Shown: positions 1 to 64,000 of the stretch, in pieces
Position numbering within the stretch: the stretch's first letter is position 1
How the letters are laid out: each line of letters begins with the position of its first letter
From: Octopus sinensis
Lineage: Eukaryota
Reading direction: 5' to 3'
DNA length: 64,000 nucleotides
NCBI RefSeq assembly: GCF_006345805.1
Contig: NC_043023.1
Span: 10,788,001-10,852,000, forward strand
Notes under the pieces: generated by a model
What the model saw: only the letters and a program-made list of their open reading frames with translations
What the model was told of the DNA's origin: nothing
Database searches by the model: none
Made by a program: the position numbers and the translations under genes

Positions 1-1246
1 TTTGCTGGATCTCTATTTTATTGATTCTGAAGCAGTGAAAGGTAAAATTGAGATCGGCGGAATTTGAGCTCAGAACATAAAAGACCAGAAGAAATACTGC
101 ATGGCCTAAATAATTGCTATTAATTTTAGTACGATGCTATAATTTCGTTTCGGTACTTAAAGCAAACCAATGCATGTTTTATACATTCCCCATTACAGGT
201 TATCGACAAGGGAACCTGTTTTCATGGATGTTTGTGGGGACAGATATTCTCTTGTTTGAAATTATTGACTTTTCTTGGTGAATTTCTACTTGTGTATCAA
301 AACTGATGAAGAAAGGACTATATGGAAGATAACGAGTGAGAGTAAATCGTGAGTGAAGTAATAATTCCATCTTATTTTTATATTTAAGTTCGTTTTCTCT
401 TTGTAGAAACCTGTTATAATCGGAGATCTTAAGATATTCAAGATTTGTTTTCATTTTACCGATCATAAATACTATTCTAAACCTGCTGAAATTATGAAAT
501 TAATTGATCACATCTTCAAACAATAACTCTCCCTTTTGTTGCAGTAAGTAACAATATCGTTAAAGCTATATATAGAGAGAGATAATAACAAAGGGTAAAA
601 TTAATTAATTAAGAAGTAATCAGTAATTTCACCAAGTAGAATTCGGCATGAAAAAGACCATTTCATGGTAAGCTTAAGTAATATTTTATAATTAGGGTTC
701 AGCAAAGATTTGCTTTACCACATACCGGAGTTTAGAAATAGCAGTCAAAAAAACCTTAGCTATTTCTTCTACTTTAAAAAGGGACTCCCAGAAAACCCAA
801 ATACTTGAAAACAATCTACGCAGGCAGAGAGGAAAAATAACGAAAATCAATCTATATCTGGTTACCCATGTACGCGCCTTTTCGGAATTAGATCGGTATA
901 AAGAATATAGAATTATACTTTACCCAACCATACAGAGAGTCAGTTAGACAGACCGAGTAGCAACCACCCCGAATTTGTTTCTTTATAACTTACAGGAAAA
1001 TGGATATTTTTTAATGAAATTTTCGACATATACGCTTCAGATAATGTAGATTCTGAATATATCGCAATTTGTTTTGATAAAGATTTTCCGAGGTTAGGGG
1101 GGAAGAGTTTCGGAAATTCACACGGATCGGTTTTGCTCCCTCATAACTCATAGAAAAATCGATATTTTTTAATGAAATTTTCTACAGAATACCGTTCAGA
1201 GTGTATCCATCACAATTTTATCGAAATTTAATACAAAAATAAAAAC

Positions 1247-1790
1247 AGCGATTGGACAAAATAATGGAAACACCTTAAAATTTCAAACAAATTATTTTAA
1301 TATGGAGTAATACCGCCTCTGACAGTAATTACAGCTTGAATTCTACGAGCTATAGACTCGTACATAGTTTGAATTGTTTCCAAAGGAATTTTTATCCTTT
1401 CTTCAGCTAAAACAGTCTCCAGTTCTTGTAGTGATTATGGTGGAGGATATCGACTCCTTACTAGTTTTTCTAAAATGTACCATAAATGTTGACTGGTGGC
1501 CAGATAAGATGTTCAACTTCACTAGAATCTTCTTCATGCCATTCAGTTACGACTTTAGCTGTGTAAATTGGTGCATTATCAGGCTGAAAGATTGTGTTTC
1601 CCTCCGGATTAGTTATGGTTCAGTTCAGCCCATTATCACAGAAGATTCGGGTATGAGATGCATGTCCATCACAATTTTATCAGAATTTAATACAAAAATA
1701 AATACATGGGTTGGACAAAATAATGGAAACACCTTAAAATTTCAAACAAATTATTTTAATATGGAGTATTTATTGATTCCAAATCATTGA
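1247..1790 (-). mobile_element. Tc1-family transposase C-terminal remnant with duplicated right end
   Basis: Minus strand of ~1620-1308 reads IFQPDNAPIYTAKVVTEW...WYILEK...IQTMYESIARRIQAVITVRGGITPY*, the Tc1 C-terminal pattern. A ~105-bp block (1202-1310) is repeated at 1663-1770. Confidence 0.75.
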
Positions 1791-2044
1791 AAATTATTTT
1801 GATTAGAATTCATTTGGATAGAAACATATATGTCAAGCTTCTCTGAGTTTCCATCTACCACATCCTCTCCCAAGGCTTTGATTGGCCACTCTAGGACTGA
1901 ACCCAGGACCATGTTGTTAGAAAGCCAACTTCTTACCACACAACCATCCCTGCACCTCTATGGTCATGTTTTTATAAAAATTAGTAAAACTCTCACTGTT
2001 TTAATCTCTCTAATTCCTAATTATCTTGTATGTATTACACTCTT

Positions 2045-2652
2045 GTTTCTCTTTCGTTTCAGATTATCAGATGACATCTGCTTCACAGGATTTTTACATA
2101 AGCAGCGTCATTAGAATGGAAAGTCTTTTGAAGACTGAGCAAAGATGTTATACAAAACACGTATAACCCTGTTTCTATGAATATTTACTGAATTACTGCA
2201 AAATATATCTGCTGAACTGATATATGTAACAAAATTTCTCTTCTTTATTGTCTGGAGTACACAGAAAATTGTATTTGTATTTTGATTAATCATTTGGCAT
2301 TTCAACTGGCCGTATCAGTCCCAAACGTTCAAACTATTTTGTGTTAAAACTGCCCACATCTGGCCTCTTAGTCTCACCCTACAATGTCATTCTAAACATA
2401 AGGAATCACATCATTGAAATCTTAAAGCAATACGATAATGAATGATTAATTTGGAAGAATTTGGAGAGATAACCATTATATGATAGAGTAATCTGAATGT
2501 TAATGAGTTAAAGCAATTAAAAAGGCAGTTTGCAGCATCTTCAGATATTAACAAAGAACACTTTTGATGAAGATATATCAGTAGAAATATTTAAGAGCAA
2601 TATACGAGAAGAAGGAAAACCTTTGTGTACTGTGACAAGAGAAAGGAAAATT
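2045..2652 (+). promoter_or_regulatory. Splice acceptor (tttcag|2063) and long non-coding leader of ZNF gene 1, interrupted by a MITE-like insert (~2300-2516)
   Basis: Polypyrimidine tract plus AG at 2061-2062; homologous to the leaders at 20548, 42293, 61339 and 52552(-). Confidence 0.6.
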
Positions 2653-3768
2653 ATGGAAAAGGAATTATGTAGGAGTGAAGATCAATATGAAAGAGAGTCT
2701 GAAGAAATTGATGTTTCTGATGATGTTGAGAATGAAAAGAGCAAAGCATCATTTGAGTGTGATATCTGTGGTAAATCATTCTCTCAGAAAGCTGACTTAG
2801 TCTTTCACCAACGTGTTCATACAGGAGAGAAGCCATATCATTGCGATATCTGTGGTAAATCGTTCACTCGAAAAGATTACTTGATTAATCACCAACATAT
2901 TCATACAGGAGAGAGGCCGTATCGCTGTGATATCTGTGGTAAACCATTCTCACAAGGTTGTAACTTAACAAGACACAAACAGATTCACACAAAAGGAAAA
3001 TATTTACAGTGTGATGTCTGTGGTAAATCATTTTTTGATACTCATCATTTAACCACTCACAAACGCATTCATACACAAGAAAAACCATATCGCTGTGATA
3101 TCTGTGGTAAATCATTCTATGAAAATAGTTACCTAACTACTCACTTGCGCATTCATACAGGAGAGAAGCCATATCACTGTGATTTCTGCGGGAAATCATT
3201 TTCTTACAGACACACATTAACTATTCACAAAAACATTCATACAGGTGAGAAGCCATATCATTGTGATATCTGTGGTAAATCATTCTCACAAAATTATCAC
3301 TTGACTAGGCACAAACGTACACATACAGGAGAAAAGCCATATCACTGTGATATCTGTGGTAAATCATTTCCTGGAACTAGTGATGTAACTATTCACAAGC
3401 GTGTTCATACAGGAGAGAAGCCATATCCTTGTGATATCTGTGGTGAGTCATTCTCTAGAAGTGGTGTCTTAATTAGTCACAAACGTATTCATACAGGTGA
3501 GAAACCATATCATTGTGACATTTGTGGTAAATCGTTCTCTCAAAATAATCACTTGACTCGTCACAAACGTATTCATACAGGGGAGAAGCCATATCACTGT
3601 GATATCTGTGGTAAATCATTCCCTGAAAATGGTGACTTAACTAGTCACAAACATATTCATACAGGAGAGAAACCTTTTCAGTGTGACATCTGTGATAAAT
3701 CTTTCACTCGAAATTATCTCTTGACTAGGCACAAACACATTCATACAGGACAAGTCATATCACCTTAA
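2653..3768 (+). CDS. C2H2 zinc-finger protein (gene 1), 12 tandem fingers with a short acidic N-terminus
   Basis: ORF 2530-3768 with 12 CxxC...HxxxH units and TGEKPY linkers. ATG 2653 was chosen because its context (gaaaggaaaattATGgaa) matches genes 3 and 5. The stop codon is the TAA of the MITE TTAA. Confidence 0.92.
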
Positions 3769-4236
3769 CCCTTTCGTTACCAATCCGGCTCTGGCTCTTT
3801 AATATAAATGTCTTGTTTTCATAAGTTTTGCATCAAAATATACCACCAAACCTTAGTCGCAATTTATATTCCTAATACTAGCTTAATGATAACTAAGTTA
3901 TATTTTACTAAATTCTTTGTTATATTTAAAATAATTGAAAGAAACACAGAGCATCTCAACAGAAATATGGTAACAAAAGGCTTAAAAATATATAATAGAG
4001 AAACAATGCTTAACCCTTTTGATACCAACCTGGCTGAAACCACCTCTGGCTCTTAGTACAAATGTCTTGTTTTCATAAGTTTTGCATTAAAATATACCAC
4101 CAAACCTTAATCGCAATTTATGTTCCTAACACTAGCTTAATGATAACTAAGTTATTTTACTAAATTCTATGTTATATTTAAAATAATTGAAAGAAACACA
4201 GAGCATCTCAACAGAATATGGTAAGAAAAGGGTTAA
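3765..4236. mobile_element. piggyBac-like non-autonomous MITE dimer (TTAA-CCCTTT...AAAGGG-TTAA)
   Basis: Two ~225-bp units, each with TTAA|CCC termini and ~18-bp TIRs, joined by an aatatataatagagaaacaat spacer. The family recurs at 5510, 41731, 53795 and 60575. Confidence 0.75.
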
Positions 4237-4385
4237 TACTTGTTGTAAATCATTTTCTTAAAATAGCATTTCAACTAGTCACAAACGTTTTCATACAGGA
4301 GAGAAGCCATATATTGTGACATGTGACGAATCATTTGCTCATAAAAATACCTTAACTATTCATATGAGAGACAAACCACGCCAGT
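4237..4385 (+). pseudogene. Decayed zinc fingers continuing the gene 1 array beyond the MITE
   Basis: aaatcattttct...actagtcacaaacgttttcatacaggagagaagccatatattgtgac...gaatcatttgct...ttaactattcat is finger/linker DNA with indels. Confidence 0.8.
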
Positions 4386-5029
4386 GATCATTCATCATTG
4401 TTTTCACGTCCACGTTTGCCATGCTCTCATGGGTCAGATGGAATTTGTTGAGGTGGATTTTCTCCATCTAGATACACTTCTTGTTTCCAACTTTCATCTG
4501 TTTCAAACTAAGATAATATTTCCCCATGACCAGACATGTTTTTGTGGCAAATTGGATATGGACATTGCTTGTATGGCAGTGACACTCAGTGTCAAGGCAA
4601 GGAGATGGTAATACAGATACACATGCACATTCATAAGCCCCTCACACTTCTATGAAACATCCCCCTCTATCCTCTGTACCACTAATATTCCCCCACCACA
4701 ACTACCTTTTGTGTATGTCCTCATACATCTCCATCACCATCTATTTCTCTCTATATATCTGTCATTCTCTCTTTCGTTTCCTATCTATCTATATATATAT
4801 ATATACATACATACATATATATATATATATAGCGAAAAATATAAAATAAAGGAAAATATACACAAAATGTTTGTTTTTATGAGATTAAGTATTTACATAG
4901 TCAACAGGTTTTGCTTTTGCTAATCATGACAAAGAAATTAGTGAAAATATTACATTTTCATTCATTCACCTACTTAGAAAAGGTTTGAGAGATAAAGAAA
5001 TTGATTATATCACAAATTCTGAATGTAAA

Positions 5030-5509
5030 CCTTGAATTACCTAACATCCACAAGTTAACGAAGCCTGCAAACAATCACCTGACATATACATTAATGTCCA
5101 AGTACCACATGATTGAAAACTTCTAGCTGGACCGGCAAGTGAAACCCACCCCTTAAGCAATTTTCTCAACATCCTACTGAAACACCTTTTGAAATGTAAA
5201 TGCTTCATTACAGATTACCTTGATATGCTAAACCACCTACCAGAAACAATCGATGAAGGGGCAGTCATGGCTTCCTTCAATGTTATAAACCTGGACACTA
5301 ATATCCCATATAAATATGGAATACAAGCAATTAAATTCTGGCTGGAAAACTGTCCAGAAGAACTTCCAGAGTGTGTGAATCAGGAGTTTGTTATGGAAGC
5401 TTTAAAATTTATCCTTCAGAGCAGTTAGTTTTTATTTGGTACCACTTCCTACTGACAAAGATGTGGAATTGTGATGGGAATAAAACCAGCCCCAGTTCTT
5501 GTGAAGCTT
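5030..5509 (+). mobile_element. Penelope-like retroelement reverse transcriptase fragment (degraded)
   Basis: Translates to PNIHK...SFNVINLDTNIP...FILQ...QRCGIVMGIKPAP, matching the PLE RT motifs LPKIHK, S.DV.SLYTNIP and Q..G.AMG...AP. Cut by the MITE at 5510. Confidence 0.7.
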
Positions 5510-6007
5510 TTAACCCTTTTGTTACCAACCTGGCTGAAACCACCTCTGGTTCTGAGTACAAATGTCTTGTTTTCATAAGTTTTGAATTAAAATCTTCCAC
5601 CAAACCTTAGTCACAATTTATGTTCCTAACACTAGCTGAATGATAACTAAGTTATTTTACTAAATTCTTTGTTATATTTAAAACTAATTGAAAGAAACAC
5701 AGAGCATCTCAACAGAAATATGGTAACAAAAGGGTTAAAATATATAATAGAGAAACAATTCTTAGTCACCATGATATTTTTAACCCTTTTCATACCAACC
5801 TGGCTGAAACCACCTCTGGCTCTGTAGTACAAATGTCTTCTTTTCATAAGTTTTGAATTTAAATCTTTCACCAAACCTTAGTCACAATTTATGTTCCTAA
5901 CACTAGCTGAATGATAACTAAGTTATTTTAGTAAATTCTTTGTTATATTTAAAGTTATTGAAAGAAACACAGAGCATCTCAAAATAAATACAGTAATGAA
6001 AGGTTAA
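5510..6007. mobile_element. piggyBac-like MITE dimer
   Basis: TTAA-CCCTTT termini with the same two-unit structure and spacer as 3765-4236. Confidence 0.75.
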
Positions 6008-6570
6008 TTTGATAATTCAGAAGTACAAAAGTTTCTACTACCATTAACAAATGCTTCTCCATGTTACTGAGAAATTTATAGAGGACAAAAAAAAAAAAGA
6101 TTCTTCTAAGCAAACAACTCTAGATTTGTTTTTTTTTTTAAAGAAACTTAAAAGTCCATCTATGAATGAAAGTGATTCAGAAAACAATTATATTTTTTTC
6201 TTATAAATGATCTGCACATTGTTTTTAATTTATATAAAATATTCTTTACATTCTACTGTTGTTTTATTGTCATTTATTTACAAGTATTATCAATTTTATT
6301 GGTAAAATATTTTTCTAGGAATGAATTACAATTTATAACATTGCTTCTATGGGAAATTATTGCTTTGCTTTATGAGTTTTCACTTTAGGAGCAATCTCCA
6401 GGAAGAAATTAACTCGTATATCAAGGCATTATTGTATCTGACATTATTTTGGCACAAGGCCAGCAATTTCAGGGGAAGGAATAAGTTGAATAACCACATG
6501 GATCAGCATGTGTGCTTTTTACATGAACTAGCACAAATGCTTCTTACAGGGAGTGGCATTGCATGATATA

Positions 6571-8040
6571 TCTATATATATAAAGCTGAAGTTGTCTGTG
6601 TGTGTGGCAGGTTTTGTAGCCTTCAACTAACACTATCTCTACCGAGACACTGTGGCGCAAGTTGACCAAAATTGAGAGGATGATAAAAGAAGGCTTGCTC
6701 TTCCTTCCGTAGAAGAAAAAATTCAAATCACACCATGTCAACACCAAAAATTATTTAGATCAGAAAGGTGCTTTTTTTTCTATGAAAATCCCTATTTTTT
6801 ACAATTCTTTGACTGCTGTGTAGTCATTTTTTGGTGTATTTCAACCAGAAAAATGTTCACTTGAGAATAACAGGCTACATAATGCAAAATTTTTACTTTT
6901 CAAAAATTCCAATTCTAAAGGGTCGAAACAAACCAAACCCAAGCAACGCCAGGCGATACTGCTAGTAATCTCTATATATAAAGCTGAAGTTGTCTGTGTA
7001 TGGCAGGTTTGGTAGCCTTCAACTAACACTATCCCCTCTTCTGAGACCCTGGGGCGCAAGTTGACAAAAATTGAGAGTATGATAGAAGAAGGATTGCTCT
7101 TCCTTCCGTAGAAGAAAAAATTCAAATCGGACCATGTTAACACCAAAAATTATTTACATCAAAAAGGTGCTTTTTTTTCTATGAAAATCCCTATTTTTTA
7201 TGATTTTTTTACTGCTTTGTCACCATTTTTCGGTGTATTTCAACCGGAAAGATGTTCATCTCCCTCTATATAAACGGCAGTTTGTCTGTCTGTGTATCTG
7301 TCAGGTTGTACCCTCACCCTGACTACGGCTTTCAACCGATTCTGATGAAACTTGACACACACATAGCCCAATGTCATAATTCAAAACTAACGCAGCAAAA
7401 ATTTTGAAAAGTTCCCCCAGTTCTGAAAAAAATCGATAAATTCGACATGGAGTCGAGAATCTAAGCTTTTTATATGCAACACATTTTCTGTTGTAGTTTT
7501 CGCAACTTGCAATCGATTTTCACCAAACTCACGGTGAAGCTTAATGTTACCGTAAGAAACTTAATTCTGGCGTTAGTTTTCCATGCAATACCTTACCATC
7601 AGAAAAAATCGATAAAATCATGCGATTTTGGGAAATCGCGTTCAAATTCAAGATGACATATTTTCGACAATATCTTTAACAAATTGGCAGGAATTTTTTT
7701 TAAATTCACAGCGAGCATCATGTCTGCTCCAAGGAGCTATATGGCCCTTTTTATTCCAATAGGATACTTTATTACTGGAAAAACTCGGTTAATTAAATCA
7801 TATGTGACACACATAGCAACTCGACTTTTTTAACTCTCTTGGGAGGCGCAATGACGTTTTCATGTTTTCGCCCAAAGGGACAGCTTGGAACATCGTATAC
7901 ACAGAAGTATTCGAGTGAAGAGAAGACATTGCAACCTACACATGCGCCTTCGTTCCCTAGAGGGAAAGGACTAGATTGGGATTAGTCGTTGCCTACTAGG
8001 GGCTCTTACATACCCGGGCAACGCCGGGCTATGCTGCTAG
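6571..8040 (+). mobile_element. Three stacked non-autonomous Helitron-like elements (6571-6965, 6969-7258 partial, 7259-8040)
   Basis: 5' TC starts after A; 3' GC hairpin (cccgggcaacgccggg) followed by CTAG|T at 6965 and 8040. 6571-6850 and 6969-7258 are near-identical. Confidence 0.65.
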
Positions 8041-8486
8041 TAAAGCTATAAAAAAAATCGAAACTTTTTTTTTTTTACTGAATGTACTTGCTTATCTCCC
8101 TTTACTCGTCTAATTAGCTTATCGTTTTTTCCAGTGTAATAAGCAACACATACTTCTGTCCGATCTAATTACTTCTTTTAATTAATGTTGTAATTATTGT
8201 GGTAACAACGTTCCTTCGTATATCCCATGGAATTGTCACCAAGAAAATGAAAGACTCGTAAGCTTAACATAATGAAGTGTGTTTTTTTTAAGACATCCAA
8301 GCTGTTCTATGTGGAGACGTAGAAGTCGTACACGGCTGAAAATATGTGAGTGCTGAAATGGTAAGAAGGGGAGAAATCAGAAGACAAAAAGTTTCAAAGT
8401 CTGAAAAGCAGAAGAACAAATTCTAAAATACTTTAAAAAAAAAAAAAAATAAATAATAATAATTATAATAGTAATAATAATAATAG

Positions 8487-8880
8487 GATCTTTTCCTTTT
8501 GAAGGCCAGATTTCAACACAATTTCTAGTTAACTAAACACTTTAAAACTTCGTTTACTGGTAGGATGTGTCAAAATAAAACATTTTTTTCTCTTGGCTTT
8601 CCTGAGAAAATTGTAATTTGTTTGTTTAACGTAGTTTAATCTTTCGAATTTTAACCAATCCTATGCTCTCTTTTGAGCTAAAATCATTTGCTGCGTCTAA
8701 AACAGACGACATCCTGTCACTAACCCTAACCCTAAATTTTAGCCTTTCGTTTTTTTTTTTTAATTTTAATTGTTAAATTAATTTAAGGAAATTAAATTAA
8801 TTAAGAAAAAAAAAACGAAAGCAATGGAAAATAATTTTAATTTAACAATTAAGAAAAAAAAAACGAAAGGCTAAAACTCA
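8487..8880. mobile_element. Truncated GG-terminal MITE (Merlin-like family)
   Basis: Starts ggatcttttccttttgaa like the complete copies at 45692 and 48306; the right end is absent. Confidence 0.65.
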
Positions 8881-9289
8881 AAACAAAAACAAAACGAATA
8901 ATTTTAGACACACAGAATATTGAAAACAAAAGACACCGCTTGTGTGACAGTGATACTCATTTACAACTATGATGCAAGGAGACACATAAGACAAACAATT
9001 AGGATAATATTGACAAATTCCAATAAAAAGTATACTCTAAATCTTTATTATAGGCATATAGCCTGGACGAAGAGTAGACATAACAAGGACAGACACAACA
9101 CCACAGTGGGGACAATAAACATAAAATGAATGAGGATGAATATTATATAAAAATGGAAAATGAAATGGCTGCATGGGTCCCACTCCTCATGCAGTACCAT
9201 TTGAACGTTTGTACACACTATATTACAATCGGGATATTTCACAATGATAAAGTCATAAAGTCACTTTGCCGATTCACTACATTGTGAAT

Positions 9290-9445
9290 GGCAAAACAAA
9301 AGTCCTGTGCAAAATATTCCCCAATCGCTATTACATACAAAAAGACATCCCACACATATTGCAGTGGAAGGGTTTTGTCATCTGTGGGTATTCTATGAGT
9401 ATGATTAAATCATTGTCAGACACAAAAGTTTCCCCACATTTTTCA
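9290..9445 (-). pseudogene. Decayed zinc fingers distal to the satellite (tail of the gene 2 array)
   Basis: Minus strand reads aaactattccactg..tgtggggaaacttttgtgtctgacaatgattta...aaacccttccactgcaatatgtgtgggatgtcttt, i.e. KLFH..CGETFVSDNDL...KPFHCNMCGMSF with indels. Confidence 0.75.
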
Positions 9446-12400
9446 GTGGAATAGTTTTTTCCTTTAACTGTTTTCTTAATTCACTGTTAAATACAAAGAC
9501 AATCCATTCATGACACACTGGAATAGTTTTTTTCTTTAACTGTTTTCTTAATTCACTGTTAAATACAAAGACAATCCATTCATGACACACTGGAATAGTT
9601 TTTCTCCAATACTTTCCTTTAACTGTTTTCTTAATTCACTGTTGAATACAAAGACAATCCATCCATGTCACAGTGGAATAGTTTTTTCTTTAACTGTTTT
9701 CTTAATTCACTGTTAAATACAAAGACAATCCATTGATGACACACAGGAATAGTTTTTCTCCAGTACTTTCCTTTAACTGTTTTCTTAATTCACTGTTAAG
9801 TACAAAGACAATCCATTCATGACACACTGGAATAGTTTTTCTCCAGTACTTCCTTTAACTGTTTCCTTAATTCACTGTTAAATACAAAGACAATCCATCC
9901 ATGTCACAGTGGAATAGTTTTTTCTTTAACTGTTTTCTTAATTCACTGTTAAATACAAAGACAATCCATTGATGACACACAGGAATAGTTTTTCTCCAGT
10001 ACTTTCCTTTAACTGTTTTCTTAATTCACTGTTAAGTACAAAGACAATCCATTCATGACACACTGGAATAGTTTTTCTCCAATACTTTCCTTTAACTGTT
10101 TTCTTAATTCACTGTTAAATACAAAGACAATCCATTCATGACACACTGGAATAGTTTTTCTCCAGTACTTTCCTTTAACTGTTTCCTTAATTCACTGTTA
10201 AATACAAAGACAATCCATCCATGTCACAGTGGAATAGTTTTTTCTTTAACTGTTTTCTTAATTCACTGTTAAATACAAAGACAATCCATTGATGACACAC
10301 GGGAATAGTTTTTCTCCAGTACTTTCCTTTAACTGTTTTCTTAATTCACTGTTAAATACAAAGACAATCCATCCATGTCACAGTGGAATAGTTTTTTCTT
10401 TAACTGTTTTCTTAATTCACTGTTAAATACAAAGACAATCCATTCATGACACACTGGAATAGTTTTTCTCCAATACTTTCCTTTAACTGTTTTCTTAATT
10501 CACTGTTAAATACAAAGACAATCCATCCATGTCACAGTGGAATAGTTTTTTCTTTAACTGTTTTCTTAATTCACTGTTAAATACAAAGACAATCCATTCA
10601 TGACACACTGGAATAGTTTTTCTCCAGTACTTTCCTTTAACTGTTTCCTTAATTCACTGTTAAATACAAAGACAATCCATCCATGTCACAGTGGAATAGT
10701 TTTTTCTTTAACTGTTTTCTTAATTCACTGTTAAATACAAAGACAATCCATTGATGACACACGGGAATAGTTTTTCTCCAGTACTTTCCTTTAACTGTTT
10801 TCTTAATTCACTGTAAATACAAAGACAATCCATCCATGTCACAGTGGAATAGTTTTTTCTTTAACTGTTTTCTTAATTCACTGTTAAATACAAAGACAAT
10901 CCATTCATGACACACTGGAATAGTTTTTCTCCAGTACTTTCCTTTAACTGTTTCCTTAATTCACTGTTAAATACAAAGACAATCCATCCATGTCACAGTG
11001 GAATAGTTTTTTCTTTAACTGTTTTCTTAATTCACTGTTAAATACAAAGACAATCCATTCATGACACACGGGAATAGTTTTTTCTTTAACTGTTTTCTTA
11101 ATTCACTGTTAAATACAAAGACAATCCATTCATGACACACTGGAATAGTTTTTTCTCCATACTTTCCTTTAACTGTTTTCTTAATTCACTGTTGAATACA
11201 AAGACAATCCATCCATGTCACAGTGGAATAGTTTTTTCTTTAACTGTTTTCTTAATTCACTGTTAAATACAAGACAATCCATTGATGACACACAGGAATA
11301 GTTTTTCTCCAGTACTTTCCTTTAACTGTTTTCTTAATTCACTGTTAAGTACAAAGACAATCCATTCATGACACACTGGAATAGTTTTTCTCCAGTACTT
11401 TCCTTTAACTGTTTCCTTAATTCACTGTTAATACAAAGACAATCCATCCATGTCACAGTGGAATAGTTTTTTCTTTAACTGTTTTCTTAATTCACTGTTA
11501 AATACAAAGACAATCCATTCATGACACACGGGAATAGTTTTTCTCCAGTACTTTCCTTTAACTGTTTTCTTAATTCACTGTAAATACAAAGACAATCCAT
11601 TCATGACACACTGGAATAGTTTTTCTCCAATACTTTCCTTTAACTGTTTTCTTAATTCACTGTTAAATACAAAGACAATCCATTCATGACACACTGGAAT
11701 AGTTTTTCTCCAGTACTTTCCTTTAACTGTTTCCTTAATTCACTGTTAAATACAAAGACAATCCATCCATGTCACAGTGGAATAGTTTTTTCTTTAACTG
11801 TTTTCTTAATTCACTGTTAAATACAAAGACAATCCATTCATGACACACGGGAATAGTTTTTCTCCAGTACTTTCCTTTAACTGTTTCCTTAATTCACTGT
11901 TAAATACAAAGACAATCCATCCATGTCACAGTGGAATAGTTTTTTCTTTAACTGTTTTCTTAATTCACTGTTAATTAAATACAAGACAATCCATTGATGA
12001 CACACGGGAATAGTTTTTCTCCAGTACTTTCCTTTAACTGTTTTCTTAATTCACTGTTAAATACAAAGACAATCCATTGATGACACACGGGAATAGTTTT
12101 TCTCCAATACTTTCCTTTAACTGTTTTCTTAATTCACTGTTAAATACAAAGACAATCCATTGATGACACACGGGAATAGTTTTTCTCCAGTACTTTCCTT
12201 TAACTGTTTTCTTAATTCACTGTTAAATACAAAGACAATCCATTGATGACACACGGGAATAGTTTTTCTCCAGTACTTTCCTTTAACTGTTTCCTTAATT
12301 CACTGTTAAATACAAAGACAATCCATCCATGTCACAGTGGAATAGTTTTTTCTTTAACTGTTTTCTTAATTCACTGTTAAATACAAAGACAATCCATTGA

Positions 12401-13056
12401 TGACACACGGGAATAGTTTTTCTCCAGTACTTTCCTTTAACTGTTTTCTTAATTCACTGTTAAATACAAAGACAATCCATTGATGACACACGGGAATAGT
12501 TTTTCTCCAGTACTTTCCTTTAACTGTTTTCTTAATTCACTGTTAAATACAAAGACAATCCATTGATGACACACGGGAATAGTTTTTCTCCAATACTTTC
12601 CTTTAACTGTTTTCTTAATTCACTGTTAAATACAAAGACAATCCATCCATGTCACAGTGGAATAGTTTTTTCTTTAACTGTTTTCTTAATTCACTGTTAA
12701 ATACAAAGACAATCCATTGATGACACACAGGAATAGTTTTTCTCCAGTACTTTCCTTTAACTGTTTTCTTAATTCACTGTTAAGTACAAAGACAATCCAT
12801 TCATGACACACTGGAATAGTTTTTCTCCAGCACTTTCCTTTAACTGTTTTCTTAATTCACTCTTAAATACAAAGACAATCCATTCATGTCACAGTGGAGT
12901 AGTTTTTTTCTCCAGTACTTTCCTTTAACTGTTTTCTTAATTCACTGTTAAATACAAAGACAATCCATTCATGACACACTGGAATAGTTTTTCTCCAATA
13001 CTTTTCTTTAACTGTTTTCTTAATTCACTGTTAGATACAAAGACACTCCATTCATG
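9443..13056 (-). repeat. Zinc-finger-derived tandem satellite, ~46 units of 83 bp and 71 bp
   Basis: 46 occurrences of the gacaatccat core counted by eye. The minus-strand unit aligns to the last finger of gene 2; the short unit lacks 12 bp of the linker. Confidence 0.92.
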
Positions 13057-14646
13057 TCATACTGGAATAGTTTTGCCTCCAGCATGTTTCTTGATGTGTT
13101 TTGTTAAATCACTGTTAGATACAAACGACAGCCCACACAAGTCACAGTGAAAGGGTTTCTCTCCTGTATGAATGCGTTTGTGTATTACAAGGTAAGAATT
13201 TTCACGAAACGATTTCCCACAAGTTTGGCAGTGAAAAGGTTTTTCCCCGGTATGAATCCTCCTATGCGATTTCAAGTGACCGTTAGTAACAAACGATTTG
13301 TCACATACCTCGCACTGAAATCGTTTTTCACCTGTATGCGTCCTTCGGTGAACCGAGAGACTAGAGTTATCGCAGAACGACTTTCCACATATCTCGCAAC
13401 GATACGGTTTTTCCCCAGTATGAATTCGGTTGTGTTTCGTCAATGTACTTTTTATCATAAAAGATTTCCCGCATGTCTCGCACGGATACGGTTTTTCCCC
13501 GCTGTGTATCCGGCTGTGCCTCTTTAAATCACAGTTCGTAACAAACGACTTCTCACATATCCCACAACGGAATCGTTTATCTCCAGAATGAATTCTCTGA
13601 TGAACTACAAATCCAGAATGATCAGAGAATGATTTACCACATATTTCACATTCGTAAGGCTTTTCCCCCGTATGAACCCTAATGTGTTTTTTCAAATTAC
13701 TCTTAGAAACAAAACCCTTCCCACATATTTCACAGCCGTATATTTTCTCCCCAGAGTGAATTCTTCGGTGGCGTAAAAGATGAGAATAATCACAGAAAGA
13801 TTTTCCGCAGATTTCGCAACGATACGGTTTTTCCCCCGTGTGGACTCTACCGTGACGCTTCAAATCACTATTAAAGACAAAAGACTTCTCACACACTTCA
13901 CAGCGGAATATTTTCTCCCCCGTATGAATCCTCCGATGAACAACAAGAGTAGAATTATCAGAGAATGATTTCCCGCACACATCACAATGATACGGTCGTT
14001 CCCCAGTATGAGTCCGCTTGTGAGATGTCAAACTGCTGTTACAGACAAAAGACTTTCCGCAGATTTCACAGTGAAACAGTTTTTCTCCAGAGTGTATTCG
14101 TTGGTGAACTACAAGAGTAGATTTATCAGAGAATGACTTCTTACATATGTCACACTCATAAGGTTTTTCTCCCGTATGAGTTCGTTTATGTGCTGTTAAA
14201 TTACTATTACAGACAAAACACTTACCACACGTTTCACAGTGAAATAAATTCTTTCCAGTATGAATTCTTTGGTGACGAAGGAGGCTAGACTTTTCAAAGA
14301 ATGATTTACCACAAATTTCACAGTGAAAGGGTTTTTCTCCACCGTGTACCCTCTTGTGCTTTGTTAATTTACTGTTAGAGACAAAATCTTTCCCACAAAT
14401 CTCACACTGATAAGAGTTTTCGGTCAATTCCCCATTATGAATTTCTTTATATGTAAACGATTCATCTTCAGAAAATATTTTCTGGTAAATTTCACTGCAA
14501 TATCCAGGAATATTTCTCTCTAACGATGATTGTTCAATAATTGTTTCCCTGCGTAAAGGCTTCTCATCGCTCTGTGTTTGTGTTACTGAATTAACAGAGT
14601 TAAAAACAGTCGAGTTAAAAGTGTCCAAGTGATTAACGTCTTCCAT
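13057..14646 (-). CDS. C2H2 zinc-finger protein (gene 2), 16 fingers plus one degenerate N-terminal finger
   Basis: 529-aa ORF with an MEDVNHLDT N-terminus paralogous to gene 4. It ends by a +1 shift in the linker (GGKTIPV*). Confidence 0.93.
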   Translation of the reverse strand: MEDVNHLDTFNSTVFNSVNSVTQTQSDEKPLRRETIIEQSSLERNIPGYCSEIYQKIFSEDESFTYKEIHNGELTENSYQCEICGKDFVSNSKLTKHKRVHGGEKPFHCEICGKSFFEKSSLLRHQRIHTGKNLFHCETCGKCFVCNSNLTAHKRTHTGEKPYECDICKKSFSDKSTLVVHQRIHSGEKLFHCEICGKSFVCNSSLTSHKRTHTGERPYHCDVCGKSFSDNSTLVVHRRIHTGEKIFRCEVCEKSFVFNSDLKRHGRVHTGEKPYRCEICGKSFCDYSHLLRHRRIHSGEKIYGCEICGKGFVSKSNLKKHIRVHTGEKPYECEICGKSFSDHSGFVVHQRIHSGDKRFRCGICEKSFVTNCDLKRHSRIHSGEKPYPCETCGKSFMIKSTLTKHNRIHTGEKPYRCEICGKSFCDNSSLSVHRRTHTGEKRFQCEVCDKSFVTNGHLKSHRRIHTGEKPFHCQTCGKSFRENSYLVIHKRIHTGEKPFHCDLCGLSFVSNSDLTKHIKKHAGGKTIPV

Positions 14647-14694
14647 AATTAATTCTACAGAAATTCTTAAAAAATCCTAAGAGAAACGTCTGCA

Positions 14695-15156
14695 GGTATC
14701 GTCTCTTGTCTTGGATATCACGAGGATCTATTTACATGAGTGGAAATACGAAATGAAAATATAGTTTCGACTTACAGAAATTCTTTAAAAAAGCCTACGA
14801 GTTTTACTGGTACTACTTGAGAACAGTGGTCCCGGTGCGCGCACTTGCGTACTCGCGCTAAGTCGATCCTTACTTTGTGCTTTTGTGTTATTTACTTTGT
14901 TTAAAAAATTATTAACTTTGTGCTTTTGTGTTATTTACTTTGTTTAAAAAATTATTAACTTTGTGCTTTTGTGCTTTATTTACTTTGTTTAACAAAAATT
15001 ATTTACTTTGTGTAAAAAGTTATATATTTTCTGTTTTATTTACTTTGTTTTAAAAAGGTATCGTCTCTTACAGTTTAGTCTCTTGTCTTGGATATCACGA
15101 GGATCTGTTTACATGAGTGGAAATACGAAATGAAAATATAGTTTCGACTTACAGAG
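14695..15156. repeat. ~80-bp direct repeat (14695-14778 and ~15078-15156) flanking a GG-terminal CG-rich element end (14809) and T-rich repeats
   Basis: gtctcttgtcttggatatcacgaggatct.tttacatgagtggaaatacgaaatgaaaatatagtttcgacttacaga occurs twice and includes a minus-strand gtaagt donor-like site. Confidence 0.8.
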
Positions 15157-15344
15157 GTATCTTTTACTTTTTTTCTTTAGTATTTGTGTACGACTGGATT
15201 CTATCCAAGTGGAGCTCACGCTGCCGCAGACAGAGGGGCGTCGATTTTTCGGTTAAGAAATACAAAAAAGGTTTAAACATGACGTTGTAAGATTTGATGA
15301 TCAAACTTAAAACTCAACATTTGTCTGTATAACCCTCTCTTATA

Positions 15345-15912
15345 TGTTGGCAGAAACGTTAGCACGCCGGGCGAAATGCTTAGCCGTATTTCGTCTGCCG
15401 TTACGTTCTGAGTTCAAATTCCACCGAGGTCGACTTTGCCTTTCATCCTTTCGGGGGCGATTAAATAAGTACCAGTTACGCACTAGGGTTAATGTAATCG
15501 ACTTAATCCGTTTGTTTGTCCTCTCTGTGTCTAGCCCCTTGTGGGTAGTAAAGAAATAGGTATTTCGTCTGAGTTCAAATTCCGCCGAGGTCGACTTTGC
15601 CTTTCATCCTTACGGAGTCAATTAAATAAGTACCAGTTATGCACTGGGGTCGATGTAATCGACTTTATCCGTTTGTCTGTCCATGTTTGTCCTCTCTGTG
15701 TTTAGCCCCTTGTGGGTAGTAAAGAAATAGGTATTTCGTCTGCCGTTAGGTTCTGAGTTCAAATTCCGCCGAGGTCGACTTTGCCTTTCATCCTTTCGGG
15801 GTCGATGAAATAAGTACCAGTTATGCACTGGAGTCGATGTAATCGACTTAATCCCTTCGTCTGTCCTTGTTTGTTCCCTCTGTGTTTAGCCCCTTGTGAG
15901 CAATAAAGAAAT
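15345..15912 (+). mobile_element. tRNA-headed SINE (family A) with ~4 tandem body modules
   Basis: Head tggcagaaacgttagcacgccgggcgaaatgcttagc, then repeats of gttcaaattccgccgaggtcgactttgcctttcatcctttcggggtcgat..taagtaccag. The central block resembles the MetaSINE-type core (from memory). Confidence 0.8.
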
Positions 15913-16139
15913 ATATATGTTAAAAAGTGAGCAATGTGTTCTGTTGTGGTAATCCAAATAATATTTGCTGTTTCCTTTTCGAAAGTCAACGGAAAAGGGA
16001 AGAAAAATTAGGAAAAACTATTCGTTCATTTGTGACTGATTAAACCCCTTATTTGTCCTGGCCCCTTAAAATAGGGGACAACTAATTAAGAATGTATTTT
16101 CAGGATGAAAGGAAATGATAGACCACGAACTGGATGGAG

Positions 16140-16310
16140 CATCGACCCCGAAACATACAGTTCACCTTATCTTATCCACAAACATTACTGTTTACTTTAA
16201 CAGGACATAATTACAACACGGAATAATTAAATTACTTCTACTAATTAGAAACTAAGTACCCGGTGTCGTCGATAATTACCCTTTCGGAATGATACCGGTG
16301 TCATAAGTTA
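16140..16310 (-). promoter_or_regulatory. Putative first exon/promoter of gene 2
   Basis: Homologous to 35325-35545: exact actaattagaaactaa (16240-16255 = 35434-35449), paired accggtg motifs, and a donor-like site at 16165. Confidence 0.45.
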
Positions 16311-16359
16311 TAAGTTCCTAACGTAATTTAACGTCTGAAACATTCAGAAACCCTTCCAT

Positions 16360-16455
16360 TATAATAATGATAATAATAATGAAATTATTGTATACAGTGC
16401 TCAGGTGCACCACAACTTGTCAAAAGTGCGTATAGAGCATATATGAATGCAGATG

Positions 16456-16488
<33 letters not shown>

Positions 16489-16870
16489 ATAATGATAATA
16501 ATGAAATTATTGTATACAGTGCTCAGGTGCCCCACAACTTGTCAAAAAGTGCGTATAAAGAATATGCAGTAATGTACAAATGTCTGGGAAGTGAACAGTG
16601 TATGAGTCAGATACATGCTTGCGTGTGTATGGAGGGGAGAAATATCAGGTGTAGTGTTGGCGAATCTCAGGAAGCATGGAAGTGCTCCGACAACTAACAA
16701 CTGATGCCGGCAGTTTGTTCCATGCTTCAGCAACTCTTAGCGTGAAAAAATGTTTCCGAAAGTCATGGGAGCTGTGCTGTTTTCTAACTTTGTAAATATG
16801 TCCACGGGTGTTAGACGGGTGGAGTTCGAAAAGGTGCTCAGAGTTATTGTTTGTAAGATGGTTGATAATT
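16360..16870 (-). mobile_element. CR1-clade LINE 3' fragment with partly duplicated tail
   Basis: Reverse complement of the element at 22780-23294; (ATT)n tail; tail segment duplicated around a (TG)n tract. Confidence 0.8.
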
Positions 16871-17167
16871 ACTCCTTAAATTGTGTTCAACCTGTTATGA
16901 ATAAAGTAAGAGAAATCTTAAAATGTTAACTTGGTCGTATAGAAATTAAAGCAGGAAAATTAATTTAATATCGAACTAATTAAGTTAGTAATTACTGCAA
17001 GGGAGGACAACACAGTCTTCGCTTTTTTCTTTTGTAATTAAAAACTAGCGTTATTGACAGAGTTATAAGACGTACTTTCGACCCCTTCCAAAATATTTCA
17101 AAACATTACCCTGGGTCCTATATGCAACGTTAAACTTCAAACCACTAGCTACTGATAACCCAGATAT

Positions 17168-18164
17168 ACCTATTTCTTTACTACCCACAAGGGGCTAAAC
17201 ACAGAGTGGACAAACAAGGACAGACACACGGATTAAGACGATTATATCGACTCCATTGCGTAACTGGTACTTATTTAATCGACCCCGAAAGGATGAAAGG
17301 CAAAGCCGACCTCGGCAGAATAATTAAAACCGATCTCTGACAAGCAACATTTAAAAGGTGTTCAATTCCCAATGTACACTTTAATTTTGACGTCTATATC
17401 TAGCACGTTGACCGTCCACTTTTAGTGGTCAGTCCTTTAAATTTTGTATGTAAAAATATTTTAATCTTCGGATTTTTTTAATATGCTAGGCCACTGGTTT
17501 TAATTGATTAATATCAATTTCTACCCTTATTAAATTTTATATATATATATATTTATATATATACCAAGTAAGTTAGGGGTTGTGAATCCAACCCACTAAG
17601 GGATAATACTTATCCAATATACCGCTGGTATAATACCCAATTATTAATACACTAGTGTTTTTAATTGCAATGCAATTAACTTATTGTATTAAATGGGTGA
17701 AGGTAAAGAAATATTTTACCATTAATTTATATTACAAATAAGAAAATGGAGAAACACATTAGTTGGTTTATCAGCTTTAGGATATTAGAATGTTGGTATT
17801 TCGTCTGCCGTTATGTTCTGAGTTCAAATTCCGCCGAGGTCGACTTTACCTTTCATCCTTTCGGGGTCGATAAATTAAGTACCAGTTACACACTGGGGTC
17901 GATATAATCGACTTTATCCGTTTGTCTGTCCTTGTTTGTCCCCTCTGTGTTTAGCCCCTTGTGGGTAGTAAAGATATAGGTATTTCGTCTGTCTTTATGT
18001 TCTGAGTTCAAATTCCGCCGAGTTCGACTTCGCCTTTCATCCTTTCGGGGTCGATTAAATAAGTACCAGTTACGCACTAGGGTTGATATAATCGACTTAA
18101 TCCATTTGTCTGTCCTTGTTTGTCCTCTCTGTGTTTAGCCCCTTGTGGGTAATAAAGAAATAGA
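17168..18164. mobile_element. SINE family A copies in opposite orientations (17168-17320 minus; 17795-18164 plus, two bodies)
   Basis: Same body motif as 15345-15912. Confidence 0.75.
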
Positions 18165-18359
18165 TATTAGAATGTTGTCTTATTTATTTATTTAACAAAA
18201 CGAGAACCATAATAACATACATATATACAATTTAAAATTCAATACATATAAGATAAGAATACAAGTAGTTATTAAAAAACATGACTATATAAAAAAAAAA
18301 CATATATATTAGAGATAATATATAGATATCTAGTAGCGTATTTACAGATAAATTAATTA

Positions 18360-18512
18360 TATTTCGCCGTTTGTGTTGCCGAGTCGCTTTTTATATATTT
18401 CCGTTGTCAACTTTTAGTCCTGGTTAAATCGCACTGCTGTGTGAAGGACGTTTTGGTGTAATTAAAAATATTTCACCGTAAATCCTGGTTTATACGGCAA
18501 TAATAGGTAAGA
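18360..18512 (+). promoter_or_regulatory. Putative non-coding first exon of gene 3 ending at donor ag|gtaag (18506/18507)
   Basis: 34/41 ungapped identity with 37721-37761, which precedes paralogous gene 5. Confidence 0.55.
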
Positions 18513-18729
18513 TATATAATTTATGATTTTGTAAAATTAAAGTGTAATTGGGAATTGAACAGCTTTTAAATGTTGCTACTCAGGGATCGATTTTAATATT
18601 ATCCAGCAAGGTGGGGGAACTGGTTGGATCGTTAGCACGACGGGCGAAATGCTTAGCGGCATTTCAACCACCTTTATATTCCAAGTTCGAATTTCGCCGA
18701 GGTCATCTTTGCCTTTCATTCTTTCGGCT

Positions 18730-19096
18730 CTTTGTAACATAATTTCCACGTAACTAAACACTTTTAAACTTCGTATACTGGTAGAATGTGTTTATAAAAC
18801 ATCTTTTTCTCTTGGCTTTATTGAGAAAATTCTATAGTTTGTAAGATATTTGTTGGTTTTTTTCTGCAATTTCAACCAATCACTAACGTCCATTGAGGTA
18901 AAAAAAAAACATTCTGTACCATATGAATATGTCCCTCATTTAAGAAACAGATTGGGTTTATTTACATTTGTGAAGAAAAAAAGATACCCTTCCCCCCACC
19001 CCTAACCCTAAAACAGATCGATACTAGGGTCTTAATTATGGGTGAAAATTTCATATGACACCGCTAAAAAAAACTGCCGTTCAAACCGAAAAGATC
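18730..19096. mobile_element. GG-terminal MITE lacking its left end (same subfamily as 58986-59387)
   Basis: Ends gccgttcaaaccgaaaagatcc; internal ccctaaccctaa. Confidence 0.7.
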
Positions 19097-19197
19097 CTGA
19101 TACCCTAATATACATATAAACACGTCTATTATGTATTTATTGATTCGTATTGCTTTGAATTAATCGCACATTATCATGTAGCTTCAAGATTTCAAAT

Positions 19198-20100
19198 GGT
19201 ATCATCATCGTTTAACGTCCGTTCTCCATGCTAGCATGGGTTGGACGCTTCGATCAGGGTCTGGGAAACCAGGAGGCTGCACCAGGCTCCAGTCTGATCT
19301 GGCAGTGTTTCTACAGCTGGATGCCCTTTCTAATGCCAACCACTCCATGAGTGTAGTGGATGCTTTTTATGTGCCACCGGCACAAGGGCCAGAGGAGGCT
19401 GGCAAACGGCCACAATCGGTTGGTGCTTTTATGTGTCACCGACACGGACACCAGTCAGGAGGCGCTAGCATCTGCTACATTCGGACGGTTTGTTTGTATA
19501 TTTTTAGAATGACATTGTAGAGGAGGTGTGAGAGGTTGGAGCTGGTTAGTCTTAACATAGAATAGGAAGAATATTTTGGATAGACATGTCAGTCATCGAA
19601 TTTGATTTCGATTTCACTTGAGGTAAGTGAAATCGAAATCAAATTCGATGACTGGCATCTGTGCTAGTGGAGCACTAAGAGTACCATACGAGTAAGATCA
19701 TTGCCAGAGCAACAAGCTGGCCTCCGTGCCGATGGCATGTAAAAAGACACCATTCGAGCGTGATCGTTACCTATGTTGCCTTACTGGCACTTGTGCTGGT
19801 GGCATATGATAAAACATTCAAGCGAGGTCGTTGCCAGTGCTGCTGGACTGGCTCGTGTTCAGGTAGCACATAAAAAACACTATTTGAGTGTGGCCGTTGC
19901 CAGTACCACCTGACTGGCCCTCGTGCCGGTGGCACATAAAAGCACGCACTACACTCTCGGAGTGGTTGGCGTTAGGAAGGGCATCCAGCTGTAAAAAATC
20001 TGCCAGATCAGATTGGAGTCTGGTGCAGCCATCTGGTTCACCAGTCCTCAGTCAAATCGTCCAACCCATGCTAGCATGGAAAGTGGACATTGAACAATGT
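19198..20100. mobile_element. Two RTE-tail-type repeats in opposite orientation (19198-19490 plus; ~19600-20100 minus)
   Basis: (CAT)n-cgtttaacgtcc..ccatgctagcatgggttggac..ctggatgcccttcctaa.gccaacc family. Further copies at 28210, 40320, 40760, 47090, 50280, 53190, 55300, 59900 and 60200. Confidence 0.65.
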
Positions 20101-20529
20101 TGATGACCAGATTAAATGCTAGAGGGTTGAAAAAAAAACCTTTGAGCAATGCAGGTAAGATGTTAGAGCAAAGTATGTAAGGTGATGTCAATAAATGAAA
20201 ACAAAGAGGAAAGATATTGTATTACTTTATATAGGTTGTGTAATGATTGTGTAATATTTCAGGAAAGATTTTCCTTCTTAAATGGCAATAAAGAAAATAG
20301 GAGAAATGTGTTGTTACTGTCAAGCCATTATAGTGTGTTGTGATTTCACTAATGTAAATAAAACTTCCCATGCTTGAAAAACAAGTAAGAGTTAGGATGG
20401 GCATGTGTATTTATAAGTGCTATAGTTTTTATACTGTATATATAAGTGCTATAGTTTTTCTTAATCAAAATGTAGAATTTCCCCTGTTGTACCTCTACTT
20501 TCTTACTATCCTCATTATCTTACATTCCT

Positions 20530-21300
20530 GTATCTCTATTATTTCAGAATATCAGAAACTGCAAAGAACCATTTACTTCAGATCGTCAACATTCATTATC
20601 TTTTCAAAGACTAAGGGAAAATGTTATAAAGAACAGATATAATAACTCTTTTTATATAAATCTATGGTGAATTGCTGGTAAATTTTTTTTGCCTTTTTGA
20701 ACCAAGATAAATACCAATATTTGTCTTTTTCACTTCCTGAAAAGTTTACAAACTAATTTTGCATTTTAATTTCTGTTTTTCTTTACATGTAATATATACA
20801 AAATTGTTTTACATAGAATGGTTGTATTCTGTCAACATAACGTGACAGTCCCATAAAGGGAATTACACCACCGCTGTTTAGCCCTAGGAAGGATCGACGC
20901 TTCCTGTCGGCTTTGACACATTTCCTGTGTCCTTATATTTGTGAAGGGAAGGCAAGCACCCCCACCAGCCAAGATTCACACCTGAGGACATACATGTTTC
21001 TGGGTCTTACCCGTCATCAGCTCAGGATAGTGAAACCTTCTAGTTGAAATGCCTGTCTAGTCTTCGCAAAACATATATATTTACAGTGAAATCTATTCAC
21101 TGATCACCGTAAATAGAAATATTGAATTTCTAAATGTCTCAAAGAGACATGGAATGATTTACGGAGGAGTTTGCAGCATCTTCAGATATCACCAAAGCTC
21201 ACAGTTGATGGAAATGAAGCAGTAGTAATACTTGCTAGGAATATAATACAAAAACACACTGAAGAAAATTTCTGTATATTCTGATAAGAAAAGGAAAACT
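20530..21300 (+). promoter_or_regulatory. Splice acceptor (tttcag|20548) and conserved leader of gene 3 with a Penelope-like insert (~20830-21110)
   Basis: Leader homologous to those of genes 1, 5 and 6; the insert carries a hammerhead motif. Confidence 0.6.
20981..21026 (-). ncRNA. Minimal type I hammerhead ribozyme motif (Penelope-like-element type)
   Basis: Minus strand CCUGAG-CUGAUGA-CGGGUAAGACCCA-GAAACAUGUAUGUC-CUCAGG: perfect 6-bp stem I, intact core, 4-bp stem II with a C.A closing mismatch, 3-bp stem III with palindromic UGUA loop, GUC triplet. Confidence 0.8.
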
Positions 21301-22740
21301 ATGGAAAATGATTTAAGTGAAAGCAAGGTTAAATGTGAGGCAGAAACAAAAAGGACGGACTTTCCTGATGATGTAAAGATTGAGAAAGGTAAAAAATCAC
21401 ATCATTGTGATATTTGTGGTAAATCATTCTCTCTGAAGAACAAACTGACTAAACATAAATCTGTTCATACAGGAGAGAAGCCATATCGCTGTGATATCTG
21501 TGGGAAAATGTTCCCTCGAAATAGCAGCTTATATACGCATAAATTTATTCATACAGGAGAGAAGCCACATCACTGTGAAATCTGTGGTAAATCATTTGCT
21601 CAAAATGGTGCCTTAACTAAACACAAACGTATTCATACAGGAGAAAAACCATATCACTGTGATGTCTGTGGTCAATCATTTATTCAAAGTGATCACTTAA
21701 CTAGCCACATACGCATTCATACAGGGGAAAAGCCATATGTCTGTGACGTCTGTGATAAATCATTTTCTGTGAATAGTTCCTTAACCAAACATAAACGTAT
21801 TCATTCAGTGGAAAAACCATATCACTGTGATATCTGCGATAAATCATTCTCTGCTGAAAGCCGCTTCACTAAACACATGCATATTCATACAGGAGAGAAA
21901 CAACATCACTGCGATACCTGTGGTAAATCATTCACTCAAAGTAGTGACTTAAATAGACACAAGTATATTCATGCAGGTGAGAAACCATATAATTGTGAGA
22001 TCTGTGGTAAATCCTTCTGTCAAAAAGGTAATTTAATTAAACACAAATATATCCATACAGGAGAGAAACCATATCACTGTGATATCTGTGGTAAATCGTT
22101 TTCTGAAAGTAGTGGTTTAACTGTACACAAACGCACTCATACAGGTGAGAAACCATATCATTGTAACACCTGTGGCAAATCATTCTCTGATGCGACAGTC
22201 TTGATTAGACACAGGCGCATTCATACAGGACAGAAGCTATATCACTGTGATACCTGTGCTAAATCATTCTCTCAGAAAGCTAACTTAATTACTCACCAAC
22301 GTATTCATACTGAAGAGAAACCATATTGCTGTGATATCTGTGATAAATCATTCACTCGAAATGACCAGTTGACCAACCATGTCCGCATTCACACAGGTGA
22401 GAAGCCATATCAGTGTGACGTCTGCAGTAAGTCTTTCTCTAAAAAAGGTACCTTAACGTCTCACAAACATATTCATACAGGGGAGAAACGTTACCTGTGT
22501 GATGTGTGTGGTAAATCATTCACTGACACTGGCTACTTAACGCAGCATAAGCGTATCCATGCAGTTGAGAAAAAATATCACTGTGATATTTGTGGTAAAT
22601 CATTCTCTCAGAGTAGTAACTTAACTAGACATAAACATATTCATACAGGAGAAAAGCCATATTACTGTGAAATCTGTGGTAAATCATTCTCTGAAAATGG
22701 TGACTTAACTAGACACAAACTTATTCATACAGGAGAGTAA
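21301..22740 (+). CDS. C2H2 zinc-finger protein (gene 3), 16 fingers
   Basis: 479-aa ORF. The stop is an AAA-to-TAA change in the linker (GE*PYHCDV). Confidence 0.93.
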   Translation: MENDLSESKVKCEAETKRTDFPDDVKIEKGKKSHHCDICGKSFSLKNKLTKHKSVHTGEKPYRCDICGKMFPRNSSLYTHKFIHTGEKPHHCEICGKSFAQNGALTKHKRIHTGEKPYHCDVCGQSFIQSDHLTSHIRIHTGEKPYVCDVCDKSFSVNSSLTKHKRIHSVEKPYHCDICDKSFSAESRFTKHMHIHTGEKQHHCDTCGKSFTQSSDLNRHKYIHAGEKPYNCEICGKSFCQKGNLIKHKYIHTGEKPYHCDICGKSFSESSGLTVHKRTHTGEKPYHCNTCGKSFSDATVLIRHRRIHTGQKLYHCDTCAKSFSQKANLITHQRIHTEEKPYCCDICDKSFTRNDQLTNHVRIHTGEKPYQCDVCSKSFSKKGTLTSHKHIHTGEKRYLCDVCGKSFTDTGYLTQHKRIHAVEKKYHCDICGKSFSQSSNLTRHKHIHTGEKPYYCEICGKSFSENGDLTRHKLIHTGE

Positions 22741-22779
22741 CCATATCACTGCGATGTCTGGTAAACCATTCAGCAATGT

Positions 22780-23294
22780 GCAACCAAGAAAATACCCTCT
22801 ATCAGGCATTTGCCATATTCTGAACACCTTACTTCCCTGGGCATGGATACATTGAAATTCTGACGTCTGCCAACTAACTTGGCAGACACCCATAAAATTA
22901 TTAACTATCTTACAAACAATAACTCTGAGCACCTTTTCAAACTCCACCCATCTAACATCCGTGGACATATTTACAAAGTCAGAAAACAGCACAGCTCCCA
23001 TGACTTTCGGAAACATTTTTTCATGCTAAGAGTTGCTGAAGCATAGAACAAACTGCCAGCATCAGTTGTTAGTTGTCAGAGCACTGCATCCTTCAAAACT
23101 TCCATGCTTCCTGAGATTCGCCAACACTACACCTGATTTTCTCCCCTCCATACACACAAGCAAGCATGTATCTGACTCATACACTGTTCGCTTTCCAGAC
23201 ATTTGTACATTACTGCATATACTTTATACGCACTTTCTGACAAGTTGTGGTACACCTGAGCACTGTATACAATAATTTCATTATTATTATTATT
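22780..23294 (+). mobile_element. CR1-clade LINE 3' fragment
   Basis: Reads LPYSEHLTSLGMDTLK...IRGHIYKVRKQ..FRKHFF.LRVAEA*NKLPASVV, the CR1 RT C-terminal pattern; (ATT)n tail. Confidence 0.85.
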
Positions 23295-23295
23295 C

Positions 23296-23490
23296 TTTGA
23301 TGGTAGACATTTAACTGAACACAAGCACAGTCATACAGGAGAGAAACAATATTGCGGCACCTGTGGTGAATCTTTATTTCATGAACATGTTTTAACTACT
23401 CACAAATACTCCCGCAAGGCAGAAATCTTATCACTGTCACATCTGTGGTCAATTCTTCACTGAAACTGGATACTTAACTAAACACAAAAC
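23296..23490 (+). pseudogene. Decayed zinc fingers of the gene 3 array beyond the CR1
   Basis: catttaactgaacacaagcacagtcatacaggagagaaacaatattgcggcacctgtggtgaatc...tatcactgtcacatctgtggtcaattcttcactgaaactggatacttaactaaacac. Confidence 0.8.
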
Positions 23491-24462
23491 ATAGATGTAA
23501 ATATCAATAAGAATTTGGCTTCCCAACTGCATGGTTCCAAGTTCAGTCCTATTACATATCACCTTGGGCAGATGACTTCTACTATAGCTGAGGCTGACCA
23601 AAGCCTTGTGAATGGATTTAGTAGACAGCAACTGAAATTAGCCTCTCATGTGTATATATATATATATATATATATTCGCCATGATAGATCGGTAGCCACT
23701 ACACACATTTTTTTTATTTCCTTGTTTCTTTTTGTGTTCCTTTCTGTGGAAGAGCGTAGGCTCGAAATGTTAAAGACTTTTTCAATTCCCGAGCGTTATA
23801 CTAATACATCTGTTTGTTTTCTACACCACCTGTCTTCGTCTTTTGTTTTTTTTGTGAATTCTCCCTATATATATATAGGGAAATATATATAATATTTTCA
23901 TTCTACAAATTACACAGCCCAAGTGAAATCGAGAGGAAAATCAGTGAAAAGAATTTTATTGATAAATTCGAACCGAAGCTAAATAAGCAATAATAATAAT
24001 ACTTAGAGGTACTACTTCTACTGCTACGACCGTGACCACTAACAACAACAACAATACTAAAGGTGATCAAGATGAAGATAGCAGGAAAATTATCTTATTT
24101 AGGGTTAAAAGTTCTATTACCACCACCATCACCACTAGCAACAATAATTAAGGTGCTGACAATGATGATGATGACAATTGAAATATAGAAATCCCTGACA
24201 AAGGCTATTTACAACATTTCTAAAAATAGCCCAACAATTGCTGCCTCTGTCAGGGTTAAGATACAGGACTCTTGACATGTTTAACAAAGCGTGACGTGTA
24301 AACCAATCAGCTTAAGTAATTGAGTGATACTACACACTGATTGGTCAGAATACAGTTTGCAAAACCTAGCAATCTGGAGCCTACACAGCTGTATTTAAGG
24401 CACAGATTTAATCATCTCGCTACAGTCAAAAATTGTGAAGCATAACTGTCACCACTACTACA

Positions 24463-24507
24463 TGAACCTGAAGATTGCTGAATTTAATGCATGAAAGTAC
24501 TAGTTCA
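24463..24507 (+). ncRNA. Minimal type I hammerhead-like motif in a Penelope-like terminal repeat (~24330-24590)
   Basis: UGAAC-CUGAAGA-UUGC...GCAU-GAAAGUACUA-GUUCA: 5-bp stem I, CUGAAGA/GAAA core, palindromic AGUACU stem III, CUA triplet; stem II is weak. Confidence 0.6.
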
Positions 24508-24819
24508 ATCAGAATGAACATTTAACATTCTATTATTTTATTATATTATCTTATATTATATCATTATAAGATTGTAAATAAAACATGAAAATCAGACAAT
24601 GTTGGAATCCCTTTTATTAATATATTCTTCTATACATAATCACACACACCCGTATATATATATTACAAATGTTGCTTTTCATGTTTTTCTTAATAAATCT
24701 GTTTACATTCTGAATATTGATATTTCAAAATACTTATCAAATTTGTTAATGCATGGCTGCACTTCATTGACTTAAATAGATGAAAGATGAAATAGTTTTC
24801 TATGTTTTCATTAGTATTA

Positions 24820-25635
24820 GGGAGATGTACTCGTATAGCAAGTGATTTGATCTGAGATCGTGTGCTGGAACGAAAACAATTGCAGCGTGGAAGGTGTTTG
24901 TAAGCCATTTAAGAAACACACAAAAGCTGTTCGATTCACTTCAACATTTAAATTTAATTTGTCAAAATATTTTCGTCGCTTTAAGACCGTGACCTGTTCA
25001 CTGACAAAATTCCATGCTATATATATATATATAAGTCGTAAGACACCTGCTGTTTTTGTCCTGTTATTACTATTATTGTTTTTTGTATTTATAGTCGTGT
25101 GGCATCGTCCGTTTTTCTGTCCTTGTTTCGTATACATTCTATCCTTTTTCCAAGAAATCTAATGCTCGTAGCTTAGTTTTTCCTTGGGACTGGCCGGATC
25201 GGAGCGATCTCAAGATTAATCAGCCGAAATTGCGAGGATGATCCAGTTCTTGACTGAAGATTAGAGGCTTCGAATGACCCGTCCGTTTTTTGTGTCGTCT
25301 ATTTAAGTGTTTTGCGTTCTTGTCCCATTTTTTATATATATATTACGGAGATGAACTCGCATAGCAAGTAATTTGATCTGAGAACGTATGCTGGAACGAA
25401 AACAATTGCAGCGTGGAAGGTGTTTATAAGCCATTTAAGAAACACACAAAAGCCGTTCGATTCACTTCAACATTTAAGTTTAATTTGTCGAAATATTTTT
25501 GTCAGTGAACAGTTCGCGGTCTTAAAGCAACGAAAATATTTCGACAAATTAAACTTAAATGTTGAAGTGAATCAAACGGCTTTTGTGTGTTTCTTAAATG
25601 GCTTACAAACACCTTCCACACTGCAATTGTTTGCA
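24820..25635. mobile_element. Fold-back/long-TIR element arms (24820-25018, 25345-25500 and inverted 25501-25632)
   Basis: ggagatg.actcg.atagcaag..atttgatctgaga... arm repeated directly and inverted; 25400-25632 is a long imperfect palindrome. Confidence 0.6.
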
Positions 25636-25641
25636 TTAGTA

Positions 25642-26207
25642 TTAGGTTGTCCGGAAAGTTCGTGCCGATTTATAGTAGCTTACCTTTCGACTTATTTTAG
25701 AACATGTTTGAGTCCATAAAATAGGATTTTACTACACCTCCATTTAGAGCACAGTTTATGCTATCTTTTCGTGAAAGAAGGTTTGTGATCCTATAACCTG
25801 TGTTAATTCTGTAAACCTTTAAAATGGAAGATAAAAAAGTTCATTTTCAGCACTTGATACTTTCGGAACCAGACAAAAATTGCTGCAGCTCGGCTGGGAT
25901 GTGTTACCCCAACCTCCATATTCACCAGATATTGCTCCTTCGGATTTCCACTTATTCAGGTCTCTGCAGAATAGTCTTAATGGTAAAAATTTCAATTCCT
26001 TGGAGGACGTAAAAAGATACCTTGATGAATTCTGTGCCATGAAACCACCTCAATTCTGGGAAGAGGGTATTTTCAAGTTAAAGGAAAGATGGAGACACAT
26101 TGTGCAACAAAATGGTTCATATTTGGTTGATTAAAAATGTAATGGCAAGTATTTATTGACCTTTTTCTTTCCTTTAAAAATCGGCATGAACTTTCCGGAC
26201 AATCCAA
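25642..26207 (+). mobile_element. Internally deleted mariner element with both TIRs and TA TSD
   Basis: 29-bp TIRs (ttaggttgtccggaaagttcgtgccgatt / aatcggcatgaactttccggacaatccaa) flanked by TA. Retains the transposase C-terminus with PPYSPDIAPSDFHLF (ORF 25880-26134). Confidence 0.92.
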
Positions 26208-26409
26208 TAATCTTTGTAATTTTATGAATACTGACATTTCAAAATATTCATCAAATTGGAATAAAGTAAAAGGAAGAATTAATTTGATGAAAAAAATGAA
26301 TATGGAGATTTGAGAAGAAAAATAAATTTTACAAGCAAAATAAGCTGTTCACATCCAATGCTAAATCATTCAAGAAAGAAATAAGGAAGGAGAAAGTAAC
26401 TGTTGAAGG

Positions 26410-27020
26410 CTCTACTTAGTGGGAGTGAACCCAGAACAATGTGGTTGGTAAGCAAGCTACTTATCACACAGCCACTCCTACAGCACGTTTATATAAATAT
26501 ATATATCTCTTTTACTCTTTTACTTGTTTCAGTCATTCGACTGCGGCCATACTGGAGCACCGCCTTTAGTCGAGCAAATTGACCCTGGACTTATTCCATC
26601 GGTCTCTTTTTGCCAAACCGCTAAGTTACGGGGACTTAAACACACCAGCATCGATTGTCAAGCAATGCTAGGGGTCAAACATATATACGACAGGCTTCTT
26701 TCAGTTTCCATCTCCCAAATCCACTCACAAGGCATTGGTCGGCCCAAGGCTATAGTAGAAGACACTTGCCCAAGATGCCACGCAGTGGGACTGAACCCGG
26801 AACCATGTGGTTGGTAAGCAAGCTACTTACCACACAGCTACTCCTGCACCTATATATATATATATATATGACAGGCTTCTTTCAGCTTCTATCTACCAAA
26901 TCCACTCGCAAGGGCTTTGGTTGGCCTGAGGCTATAGTAGGTGCCATGCAGTGGAATTGAACCTCTAAACATATTGTTGAGAACCAAACTGTTTACCACA
27001 CAGCTACTCCTGTACCTACA
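26410..27020 (-). mobile_element. SINE family B copies (tRNA-like head caggagtggctgtgtggtaagtagc, tail tgactgaaacaagtaaaagag)
   Basis: A-box/B-box-like head (tggctgtgtgg / ggttcagtccc). Same family at 31180-31540, 38095, 38740, 39400, 44067, 51066 and 54498. Confidence 0.75.
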
Positions 27021-27289
27021 TGTTCACCATTTTGTTTTTTTTCATTTCATATTAAATTGTAGTGTAGGTATTTTTAGAAAATTTCAAAAATTCCATAAAA
27101 AAAGGTACCCATATTTCTGAAAGTTATGAGGAAACAAAGCCAACTGGGAAAATTTTTCACTACAAATCCCGATATAATTGGAATTTGCACCATCTGAATC
27201 ATATATGTAGAAAGTTTCATTAAAAAATATCCATTTTTCTGGAAGTTATGAGGAAACAAAGTCAGGAGGGGGAAGACTTGTGATGGTAT

Positions 27290-27520
27290 TCCATCTAGCA
27301 GAATCGTTAGCACGTCGGGTGAAATGCTTAGCGGTATTTCGGCTGCCGTTACGTTGTGAGTTCAAATTCCGCCAAGGTCGACTTTGCCTTTCATCCTTTC
27401 GGGAGTCAATAAATTAAGTACCAGTTAAGCACTGGGGTCGATATAATCGACTTAATACCTATGTCTGTCCATGTTTGTCTCCTCTATGTTTAGCCCCTTG
27501 TGGGTAGTAAAGAAATAGGT
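27290..27520 (+). mobile_element. SINE family A monomer
   Basis: Head plus a single body. Confidence 0.75.
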
Positions 27521-28009
27521 ATTCCAGGTTACTGATGAGATGAGGATTTGGCCACAGAAAATGAAGTGACATCTGACCCCTGACCTATGCAAGTATGGAA
27601 ATGTAGGCATGATAATGATGATGATGATGATGATGATGATTCAGTGAATGTGAAATCTCATAATGAATCTGGGGAGCCAGGTTAAGAAATGCTGCAGAAT
27701 AAGAAAGGGTGAAAGTGCAAAGACACAACCAGTTAAGAATCAGGTCCACAAAGCTATCATGTTTTGGCTATACATGTGGGATGACGTCAGCAGCTGGGGA
27801 GCTGACCGGAAGGGGCAGCCGTGACGCGCGCGCAGCGAATGGGGCACTCTGCCTTTTCGACGGTCATCACGTTGTTAAGGTTGGGTGAAGCAGCTGCTAT
27901 CTCTAGCATTCGGGTCGGGCTATGTTGAAGGATCCGTTACCGCTGAAGGGTCTCCGTCTGAGCGAAGTGAAGGTAGGGTCCTTTATTTTGAATCTCTCGC
28001 ATACACCAC

Positions 28010-28960
28010 AATACAATGCATCAAAAGTCAGGGCCCGTGACCATCCTGCAAAGAAAGGTTATCAAGAAGAGAGCAGGAGGCTGTCAAAGACAATTATGGC
28101 CTGACAACATCAAAGAATGGAATGGAAACAAGTACCCGGTTGTATCACAACACTAAGGGAACTGGAAAATTATGGCAAGCTGACCCCTGGATACAGGGAA
28201 GGAACAACATCATCATCATCATTTAACGTCCGTTGTCCATGCTAGCATGGGTTGGACGGTTCGACCGGGGATCTGGGAAGCCAGAAGGCTGCACCAGGCT
28301 CCAGTCTTATCTAGCAGTGTTTCTACAGCTGGATGCCCTTCCTAACGCCAACCACTCCGTGAGTGTAGTGGGTGCTTTTTACGTGCCACCTGCACAGGTG
28401 CCAGGCGAGGCTGGCAACGGCCACGATCGGATTGGTGTATTTTATGTGCCACCGGCACGGAAGCCAGTCGAGGCGGCGCTGGCATCGGCCACGAGTAGGA
28501 TAGTGCTTTTTACGTACCACCAGACCAGGGATCCTGGCTGGTTCAATTCGATTTCGATTTTACTTGCCCCAACATGTCTTCGCAAGCATTATATCCACAC
28601 ACATTCAAAAAACTTCTTTCAGTTTTGGTTTACCAAATCCACTCTCGAGGCTTTGGTCAGCCCAAACCGGGAAATGCAGGGCAACAAATATTGCAATATT
28701 AGAAAAGCTAAAGGTGCAGAGACACCTTTAGTTGAGAATCAGTCCACAATGCTTTCATATTTGGAGTACGCAATGGACTATGTGTGACTACCCAAGACCA
28801 TCCTAACAAGGAAGTGTTGAGGGGAAGAGAACAAGAGGTCATCAAAGGCTTTTGCAGACTGACAGCAACAAAGAATGGACCGGAAACAAGTGTCCGGATA
28901 ATGGCATGGAATACAACACAAATGGCAAGCTGACTCCTGGATACAGGGAGGACACATACT
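28010..28960 (+). mobile_element. Two RTE-clade LINE ORF C-terminal/3' fragments (28010-28225, 28770-28960) around an RTE-tail repeat
   Basis: ILQRKVIKKRAGGCQRQLWPDNIKEW resembles the RTE pattern ILQG...R.RGR...W.DNIKEW. Confidence 0.6.
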
Positions 28961-28989
28961 TGAGAATATCCATACATATTCAAAAAGCT

Positions 28990-29480
28990 TCTTTTATATT
29001 TTTATTTCTTTATTGCCCACAAGGGGCTAAACAGATTAAGTCAATTATATCGACCCCAATGAGTAACTGGTACTTAATTTATTGACCCCGAAAGGATGAA
29101 AGGCAAAGTCGACCTCGGCGAAATTTGAACTCAGAACGTAGTGGCAGACGAAATACCTATTTTTTTACTACCCACAAGGGGCTAAACAAGGACAGACAAA
29201 CGGATTAAGTCGATTATATCGACCCCAGTGTGTAACTTGTACTTAATTTATCGACCCCGATAGGATGAAAAGCAAAGTCGACCTTGGTGGAATTTGAACT
29301 CAGAACATAATGGCAGAAGAAATATCTATTTCTTTACTGCCCACAAGGGGCTAAACACAGAGGGGACAAACAAGGACAGACAAACGGATTAAGTCGATTA
29401 CATCAACCCCAGTACGCAACTGGTACTTAATTTATCGACCCCGAAAGGATGAAAGGCAAAGTCGACCTTGGCAGAATTTG
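28990..29480 (-). mobile_element. SINE family A tandem bodies (3)
   Basis: Repeated gaccccgaaaggatgaaaggcaaagtcgacc. Confidence 0.75.
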
Positions 29481-29653
29481 AACGATTAGCCAAAAGTGCC
29501 ACACAGTAGGACTGAACCTGATATCTGATGGTTGGGAAGCAAGCTTGTTAACCATACAGCTGTCAGTTTCCTTGCATTGATTCATTAAGGCCCATCTTTC
29601 CTTTTTATTTCTGGTTGCAATGTTTTCAACAAACCCTGTCACTACTTCCCTCC

Positions 29654-31148
29654 ACAAGTCGGTTGGCTTGCGCCTCGGTACCTGGAGGAGCAAGTCGATA
29701 TCGTCCAGCGTCGTGGGACACTGGACGGATGGCCCTGTTAAGTTGCTAGGAGTCTGGTTTGGGCCAGACTCCCAAACGGAGAGGAACTGGAGTGAGGTGA
29801 CGAGCAAGGTGGAGGCCATAGTACGGACCTGGTCCGGAAGGTCTCTGTCCTTGAAAGGAAGGGCGGAGGTGGTGCAGATGTTCATTGCATCTGTAATCAC
29901 TTACCGCCTGACCGTTGTCCCTTGCCCCGGTTCATGGCTTAACAAGTTGGAGCGAATCCTTTTCCGCTTTTTGTGGAAGGAAGGAAAGCCACTTGTGAGG
30001 CGCTCCGTTTGCTGCCAGGAACCGTTAAAGGGTGGGTTAGGAATGCCTTGGCTGATGATGCGCAGACATGCGTTGAGGCTGAAGCATCTCTGGCACCACC
30101 TGGAGGGTGATAAGGTGTGGAGTCTGCTGGCTGGGAAATTTTTCCCGAGACTGGCCTCCTTAACGGATTTTAAACCCGGTCGCATCAAAAGATGGAAACT
30201 GACTTTATGGCAAAAGGAGTGCCGACAGGCACTCACGCTGATCCACAAGGCGGGCAAGGCCGGCTGCGGAAATACCACCTCGGTATTTTATAGAAGGCTG
30301 GTAGAGGCAAAGAACGACGACGTCCTAGGAGGGGCTCTGGGGTTTGACGAAGACCAGCTTACCAACCTGTTAAAAAGACTTTCAGGACGGGGTACTTGGA
30401 TAATTTCCAAAGATCCCTGGCCTGGCAGTGCTATAGAACGCTCTACCTGTTCGCGAGAGAAGTTATCGCGGCACGGAATTCCAGTGCCACCAACGTGTCC
30501 AAGGTGCGAGTTGGACGATGAAACCGTCCAGCATGCCTTTGTACACTGTCGGAAGTTGTCAGACTTGATAAGTTACGCAGAACACGTGTTATCGCATCTA
30601 GGACGAGTACAGCTGTCGGCTGAGTCTATGATTAAGATGATACCGCCAACTGGACTCTCGAGGAAGGTGAGGCATGTTTTCACTGTACGGTTGCAGTAGT
30701 AAAAGAATGCATGTGGAGAACAAGAATGGAAGGAGTCGCGATAGGATCCTTTGTCTCGGGCCCCGGCTGCTCACTTACTTCAGATATCATCTGAAGAGCA
30801 AAATGGGGCTGGAAAAGAGGAACTTACCACGAGGTGTGTATGAGAAAAGATGGAAGGAAGTGGAAAAAAAGGTGGGTGTCAGAAACCCAGCTTAACTATG
30901 GAGGGAGGAGAGGAAATAAAAGCTGCGGGGCCTTATAAATTGCCGGGGTTTGAAACTTCGGTAAGATCAAAAAGGTTATGAACTGTGATAAGATTCTATT
31001 GGTCACGTAAAGGATAATTTATAGACGAATTTTTTAATCCAAATGTTATGGAAAAATTTTTAAAATCGAACCTCTTAATTATTTGTTTTGCATGTATGTT
31101 ATGTATTTGTAATTCTATGTAAACGATTGTATAATCGTAATAAAGAAA
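29654..31148 (+). mobile_element. 5'-truncated L1/Tx1-clade LINE with 15-bp TSD
   Basis: ORF 29620-30699 shows the RT thumb region (KLLGVWF...SLKGR...GGLG) and a CCHC finger (CPRC...ETVQHAFVHC), with internal frameshifts. tcactacttccctcc at 29639-29653 and 31149-31163; aataaa at 31139. Confidence 0.9.
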
Positions 31149-31784
31149 TCACTACTTCCCTCCTGTAGATACAGTATTTGCTTATATTTAAGACAGGCAG
31201 GGTTCTGTGGTTAAGAAGATTGCTCAGTTACCCTGTGATCTGGGGTTCAGGCCTACTGAATGGCACCCTGAATATCTTCGGCTGTAGAGCCAGGCCAACC
31301 TGAGCCTTGGAAGACACTTGCCCAAGGTGCCATGCAGTGGGACTGAACCCGGAACCATGTGGTTGGTAAACAAGCTACTTACCACACAGCCACTCCTGTG
31401 CCTGTGAGTATGTGAGAGCATAAATGTAGGTATGGTTTCATGGTTAAGTCTGCTACCCAACTATGTGGTTTTAGGTTCAATCCTAGGGTGTGGCACCTTG
31501 GGTCAGCCCAAACCTTGTGAGTGGATTTAGAAGGTGGAAGAGAGTGTGTGTATGTGTCTCCACATCTTGACACATGTTTGTTGCAGACAGGTGTCATCTT
31601 TCTACATGTGGTGTTGTTTGTTTTCAATCTCCAATGGAAACGTGACCAACCACGAAGAAATATTACTTTGCATGTAAAACGTGTGATGGTTGGCAACAAG
31701 GAGGGCATCCAACCAAAGAAAACCTGTCTCAACAAATTCCATTTAACCCATGCCAACATGGAAAAGTGAACATTAAAACTCAAA

Positions 31785-32177
31785 TCTTTATATATAACAG
31801 TCAAGTTGTGTGAGTGTCTGTCTCCTACGATTTAGATTCCTAACTACTCCCACATTTTGCGGTGCAGTTTAACCAAAACCGGGTATCTTATAGTCGTGAT
31901 TCATATCGAGCCCTTCTGGGTATTAGCGCGCGTCTACGATGAGTCTACGATGTAAAAAAAAATTTACCATAATTTTTTTCCATTTTAATGCATTTTTTTC
32001 GCTATTACATAAGGGAAGTAACTCTCTATAAATGTCTACGATGAGTCAACGATTTTAAAAAAATTTACCATCATTTTTTTTTCCATTTTTAATGCATTTT
32101 TTTGGCTATAACTCTCTAAAAATGCTTATATAGTTACTTCCCTTACAAACCCGAGCAACGCCGGGCGATACTGCTAG
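31785..32177 (+). mobile_element. Non-autonomous Helitron-like element
   Basis: A|TC start; cccgagcaacgccggg hairpin, then CTAG|T. Confidence 0.65.
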
Positions 32178-32745
32178 TAGTTCATAATTCACAAATAAGA
32201 ATTTCCCAAATCTTTAATGAAGGTGTTTCTCCCAAAAGAGACTACATTCATAGATTACAAGAATTCAAAGACAATGGGGTTTTTTTTCTTTTTCCAACTT
32301 AATTCATCATGATGTATGTTCAACAATGCATGCATGGTGAACTCATGAGTTGAAATTTAAAAGAAAAAGATTGACAAAGACATCAAAGAGGTGAACAACA
32401 ATCTCCTTTATGAAACAAAAGGGACAGCATGGGAACCAAATGCTGGGATCCTCAAATGTTAACCAAAATTGTTTATATTATAAAGTGATAATTAAGTCAA
32501 GTTAATTAATTTCGATAAACACAGGCACCATTATTTGTTTATAAATTCTTAATTAAACTAAACATGTGGAATCAATGAATGTCTACAAAATTCCCAAGAT
32601 GTGCGGTTTTGTGTCGGTAAAATTCATTATAGAATAGTAATTAACTCTGTTTAATTAATCTCAGTACAATGATGATTTACTTGTAAATTGAGTGAATGCG
32701 GTTGGTCTCTTCCTTTTGTAGTGTGAGTCATTGTTTATAAACATA

Positions 32746-34588
32746 TCAGACAGCCTCTACCGAAGTGTCACAGTTATAAGGCTTAGCCTCTTCCAAAGTT
32801 TCACAGTTTGAAGGTTTAGCCTCTTCCAAAGTTTCACAATTTGACGGTTTAGCCTCTACCAAAGTTTCACAGTTTAAAGGCTTAGCCTCTACCAAAGTTT
32901 CACATTTTGAAGGCTTTGCCTCTACCAAAGTTCCACAGTTAAAAGGCTTAGCTTCTACCACAGTTTCAGAGTTAAAAGGCTTAGCCTCTACTGAAGTTCC
33001 ATAGTTAAAAGCCTTAGCCTTTACTGAAGTTTTATAGTTAAAAGGCTTAGGTTCTACCACAGTTTCAGAGTTAAAAGCCTTAGCTTCTACCGAAGTTCCA
33101 CAGTTAAAAGCCTTAGCTTCTACCGAAGTTCCACAGTTAAAAAGCTTAGCATCTACCGAAGTGTCACGGTTAAAAGCCTTAGCCTCTACCGAAGTTTCAT
33201 GGTTAAAAGGCTCAGGTTCTGCCGAAGTTCCATAGATAAAAGGCTTAGCTTCTACCGAAGTTTCATGCTTAAAAGGCTCAGGTTCTGCTGAAGTTCCATA
33301 GATAAAAGCCTTAGCTTCTACCGAAGTTTCATGCTTAAAAGGCTCAGGTTCTGCTGAAGTTCCATAGATAAAAGCCTTAGCTTCTGCCGAAGTGTCATGG
33401 TTAAAAGGTTTAGCTTCTACCACAGTTTTAAAGTTGAAAGCTTTCTCTTTAGCGTGTGTTTGTCTGTGTCTGTTTAGATTACTATTATCAACAAAAGATT
33501 TCCCGCACACTTCACAGTGATACGGTTTCAATCCCGAATGGCTACGAGTGTGAATAACAAGGCAAGAATTCTGAGTAAAGGATTTCCCACAGATGTCACA
33601 GTGGTATGGTTTCTCCCCCGTGTGGATTCGTCTGTGTCTGATTAAATCGCTGTTAGTACCAAACGCTTTCGCACACACTTCACAATGGAAGTTCTTTTCT
33701 CCAGTATGAATTCGTTTGTGTTTCGTCAAGACATTATTAGAGACAAAAGACTTCCAACAGATTTCACAGGGAAACAGTTTCTCTCCAGTGTGACTCCGTT
33801 TGTGGATCGTAACCTTAGAATTAGTAATGAATGCTTTTCCGCAGATTTCACAGGCAAACGGTTCTCTCCGGAATGGATCCGTTCGTGAATGACAAGATTA
33901 GCATGATCAAGAAGGTTTTCTCACAGATTTCACACTGAAAAAGCTTGGCATCCGTGTGGATCCGTTTATGTCTGTTTAAAACACTACTACAGATGAAAGA
34001 TTCACCGCACGTTTCGCAATGGTACGGTCTTTCGCCCGTATGAATCCGCTTGTGTCTGGTTAATTTACAATTTGAGACGAAAGACTTGAAGCAGATTTCA
34101 CAATGATACGGTTTTTCCCCCGTGTGGATTCGCCTATGTTTTGTTAAATTGCTGTTGGAAACAAAGGATTTATCACATATCTCACAGCGAAATAGTTTCT
34201 CCCCCGTATGGCTACGTATGTGGATAACAAGGTGAGAATTCTGAGTGAAGGATTTTTCACATATCTCGCAATGATACGGCTTTTCCCCTGTATGGATTCG
34301 TTGATGACTTATAAAATAACTGTTATATGCAAAATATTTCCCACATATTTCACAATGGAATGGTTTGTCCTTATTGTGTGCGTCTTTATGCGTGAAGAAA
34401 TCCTGTTCAGAATCGAAGGTTTTCCCACAAATCTCACAGCAATATTTTGGAATAGTTCCAATTATCGATGCTTGATTAATAAATAGTTCACTCCATAAAG
34501 GTTTCTCGTCTCTCTCTATCGATGTTGCTGAATCTACATCGGTAAAATCAGTTGTGGTAGAAGTGTCCAAGTCCTTAACGTCTTCCAT
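32746..34588 (-). CDS. C2H2 zinc-finger protein (gene 4), 12 fingers plus C-terminal 11-aa repeat domain; two apparent 1-bp deletions in this sequence
   Basis: ORFs 33848-34588 and 32746-33729 join into one finger array if one base is restored near 33910 (ttc tt gat) and one near 33862 (gag aa ccg). N-terminus is paralogous to gene 2. Confidence 0.8.
32749..33447 (-). repeat. Coding 33-bp minisatellite (~21 x EAKPFNCETSV-like)
   Basis: In-frame repeats with no stop; includes a 22-aa higher-order dimer ([22 protein letters not shown]) x3. Confidence 0.92.
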
Positions 34589-34771
34589 ATCAATTCTTCA
34601 GGAATCTGAGACAAAAATCTGAGAAATGTTTTAAAGAATTATTTCTTACGGTTTAGCTTTTTGTCGAGAATATTATCTGTTTCGGTTTACAAGTGTGGAA
34701 ATTATGCAATGTATATTTTTTTTTTCCAAATTCCACACATATATTTTTGTTACATTTTCTACATTATCATT

Positions 34772-34823
34772 ACGTCTTCCATATCAATTCTTCAGGAATC
34801 TGAGACAAAAATCTGAGAAATGT
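34772..34823 (-). promoter_or_regulatory. Exact 52-bp duplicate of the gene 4 acceptor + ATG, giving a 7-codon uORF
   Basis: Identical to 34578-34629; the upstream copy reads ATG GAA GAC GTA ATG ATA ATG TAG (34782-34759). Confidence 0.8.
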
Positions 34824-35324
34824 CAAGTATTATCTCAAATGGTTCAACTTTTAGTCGTGACTCGTAGATTTCGGTTCACAAGTGTGGGAATGATATATTT
34901 TTTACTGACCACAAGAGTTTTGTTCAGTCCTTTCCAATTTCCATACAAAAATATATTCTTGTAGGCGAAAAGACTTATAATTTCTGCATTATCAATACGG
35001 CAGTGTAAGATGAAAGAAAATGTGTATATGAACACATGTAGATGCCTAATAACTGATATGTATATATGTGTGCCTTAGTATGCGTGTATGTATGAATTTA
35101 TACTGTGCACTGCGGATGAAAGAAAAGTCCGTGTGTTCTGTTGTATTTCTTTTGTTTTGTTTTTTTGAATTGACAATCAACAGAAAAGTCAAGCAGGATC
35201 AGGAAACCTATTCCCTCATTCGTTGGTAATTAAAATGGGTCCTTCTCTGTCCTGGTCTTGAGTAAATAAATCAAGAAAAAACAAATTATGTGGTTTGAGG
35301 GTGAAATCATAAATCATAAAAAGG

Positions 35325-35545
35325 GGTGGAAGACCGACCTTGAAATATGTAACTCACCCGATATTGAGCGCAAACGTTAACGTTTACCTTAACGTGACAT
35401 AATTACTGCAAATTTTATAATTAAATTAGCTGAACTAATTAGAAACTAATTAGCAGAAACGCTGGCGATTCTCCTCGTTATCTGAATGAAACCGGTGCCG
35501 TTTGCGATTTTCCCGTCTGAATATACACCGGTGTTGTTCACAATT
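35325..35545 (-). promoter_or_regulatory. Putative first exon/promoter of gene 4 with donor g|gtgagt at 35358/35357
   Basis: Homology to 16140-16310; canonical donor. Confidence 0.5.
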
Positions 35546-35599
35546 TTTTCCCTCTCTCAATAAACACCGACATCGTGAATTAACATTTCATTATACACA

Positions 35600-36397
35600 T
35601 ACACACATAAATATATATTTCTTTGTTGCCCACAAGGGGCTAAACGTAGAGGGGACAAACAAGGACAGACAGACGGATTAAGTCGATTACATCGACCCTA
35701 GTGCGTAACTGGTACTTAATTTATCGACCCCGAAAGGATGAAAGGCAAAGTCGACCTCGACGGAATTTGAACTCGGAACGTAACGGCAGACGAAATACAT
35801 ATATATATATATTTCTTTACTACCCTCAAGGGGCTAAACATAGAGGGGACAAACAAACGGATTATGTCTATTACATCGACCTCAGTGCGCAACTGGTACT
35901 TAATTTATCGACCCGAAAGGATGAAAGGCAAAGTCGACCTCGGCGGAATTTGAACTCGGAACGTAACGGCAGACGAAATACATATATATATATATTTCTT
36001 TACTGCCCACAAGGGGCTAAACACAGAGGGGACAAATAAGGACAGACAGACGGATTAAGTTGATTGTATCGACTCCAGTGCATAACTGGTACTTAATTTA
36101 TTGACCCCGAAAGGATGAAAGGCAAAGTCGACCTCGGCGGAATTTGAACTCAGAACGTAGCGGCAGACGAAATACCTATTTCTTTATTACCCACAAGGGG
36201 CTAAACACAGAGGGGACAAACAAACGGATTAAGTCTATTACATCGACCCCAGTGCGTAACTGGTACTTAATTTATCGACCCCGAAATGATGAAAGGCAAA
36301 GTCGACCTCAGCGGAATTTGAACCCAGAACGTAACGGCAGACGAAATACGGCTAAGCATTTCGCCCGGCGTGCTAACGTTTCTGCCAGCTCGCCGCC
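35600..36397 (-). mobile_element. SINE family A with one head and ~4 tandem bodies
   Basis: Head at 36345-36397; bodies repeat toward lower coordinates. Confidence 0.8.
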
Positions 36398-36704
36398 TTA
36401 CACACATAAATATAGGCATACCTACACATAAGTGCCCTACACCCAACAGCCAATTTTTTTTTTTTTTTCCACATTAAATCCCCACTTAATCGTAAATATA
36501 ATCGTAATCTACAAACTCCGAAAGTCTTCTGTACAGAAGTTTAGAAATAGCAGAAGTTTAGAAATAGCAGAAGTTTAGAAATAGCAGCCAGAAAGCTTAG
36601 AAATAGCTATTTCCTCTACTTTAAAAAGAGATTCTCGGACAAAAACAAATTACTCGAAAACAATCCACGCAGGCAGAGAGGAAGAATAACGAAAATCAAT
36701 ATAT

Positions 36705-36773
36705 ATATTATAGATAGAACGGGTGTACTATATATATATATATATATATATATTATAGATAGAACGGGTGTAC

Positions 36774-36805
<32 letters not shown>

Positions 36806-37111
36806 TATAGATAGAACGAGTGTACTATATATATATATATCTATACAATATGTTAATATATATATTTATATATTATAGATAGAACGGGTGTATAATATAT
36901 ATATATATATATTATAGGTAGAACGGGTGTATAATATTATATATATATTATAGCTAGAACGGGTGTATAATATATATATATATATATTATAGCTAGAACG
37001 GGTGTATAATATATATATTATAGATAGAACGGATGTATAATATATATATATATATATAATATATATAGTATAGATAGAGCGGGTGTATAATATATATAAT
37101 AGATAGAACGG

Positions 37112-37151
<40 letters not shown>

Positions 37152-37545
37152 TAGATAGAACAGGTATATTATATATATATATTATAGATAGAACGGGTGT
37201 ATAATATATATATATATATATTATAGATAGAACGGGTATATTATATATATATATATATATAGTATAGATAGAACTGGTGTATAATATATATATATATTAA
37301 AGATAGAACGGGTATATTATATATATATATATATATAAGTATAGATAGAACGGGTGTATAATATATATATATATATTATAGCTAGAACGGGTGTATAATA
37401 TATATATATATATAGTATAGATAGAACGGGTGTATAATATATATATATTATAGCTAGAACGGGTGTATAATATATATATATATATAGTATAGATAGAACG
37501 GGTGTATAATATATATATAGTATAGCTAGAACGGGTGTATAATAT

Positions 37546-37579
<34 letters not shown>

Positions 37580-37590
37580 ATATATATATA
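36705..37590. repeat. Compound minisatellite: ~21 copies of TATAGATAGAACGGGTGTATA separated by variable (TA)n
   Basis: Cores counted by eye; the spacers are pure TA runs. Confidence 0.9.
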
Positions 37591-37639
37591 CTCAATTCTT
37601 ATAGTTTTGGTTTTTTGAGAATCTTTAAGGATTTTATTC

Positions 37640-37762
37640 GTCAGAGACAAGTCACATGACCTGGACTTCCTGTTCCGTTCATGGCTTCGTCTGATCGCGT
37701 CGTAATAATAACGAAATCTATTTTACTGTAAAAACTGGTTTATACAGCAACAACAGGTAAGG
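37640..37762 (+). promoter_or_regulatory. Putative promoter/first exon of gene 5 ending at ag|gtaag (37756/37757)
   Basis: E-box-like gtcacatgac and ETS-like acttcctg upstream; 3' end homologous to 18471-18511. Confidence 0.55.
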
Positions 37763-37973
37763 TATATATAATATGTATATCGTTTGAGGTGAACATCGGT
37801 AACTGGAAACTTTCTGTTGCTGAGAGGTCGATATTAAATCCGGCATAATTGGACAAGTGCCCCTCCCCCCTTGGCTTTGTTTCCTCATAAGTTTAATTAA
37901 AATGAATGTTTGGTTATGTTTATGTTCCACTAATAACTTTCAGACGATGGGGGATACGATTATAACATAGTTT

Positions 37974-38095
37974 GGTACTACTAGCGAACAGTGTACCCGG
38001 TGCGCGCACTCGCGTACTCGCGCATCCGCGCCGGCTAGTCGTGACTAGTCGATCCATACTTTGTGTTTTTGTGTGTTATTTACTCTTTACTCTAT
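37974..38095. mobile_element. Left end of CG-rich GG-terminal MITE (family of 58502-58715)
   Basis: ggtactactagcgaacagtg..ccggtgcgcgcactc. Confidence 0.65.
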
Positions 38096-40133
38096 TTTTT
38101 TTTTTACTCTTTTACTTGTTTCAGTCATGTGACTGTGACCATGCTGGAGCATCGCCTTTTAGTCGAGCAAATCGACCCCAGGACTTATTCTTTGGAAGCC
38201 TAGTACTTATTCTATCGGTCACTTTTGCCGAAACGCTAAGTGACGGGGGCGTAAACACACCAGCATCGGTTGTCAAGCAATGCTAGGGGGACAAACACAG
38301 ACACACAAACACACATACCTATATATGTATATATACATATAACGATGGGTTTCTTTCTGTTTCCGGCTACCAAATCCACTCACAAGGCTTTGGTTGGCCC
38401 GAAGCTATAGTAGAAGACACTTGCCCAATTTGCCACGCAGTGGGACTGAACCCGGAACCATGTGGTTGGTAAGCAAGCTACTTACCACACACCCACTCCT
38501 ACGCCTATTATATATAATAGTATTTATGGAATTTTGATTTACTGTAGGGTGACTTATTGTCCGACTATTTTGCCTCATAACATCCAGTAGAATGGATATC
38601 TTTTAATGAAAGTTTCTATAAATACACTTCAGATGGTGTAGATTACGAATATATTGGAATTTGTTGTGAAAAAAATTTTCCTGTGGGTTGAAATGAGTTT
38701 CGGGAAATTCACACGAGACGGCTTTTGTTTTCTCTTAACTTTTTTTTTTTTTTACTTGTTTCAGTCATGTGACTGCGGCCATGCTGGAGCACCGCCTTTA
38801 GTCGAGCAAATCGACCCCAGGACTTATTCTTTGTAAGCCTAGTACTTATTCTATCCGTCTCTTTTGTCGAACCGCTAAGTGACGGGGACGTAAACACACC
38901 AGCATCGGTTGTCAAGCGATGTTGGGGGGGGGGACAAACATATTCACACACATACATATATATATACATATATGTGTGTATATATATATACACATATATA
39001 CATATATACGATGGGCTTCTTTCAGTTTCCGTCTACTAAATCCACCTACCATGTGGTGCCTCTTCGTTTAGCAGTGGGACTGAACCCGGAACCATGTGGT
39101 TGGTAAAAATTAGTATTTTTTTAATGAAATTTTCTTCAAATACCTTTCAGAGTGTGTTAATTATGATTATATCAGAATCTGATGTGTAAATGAAAATTTT
39201 GAGCAACGCACACATACATTTTGACACATCACGATTTTTATTTCGAAATTCAAAGTTCCATATTTGACATGTGTCAGTGTGAGTGTGTACGAGCTCACCA
39301 TTTCTTTCTTTTTCATTTTTTCACATCAAATTCCGATATAATTGTAATCTACACACTCTAAAAAATATTTTAGAAAATATAAAAAAAAAAAAACTATCAG
39401 GCGCAGGAGTGGCTGTGTGGTAAGTAGCTTGCTAACTAACCACATGGTTCCGCGTTCAGTCCCACTGCGTGGCACCTTGGGCAAGTGTCTTCTACTATAG
39501 CCTCGGGCCGACCAAAGCCTTGTGAGTGGATTTGGTAGATGGAAACTGAAAGAAGCCTGTCGTATATAGGTACAGGAGTGGCTGTGTGGTAAGTAGCTTG
39601 CTAACCAACCACATGGTTCCAGGTTCAGTACCACTGCATGGCACCTTGGGCAAGTGTCTTCTACTATAGCCTTGGGCTGACCAATGCCTTGTGAGTGGAT
39701 TTGGTAGATGGAAACTGAAAGAAGCCTGTCGTATATAGGTACAGGAGTGGCTGTGTGGTAAGTAGCTTGCTAACCAACCACATGGTTCCAGGTTCAGTAC
39801 CACTGCATGGCACCTTGAGCAAGTGTCTTCTACTATAGCCTTGGGCTGACCAATGCCTTGTGAGTGGATTTGGTAGACGGAAACTGAAAGAAGCCCGTCG
39901 TATATATGTATATATATATATACATCTATGTGTGTCTGTGTTTGTCCCCCTAGCATTGCTTGACAACCGATGCTGGTGTGCTTACGTCCCCGTTACTTAG
40001 CGGTTCAGCAAAAGAGACCGATAGAATAAGTACTGGGCTTACAAAAGATTAAGTCCCGGGGTCGAGTTGCTCAACTAGAGGCGGTGCTCCAGCATGGCCG
40101 CAGTCAAATGACTGAAACAAGTAAAAGAGTAAG
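38095..40133. mobile_element. SINE family B cluster: two minus copies, then a plus copy with a triplicated ~169-bp head module (39400-39900)
   Basis: Three tandem caggagtggctgtgtgg...gaagcc.gtcgtatata modules before one tail. Confidence 0.8.
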
Positions 40134-41210
40134 CATTGAAAGGTATGACTTAGCAAGAGATCTAGGGCTGCTTCAAACTGGAAAATGCCTCTGGACTAAT
40201 GCATTGCTTCTAATGGAGAATTCTTTGAAGGTGATAAAAGTGTAAGCATGTAAAACTAATTGAATAAAATAATATTACAAAATTCCGGTTTCTTTTGGGT
40301 ACCCCCTCACACACACACACGAGAGAGGATGCCCTAATGTATCATCATCATCATCATCGTTTAACGTCCGTTTTCCGCGCCAGCACGGGTTGGACGGTTC
40401 GACCAGGGGCTGCACCACGCTCCAGTCTGATCTGGCAGTGTTTCTACAGCTGGATGCCCTTCCTAACACCAACCACTCCGTGAGTGTAGTGGATGCTTTT
40501 TACGTGCCACCGGCACAGGTGCCAGGGGAGTCTGGCATCGGCCACGATCGGTTGGTGCTTTTAACGTGCCAGCAGCACGGAAGCCAGCCAAGGCGGTGCT
40601 GGCATCGGCCATGTTCGGATGGTGCTTTTTATGTGCCACTTGCACAGAAGCCAGTCGGGGCGGCACTGGATATATAAAAAAATATATATAAGAGGATACT
40701 AGAGACCGAGACCTATGGAAGTATGCTGTGCATGAGAAGACCCGGCAGGACAAGTGAGACCATAACCCGTGGCCTCTACATGGGATGTAGCCAGTTCATT
40801 TATGCATATCTTTCCTTCTTGGGACACAAAACTCTACTTGTGAAGACCTGTTGAGGCAAGTGAGAATCAAAATCAATCAACATCAAATGGAAATTGAAGC
40901 TGCGATACCAGTGCCGTTGGCACGTAAGCGAACCATCAGAACATGGCTGTTGCCAGCGCTGCCCCGACGGGCCTCCGTGCCGGTGTCTTGTAAAAAGCAC
41001 CATCTGATCGTGGCCGTTGCCAGCCTCGCCTGGCACGTAAAAAGCACCTACTACACTCACGGAGTGGTTGGCGTTAGGAAGGGCATCTAGCCGTAGAAAC
41101 ATTGCCAGATCAGACTGGGCCTGGTGCAGCCTTCTGGTTTCCCAGACCCCAGTTGCACCTTACAACCCATGCTAGCATGGAAAGCAGACGCTAAACGATG
41201 ATGATGATAC

Positions 41211-41360
41211 AAGAGGGTGATGAAAAGTTCTTGGTTTTGGGTAAAAGAACATACAAGAGGATCTGTTACTTACGATTTTATTCAACATATTCCTCTCTCA
41301 GATACACACAATTATTGCAGCGGCCCTTCAGTTTTTCAAAGCCCTGTAAAAGAACTCGGA
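41211..41360. mobile_element. Mariner-like terminal fragment
   Basis: tacaagagggtgatgaaaagtt...ttttattcaacatattcc...cttcagttttt..ccctgtaaaagaactc, similar to 45110-45245. Confidence 0.45.
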
Positions 41361-41730
41361 AGTTTAGGCCTGTCATTATACCATTAAAGCCAGGGACTTT
41401 CAATACCCCCTTGTGTGTGTGTGCTTATTTTTGTGTATAAGGTTTGTCCCCCACTACCACCACCACTTGATGACTGGTGCTCATTTGATTATGTCGCCAT
41501 AACTTAGCAGTTCATCAAAAGAGACCAATAGAATAAATACCAGACTTAAAACACAAAAAGCACTGGGCTTGATTTCTTTGACTAAACCGTTCAAAGCAGT
41601 GACCCGATGATGGTTGCAGTCATCGGGTCCAATGATTGAAATACATAAAAGATAAAAGACATATCTTCAAAGAAACCTTGAATAAGTTCAATTATTCCAG
41701 TAAAATGTTTCCATCTACAGTTTTTCTTTA

Positions 41731-42214
41731 TTAACCCTTTCGTTACCGTATTTATTTTGAGATACTCTCTGTTTCTTTCAATTAATTTTAAATATAACAA
41801 AGAATTTAGTAAAATAACTTAGTTATCATTAAGCTAGTGTTAGAAACATAAATTGTGACTAAGGTTTGGTGGAAGATTTTAATTCAGAACTTAGAAAAAC
41901 AAGAGGTTTGTACTAAAGAGCCAGAGGTGGTTTCAGCCGGGTTGGTAACAAAAGGGTTAAGAATTGTTTCCTTATTATATATTTTTAAGCCTTTTGTTAC
42001 CATATTTCAGTTGTGATGCTCTGTGTTTCTTTCAATTAATTTTAAATATAACAAAGAATTTAGTAAAATAACTTAGTTATCATTAAGCTAGTGTTAGAAA
42101 CATAAATTGTGACTAAGGTTTGGTGGAAGATTTTAATTCAAAACTTAGGAAAACAAGAGGTTTGTACTACAAAGCCAGAGGCGGTTTCAGCCGGGTTGGT
42201 AATGAAAGGGTTAA
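41731..42214. mobile_element. piggyBac-like MITE dimer, 78 bp upstream of the gene 5 acceptor
   Basis: TTAA|CCC termini; inverted relative to 3765-4236. Confidence 0.75.
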
Positions 42215-42274
42215 AATGTAAAATTTCAGTTGTTCTACCTCTTTGTCTTTAAGTATTCTTTGTATCTTAATTTC

Positions 42275-42958
42275 TTATTTCTCTTATTTCAGAATATCAG
42301 AAACAGCAAAGAATTATTTCTGACACATCACCAATATTTATCATCTTTGAAAGACAAAAGGAAAATGTTCCACAGAATGGATATAACCCTGTTTATATAA
42401 ATCTATAGTTGAATTTCTGATAAATATTTCTTCAGAACTGAGAATGAATATCAATGTTTGTCTTGTTCACTGTCTGAAAACTTTACAAGATGACTTTGCA
42501 TTTTAATTGAATCTGGATTACAAAGGAGTTTGCAGCAACTTCGGATAATCACCAAAATTCACAGCTGATGGAAATATAGCAGCACTAATATTTGTTCAGA
42601 GTAAGATATTAGAACAAAAAATAAAGTTCACATCAGATACATCATCAATATTGATCATATCTTAAAGACTAAAAGAAAGTGTTATAAAGAACAAATATAA
42701 TTCTATTTATATAAAGTTTGGGGAACTACAGAGAAATATTTCTTTAGAACTGATATTAATATCAACATTCGTCTTGTTCACTTCCTGAAAAGTTTACAAA
42801 CTGGTTTTGCATTTTAATTGAATCTGGATTACAAAGGAGTTTGCAACAACTTCAGACAACCACCAAAATTCACAGCTGATGGAAATATAGCAGCGGTAAT
42901 ATTTGTTCAGAGTAAAATAGAACAAAACTAGTATATATTGTGGAGTACGAAAAGAAAA
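42275..42958 (+). promoter_or_regulatory. Splice acceptor (tttcag|42293) and conserved leader of gene 5 with internal ~310-bp tandem duplication
   Basis: gaatctggattacaaaggagtttgc at 42510 and 42820. Confidence 0.65.
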
Positions 42959-43642
42959 ATGATGGAAAGTGAGATTAGTGAGAACAACGTTGCTCGTAAA
43001 ATATTGGCTAAAAGTATTGTTTTACCTGATGACTTGAAGAATGAGAAAGCAAGAACCTCGTTTGATTGTGGTGTCTGTGGCAAATCGTTTTCCCAAAATT
43101 GCAAACTGACTAAACACAAATCTATTCATACGGGAGAGAGGCCATATTGTTGTGATATCTGTGGTAAATCATTCTCACAAAAGGGTAACTTAATCATTCA
43201 CAAACGTATCCATACAGGGGAGAAACCGTATCCTTGTCATATCTGTGGTGAGGCATTTTCCCTGAAAGGTAACCTAATTACTCACCAACGTATCCATACC
43301 GGAGAAAAACCTTATGTCTGTGATATCTGTGATAAACCGTTCTCTCAAAAGCATAAATTAGTTACACACCAACGCATTCATACTGGAGAGAAACCATATC
43401 ATTGTGACACTTGTGGGGAATCATTCTCTCAAAGTATTCATCTCACGAAACACATACGTATTCACACAGGAGAAAAACCATATCACTGTGATATTTGTAG
43501 TAAATCTTTCTCTCAGAGTAGCAGCCTTACTAAACATAAGGCTACCCATACAGAAGAAAAACCATATCACTGTGATATTTGTACTGAATCATTTTCTCAA
43601 AGTGCTCAGTTAACAAAACACATACGTGTTCATACTGGTTAG
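42959..43642 (+). CDS. C2H2 zinc-finger protein (gene 5), 7 fingers, truncated by a SINE
   Basis: ORF 42938-43642, first ATG at 42959; the TAG is supplied by the SINE 5' junction. Confidence 0.88.
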   Translation: MMESEISENNVARKILAKSIVLPDDLKNEKARTSFDCGVCGKSFSQNCKLTKHKSIHTGERPYCCDICGKSFSQKGNLIIHKRIHTGEKPYPCHICGEAFSLKGNLITHQRIHTGEKPYVCDICDKPFSQKHKLVTHQRIHTGEKPYHCDTCGESFSQSIHLTKHIRIHTGEKPYHCDICSKSFSQSSSLTKHKATHTEEKPYHCDICTESFSQSAQLTKHIRVHTG

Positions 43643-44024
43643 TGGAGGCACAATGGCCCAGTGGTTAGGGCAGTGGATTCGCAGTCATAGGATCGCGGTT
43701 TCGATTCCCAGACCGGGCGTTGTGAGTGTTTATTGAGCGAAAACACCTAAAAAAGCTCCACGAGGCTCCGGCAGGGATGGTGGTGATCCCTGCTGTACTC
43801 TTTCACCACAACTTTCTCTTACTTCCTGTTTCTGTTGTACCTGTATTTCAAAGGGCCGGCCTTGTCACTCTCTGTGTCACGCTGAATATCCCCGAGAACT
43901 ACGTTAAGGGTACACGTGTCTGTGGAGTGCTCAGCCACTTACACGTTAATTTCACGAGCAGGCTGTTCCGTTGATTCGGATCAACCAGAACCCTCATCGT
44001 CGTAACCGACGGAGTGCTTCCATC
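43639..44024 (+). mobile_element. Full-length tRNA-derived SINE (family C) with 8-bp TSD catactgg
   Basis: A-box tggcccagtggtta, B-box ggtttcgattcc; TSD at 43631-43638 and 44025-44032. Confidence 0.85.
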
Positions 44025-44600
44025 CATACTGGATAACATATCTTTGTGATATCTGTGGGGAATCTTTACTCTCTTTTACTCTTTTACTTGTTTCGGGTCA
44101 TTTGACTGCGGCCATGCTGGAGCACCGCCTTTAGTCGAGCAAATCGACCCCGGGACTTATTCTTTGGAAGCCTAGTACTTATTCTATCGGTCTCTTTTGC
44201 CGAACCGCGAAGTGACGGGGACGTAAACACACCAGCATCGGTTGTCAAGTAATGCTAGAGGGACAAACACAGGCACACAAACATACACACACATACATAT
44301 ATACATATATATACGACAGGCTTCTTTCAGTTTCTGTCTACCAGATCCACTCACAAGGGTTTGGACGGCCCGAGGCTACAGTAGAAGACTCTTGCCCAAG
44401 GTGCCACACAGTGGGACTGAACCCGGAACCATGTGGTTGGTTAGCAAGCTACTTACCACACAGCCACTCCTGCACCTATCACAATCTTTCTTAAACATTC
44501 ATCTATTCATACAGGTGAAAAACCCCCATATCTGTGATTTCTGTGGTAATTTTTTTTGTTTTTGAAATGAGTACTTAACTACGCACAAATATACAGGAAT
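44025..44600 (+). pseudogene. Decayed fingers of gene 5 split by a minus-strand SINE B (44067-44477)
   Basis: catactggataacatatctttgtgatatctgtggggaatc and attcatacaggtgaaaacccccatatctgtgatttctgtggtaat. Confidence 0.75.
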
Positions 44601-45071
44601 GGGTGTGTGGGTGTGTATTCTTTACTTGGCATCACATGATAGTTGTAAATGAGTGTCACTGTCATACAAGCAGTGTCGTTCATTTCCAATATTCTGCAAA
44701 AGAATGTGTTTGGTCATGGAGGAAGTATTACCTTTCTTTGGAAATAGGTGAGGGTTGGGGACAGGAAAGGCATCCATCTGCAGAAAATCTGCTCAATAAA
44801 CCCTGGCACATGCAAGCATAGAAAAGAGGACGTTAAAACGAGGATAATATATTTATCTGTCTGTCTATTCAATCTGTGTGTATATCTCTCTCTCTCTTTC
44901 GGAGAGGCACTGAGCACCTACACACACGGCAGTAACTTCCGCCTACCAAATTCAATCGCAAAGCTTCGGTCGACTCGGGGCTATAGTAGAAGACACCTGT
45001 CCAAAGTGTCATGCGGTGGGACTGAACCCGAAACCACATAGCTAGGAAGCAAGCTCCCTAACTACACGGCC

Positions 45072-45104
<33 letters not shown>

Positions 45105-45109
45105 TACAC

Positions 45110-46890
45110 ACAAGGGGGCTCCTGAACAGTTCCTGACTTTTAGATTAAAAAATATATGTGAGGATTTTTTGCAACATATTCCCATCTCAGATTTACAGTG
45201 CAGTGGTCCTTCAGTTTTTCTAATCCCTGTAAAAGAACTCAAAATGTTGGGTCCCCAACATCTGTAACAGTGACCACTTCTGAGTTGGAGTGAAATTTCA
45301 TTCCCTTCAGAGGTAATAGTTGAAGAGGGCCAAATCAGGAGAATAAGATGGGTGATCTACCAATTCAAAGCCAAAATTAGTATTTTCCATAGTCTCATAT
45401 GCTGTGTATGCTGCTGCATTGTCCGGCAAAAACAGGATGCCACAGCTCAGCTTCCCACATTTCTGCTTCACAGTTTGTGCAACAGAGACTTGTAGTATTC
45501 AGTGTTGATTGAGCAACTCATTAGCAGGTATTTTATGAGGTGTACTCCTTCTTTGTCCCAGAACGCTGAAGCCAGAATCTTTCCAGCTGACTTCTGAATC
45601 TGAAACGTCTTGGGACACAGTGAACCTCTGTGGCACTACTCCATTGAATGCTGCTTGGTCTGGGGTTTGGTTGACGTTAGGAAGGGCATCCGGATCTTTT
45701 CCTTTTGAACGGCAGATGTCAACACAATTTGTAGTTAACTAAACACTTTAAAACTTCGTTTACTGGTAGAATATGTCAAAATAAAACATTTTTTTCTCTT
45801 GGCTTTCTTGAGAAAATTGTAATTTTTTTGTTTAACGTAGTTTAATTTTTCGAATTTTAACCAATCCTATGCTCTCTTTTGAGCTAAAATCATTTGCTGC
45901 ATCTAAAACTGAGACAACATCCTGTAACTAACCCTAAACCTGCCCCCTAACCCTAATTTTTTTTTTTATTAATTGTTACGAGTGTAAAAAAAACTAAAGC
46001 AATGGGATTAAATTAACAATTAAGAAAAAAAAGTTAGGGTTAGTTACAGGATGTTGTCTCAGTTTTAGACGCAGCAAATGATTTTAGTTGAATGGAGGTA
46101 ATCGATTGGTTAAAATTGCCGAAATGCTCGGATTTTCAGACGAAATATCTTACAAACTATAGAATTTTCTCAATAAAACCAAGAGAAAATGATGTTTTAT
46201 AAACACATTCTACCAGTATACGAAGTTTAAAAGTGTTTAGTTAACTAGAAATTGTGTTGACATCTGCCGTTCAAAAGGAAAAGATCCGGGCATCCTGCTG
46301 TAGAAACTCTGCCAGATCAAGATTGGAGTCTGGTGCAGCCATCCGGTTCACCAGTCCTCAGTCAAATTGTCCAACCCATGCTATCATGGAAAGCGGATGT
46401 TAAACGATGATGAAGTTAAGTTTCATTTATGGTCACTAAACAAGCCATAGAATCAGCCCCTCTTGCTGCAAACTGGTCCAAAATCACCTTTAGTGTCATC
46501 ACTCTGATGCACTTCCGACCTGTGTTCAGGCATTTCAGCACCTATTTTGCAGAAAGCTTTGTGTCCAGGATGCTGTGGATGACGTGGCCAAAATTTTTGT
46601 GGGAAATCCTGGTTCAGCTATGACCTTGGCTGAAATCCAGCAGTCGTCAAGAATCATGATGTGCACAGTGTTGACTTTGTCCTCTGTAATATAGAAGTTG
46701 GCCATCTTGACCAGGGATCATCTATGACCTCAAAATGACCAGTCCAAAACCTTGACATCCATATTTTCACTGTGAAGGGAGGTGGGTAGCCATCCTTCAA
46801 GATTTCCTTCCTCCCATCATGGATTTTCGCAGCTCCCGTTTGCCTTGCAAAAGCGGAACTTCATATGTTTCAATTTTACCAAAATCCACT
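45110..46890 (-). mobile_element. Degraded mariner transposase interrupted by an RTE-tail repeat and a MITE (~45665-46420)
   Basis: Minus strand gives QKSAGKILAS and PSYSPDLA, matching the mariner motifs SAGKVMASVFWD and YSPDLAP. Confidence 0.7.
45692..46287. mobile_element. Complete Merlin-like MITE with long TIRs and 8-bp TSD gggcatcc
   Basis: GG...CC termini (ggatcttttccttttgaacggcag / ctgccgttcaaaaggaaaagatcc); TSD at 45684-45691 and 46288-46295. Confidence 0.85.
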
Positions 46891-47245
46891 TTAGGGGCTG
46901 CCATCATGCATTAAATCTGCAAGAAAAGAGAAAGATGGCACAAATAGGAAAATAGAACTCAAAACATGAGTGTTTATATGCATTTTGTAACTGTTGTTGA
47001 TTGAATAATAAATATATATATATATATTCGTTTTGTTTGTATGCGACATTTTGTTGTTATTGGAGAGGGGTGGTCACATGATACATTCCATGGAGTGGTT
47101 GGTGTTAGGAAGGGCATCCAGCCGTAGAAACACTGCCAGATCAGACTGGGCCTGATGCAGCCTTCTGACTTCACAGACCCCAGTTGAACCGTCCAACCCA
47201 TGCTAGCATAGAAAGCGGACGCTAAATGATGACGATGATGATGAT

Positions 47246-48290
47246 ATCAGTTACACACTGGGGTCGATGTAATCGACTTAATACCTTTGTCTGTCCCCTC
47301 TGTGTGTAGACCCTTGTGGGCAGTAAAGAAATAGGTATTTCATTTGTCTTCGTGTTTTGAGTGCAAGTGCAATGGGGTTGACTTTGCCTTTCATCCTTTC
47401 GGAATCAATAGATTAAGTACCTATTTCTTTACTACCCACAAAGGGCTAAACACAGAGAGGACAAACGGATTAAGTTGAGTATATCAACCCTAGTGCTTAA
47501 CTGGTACTTATTTAATCGACCCCGAAAGGATGAAAGGCAAAGTTGACCTCGGCGGAATTTGAACTCAGAATGTAAAGACAGACGAAATACCTATTTCTTT
47601 ACTACCCACAAGGGGCTAAACACAGAAGGGACAAACGGATTAAATCGATTACATCCACCCCGGTGCGTAACTGGTACTTATTTAATCGACCTCAAAAGGA
47701 TGAAAGGCAAAGTTGACCTCGGCGGAATTTGAACTCAGAACATAAAGACAGACGAAATACCTATATCTTTACTACCCACAAGGGGCTAAACACAGAGAGG
47801 ACAAACAGATTAAATCGATTACATCGACCCCGGTGCGTAACTGGTACTTATTTAATCGACCCCGAAAGGATGAAAGGCAAAGTTGACCTCGGCGGAATTT
47901 GAACTCAGAATGTAGTAGCAGATGAAATATCACTAAGCATTTTGCCCGGCGTGCTAACGTTTCTGCCAGCTCACCATGGAGTCAATAAATTAAGTACCAG
48001 TTACAAACTGGGATCGATGTAATCAACCTAATCCCTTCCCCCAAATGTTAGGCCTTGTGCTTCCAGTACAAAGTATTATAAGGCAGCAAGCTGGCAGAAT
48101 TGTTAGCTTGCCAGGCTAAATGCTTGGCAGCGTTTCATCTCTCTTTATGTTCTGAGTTCAAATTCTGCCAAGGTTAACTTTGTCCTTTCATCCTTTCAGG
48201 GTCAATAAAATAAATACCAGTTAAGTACTGGGGTTGATGTAATCAACTAGCCCCTTCCCCCCGAAAATGGCTGGTCTTGTGCCAGATTTG
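47246..48290. mobile_element. SINE family A cluster with adjacent inverted copies
   Basis: Plus body 47250-47420, three minus bodies plus head to ~47975, then a plus copy 48080-48290. Confidence 0.75.
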
Positions 48291-48305
48291 AAAGCAAGAC
48301 ATTTG

Positions 48306-50061
48306 GGATCTTTTCCTTTTGAAGGCCAGATTTCAACATAATTTCTAGTTAACTAAACACTTTTAAACTTTGTATACTGGGAGAACGTGTCAAAATAAAA
48401 CATTTTTCGGATCCTTTCCTTTTGAACGGCAGTTTTCAACACAATTTCTAGTTAACTAAACACTTTTAAACTTTGTATACTGGGAGAACGTGTCAAAATA
48501 AAACATTTTTCGGATCTTTTCCTTTTGAACGGCAGTTTTCAACATAATTTCTAGTTAACTAAACACTTTTAAACTTTGTATACTGGGAGAACGTGTCAAA
48601 ATAAAACATTTTTCGGACCTTTTCCTTTTGAACGGCAGATGTCAACACAATTTCTACTTAACTAAACACTTTTAAACTTCGTATACTGGTAGAATGTGTC
48701 AAAATAAAACATTTTTTGGATCTTTTCCTTTTGAACGGCAGTTTTCAACATAATTTCTAGTTAACTAAACACTTTTAAACTTTGTATACTGGGAGAACGT
48801 GTCAAAATAAAACATTTTTCGGATCTTTTCCTTTTGAACGGCAGTTTTCAACATAATTTCTAGTTAACTAAACACTTTTAAACTTTGTATACTGGGAGAA
48901 CGTGTCAAAATAAAACATTTTTCGGATCTTTTCCTTTTGAACGGCAGTTTTCAACATAATTTCTAGTTAACTAAACACTTTTAAACTTTGTATACTGGGA
49001 GAACGTGTCAAAATAAAACATTTTTCGGATCTTTTCCTTTTGAACGGCAGTTTTCAACATAATTTCTAGTTAACTAAACACTTTTAAACTTGTATACTGG
49101 GAGAACGTGTCAAAATAAAACATTTTTCGGATCTTTTCCTTTTGAACGGCAGTTTTCAACATAATTTCTAGTTAACTAAACACTTTTAAACTTTGTATAC
49201 TGGGAGAACGTGTCAAAATAAAACATTTTTCGGATCTTTTCCTTTTGAACGGCAGTTTTCAACATAATTTCTAGTTAACTAAACACTTTTAAACTTTGTA
49301 TACTGGGAGAACGTGTCAAAAAAAACATTTTTCGGATCTTTTCCTTTTGAACGGCAGTTTTCAACATAATTTCTAGTTAACTAACACTTTTAAACTTTGT
49401 ATACTGGAGAACGTGTCAAAATAAAACATTTTTCGGATCTTTTCCTTTTGAACGGCAGTTTTCAACATAATTTCTAGTTAACTAAACATTTTTAAACTTC
49501 GTATACTGGTAGGATGTGTCAAAATAAAACATTTTTTTTCTCTTGGCTTTCTTGAGAAAATTGTAATTTGTTAGTTTAACGTAGTTTAATTTTTCGAATT
49601 GTAACCAATCCTATGCTCTCTTTTCAGCTAAAATCATTTGCTGCATCTAAAACTGAGACAACATCCTGTCACTAACCCTAAACCTCCCCCCTAACCCTAA
49701 ATTTTTTTTTCTTAATTGTTAAATTAATTTAATTGTTATGAGTGTAAAAAAAACTAAAGCAATGGAATTAAATTAATTTAACAATTAAGAAAAAAAAATT
49801 TAGGGTTAGGGTTAGTGAGAGGATGTTGTCTCAGTTTTAGACGCAGCAAATGATTTTAGTTGAATGGAGGTAATCGATTGGTTAAAATTGCCAAAATGCT
49901 CGGATTTTCAGATGAAATATCTTACAAATTATAGAATTTTCTCAATAAAACCAAGAGAAAAAAATGTTTTATTTTGACACATTCTACCAGTATACGAAGT
50001 TTATAAGTGTTTAGTTAACTAGAAATTGTGTTACAAAGTGCCGTTCAAAAGGAAAAGATCC
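48306..50061. mobile_element. Merlin-like MITE whose left ~103-bp end is tandemly amplified 12 times
   Basis: TIR starts at 48306, 48409, 48512, 48615, 48718, 48821, 48924, 49027, 49129, 49232, 49334 and 49435; a single right TIR ends at 50061; flanks gacatttg / aacatttg. Confidence 0.9.
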
Positions 50062-50279
50062 AACATTTGTACTCAGAGCCAAAGGTGGCTTCAGCCTGGT
50101 TGGTATCAAAAGGGTTAACCATTCAATATACATTTGATATGGGGAAAAAGATTAAACAACACATTTTGTAGTTTTAAGCATTCAATATGCATTTAATATG
50201 AGAAAAAAGGAATAAACAAAACAACACATTTTGTAGTTTTAAGAGCAGAAGAAATAAACTGTAAACCAACATCAATGGA

Positions 50280-50995
50280 AATTGTAACTGTGATACCAGT
50301 GTCGGTGGCACGTAAAAGAAACCATCCGAACATGGCCGTAGCTAGCGCTGCATCGACTGGCCTCCGTGCTGCTGGCATGTAACAAACATCATCCGATCGT
50401 GACTGTTGCCAGCCTTGCCTAGCCTCTGTGCCTGTGGCACGTAAAAGGCACCATCCGATCATGGCAGTTGCCAGCCTAGCCTGGCCTCTGTGCCGGTGGC
50501 ACATAAAAAGCACCATCCAAGCGTGGCCGTTCGTCAGCCTCATCTGGCCTCTGTGCCAGTGGCACGTAAAAAGCACCATCCGATCATGGCCATTTGCCAG
50601 CCTAGCCTAGCCTCTGTGCCGGTGGCACGTAAAAAGCACCAGTCAAGCGTGGCCGTTCGTCAGCCTCGTCTGGCCTCTGTGCCAGTGGCACGTAAAAAGC
50701 ACCATCCGATCGTGGCCGTTTGCCAGCCTAGTCCAGCCTCTGTGCCGGTGGCACGTAAAAAGCACCATCCAAGCGTGGCCATTCGCCAGCCTCGTCGGGC
50801 ACCTGTGCCGGTAGAACGTAAAAAGCACCCACTACACTCACGGGAGTGGTTGGTGTTAGGAAGGGCATCCAGCTGTAGAAACACTGCCAGAACTGACTGG
50901 GCCTGGTGCAGCCTTCGGGCTTCCCAGACCCCAGTCGAACCGTCCAAGCCATGCTAGAATGGAAAGCGGACGTTAAACAATGATGATGATGAAAC
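50280..50995 (-). mobile_element. RTE-tail repeat with ~9 internal 59-bp tandem units
   Basis: Repeated ggcacgtaaaaagcaccatccgatcgtggccgtttgccagcc..gcctctgtgcc.gt. Confidence 0.75.
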
Positions 50996-51065
50996 AGATG
51001 AAGCATTTATCAAAATATCCATTGCATCAGAAAAAAGAAAATGTCCAGTTTGGCAAAAATAGTAA

Positions 51066-51228
51066 ACAGCAGGAGTGGCTGTGTGGTAAGTAGCTTGTTT
51101 ACCAACCACATGGTTCCGGGTTCAGTCCCACTGCGTGGCATCTTGGGCAAGTGTATTCTGCTATAGCCCCAGGCCGACCAATGCCTTGAGAGTGGATTTG
51201 GTAGATGGAAACTGAACGAAGCCTGTCG

Positions 51229-51265
<37 letters not shown>

Positions 51266-51482
51266 ATATGTGTTTGTGTGTCTGTGTTTGTCTCCCCTGG
51301 CATTGCTTGACAACCGATGCTGGTGTGTTTACGTCGCCGTTACTTAGCGGTTCGGCAAAAGAGAGCAATAGAATAAGTACTAGGCTTACAAAGAATAAGT
51401 CCCGGGGTCGATTTGCTCGACTAAAAGGCGGTGCTCCAGCATGGCCGCAGTCAAATGACTGAAACAAGTAAAAGATAAAGAG
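51066..51482 (+). mobile_element. SINE family B full-length copy abutting the 3' end of the transposase ORF
   Basis: Head, (TA)n and tail intact. Confidence 0.8.
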
Positions 51483-51496
51483 CCCCTTAGTTCTGT

Positions 51497-52363
51497 TCAT
51501 GAAAAACGAAAGTTTGCGATGCACTCAAGTAGTTTATCAAGCAAATTACAATTTTCATATTTCCTGCGCCACATAAACTCACAGAGATATGAGTCAACCA
51601 TAGAAGGGTGAGTGCCACGGCGTCGTTTGATACCTTCTTTTATAGAGGCCTGGGTACTCTCCACTTGTTGAATGTCAGTACCATCTTCCAATTTGACAAA
51701 CGCAATGCTTTGGTTCACTGTACCATGTTCAAAATAATAACCATCAATTTCAGGAATGTGAGAGTATGCCCTCCACATATCACTATAAATTGTGGTCCCT
51801 GGAAGAATCAACTTCTGTATGCATTCCTCCAGTGTGTCACGATTCCGACATGGCACCGCATAAAGAAAAACCTCTCTGGTCTCAAGACACACACCCCCAT
51901 AAACCCACTGCTCAGGTAGGATCTCTCCATGGTTGTATTTAAGTCTTGAAAAGACCGTTTCATCCATCTCAACAATCTTCCCAGGACCCCCAATTTTAAC
52001 TGGGTTGCGTATAAGGTCCTCCGCGCATATTTCCCGAACAAAGCAGTTGTATTCAACAGCCGTGCTGTGGCTCATGCCCAATTTTTCAACACAAAACTGG
52101 ACTGAAGTCAATTCCTTGACCCATGAGTGAAGGAAAAGCACCACAGTCCTAAGAGGAAGGGTTCTACCTTCCAACCACGTACCTTTTCTCACTGATACAG
52201 ACTCCATGCATCCTCTGTGGGAGCACCGCCAATAAATGTTCCTACCACGGACTTTTTTTAACATATAATGCTTTTTATTTTTGCATACTTTTATCTTGGG
52301 GATAATACCCTTCTCTTGCAAGTAAGAAACTGCATCCGCCTCTGTTTTTATTGTCTCCATCAT
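51497..52363 (-). CDS. Merlin (IS1595/ISXO2-like) DDE transposase-derived protein, 288 aa
   Basis: Motifs IGGPGKIVEMDET (D134), WVYGG, TIYSDMWRAY (D195), HGTVN, QVES (E235) and SYLCEFMWRR; uninterrupted ATG-to-stop ORF. Confidence 0.9.
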   Translation of the reverse strand: MMETIKTEADAVSYLQEKGIIPKIKVCKNKKHYMLKKVRGRNIYWRCSHRGCMESVSVRKGTWLEGRTLPLRTVVLFLHSWVKELTSVQFCVEKLGMSHSTAVEYNCFVREICAEDLIRNPVKIGGPGKIVEMDETVFSRLKYNHGEILPEQWVYGGVCLETREVFLYAVPCRNRDTLEECIQKLILPGTTIYSDMWRAYSHIPEIDGYYFEHGTVNQSIAFVKLEDGTDIQQVESTQASIKEGIKRRRGTHPSMVDSYLCEFMWRRKYENCNLLDKLLECIANFRFS

Positions 52364-52575
52364 ATATGAAAGGCAAGTATCAAAAATACAATATAAAATA
52401 TCCCAAAATAGTAACAGATGGGTACAAGCAGGAAAGCACAGTGTAAAATATCAGTTTGTAAACACAAGTGGTTTATGTAGGAGAATTCTGATGCTCAGCT
52501 GGTTAATGGATCTGATGTAAATAATTCTTTGAGGCCAGTGTCATCTGATGCTCTGAAATTATAGAAAATGAGAAC
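52364..52575 (-). promoter_or_regulatory. ZNF-family splice acceptor (tataatttcag|52552) and 189-nt leader upstream of the Merlin ORF
   Basis: 31/41 identity to the first bases of the gene 1 leader; 20/23 to gene 3 (20562-20584); the 11 nt before the junction are identical to gene 6. Confidence 0.7.
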
Positions 52576-52699
52576 TTTGTAAGATATAGAGGTTAATTAA
52601 AAAGCAGAGGAGAAATCTCTAGTCATCATTTATTCTCCCACTCTCCTCTTGTTTCCACCCAACTTATATTTATCGACCATCCTTTCATCATTTATTTCT

Positions 52700-53740
52700 A
52701 TACCTATTTCTTTATTACCCACAAGGGGCTAAACATAGAGGGAACAAACAAGGACAGACATAGGTATTAAGTCGATTACATCGACCTCAGTGCGTAACTG
52801 GTACTTGTTTAATCGACCCCGAAAGGATGAAAGGTAAAGTCGACCTCGGCGGAATTTGAACTCACAACGTAACAGCAGACGAAATACCTATTTCTTTACT
52901 ACCCACAAGGGGCTAAACACAGAGAGGACAAACAAGGACAGACAGATGGATAAAGTCGATTATATCGACCCCAGTGCGTAACTGGTACTTAATTTATCGA
53001 CCCCGAAAGGATGAAAGGCAAAGTTGACCTCGGCGGAATTTGAACTCACAACGTAACGGCAGACAAAATACCCGGCGTGCTAACGTTTCTGCCAGCTCAC
53101 CGACTGGTCAGCAAACAGGAGTGAATTACCCCACGCTAGTTAAAATGAAACTTTTGGGAATAATGAGGCCTCGACGACTGGCACCCACGCCAACTTCCTT
53201 TCATTGGACACTAAACTCTGCTTGCGAAAACCTGTTGGGCAAGTGAAATCGAAATTGAACCAAAATTCGATGACTGGCACCCGTGCCAGTGGAGCACTAA
53301 CAGCTCCATCTGAGCGGGATCACTGTCAGAGTGGCTGTCTGGCTTCCGTGCTGGTGGGCACATAAAAAGCACCATTTGAGCGTGATCGTTACCAGCATCA
53401 CCTTACTGGCACTTGTGCCAGTGGTACGTGAACAAAACATTCGAGCGAGGTCGTTGCCAGTGCCGCTGGACTGACTCCTGTGCAGGTGGCACGTAAAAAA
53501 CACCATTTCAAGCGTGGCCATTGCCAGTACCGCCAGACTGGCCCTCGTGTTGGTGGCATGTAAAAGCACCCACTACACTCTCAGAGTGATTGGTGTTAGG
53601 AAGGGCATCCAGCTGTAGAAACTCTGCCAGATCAAGACTGGAGCCTGGCGCAGCCATCTGATTTGCCAGTCCTCAGTCAAATCGTCCAACCCATGCTAGC
53701 ATGGAAAGCGGATGTTAAACGATGATGATGATGATGATAT
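52700..53740 (-). mobile_element. SINE family A (2 bodies, 52700-53100) and RTE-tail repeat (53190-53740)
   Basis: Family motifs as above. Confidence 0.75.
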
Positions 53741-53794
53741 AAAAAGAATGTTCCTTGTAACAACAGAAATAAATATTTATGAAGATATTTCACC

Positions 53795-54470
53795 TTAACC
53801 CTTTCATTACCAACCCGGCTGAAACCAGCTCTGGCTCTGAGTACAAATGTCTTGTTTTTATAAGTTTTGAATTAAAATTTACCACCAAACCTTTGTTACA
53901 ATTTATGTTCCTAACACTAGTTTAATGATAACCAAGTTATTTTACTAAATTCTTTGTTATATTTAAAGTAATTGAAAGAAACAGAGCATCTCAAAATAAA
54001 TACAGTAACAAAAGGGTTAAAGTTCTCATATTTCAGTAATTTCAATCAATCAATGACGTGTATTCAGCTGAATAAAATTACTGCCGTTGTTTGTCAACAA
54101 CAACTATCGGCGGTGTATTTTTTCTTTGTCACTGTTATTTATGGCATCATTCGTGTGTTTGTACGTGTTATAAGGTTTTAGGGTTAGGGTTGTCATAAAT
54201 ACCAGTGACAAACGAAATATACACCACCGGAAGTTGTTGTTGACAAACAACAGCAGTAATTTTATTCAGCTGAATACACGTCACTGATTGGTTGAAATTA
54301 CCGAAATACGAGAACTTTATGGTGACATATCTTCATAAATATAAGCTTTTCTCAAAAATGCTAAGAGTAAAAGATGTTTTATATGAAACATTCTACCAGT
54401 GTCCGAAGTTTGAAAGTGTTTAGTTACAAAAAATTATTTTCTCGATCTGCCGGTCAAAAGGTAAAGAACC
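53795..54470. mobile_element. piggyBac-like MITE monomer (53795-54020) followed by a related GG-terminal MITE right part with internal palindrome (54021-54470)
   Basis: TTAA termini; palindrome 54022-54316 centred on tagggttagggtt; end ggtcaaaaggtaaagaacc. Confidence 0.6.
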
Positions 54471-54497
54471 TAAATGATTTAAGAGAAATGCTGAGTA

Positions 54498-55100
54498 TAG
54501 GCGCAGGAGTGGCTGTGTGGTAAGTAGCTTGCTAACCAACCACATGGTTCCGGGTTCAGTCCCACTGTGTGGCATCTTGGGCATGTGTGTCTTCTGTTAT
54601 AGCCCCGGGCCGACCAATGCCTTGTGAGTGGATTTGGTAGACGGAAACTGAAAGAAGCCTGTCGTATATATATATATATGTGTGTGTGTGTTTGTGTGTC
54701 TGTTTGTCTCCCTAGCATTGCTTGACGTGTGTTTACGTCCCCGTCACTTAGCGGTTCGGCAAAAGAGACCGATAGAATAAGTACTGGGCTTACTAAGAAT
54801 AAGTCCCGGGGTCGATTTGCTCGACTAAAAGGCGGTGCTCCAGCATGGCCGCAGTCAAATGACTGAAACAAGTAAAAGAGTATAAGAGGCATCAGATGTT
54901 GTGTGCAAGAGAGAAGGCTGTGCTGCTTTGGTCATGCAATGCATATAGATGAAGACAGCCGCATAAAGAAGTGCCAGGCCCTAATTGTGGAGGGAAACTG
55001 TGGAAGAGGTAGACACAGGAAGATGTGGGGCAAAGTGGGTAGAAAGGACCTTTGGAAGCTGGGCCTCACTGAAGAAATGACAACGAACCAGGAGATGTAG
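54498..55100 (+). mobile_element. SINE family B (54498-54885) and RTE ORF C-terminal fragment (54903-55100)
   Basis: RRLCCFGHAMHIDED...GRGRHRKMW...DL resembles the RTE pattern RRLRWFGHV.R....GRGRP...W. Confidence 0.7.
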
Positions 55101-56129
55101 CAATTTGTTGTACTTGAGAAGAGGCATCAAGCTAAGTAAAATCAGGTGGTCATGAGATATGCTAAAAACAACAGCTAAATACCCCTTAAATCACCCTCAA
55201 AGAATTTTTCTATGGTTTTGCCTAATCGTATATATTCCCATACGGTGAACACAAATTCACAAAAACCTCCAGCAATAGACCATCAAATGTATTTCATCAT
55301 AATCATCATCATTTAGCGTCCGTTTTCCATGCTAGCATGGGTTGGATGGTTCGACCAGGGTCTGGGAAGCCAGGTGGCTGCACCAGGCTCCAGTCTGATC
55401 TGGCAGTGTTTCTACAGCTGGATGCCCTTCCTAACGCCAACCTCTCCATGAGTGTAGTGGGTGGTTTTTATGTGCCACCGGCACAGGTGCTAGGAGAGGC
55501 TGGCAACAACCACGATCGGTTGGTGGTTTTTACGTGCCACCAACATGGAAGACAGTCAAGGCGGCACTGGCATCGGCCACGTACAGATGGAGCTTTTTAC
55601 GTGCCACCGGCACAGGTGCTAGAGGGGGATAGAAAGATATTGAAAAACATTAATACATCAGAGGGACAAACAAGGAGAGAATGAGGTGGTCATCAGATGT
55701 GCTAAAAATAACAGCTAAATACTCCTTAAATCATGCAGTAAATTATTTTTATTTTGGATTTTGCCTAATCATATGAATTCCCTTGTGTTAAACTCAAATT
55801 CACAAAAATTCCCAGCAATGGAGCATTAAATGTGTTTGTGGGGATAAAGATATTGAAAAATATCAATACGTAATAATTACAAACGAGAAGGGTATGAGGT
55901 GGTCATGAGATATGCTAAAAATAACAGCTAAATAGCCCTTAAATAATGCACCAACAATTTTTTTCAGTGGTGAGGGTTGCATAATCATATGAATTCTTGT
56001 GCAGAACACAAATTAATAATATTTTTCTGAAAATTACGAAAAGTTATGAGAGGTTACATGCCATGCACAAAACAGATTCCACCTTGAAAATATATGAATT
56101 TTGAAACTTTTAAATTCAATAAGCATATA

Positions 56130-56603
56130 CCGTAAATCCTCGAGTATAATCCGCAGGGGATTTTTAGGGGTTGTACCTCTGAAAAACCTAAACCTTGTGT
56201 ATAACTCGAGTCAAGGAGGTCTATATAACGTCCTTGGTTTGTAAAATTGTATACGGTAACGTCCTTTATTATTATTGTATATATAACATAATGCAAATGT
56301 GTAGCTTTTTTGTGCATTTTGTTTGCAGAAAATAAAGAAATAACAGTAATAACGTTTAATAAATGTTGCTTACTGCAAGTTATGGATGATTCTTTTATGA
56401 CTTCATTGCTTTCAGGCTTAGCTTTAAGGTATTTTCACGCCCGACATCACAAAATGCGTCTGAATAAACATTGCCGGACAGCAAATAGTCTCGGACATTG
56501 CTTAGGAAATGATTTTCATTTTTAACCTCGTATATAGTACGCACTAGGGATTTTGATCTTTAAATTTTTGGAAAAAATGTGGATTATACTCGAAGATTTA
56601 CGG
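56130..56603. mobile_element. Tc1/mariner-superfamily (Tc2/pogo-like) MITE with TA TSD
   Basis: ta|ccgtaaatcctcgagtataatcc ... ggattatactcgaagatttacgg|ta. Confidence 0.75.
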
Positions 56604-57264
56604 TAGATAGATATGAAAGTCTTTCTGGGGCTATAAACAATAGTACTACCGTCTTCTATAGGAAGACGGACGGAAGTCTTTCCAATTAATGTTTGTTTCT
56701 CATAAAATGGTGTTTATTTAATTTACATTCAATTATTATTTACGATTATTTAAGGCAAACACAAGCAAATCGCAAATTCTTTTCACTTTACATGTTTTTG
56801 TGTGTATTTAATTTCGATTTGCATATGTTCGTCGATTCGCTACGATCTCTTTAAAATAAACCAAATCAAAAAATTAAAATTAGAGAAAGGGGGGGAAAAA
56901 TAAATTTTTTTTTGCATATTCGTAATCTCCGATATCTAAAACGTAAAAATATGGGGGGGAATGCATTTTTCAAGCCCCTAAAATTCAAATCTTAAATCGA
57001 TGGAAACACAAATACCAGCGAAGAAAGAAAAAAACAACATCAATTTAATACTTATCGTAGGTGTTCGAGCATTCTAGCATGTTGTTTCTGCGCGTTTCCG
57101 TAAGACTAATTAAACTGACTTAATTATTATATTTAAAGACAATAAAACAACATAATTAAACATTTTAGTCGACAATTGGTGAGTCCAGCACTTCGTTTCT
57201 ATTACGGCCCTTTCTGTTTTGTATCTGAGGTTGTTGTTGTACGTAAATAATGGAGAAATTTACC

Positions 57265-57727
57265 TTGTTCGCCCAGGTTGTTTTAGAGTTTTTACGAAGA
57301 GGAACAGAAGCGAAAATATCTTTTCTTTACTTAATCAAGCAAAGAGATTCAGAGTTGCAGTGGCTACCGGTGACGAGATTCGAACCTGCTGCTTCCACAG
57401 CGAAAAGGAAATCTTATTTTGTTTGCCCAGGTTGTTTTAGGGCTTTTACGAAGAGGAACGGAAGCGAAAATATCTTTTCTTTTACTCAATCAAGCAAAGA
57501 GATTCAGGGTTGCAGTGGCTACCGGTGACGAGATTCGAACCTGCTGCTTCCACAGCGAAAAGGAAATCTTACTTTGTTTGCCCAGGTTGTTTTAGGGCTT
57601 TTACGAAGAGGAACAGAAGCGAAAATATCTTTTCTTTTACTCAATCAAGCAAAGAGATTCAGGGTTGCAGTGGCTACCGGTGACGAGATTCGAACCTGCT
57701 GCTTCCACAGCGAAAAAGAAATTTTAT
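57265..57727. repeat. Three tandem ~155-bp units containing a tRNA-like (His-like) fragment on the minus strand
   Basis: Units start at 57265, 57419 and 57574; the minus strand has cgctgtggaagcagcaggttcgaatctcgtcaccggta. Confidence 0.7.
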
Positions 57728-58501
57728 CTCTGACATCACTTCCGCTTCAGATTCATTTCAAATCATTTAATTTGAGATGTCTCTCAAATAATTGCTGAGA
57801 AGAAATTGCTGCATAATTTACATTATGTTATATTTGAAAGCAAGGGAATCTAAATTATGAACACAAACCTTAATTAACGAGATAATTACATACAAAGGAG
57901 TGCGGGTCTTAACATGAGTTGTCGTTCTTTGCGTGCACATTGCATGCCTCATTAATTTCTGGTTAATTAATGGTGTTTGGTGGTTGTTGCCGCTTCATCC
58001 TTTCTCATTTACCTTCTAAGCATGTTTTATAGCAATATCCTTTACGATACATTTCCCTAAGTATCACTACCACCTCGCACAGTCTTTAAGAATTTTCGTT
58101 TTCACACATTTCCCGTAAGTATTCTCAAGACATTTTCAAATATTCGAATAATTTATGAAAGCTACAAATGTTAACGAACTTTGGGAATAGTTGTCGCACA
58201 TGAGTTATACCGTCTCCGTTCTTTGTTAAGATATTTTTACAATGTTTCTATTTTTGTATCTCATATTTCAAAACAATGGGGAAGCAAGGAGCCTAAAAAA
58301 CGCATTTATTAATCTTAAATCTCTGCGCATCGCCATTGTTCCTTGAGTACAATAGTCACCAATTAAAACCTTTTTATTTTTTGGAATTTTCAGAAGATTT
58401 TTGCGAATTTGTTCTAAACACGGTAATTTATATGATTATGAAAACAAATTTCTTTTTTTTTTAATCTTTCGAAATAAAAAAAAAGCATTAAAAAAAAAAA
58501 C

Positions 58502-58715
58502 GGGACTACTTGTGAACAGTGCGCGCACTCACGCATATCGCCAACTAGTCCTGACTAGTTGATCCTTACTTTGTGTTTTGGTGTTATTTACTTTGTATAA
58601 AAAAATTATTTATTTTGTGTTTTATTTACTTTGCTTGGTAGTCGTTGTAGGATCGACTACTTACGACTAGCTAGCGCAGATGCGCGCACCGGGACCACTG
58701 TTCGCTAGTAGTACC
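58502..58715. mobile_element. CG-rich GG-terminal MITE with near-8-bp TSD
   Basis: gggactact..gaacagtg..gcgcgca / tgcgcgcaccgggaccactgttcgctagtagtacc; flanks aaaaaaac / aaaaaaat. Confidence 0.65.
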
Positions 58716-58985
58716 AAAAAAATTATTTTAAACCACAGATTAAAATACGGACAGTATGAATTTTTGGTTTAAATCCCAGCGATAAACCAGAAACGATAAC
58801 AGTATGAGGTGATCATGTGAGATGCTAAAAATAACAGCTAAATACCCCTTAAATCACACTTTTTTTTTTTGCATAATTGTATGAATTCCCGTGTTTAGAA
58901 TACAAATTCGCAAAAATTTTCAGAAAATTCTGAAAAATAAAAAAAATTATGACGGATTGTTAAGGGTGTTTAAAACAGAATTGCC

Positions 58986-59387
58986 GGATCTTTTCGGTTT
59001 GACCGGCAGTTTTTTAAATAATTTCCACGTAACTAAACACTTTTAAACTTCGTATACTGTTAGAATGTGTTTATAAAACATCTTTTTCTCTTGGCTTTAT
59101 TGAGAAAATTCTATAGTTTGTAAGATATTTGTTGTTTTTTTTTTCTGCAATTTCAACCAATCAATGACGTCTATTGAGGTGAAAACATTCTGTGCCGTAT
59201 GAATATGTACCTCGTTTAAGAAACAGATTGGGTTTATTTACATTTCTGAAGAAAAATAAAGATACCCTTCCCCCCACCCCTAACCCTAAAACATTGAAAT
59301 GCAATAGATCGATACTAGGGTCATAATTATGGGTGACAATTTCATGACACCGCTAGAAAAAAACTGCCGTTCAAACCGAAAAGATCC
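58986..59387. mobile_element. Complete Merlin-like MITE with 8-bp TSD gaattgcc
   Basis: ggatcttttcggtttgaccggcag / ctgccgttcaaaccgaaaagatcc; TSD at 58978-58985 and 59388-59395. Confidence 0.85.
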
Positions 59388-59604
59388 GAATTGCCCTTTG
59401 GTTTTAGGTTTATATGTCTCGGGGACTAACAATAGTTTCAAATTTTGGCACAAGGCCAGCACTTTTTGTTGTTTAACTCAAGTCCATTACAATGACTCCA
59501 AAATTTGATTGGTATTTACTTAAACCCTGAAGGGACAAAGGGTAAAGTTGACCTTGGCGGAATTTGAATCATAATGACTAAATATCACTCAAGCATTTTG
59601 GGCG

Positions 59605-59731
59605 CTACTTAAATACAGAGGTCCCGATGCAACTATGTAACAAGGTTTTTACAGTGCACACAAGTTAGGGTTTAGGGGTAGTTTTAGGGTTAGGGTTACG
59701 TAGATGCATCAGGACCTCTGTATTTGAGTAG
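59605..59731. mobile_element. 127-bp MITE with ~36-bp TIRs and a TTAGGG-like core
   Basis: tacttaaatacagaggtcccgatgcaactatgtaac versus reverse complement of the right end tactcaaatacagaggtcctgatgcatctacgtaac. Confidence 0.7.
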
Positions 59732-60574
59732 TACTGAATTTTGCCTTGTATGCTAATGATTCTTCCACCTAATTGCCTTAATTATGATAAAAATGATTTC
59801 AAATTTTGGCACAAGGCCAGTAATTTAAGGGGTTTAGTACAGGGGCTAATCAATTACATTTACCCTAGTATTCAGCTGGTACTTATTTTATCATCCATCC
59901 GATCATGGCCGTTTGCCAGCCTCGTCTGGCACGTAAAAGGCACCCACTACACTCACAGAGTGGTTGGCACTAGGAAGGGCATCCAGCTGTAGAAACACTG
60001 CCAGATCAGACTGGAGCCTGGTGCAGCCTTCTGGCTTCCCAGACCCCATGCTAGCATGGAAAACGGACGTTAGACGATGATGATGATGGTCCCTTATAGA
60101 AGGAAAAGTGAATTTGACCTCCAGATTTGCAGAATGTAAAGAGAGTCAAAGTGCGACTAAGCATTTTGCCCTGCATGCTAGAAATTCTTCCAGCTTACCG
60201 CCTTCATCATCATCATTTAGCGTCCGTTTTCCATGCTAGCATGGGTTGGACAGTTTAACTGGGGTCTGTGAAGCCAGAAGGCTGCACCAGGCCCAGTCTG
60301 ATCTGGCAGTGTTTCTACGGCTGGATGCCCTTTCTAACGGCAACCACTCCGCGAGTGTAGTGGGTGCTGGCAAAAGGCCACGAATGGATGGTGCTTTTAC
60401 ATGCCACCGGCACGGGGGCCAGGCAAGGCTGGCAACGGACACAAACAGATGGTGCTTTTACGTGCCACCGGCACGGAGGCCAGGCGAGGTACTTATTTGG
60501 TTGAGGAAAAAGTTCATGTGTCAAACTTGTGCTGAATGGCCAGGCCATCAAGACTGAACTTTACTACGAGCAAC

Positions 60575-60969
60575 TTGATTGAATGATAACTAAGTTATAA
60601 TTAAGCTAGAGTTAGGAACATAAATTGTGACTAAGGTTTGGTGGAAGATTTTAATTCAAAACTTGTGAAAACAAAACATTTATACTACAGAACCAGAGGC
60701 AGTTTCAGGCAGGTTGGTATCAAAAGGGTTAATAATTGTTTCTCTATTATATATTTTAACCCTTTCTTTACCGTATTCTGTCGAGATGCTGTGTGTTTCT
60801 TTCAATTAATTTTAAATATAACAAAGAATTTAGTAAAATAACTTCGTTATCATTAAGCTAATGTTAGGAACATAAATTGTGACTAAGGTTTGGTGGAAGA
60901 TTTTAATTCAAAACTTGTGAAAACAAAACATTTATACTACAGAGCCAGAGCTGGTTTCAAAAGGGTTAA
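60575..60969. mobile_element. piggyBac-like MITE dimer, left-truncated, preceded by a short mariner-like fragment (60490-60580)
   Basis: Family sequence; NGQAIKTELYYEQLD resembles mariner GQTIN..LYCQQLD. Confidence 0.65.
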
Positions 60970-61062
60970 AAAGTACCTTAAATATTCACATACACATTCA
61001 TACAGGATATATGCCATATCACTGTCATATCTGTGATAAATTATTCTCTTGAAGTCACAACT
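60966..61062 (+). pseudogene. Orphan ~95-bp zinc-finger fragment matching fingers 5-6 of gene 6
   Basis: ttaaaaagtaccttaaatattcacatacacattcatacaggatatatgccatatcactgtcatatctgtgataaattattctcttgaagtcacaac versus 62276-62372. Confidence 0.85.
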
Positions 61063-61319
61063 ATTATCGTCTAATGCTCTAAAATCATTTCTACTGTTCT
61101 GTAGTTCAACACTTTGATGCTACACATGAAAGGGGTGTAGTTGTAGTCTGTAAGAATGTAGACATCACACAAGGTTGTGCCATAGAGTTTCAATAACAAA
61201 TTTAAAACTAAATTTCTGTTGTTTGGATAAATGTTTATAGCTGCAGCTAATCAGTCTAGTAAAATATAGTAAAATTTTCACTACTGAATCTCATTTTAAG
61301 TATCCTCCATAACTTATGC

Positions 61320-61843
61320 TGTTTCTTTATAATTTCAGGATATCCCATGACATCGTCATTAAGGAATTATAATTTACCTCGGATGTATCCTCAGTATTTA
61401 TCAGCTGTGAAAGATTAAAAGAACATGATATATAGAGTGTTTAAAACAAGAGATATTACATTGAATTTTATAAGCCTGCTATAGAATTTGTTTTAAATAT
61501 TTTCTCTGGACTAAAATTAATTGTTAAATGCCCCTATTTCACCGAGTGGATGTGTACAAGGTGGTTCTGGATTCTAATTGAAATCAGATGACAAAGGAGT
61601 TTGCCCTGGCTGTGGATATTAACAAAGGTTGCTGTTGATGAAAATTTAGCAAAGAAAATATTTGTTTTGAATAAAATATAAAACTCTGCTGATATGAAAA
61701 TATATATTATGATGATAAAATTGAAATTATAGAAAAGCGTTTGTGCGATGACATGCTTAAATGAAAATGAAATTAGATTGATTTTCCTGATGAGATGTCA
61801 AAGCATACTGACAAAAACATTGTAGAGTTGTGATAGCTGTAAA
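61320..61843 (+). promoter_or_regulatory. Splice acceptor (tttcag|61339) and uninterrupted ~505-nt leader of gene 6
   Basis: Contains the shared caaaggagtttgc...gatatt.acaaag...gatga/ggaaat block. Confidence 0.6.
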
Positions 61844-62752
61844 ATGTCAGTTTCTGAAACGGATAAACTCGCGACTGGCGAACTTATTCAGGGAAAAGAT
61901 AAGCCATATTCCTGTGATGTCTGTGGTAAATCATTTTCCAAGACTTTTTATTTAGTTCAACACCAACGCATTCACACAGGAGAGAAGCCATTTGGTTGTG
62001 ATGTTTGTGGTAAATTTTTCTCTGTGAATCATCACTTAACTAAACACAAACGTATTCATACAGGAGAGAAGCCGTATCAATGCGATGTCTGTGGCAAATC
62101 GTTTTCTCAAACTCATCACTTGACCGAACACAAACACATTCATACAGGAGAGAAACCATATCACTGTGAAACCTGTGGTAAATCATTCTCTAAGAGCAGC
62201 AACCTAACTTGTCACATGCGCATTCACGCAGATGAGAAGATATATGAATGCGATATCTGTGGTAAATCATTCACCTTAAAAAGTACCTTAAATATCCACA
62301 TACGCATTCATACAGGATATAAGCCATATCACTGTGATATCTGTGATAAATTATTCTCTCGAAGTCATAACTTAGTCGAACATAAGCGTATTCATACAGG
62401 AGATAAACCCCATTGCTGTGACATCTGTAATAAATCATTTTCTACAAGTAGTAACTTGAGTAAACACAAACAGAGTCATACTGGAGATAAACCATATCAC
62501 TGTGACATCTGCGATAAATCATTTTCTAGGAGTAATAGCTTAAGTAAACACATACGCATCCATACAGGAGAGAAACCACATGGCTGTGACATCTGTGGTA
62601 AATCATTCTCTCAGAAAGGTAATTTGACGAAACACAAACTCACTCATTTGGAAGTAAAACCACATCGCTGTGATATCTGTGGTAAATCATTCTCCGGAGA
62701 TCAGACTTTAATTGAACATAAACAAAGCCATACAGAAGAGAAGACAGATTGA
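61844..62752 (+). CDS. C2H2 zinc-finger protein (gene 6), 10 fingers
   Basis: 302-aa ORF ending TEEKTD* in a mutated linker. Confidence 0.92.
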   Translation: MSVSETDKLATGELIQGKDKPYSCDVCGKSFSKTFYLVQHQRIHTGEKPFGCDVCGKFFSVNHHLTKHKRIHTGEKPYQCDVCGKSFSQTHHLTEHKHIHTGEKPYHCETCGKSFSKSSNLTCHMRIHADEKIYECDICGKSFTLKSTLNIHIRIHTGYKPYHCDICDKLFSRSHNLVEHKRIHTGDKPHCCDICNKSFSTSSNLSKHKQSHTGDKPYHCDICDKSFSRSNSLSKHIRIHTGEKPHGCDICGKSFSQKGNLTKHKLTHLEVKPHRCDICGKSFSGDQTLIEHKQSHTEEKTD

Positions 62753-62900
62753 TGTGACATCTGAGTCAATAATTCCCTTGAAATTTTCATTTAACTAAAC
62801 ACCAACACGTTCGTACGGTGGAGAAGCCATATCAATGTAATGACTGATAAATCCTTCTCTCACAGGAGGCAGTTGCTCGCATGTGTTGTCATACAGAAGA
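62753..62900 (+). pseudogene. Decayed fingers after the gene 6 stop
   Basis: tgtgacatctg...catttaactaaacaccaacacgttcgtacggtggagaagccatatcaatgt...gataaatccttctct. Confidence 0.75.
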
Positions 62901-62956
62901 ATAACAGTGTTAAAATCAAAAGTCATTCCATGAAAGTACTATCTTGTATATTTAAG

Positions 62957-63310
62957 GTGGCAAGCTGGCAGAATCGTTAGCACGCCGGGCGAAATGCTTA
63001 GCGGTATTTCGTCTGCTGTTATGTTGTGAGTTCAAATTCCGCTGAGGTGGACTTTGCCTTTCATCCTTTCGGGGGTCGATAAATTAAGTACCAGTTACGC
63101 ACTGGGGTCGATGTAATCAACTTAATCCCTTTGTCTGGCCTTATTTGTCCCTTCTGTGTTTAGCCCCGTGGTTGTAGTAAAAAATAGGTATTTCGTCTGC
63201 TGTTACATACCAGTTACGCACTGGGGTCGATATAATCAACTTAATCCATTTGTCTGTCCTTGTTTGTCCTCTCTGTGTTTAGCCCATTATGGGTAGTAAA
63301 GAAATAAGTA
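62957..63310 (+). mobile_element. SINE family A with partly duplicated body
   Basis: Head ggcaagctggcagaatcgttagcacgccgggcgaaatgcttagc. Confidence 0.8.
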
Positions 63311-64000
63311 TTACCTTGTATATAACAATGAATGCATTTACACATGAAAGAAGATATGACAGCATGTGAGAACAACCTCCTAACCACAATTATGTATATA
63401 CAAATGCTGGGATTATTCATCATAGAGGATGGCCATTAAGGGGTCAAATCTGTATGGTCTAGTGGTCTTGGCACTAAAAAAATAGGAGTTCTCTCTTTGC
63501 CAGCGTTATATATCAAGTGCAGAGTACACTGAATAACCAGCTGGGGGTAAAATAGCAATATCGTTCATTCCTAGGGGACGTCTGTGTTTAGGTAGTTTTT
63601 TCAAGACTTATACACACCCTGATACCATCGATATCTACATATCAAATTTGAGCGCAATCGGATGGAAGATGCCCAAGATCCTAGAAGACGCACAAACAGA
63701 ACGGATTTTATATAATATATGAGATCTCATGCAAATACCCTATTAACCCATTCGTTACTATATTTCTGACCAAAATACACCCCTCGTGAGTTTCAATTAA
63801 ATTCTAAAATAATCATGAATCTAGGCTTGTTACATTAAATAACTATAATTTTTTTTACTTATCAACATATTAATGTGATATTTAGAACATAATTAAAGAA
63901 TGGGTTTTTAATCAATTCTATTGCATAACTTTTGTCTCAAAGTGACTTTAATTACAGGTAAATTGAGCAAAAGGTAAAAATGTTAAAATTTTGTTTAAAC

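Follow-up and report, generated by a model that had tools for sequence, protein, structure and literature searches.

A locus-specific non-coding minisatellite in Octopus sinensis, most probably born from one dead zinc-finger unit

Introduction

Directly behind the last intact finger of a C2H2 zinc-finger gene of Octopus sinensis, referred to here as ZNF gene 2, lies a tandem array of short units in which the register of the fingers can still be followed. Where did this array come from, and is it coding, functional or a by-product? As a rule the origins of satellites and minisatellites can no longer be traced, the seed and its flanks having been lost. Satellitome studies speak of satDNA "seed" arrays, and the Smith 1976 model reportedly has minisatellites and satellites born by unequal crossover in unconstrained sequence.

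The window analysed is a stretch of 64,000 nucleotides (RefSeq assembly GCF_006345805.1, contig NC_043023.1, positions 10,788,001 to 10,852,000 of the forward strand), and all coordinates given below are positions in it. An earlier note, made from the letters alone, had described the array as a satellite born from a single zinc-finger coding unit. The follow-up reported here leads to a similar reading with a narrower class: the array is most probably a locus-specific, non-coding minisatellite that arose from one dead finger.

Results

ZNF gene 2 and its last finger: The product of ZNF gene 2 gave a strong match to zf-C2H2 (E 1.7e-92). By exact look-up the 529-aa protein was absent from the protein collection, and a homology search with the whole protein was dominated by vertebrate poly-ZNF proteins of at most 55% identity and yielded no orthologue; the N-terminal region had no matches in the same collection. 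In its own genome this N-terminus is common to at least 86 paralogous ORFs, the best of them 58% identical. With no close paralogue or orthologous locus available for comparison, an ancestral seventeenth finger is not reconstructable. Finger 16, whose sequence as written in the earlier note was found exactly at 13146, shares at most 68% identity with any other finger (closest coding pair 76%). It has in common with the array an unusual G-L-S-F motif and the ACTATTCCAG linker, whereas the other fingers read G-K-S-F. Its linker contains one additional A, by which the reading frame is shifted into the stop codon.

Table 1. Features of the ZNF gene 2 locus and of a neighbouring gene, in window coordinates.
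Feature	Position	Strand	Remarks
ZNF gene 2 ORF, 529 aa	13057..14646	minus	80-aa family-specific N-terminus and 16 intact C2H2 fingers
Finger 16 with linker, 84 bp	13063..13146	minus	last intact finger; closest relative of the repeat unit
ZNF gene 2 stop codon, TGA	13059..13057	minus	bases 3-5 of the first monomer (m01)
Tandem array, 46 monomers, 3,627 bp	9435..13061	minus	30 monomers of ~83 bp and 16 of ~71 bp; TRF, alignment
First monomer, m01	12979..13061	minus	intermediate between finger 16 and core; contains the ZNF gene 2 stop
Proximal domain	11931..12727	minus	blocks of 71 + 83 (GACATGG type) + 2-3 x 83 (CATCAATGG type), ~320-400 bp; CCCG unit ends
Central domain	10146..11139	minus	nearly pure 154-bp dimers (71 + 83); holds the 263-bp exact repeat, offset 462 = 3 x 154
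Distal domain	9590..10145	minus	237/320-bp blocks with a recurring variant monomer (ACTTAAC plus CCTG)
Decayed finger, EKCGETFVSDNDLIILIEYPQMTKPFH	9364..9434	minus	in register with the array; both His ligands lost
Truncated finger start, CNMCGMSFCM, then TAA TAG	9328..9363 (TAA TAG 9333..9328)	minus	in register
First canonical AATAAA past the stop	9044..9049	minus	position observed; use inferred
In-frame 11-aa (33-bp) C-terminal repeat, 21 copies, in a neighbouring gene of the same subfamily	33453..32760		also in paralog L070

Extent and units of the array: TRF reported one array (9458/9684..13130) with periods of 83, 154 and 237 bp and 85-89% matches, and alignment recovered both the 83-bp unit and the 71-bp variant that had been proposed, the latter lacking 12 bases in the helix-end/linker part. 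All monomers have one orientation and stand head to tail. When a conserved 14-mer was used as anchor, 47 in-register units (finger 16 and 46 monomers) were placed 70-86 bp apart, with exactly 84 bp between the anchors of finger 16 and the first monomer. The array does begin at the stop codon, as had been stated, since the TGA lies inside the first monomer. The extent of 9290-13146 given earlier was too wide: the array is present there, but it runs from 13061 to 9435, the bases 9434..9328 being decayed, unique finger sequence and 9327..9290 plain flank. The 83-mer quoted in the earlier note holds as a consensus, but no monomer is identical to it, the nearest (10145..10063) being 1 base off. The diagnostic blocks were all exact, with ACACAGG at 9741, 9977, 11290 and 12725 and GTTAAGT at 9795, 10031, 11344 and 12779.

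Internal structure: Mean pairwise identity within the array is 94.7%. Monomers at lags 2, 4 and 6 are more alike (95.4-95.8%) than those at lags 1, 3 and 5 (93.5-94.4%), and the GACATGG-type 83-mer nearly always comes next after a 71-bp unit. The variant monomer of the distal domain is found again at 12810..12728 and 11375..11294. The array thus has higher-order repeat structure, in the form of a mosaic of registers and not of one uniform higher-order repeat.

Loss of coding capacity: A 1-bp deletion and the loss of Cys2, His1 and His2 are common to all 46 monomers; Cys1 alone is kept, and in every monomer Cys2 reads Asn, His1 Gln and His2 Ser. With the ligand pattern lost and units of 83 and 71 bp in place of an open 84-bp period, the array does not qualify as a C2H2 coding array, and no frame in it stays open for more than 56 aa (stop to stop), which agrees with the earlier description of it as non-coding. 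Coding through the 237-bp (79-codon) period was considered separately and rejected, as stops occur in every frame.

Relationship to finger 16: The monomer consensus matches finger 16 at 66 of 83 positions, compared with 45-58 for fingers 1-15 and 45.0±3.2 (maximum 56) for shuffled sequences, so that the proposed derivation from a finger nearest to finger 16, and the requirement that the likeness exceed that of shuffles, were both borne out. In a BLASTN search with the array masked, finger 16 was the best match in the window (77.6% over 107 bp, E 1.8e-17); the other fingers of ZNF gene 2 reached 5e-5 at best, and the other ZNF genes matched over ~30 nt of linker only. A gradient leads from finger 16 through m01 to the core (94.7%): m01 still has TCT and AAGAAA as in finger 16, and its identity to the array core is 91.4%. 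The likeness is above chance, greatest for the neighbouring finger and in register; on sequence grounds, these alignments establish that the repeat unit descends from a finger-16-like unit.

Genome-wide searches: A 249-bp query and a 47-mer (up to 3 mismatches) were searched against the 2.72-Gb assembly without any match outside the array (21/21 and 41/41 matches inside). The earlier note had named wide occurrence without ZNF context as evidence against its reading; genome-wide, the array was found nowhere else. Because matches fall at this one locus only, the array is, within the assembled sequence (unassembled heterochromatin being invisible to such a search), a single-locus or private minisatellite and not a genomic satellite family. 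Its head-to-tail unit (10-100 bp) and its 3,627 bp at a single locus (0.5-30 kb) are those of a minisatellite; one locus of 3.6 kb with no second copy in 2.72 Gb does not make a satellite family, and the label "satellite" was overstated.

The far side and the 3' end: Past the array the minus strand translates as EKCGETFVSDNDLIILIEYPQMTKPFHCNMCGMSFCM followed by two stops, that is, as one decayed and one truncated finger in register, the first of which starts at the end of the last monomer. Decayed fingers do therefore resume here, as had been claimed. At 49/73, the decayed finger shows no specific kinship to the repeat unit; the flank on this side is unique in the genome. Some paralogs also close with a truncated finger (HTREKPSKCKI and HIGRNLINCET, each followed by the stop), and on this analogy the truncated finger and the TAA TAG would represent the ancestral C-terminus and stop. 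Since neither AATAAA nor ATTAAA occurs inside the array, it would lie within a 3'UTR of ~4.0 kb, 3.6 kb of which is array, if the AATAAA at 9049 is used.

Neighbouring repeat: The neighbouring gene of the same ZNF subfamily also carries a tandem repeat directly after its last intact finger (Table 1). The 33-bp period is divisible by 3, indels are absent (0%), the frame is open throughout the 21 copies and the repeat recurs, conserved, in a second gene; in these respects it differs from the array, and for these reasons it is probably coding. The 33-bp unit resembles a linker plus finger start (KPFNCETS). Derivation of this repeat from finger DNA found no support, the similarity being not above that of shuffles.

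Discussion

The course of events that best accommodates these observations would be as follows. Starting at 14646, the ancestral ORF would have continued past finger 16 into a sister copy of it, one more finger and a truncated-finger tail, ending in the TAA at 9333; the AATAAA at 9049 would have been its poly(A) signal. A frameshift in the finger-16 linker, the 1-bp deletion in the sister finger, or both would have ended the ORF early, and the distal fingers would thereby have been freed from selection. The sister finger, dead and with three of its four zinc ligands already lost, would then have multiplied by in-register misalignment, as in changes of finger number in coding arrays, through unequal exchange between sister chromatids or homologues or through replication slippage between 84-bp neighbours, the amplification being free of reading-frame constraint. 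A 12-bp deletion in an early, m01-like monomer would have given the 71-bp variant, and further rounds of unequal exchange, with registers of 154, 237 and ~320 bp, would have produced the higher-order mosaic and homogenised the copies to ~95%. Both unequal exchange as the mechanism and this order of events are what we infer from the structure of the array. Death is placed before amplification because the lesions are common to all copies, although concerted evolution could also have spread them afterwards. The suggestion in the earlier note that amplification kept running after coding was lost is favoured by the register, by a 336-bp, four-finger periodicity in another gene and by a coding counterpart elsewhere in the genome; the role in small RNAs that was attached to it gained no support from the sequence.

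That coding counterpart, a paralog on another chromosome with four intact, near-identical fingers in a row, lends some weight to the converse order, in which amplification began in the coding state and the frameshift and lesions were spread later by concerted evolution; homogenisation is clearly active in the array. Such a dead coding expansion is nevertheless unlikely. Four independent disabling changes are fixed in 46/46 copies, even in m01, the edge copy that is least homogenised, and no copy has any extra zinc ligand. More steps are needed to spread each lesion by conversion than to amplify a single dead founder.

The array might instead serve as RNA, either as a regulatory 3'UTR repeat of ZNF gene 2 or as a precursor of antisense piRNAs or siRNAs directed against other ZNF genes by finger or linker homology; a 3'UTR repeat or a source of antisense small RNAs against the ZNF family had been proposed in the earlier note. 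The probable position of the array downstream of the stop codon and ahead of the first AATAAA would suit such a role, the purine-rich sense strand (59% A+G) could carry repeated protein-binding motifs, and a 25-mer of its linker has ~30 two-mismatch matches in other ZNF genes genome-wide. Matches of this 25-mer with 0-1 mismatch are, however, confined to the array; the longest exact match of the array to the rest of the window, with its six ZNF genes, is 17 nt, to finger 16 itself, and exact matches to the other five are all shorter than 18 nt. Searches of the array for inverted repeats of 16 nt or more and for Rfam families were negative, as was a tRNA scan, and folding was no better than that of shuffles on both strands (z -0.52 and -0.23). 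Neither extended target complementarity nor an antisense or dsRNA route is therefore offered by the array sequence, and the small-RNA proposal was not upheld. Indels and variant monomers accumulate freely across the array, and no comparable array was seen in the eight paralog tails surveyed, so that it is not a family-level feature. An RNA function is accordingly judged very improbable, and the array is probably a neutral by-product, neutrality being a default assumption.

It is likewise very improbable that long-read mis-assembly, or the over-expansion of a short repeat, created the array or the bulk of its copies. Long-read assemblies are prone to errors in tandem arrays, and the integrity and copy number of this one rest on a single assembly, but the window is free of any N, finger register holds at both junctions, the flanks are unique, and with 28 distinct monomers among 45 in structured domains and a longest exact repeat of only 263 bp the array is not a stutter of identical copies. 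A foreign origin, as a transposon-borne or pre-existing satellite whose finger likeness is incidental, is effectively refuted: other tandem arrays and SINE-like repeats are abundant in the window, but there is no other genomic copy, the 84-bp register is exact at both junctions, and the best relative is the adjacent finger, with the edge copy intermediate between that finger and the core.

Amplification of one dead finger, the preferred reading, can be compared with known systems. The zinc-finger array of PRDM9 is a coding minisatellite of 84-bp units, in which unequal exchange or conversion in register alters both the number and the sequence of the units. It shares with the present array the minisatellite behaviour of tandem finger units and a high similarity between neighbours. 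The PRDM9 repeats, however, have remained in frame and under selection with every zinc ligand intact, whereas the present array has 83/71-bp units with three of four ligands lost, stands after a stop, counts 46 copies and forms higher-order blocks. MMSAT4, a mouse "satellite" with a triplet of C2H2 fingers as its consensus, is a mis-annotation, for its units, at 715 sites, mostly belong to coding arrays of fingers in real KZFP genes or are units related to these (Kauzlaric et al. 2017, PMC5363842). Like the present array it is zinc-finger-derived DNA in ZNF clusters that was classed as tandem-repeat or satellite DNA; unlike MMSAT4, the array is confined to a single locus, stems from one finger and is truly non-coding. 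As in minisatellite birth generally, a short local duplication in unselected sequence has grown and been homogenised, the edges are more diverged and higher-order periodicities have emerged; the difference is that here the seed can be traced precisely to a specific protein-coding repeat unit and both ancestral flanks are still in place, which is rarely possible. Literature searches yielded PRDM9 and MMSAT4 as the nearest precedents, and no description of a non-coding array grown from a single dead finger.

Conclusion

At this locus both ancestral flanks survive: an intact sister finger precedes the array, and the decayed finger follows it together with the old stop and poly(A) signal. The lesions of the founder are visible, and a coding-stage counterpart exists in the same genome. 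The locus is therefore a tidy teaching and model case for the birth of an array by unequal exchange after frame constraint has been lost. It is a clean but ordinary example of a coding repeat that seeds a minisatellite, and alone it reveals no new mechanism or function. The array is likely to be a hypervariable marker inside the ZNF cluster.

Both genes of the subfamily in the window (2/2) have an array right after the last intact finger, one of 83 bp x 46 and non-coding, the other of 33 bp x 21 and in frame. It is a tentative and rather improbable idea that tandem arrays are born again and again at the 3' ends of genes in this cephalopod-type ZNF subfamily. Should a genome-wide survey reveal many finger-seeded arrays in coding, freshly dead and expanded states, the locus would become a dated, flank-anchored model for the passage from coding repeat to minisatellite or satellite, and, if the idea is true, some such arrays might be recruited as 3'UTR or C-terminal modules.

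Descent of the array from a finger-16-like unit

The earlier note derived the minus-strand array 3′ of the gene 2 stop codon from a zinc finger, and this origin is supported. The 83-bp array consensus matches finger 16, the last intact finger of gene 2, at 66 of 83 positions, compared with 45–58 for the other fingers of the gene and 45.0±3.2 (maximum 56) in 2,000 shuffles. When the array was masked and the consensus was searched against the window by using BLASTN, finger 16 was the top match (77.6 % over 107 bp, E 1.8e-17); the remaining gene 2 fingers reached 5e-5 at best, and the other ZNF genes matched ∼30 nt of linker only. No other gene 2 finger is more than 68 % identical to finger 16, and coding fingers reach 76 % in their closest pair; the repeat founder and finger 16 are therefore each other's nearest relatives. 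Both carry G-L-S-F, where the remaining 15 fingers have G-K-S/D/C/G-F, and both have the ACTATTCCAG linker. The first monomer (m01, nearest finger 16) is intermediate: TCT and AAGAAA, both finger-16 states, are preserved in it, and it shares 91.4 % identity with the core, as against 76.4 % for finger 16. In the alignment, the monomer subtypes have kept different finger-16 states: one long type has GAC, and the short type has AAGAAA. The short type corresponds to a long, m01-like monomer from which 12 bases are missing.

The finger-16 string in the earlier note is exact, as are the four positions that it gives for the "diagnostic blocks"; the repeat unit quoted there proved to be the consensus of one long subtype, with no exact copy and the nearest monomer one base off. 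A wide occurrence of the repeat away from ZNF genes was searched for in the assembled sequence, and no match outside the array was found: a 249-bp three-monomer query gave at least 21 matches and a 47-mer (up to three mismatches) at least 41, all within the array. What had been called a satellite is, within the assembly, a single-locus private minisatellite and not a satellite family.

Coordinates of the features (bare positions refer to the window; G000, assembly searched; C27, C28 and C30, its contigs; L065, L067, L068 and L070, other loci in it)
Feature	Location	Strand	Description
Window	G000:C27:10788001-10852000		Part of 2.72-Gb, 13,516-contig assembly
Gene 2 ORF	ATG 14646 to TGA 13059..13057	minus	529 aa
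Array proper	13061..9435	minus	3,627 bp; 30 long (∼83 bp) and 16 short (∼71 bp) monomers
Far-side tandem stops TAA TAG	9333..9328		After truncated finger start
First AATAAA	9049	gene 2 strand	
Second ZNF gene	34597..32746	minus	Same N-terminal family as gene 2; 6 + 5 intact fingers
33-bp, 21-copy array	33453..32760	minus	Directly after last finger of second ZNF gene; in frame
Paralog with same 33-bp/11-aa repeat	L070:1-271 = G000:C27:11037800-11038070		∼240 kb away; end of 529-aa ORF, in frame
C28 paralog	L065:1658-3328 = G000:C28:4226657-4228327	minus	556-aa ZNF ORF; four consecutive intact fingers, near-identical
CDIC-type ZNF gene	L068 (G000:C30:12009800-12014700), ∼2388-3560 in gene orientation		Coding finger array
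SINE-like unit, ∼170-184 bp	15405-15913, 17795-18168, 29029-29483, 35663-36349, 47418-47929, 52700-53072, 63089-63312; L067:3093-3813		

Array organisation

TRF called a single array (periods 83, 154 and 237 bp). Monomers were delimited by anchoring on a conserved 14-mer, which gave finger 16 and 46 monomers at a spacing of 84 bp first and 83 or 71 bp thereafter, with a few deviations of ±1–3 bp. The monomers share 94.7 % mean pairwise identity, with 28 of 45 sequences distinct; exact internal repeats extend to 263 bp at most, and Ns are absent. The 154-bp dimer consists of a short unit followed, nearly always, by a long unit of the GACATGG type. Two or three extra CATCAATGG-type units expand the proximal third into blocks of ∼320–400 bp, the centre is built almost purely of 154-bp dimers, and the distal part contains 237/320-bp blocks with a marked variant monomer, recurring four times. 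The array described in the earlier note is confirmed. Monomer identity is higher at even than at odd lags. According to the established theory of Smith (1976), repeated unequal exchange in several registers would produce such a mosaic of blocks.

Non-coding state and 3′ end

Every monomer carries a 1-bp deletion (TCG TTT to TC TTT) and has lost Cys2 (AAT), His1 (CAG) and His2 (AGT); all six frames are closed across the array, with a stop-to-stop maximum of 56 aa. The gene 2 frame ends because the finger 16 linker contains a single A that the array linker lacks; were this A a sequencing error, the frame would still stop, at a TAA within the first monomer. Directly adjoining the last monomer, and in register with it, come a single decayed finger and the start of a truncated one (EKCGETFVSDNDLIILIEYPQMTKPFH CNMCGMSFCM); the far flank sequence is unique in the genome. 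Because six of eight surveyed paralogs end in a truncated finger of which just a few residues precede the stop (e.g., HTREKPSKCKI*, HIGRNLINCET*), the far side looks like an ancestral C-terminus and stop. We infer that the expansion took place within formerly coding sequence; the array may plausibly now lie within a ∼4-kb 3′UTR, and neither AATAAA nor ATTAAA occurs inside it.

Gene 2 and its neighbourhood

The gene 2 protein comprises an N-terminus of 80 residues and 16 canonical fingers with a strict 84-bp period (Pfam zf-C2H2, E 1.7e-92). This N-terminus is a family module that heads at least 86 other open frames genome-wide (best identity 58 %). Neither the protein nor its N-terminus is present in a large protein collection, and the whole-protein search returned generic vertebrate poly-ZNFs only, with no orthologue or close paralog.

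Six poly-C2H2 zinc-finger genes and numerous tandem and SINE-like repeats are present in the window. A 43-bp, 3.2-copy repeat (14872–15012; 94 % identity) lies 230–370 bp upstream of the gene 2 ATG, presumably within the promoter or 5′ region. The SINE-like unit occurs at many sites in both orientations, each with 2–4 tandem copies (82–91 % identity); no tRNA was called in the window by ARAGORN. The most homogeneous array of the window, unrelated to fingers, is a 103-bp, 12-copy tandem array (48302–49536; 96 % identity, no indels). A GC-rich 63/126-bp tandem unit (GTGCCGGTGGCACGTAAAAAGCACCATCC...; 50299–50829, 53348–53565 and L070:1355–1569) is probably an internal repeat of a dispersed element, and a TA-rich compound array of ∼0.9 kb (36699–37590) has 39/72-bp periods with (TA)n and a ATAGATAGAACGGGTGT core.

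Other arrays at ZNF gene ends

No comparable non-coding finger array was found in eight paralog tails (∼4.5 kb each). In the second ZNF gene, which is split by frameshifts inside finger 7 (∼33930–33860), the 33-bp array encodes 11-aa repeats (0 % indels, 81 % identity) and ends in ...SVEAV* at 32748–32746. Its unit is reminiscent of a linker joined to the beginning of a finger; at 20/33 positions, the match to finger DNA is not above shuffles (18.1±1.1), and an origin from finger DNA is only suggestive. The L070 paralog shares both the repeat and the terminal ...KPYNCETSVEAV*, so the tail is a conserved, probably coding C-terminal module of a subfamily. Compared with the gene 2 array, it represents a different, probably coding outcome at the same position.

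Mechanism and significance

The gene 2 array is best explained by unequal exchange or slippage, by which a duplicate of finger 16 that was dead by then would have been amplified in register. Coding counterparts of such amplification were found at two loci. The four intact fingers of the C28 paralog are a recent in-frame amplification of a single finger; the linkers of all four recur 84 bp apart on an unplaced contig (C13379:21435–21711), which may carry an allelic copy. In the CDIC-type gene, a 336-bp (four-finger) periodicity with 84–87 % identity points to recent multi-finger block duplication. Alternatively, the fingers may have expanded while coding and died later, their lesions being spread by conversion, but this needs more steps than amplification of a dead founder. 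An assembly artefact is unlikely, as the array is variant-rich and structured with clean, unique junctions, although its copy number rests on one assembly. A functional source of small RNAs, which the earlier note had envisaged as antisense to the ZNF family, is unsupported by the sequence: exact identity to the rest of the window does not exceed 17 nt, near-perfect linker 25-mers lie inside the array only (∼30 two-mismatch sites genome-wide), inverted repeats and Rfam matches are absent, and RNA structure is not above shuffles.

The closest precedents are the PRDM9 finger array and mouse MMSAT4. The PRDM9 array is a coding 84-bp minisatellite, whereas the gene 2 array is non-coding and probably grew from a single dead-finger seed. 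MMSAT4 is a "satellite" really built of ZNF triplets (PMC5363842), unlike the gene 2 array, which is non-coding, confined to a single locus and probably seeded by one dead finger. No description of a comparable array, confined to one locus, non-coding and grown from one dead finger, was found in the literature; the phenomenon follows directly from what is known of the properties of finger arrays and of unconstrained tandem duplications.

What the first reader, a model, noticed from the sequence alone, without database searches (positions are those of the whole stretch)
51497..52575. Merlin transposase ORF captured behind the ZNF cluster's own splice acceptor and leader: candidate domesticated gene
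Seen: an uninterrupted 288-aa Merlin/IS1595-type ORF with all three acidic catalytic positions (D134, D195, E235) and no recognisable TIRs nearby. 189 nt upstream lies tataatttcag|agcatcagatgacactggcctcaaagaattatttacatcagat, which aligns to the acceptor and leader start of the plus-strand ZNF genes (31/41 with gene 1, 20/23 with gene 3, 11 identical acceptor nt with gene 6). It occupies the minus-strand slot of the alternating gene pattern, and no zinc fingers follow it. Some family-typical residues appear drifted (NH to NQ, HTQ to DIQ, ES.W to ESTQ). Established: Merlin transposons normally carry GG-terminal TIRs and 8-9-bp TSDs. Inference: a ZNF gene chassis has had its finger array replaced by a transposase, which would then be expressed like a ZNF paralog, possibly as a MITE-end-binding regulator.
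Basis: partly seen in the sequence, partly recalled or inferred. Interest (0 to 1): 0.88.

Follow-up and report, generated by a model that had tools for sequence, protein, structure and literature searches.

The report
Merlin transposase behind zinc-finger gene leader
An old, immobile Merlin transposase reading frame in an octopus zinc-finger gene cluster sits directly behind the splice acceptor and 5' leader of a zinc-finger gene, and the same arrangement arose independently at two or more other loci, which makes it a credible but unproven host-captured transposase gene.

Summary
Window 51497-52363 (-) is an intact 288-aa DDE_Tnp_IS1595 (Merlin) ORF. It has no TIRs, and homology to at least 143 genomic relatives stops within about 10 nt of the ORF. 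The 170 nt upstream (52504-52673, -) are homologous (nhmmer E=2e-32) to the intron end, AG acceptor and first ~50 nt of the 5'UTR exon of C2H2 ZNF genes. No finger array follows.

New here: two other intact, TIR-less family members (chr21 LOC115222964 and chr28 LOC115225578) also lie in ZNF clusters behind a ZNF-type leader on the same strand, while decayed TIR-bearing copies do not. The three belong to different transposon lineages (AU p=1e-11) and have different leader breakpoints, so capture was recurrent. The chr21 gene is syntenic and intact in O. bimaculoides and annotated as an intact 296-aa protein in O. vulgaris, with no indels in 891 nt against 13 in 1140 nt of flank.

For the window copy, selection is equivocal. 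Terminal-branch omega is 0.58, not significantly below decayed copies at 0.88. Residues near the catalytic glutamate are lost. No ortholog or transcript could be examined.

Verdict: the architecture is real and interesting. Domestication is plausible (about 0.5) and unproven.

The parts
51497..52363 (-). Intact 288-codon Merlin/IS1595-type transposase ORF plus TGA stop. The N-terminal part keeps a C-x4-H...C-x4-C zinc module and helices. The RNase-H-like core keeps D134, D195 and E235 but has lost conserved neighbours (H213Q, HT229-230DI, W238Q).
52364..52503 (-). 140-nt spacer between the end of the ZNF-leader homology and the ATG; it would be 5'UTR. Only the last ~10 nt (52364-52373) match other family copies. 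The rest has no detectable relative in the genome. It carries no further ATG.
52504..52552 (-). Start of a ZNF-type 5'UTR leader exon (about 49-55 nt retained). It contains a 13-codon uORF (ATG at 52544, TAA ending at 52503) whose ATG is shared with several ZNF leaders. Homology to ZNF leaders ends near 52498-52504.
52553..52673 (-). ZNF-type intron 3' end: about 120 nt of homologous intron, a polypyrimidine tract and the AG acceptor (AG at 52554-52553).
   Evidence: nhmmer 52673-52504, E=1.9e-32
51100..51470 (-). SINE-like repeat that begins about 27 nt after the stop codon. It marks the downstream limit of unique sequence, and no Merlin 3' region lies beyond it.
52696..53072 (-). Two tandem SINE-like copies directly upstream of the leader-homologous intron piece. 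They mark the upstream limit of the unit.

Best explanation
The locus is a chimeric gene-like unit. The coding exon of a C2H2 zinc-finger cluster gene has been replaced by the ORF of an old Merlin DNA transposon that has lost both ends and can no longer move.

Shown:
- The ORF is intact and Merlin-type.
- TIRs and the transposon's non-coding regions are gone.
- The 170 nt upstream are homologous to the intron end, AG acceptor and first ~50 nt of the 5'UTR exon of ZNF genes, in the same orientation.
- The same layout exists at two or more other loci, derived from different Merlin lineages.

Inferred mechanism:
- A Merlin copy inserted in sense orientation just downstream of a ZNF gene's leader.
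- Transcripts starting at the ZNF promoter splice into the leader at 52552, run through 189 nt of 5'UTR with one short uORF, and are translated from the ATG pair at 52363/52360.
- The finger exon and the transposon ends were later lost, while the open frame was kept by selection at the host level.
- The product would be a 288-aa protein that keeps the N-terminal zinc module and helices. It probably no longer cuts DNA, because the third catalytic block has degenerated, evolves neutrally and is modelled with low confidence.
- Its most likely activity is sequence-specific binding to ends of Merlin elements or Merlin-type MITEs, acting as a regulator or repressor and not as a transposase.
For: - Architecture: the leader profile hits at E=1.9e-32. 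All nine other best genomic matches of the leader are followed by C2H2 arrays in the same orientation. Annotated octopus ZNF proteins start inside the finger exon, so the leader is 5'UTR and only the coding exon is swapped.
- Immobility: homology to all other copies is confined to the ORF plus or minus 10 nt. Subfamilies on both sides of this copy in the tree carry the same GG-terminal TIR, about 330 nt upstream and about 700 nt downstream of the ORF. That TIR is absent here.
- Age versus integrity: the terminal branch is 0.12 substitutions per site, about 100 substitutions. Decayed copies carry about 0.05 stops, and species-flank alignments about 0.05 frameshifting gaps, per substitution. P(intact) is therefore about 1e-4 if the whole branch was neutral and about 0.003-0.007 if half was.
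- Recurrence: L002 (chr21) and L006 (chr28) are intact, TIR-less, lie in ZNF clusters and have a ZNF leader upstream on the same strand. No significant leader hit was found among the other 29 fetched loci with 1.5-kb flanks, of which 28 are decayed copies.
- L002 is syntenic and intact in O. bimaculoides with 0 gaps in 891 nt, against 13 gap events in 1140 nt of flank, and is annotated as an intact 296-aa protein in O. vulgaris.
- L006 has omega about 0.3 on a branch of length 0.23.
- The N-terminal 125 codons of the window copy have omega about 0.4, and omega=1 is disfavoured (2dlnL 4.9).
- The protein is an annotated NCBI/UniRef entry.
Against: - Omega on this copy's own branch is 0.58. That is not significantly below decayed copies (0.88, p about 0.11) and is significantly above the value for active-lineage branches (0.21). 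Single decayed copies also give 0.5-0.6.
- Codons 126-288 look neutral (omega about 0.8, and 1.3 for codons 201-255).
- No O. bimaculoides protein more than 65% identical and no O. vulgaris protein at 90% or more is annotated, although both exist for the chr21 paralog.
- No transcript, splice junction, first exon or promoter was seen. No canonical AATAAA lies in the 500 nt after the stop.
- The codon model is my own code with branch lengths fixed from a nucleotide tree.
Confidence: 0.5

Rival explanations
1. Dead relic. A Merlin copy landed in, or was joined by deletion to, the 5' leader of a ZNF gene and destroyed it. The finger exon and the transposon ends were then lost by ordinary deletions. 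The frame is still open by chance, and nothing is expressed or selected.
For: Omega of 0.58 is indistinguishable from decayed copies, and the catalytic half is neutral. Conserved residues next to the catalytic E are lost. No annotated counterpart exists in O. vulgaris or O. bimaculoides. If only about a quarter to a half of the terminal branch was post-insertion, P(intact) is 0.003-0.07 per copy, and there are hundreds of copies.
Against: It needs three coincidences: an intact frame after about 100 substitutions, ends trimmed to within about 10 nt (3') and 140 nt (5') of the ORF, and a same-strand ZNF acceptor 189 nt upstream. The same combination occurs at two other loci. One of these has direct cross-species evidence for frame maintenance, and the other has omega about 0.3. 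Intactness and leader presence are associated: 3 of 4 intact copies against 0 of the decayed copies with a complete 5' end (my Fisher estimate is about 0.004).
Confidence: 0.36
2. A single ancient capture. One ZNF-leader plus Merlin gene arose once and was copied with the expanding ZNF clusters. The window gene, L002 and L006 would then be paralogs, and their scattered positions in the tree would come from gene conversion by transposon copies.
For: All three lie in ZNF clusters and share the layout. The window copy and L002 share about 10 nt upstream of the ATG. A clade of only the window copy plus L002 is rejected weakly (p=0.029, and the group was named after the tree was seen).
Against: A clade of all three is rejected (AU p=1.2e-11, lnL difference 95). 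The window copy sits inside a 99/96-supported clade with a TIR-bearing burst, and L006 sits inside a 100/99 clade with another burst. The leader breakpoints differ: about exon +50 here, about +25 in L002, and the whole leader exon plus donor in L006. The distances to the ATG also differ, at 189, about 270 and about 710 nt.
Confidence: 0.08
3. It is still a mobile or recently mobile autonomous Merlin element whose ends I failed to recognise.
For: The DDE triad is present and the frame is complete.
Against: There are no TIRs and no transposon non-coding regions. The nearest relative is 82% identical or less at the nucleotide level, so it has no recent sister copies. Motif residues conserved in all active-looking relatives are lost.
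Confidence: 0.02

Closest known systems
Host-transposase capture genes of tetrapods, such as KRABINER (Cosby et al., bioRxiv 10.1101/2020.05.07.082677)
   Same: A DNA transposon inserts into a host gene (often a ZNF or KRAB gene), and the transposase exon is joined to upstream host exons through an acceptor just upstream of the ORF. The parental transcript may later be lost, and the process is recurrent.
   Different: There the acceptor comes from the transposon and a host protein domain is fused to the transposase DNA-binding domain. Here the acceptor and leader come from the host, the host part is non-coding, the whole transposase ORF is kept, and the finger exon is gone. Merlin does not occur in the text of that paper (0 occurrences). 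Splicing here is not demonstrated.
Putatively domesticated Merlin ORFs of Stentor, Symbiodinium and Perkinsela (PLoS One 2021, PMC8101967)
   Same: Preserved Merlin ORFs without TIRs or TSDs, some with degraded DDE-region conservation, some copied by segmental duplication, proposed to be domesticated on that basis.
   Different: Those are protists, and no link to a host gene's exon structure is reported. Here the host 5' exon context is identified, and one paralog is conserved across three octopus species.
Octopus LOC115222964 / O. bimaculoides LOC106884119 / O. vulgaris CAI9738362.1
   Same: Same transposase family (62-65% aa identity). It is TIR-less and sits in a tandem ZNF array behind a ZNF-type acceptor and leader on the same strand. 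The third catalytic block is also degenerate, with the conserved W lost.
   Different: It comes from a different Merlin lineage with a different leader breakpoint. Frame maintenance across species is demonstrated for it, which is not available for the window copy.
SETMAR (SET exons spliced to a Hsmar1 mariner transposase, primates; from my own knowledge)
   Same: A host 5' part drives expression of an immobilised transposase exon whose DNA-binding function is retained while transposition activity is crippled.
   Different: SETMAR is an in-frame fusion with a host enzymatic domain. Here only an untranslated leader is host-derived.

Membership tests
Merlin / IS1595-superfamily transposase (protein homology) | DDE_Tnp_IS1595 domain above Pfam's gathering score | tested here: met
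   PF12762, E=3.3e-9, 37.4 bits against a cut-off of 27, residues 162-267
Merlin / IS1595-superfamily transposase (protein homology) | Three acidic catalytic residues at the aligned positions, within an RNase-H-like fold | tested here: met
   D134 and D195 invariant, E235 nearly invariant. AF2 model has pLDDT 78; Foldseek hits retroviral integrase cores and the ISCth4 transposase
Merlin / IS1595-superfamily transposase (protein homology) | Conserved residues of the third motif block (N-H, H-T-Q/N, E-S-x-W) | tested here: not met
   The window protein has NQ, DIQ and ESTQ, while the family consensus and outside relatives keep the motif. This segment has pLDDT below 50
Autonomous Merlin transposon (mobile element) | Terminal inverted repeats beginning with GG | tested here: not met
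   The family TIR was defined from other copies. It is absent next to the ORF and from the whole window
Autonomous Merlin transposon (mobile element) | 8-9-bp target-site duplication | not testable with these tools
   With no element ends there is no place to look. A neighbouring MITE does show an 8-bp duplication
Autonomous Merlin transposon (mobile element) | Near-identical sister copies from recent transposition | tested here: not met
   The best other copy is 82% identical or less at the nucleotide level, and the terminal branch is 0.12
Domesticated or host-captured transposase gene | Immobilised, single-locus copy with an intact ORF older than the neutral survival time of a frame | tested here: met
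   About 100 substitutions on its own branch with no stop or frameshift. P is about 1e-4 to 7e-3 depending on how much of the branch was post-insertion
Domesticated or host-captured transposase gene | Purifying selection on the coding sequence | tested here: inconclusive
   Branch omega is 0.58 (about 0.37-0.97). It is not different from decayed copies (p about 0.11), is marginally below 1 (p about 0.04), is about 0.4 in the N-terminal part and about 0.8 in the core
Domesticated or host-captured transposase gene | Syntenic, intact orthologs in other species | not testable with these tools
   Other octopus genomes could not be searched at this locus. The indirect evidence is weakly negative: no annotated counterpart in O. 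vulgaris or O. bimaculoides
Domesticated or host-captured transposase gene | Transcripts spliced from host exons into the transposase exon | not testable with these tools
   No RNA data were reachable. Only the sequence of the acceptor, and its homology to ZNF acceptors, is shown
Domesticated or host-captured transposase gene | In-frame fusion to a host protein domain (for the 'fusion' subclass) | tested here: not met
   The leader is non-coding, an in-frame stop lies at 52451-52453, and there is only a 13-codon uORF
Octopus C2H2 ZNF cluster gene | ZNF-type intron end, acceptor and 5'UTR leader | tested here: met
   nhmmer E=1.9e-32 for the first part of the leader. The second part of the leader exon is absent
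Octopus C2H2 ZNF cluster gene | Array of C2H2 fingers in the coding exon | tested here: not met
   No finger-like segment between 43651 and 60948 on either strand at E<1e-3

The most novel reading that the evidence does not exclude
Octopus genomes have repeatedly (at least three times, from different Merlin lineages) replaced the finger-coding exon of C2H2 ZNF cluster genes with a Merlin transposase ORF. This puts the transposase under ZNF promoters and 5'UTR exons. The resulting small convergent gene set is kept open but evolves fast. It acts as binders or repressors of Merlin and MITE ends in a conflict with the elements they came from. These would be the first Merlin-derived host genes in animals, and a host-supplied-acceptor version of transposase capture.
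Probability: 0.35. Interest if true: 0.8.

Novelty: new variant of a known kind. Interest (0 to 1): 0.62.

Why it matters
Transposase capture is a known route to new transcription factors in vertebrates. It is barely explored in invertebrates, and I know of no described Merlin-derived host gene in animals. Octopus genomes are noted for their very large C2H2 ZNF clusters and heavy transposon load. A recurrent swap of the ZNF coding exon for a transposase ORF would link the two. It would show a capture route in which the host, not the transposon, supplies the splice acceptor, and it would give a concrete, testable set of three or more loci. If the window copy turns out to be a relic, the finding still documents how such chimeras start, and it points to the chr21 paralog as the better candidate.

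Tried and rejected
- Finding the O. bimaculoides syntenic region through the neighbouring ZNF gene: the whole-protein search was swamped by unrelated C2H2 proteins. A search restricted to the non-finger N-terminus found nothing.
I did not try it by other means. I used a marginal-likelihood branch model that outputs no sequences.
I rejected it as evidence because decayed copies of older subfamilies give the same value.
- Looking for a conserved first exon or promoter upstream of the leader: only shared SINEs and satellites were found.
- Looking for the rest of the ZNF leader exon or a finger remnant downstream of the ORF: none.
- The 'minus-strand slot' argument: the leader is of the plus-strand gene type, intergenic homology between cluster units has decayed, and the slot cannot be verified.
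Full report
WHAT THE WINDOW IS

The window is chromosome-scale contig C27:10788001-10852000 of a 2.72-Gb genome. Protein names of the closest hits identify it as Octopus sinensis. It holds a C2H2 zinc-finger (ZNF) gene cluster. Finger arrays lie at 2.5-4.4 kb (+), 9.3-14.7 kb (-), 21.2-23.5 kb (+), 32.7-34.6 kb (-), 42.8-43.7 kb (+) and 61.6-62.9 kb (+). No finger-like sequence lies between 43651 and 60948.

CHECK OF THE OBSERVATION

- The ORF 51497-52363 (-) is open for 288 codons.
- It scores above Pfam's cut-off for DDE_Tnp_IS1595.
- It aligns with D134 and D195 invariant and E235 nearly invariant among 18 relatives.
- An AlphaFold2 model (pLDDT 78) has an N-terminal beta-hairpin zinc module (C27, H32, C47, C52 all present), a helical region, and an RNase-H-like core that Foldseek matches to retroviral integrase cores and an IS256-family transposase.
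- The segment 217-254 around E235 is modelled with pLDDT below 50. The family's own majority consensus and relatives from other animals keep the canonical residues.

THE FAMILY IN THE GENOME

- At least 143 protein-level matches exist, and 650 DNA candidates were seen at first look. Most have stops and frameshifts.
- No copy is more than about 82% identical in nucleotides to the window ORF.
- Homology between the window copy and every other copy starts within about 10 nt of the ATG and ends within about 10 nt of the stop.
- Other copies share about 310-350 nt upstream and up to about 700 nt downstream with each other.
- Their ends are GG-terminal inverted repeats of about 23 nt (GGATCTTTTCTGTTTGGCTGCCA and its complement). 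This fits the published definition of Merlin: GG-terminal TIRs and 8-9-bp TSDs (PMC8101967).
- The same TIR occurs in copies of both the younger ('A') and the older ('B') bursts. The window copy branches between these two bursts, so its progenitor should have had this TIR.
- The TIR is absent from the whole window. Profiles of the 5' and 3' non-coding regions find nothing beside the ORF, and no other inverted repeat brackets it.
- The copy is therefore an end-less, immobile, ORF-only remnant.

THE LEADER

- blastn of the upstream 277 nt against the window hits the regions 460-700 nt upstream of the plus-strand finger exons. The alignment covers the 3' end of an intron, a polypyrimidine tract, the AG and the next ~45-55 nt.
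- In the genome, this 150-nt piece has 40 or more matches (E down to 3e-18), many at regular 5.5-6.5-kb spacing on chromosome 30.
- All nine other best matches are followed, on the same strand and within about 0.25-1 kb, by a C2H2 array.
- A profile built from nine such ZNF leaders (intron -150 to exon +55, window copy excluded) hits 52673-52504 (-) at E=1.9e-32. It also picks up the leader of the sixth ZNF gene (61238-61393, E=4e-14), which likewise was not used to build it.
- A profile of the rest of the leader exon and the following intron finds all the ZNF genes but nothing near the transposase ORF.
- Homology therefore stops about 50 nt into the leader exon, near 52498-52504.
- Annotated octopus ZNF proteins begin inside the large finger exon. 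The leader is thus 5'UTR, and what differs here is the coding exon alone.
- The 189 nt between acceptor and ATG contain one 13-codon uORF whose ATG is shared with several ZNF leaders, and no other ATG.
- The scenario 'the leader belongs to the transposon' is excluded. No TIR-bearing copy has the leader.

IS THE FRAME MAINTAINED BY SELECTION?

Method:
- I built an ORF-anchored nucleotide alignment of about 50 copies and a maximum-likelihood tree.
- The window copy has a terminal branch of 0.12 substitutions per site. It sits at the base of the stem leading to the A burst, inside a 99/96-supported clade.
- Instead I wrote a codon-likelihood branch model, with branch lengths fixed from the nucleotide tree and F3x4 codon frequencies.

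Omega estimates:
- Internal branches, which are active transposon lineages, have omega 0.21.
- Terminal branches of the other copies have 0.88.
- The window's terminal branch has 0.58, with a profile interval of about 0.37-0.97.
- Equality with the other terminals is not rejected (2dlnL 2.6, p about 0.11). Omega=1 is marginally rejected (4.4, p about 0.04). Equality with internal branches is rejected (15.7).
- Split by domain, codons 1-125 give about 0.4 (omega=1 disfavoured, 2dlnL 4.9), codons 126-288 give about 0.8, and codons 201-255 give about 1.3.
- Individual decayed copies also give 0.5-0.6, so dN/dS does not single this copy out.

Frame integrity:
- The argument for selection rests on the intact frame.
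- Decayed copies carry about 0.05 stops per expected substitution. Simulation from the window ORF gives 0.036.
- Orthologous non-coding flanks between two octopus species carry 13 gap events per 193 mismatches.
- For about 100 substitutions this gives P(no stop, no frameshift) near 1e-4.
With hundreds of copies that no longer excludes chance.

THE NEW FINDING: THE ARRANGEMENT RECURS

The only other full-length intact members of this family found were L002 (chr21, LOC115222964), L006 (chr28, LOC115225578, with a duplicate on an unplaced contig) and the N-terminally incomplete L011.

L002:
- It shares no flank homology with transposon copies.
- It lies between two same-strand ZNF genes about 8-9 kb away on each side.
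- It has a ZNF-leader profile hit 270-350 nt upstream on the same strand (E=2e-3). The orthologous O. bimaculoides locus has one as well (E=2e-4).

L006:
- It lies next to a same-strand ZNF gene.
- It is preceded by both halves of the leader (E=3e-7 and 3e-10), with a donor-like site. The Merlin ATG follows about 710 nt later, behind a long pyrimidine tract.

Association:
- Among the 32 fetched loci with 1.5-kb flanks, only these two gave a leader hit.
- Counting the window copy, 3 of 4 intact copies have a leader, against none of roughly 15 decayed copies with a complete 5' end. My Fisher estimate is about 0.004.

Independent origins:
- L006 groups with a different burst (100/99 support). L002 lies in the basal polytomy.
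- A tree that holds the three together is rejected (AU p=1.2e-11). The group was named after the tree was seen.
- The leader breakpoints and the distances to the ATG also differ between the three.

Evidence for selection on the two paralogs:
- The O. sinensis and O. bimaculoides L002 loci are collinear at about 89-91% identity. Both ORFs are 296 codons.
- The L002 ORF has 63 substitutions and no gap in 891 nt. The 1140 aligned flank positions have 193 mismatches and 13 gap events.
- O. vulgaris also has an intact 296-aa protein for L002.
- At the amino-acid level L002 is only weakly constrained (pairwise omega 0.48, terminal branch about 0.8). L006 is clearly constrained (about 0.3).
- Taking the three as one foreground class gives omega 0.54 against 0.92 (2dlnL 13.0), driven mostly by L006.
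- All of these octopus proteins have lost the conserved W of the third block.

INTERPRETATION

The best reading is host capture. A sense-oriented Merlin insertion just downstream of a ZNF leader put the transposase ORF under the ZNF promoter and 5'UTR. The finger exon and transposon ends were later lost, and the frame was retained.

This works like the transposase-capture route described for tetrapods (bioRxiv 10.1101/2020.05.07.082677). It differs in that the acceptor is host-derived and no host protein domain is fused.

The retained zinc module, the lower N-terminal omega and the decayed catalytic block suggest a DNA binder and not an enzyme. That is inference.

Candidate targets exist nearby:
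- a 402-bp MITE with 24-nt GG-terminal TIRs and an 8-bp TSD at 58986-59387;
- a 12-unit tandem array whose unit begins with the same end at 48302-49536.

For the window copy itself the claim stays unproven. There is no RNA evidence and no ortholog. No counterpart is annotated in O. vulgaris or O. bimaculoides, and dN/dS is compatible with decay.

I put the captured-gene reading at about 0.5 and the dead-relic reading at about 0.36. A single capture followed by duplication gets about 0.08, and a still-mobile element about 0.02.

LIMITS

- The codon model is my own implementation.
- The alignment is anchored on the window ORF.
- Only about 50 of the copies were sampled.
- Leader hits at L002 are weak on their own (E about 1e-3) and gain weight only from position, strand and conservation in a second species.
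- A majority consensus of this DNA-transposon family was computed inside scripts for comparison and is not reproduced here.

Noticed in passing
window 58978-59395: A 402-bp MITE (58986-59387) with 24-nt GG-terminal inverted repeats and an exact 8-bp target-site duplication (GAATTGCC on both sides), which is the Merlin signature. Its TIR shares about 17 of 23 positions with the TIR of the transposase family studied here. A related copy lies at 18731-19097.
   Followed up: partly
window 48302-49536 (also 8486-8862, 45692-45941): Twelve tandem copies of a 103-bp unit (96% matches) that begins with the same GG-terminal TIR-like end as the MITE. This looks like a satellite built from a Merlin-type MITE end, and it lies about 2 kb downstream of the transposase ORF.
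   Followed up: partly
L064/L065 (G000:C21:18088000-18107999) and L063 (O. bimaculoides CM046621.1): LOC115222964 / LOC106884119 is a TIR-less Merlin ORF of 296 aa in a tandem ZNF array behind a ZNF-type leader. It is syntenic between O. sinensis and O. bimaculoides and is annotated as an intact 296-aa protein in O. vulgaris. It has no indel in 891 nt against 13 in 1140 nt of flank. It is a stronger domestication candidate than the window copy.
   Followed up: yes
L076/L077 (G000:C28:2957001-2977000), ORF at local 10696-11511 (-): LOC115225578 is an intact Merlin ORF preceded by a complete ZNF-type leader exon with a donor-like site and, about 710 nt later, a long pyrimidine tract before its ATG. 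Omega is about 0.3 on a long branch. NCBI lists two isoforms. A second Merlin fragment lies in tandem at 9335-9997.
   Followed up: partly
G000 copies L003, L004, L008-L010, L016 (e.g. C14:66575905-66577611, C23:16090267-16093983): A young sub-group of the family (terminal branches 0.02-0.045) occurs as closely spaced pairs. These copies share only about 20-30 nt upstream and about 100 nt downstream of the ORF, so they seem to have been copied by something other than TIR-to-TIR transposition.
   Followed up: no
G000, many loci listed (e.g. C15:13640146-13640967, C4:79376631-79377452): A second Merlin family, only 35-39% identical to the window protein, has dozens of full-length copies without stops (about 305 aa). 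It is probably a recently active family.
   Followed up: no
window 50299-50829: A 63/126-bp tandem repeat that produces long spurious ORFs on both strands (repeated 'VPVARKKHHP' peptides). It is not a gene.
   Followed up: no
window 29581-30699 (+): A 372-aa open frame that looks like the C-terminal part of a retroelement (LINE-type) protein, lying between ZNF genes. I judged this by eye only.
   Followed up: no
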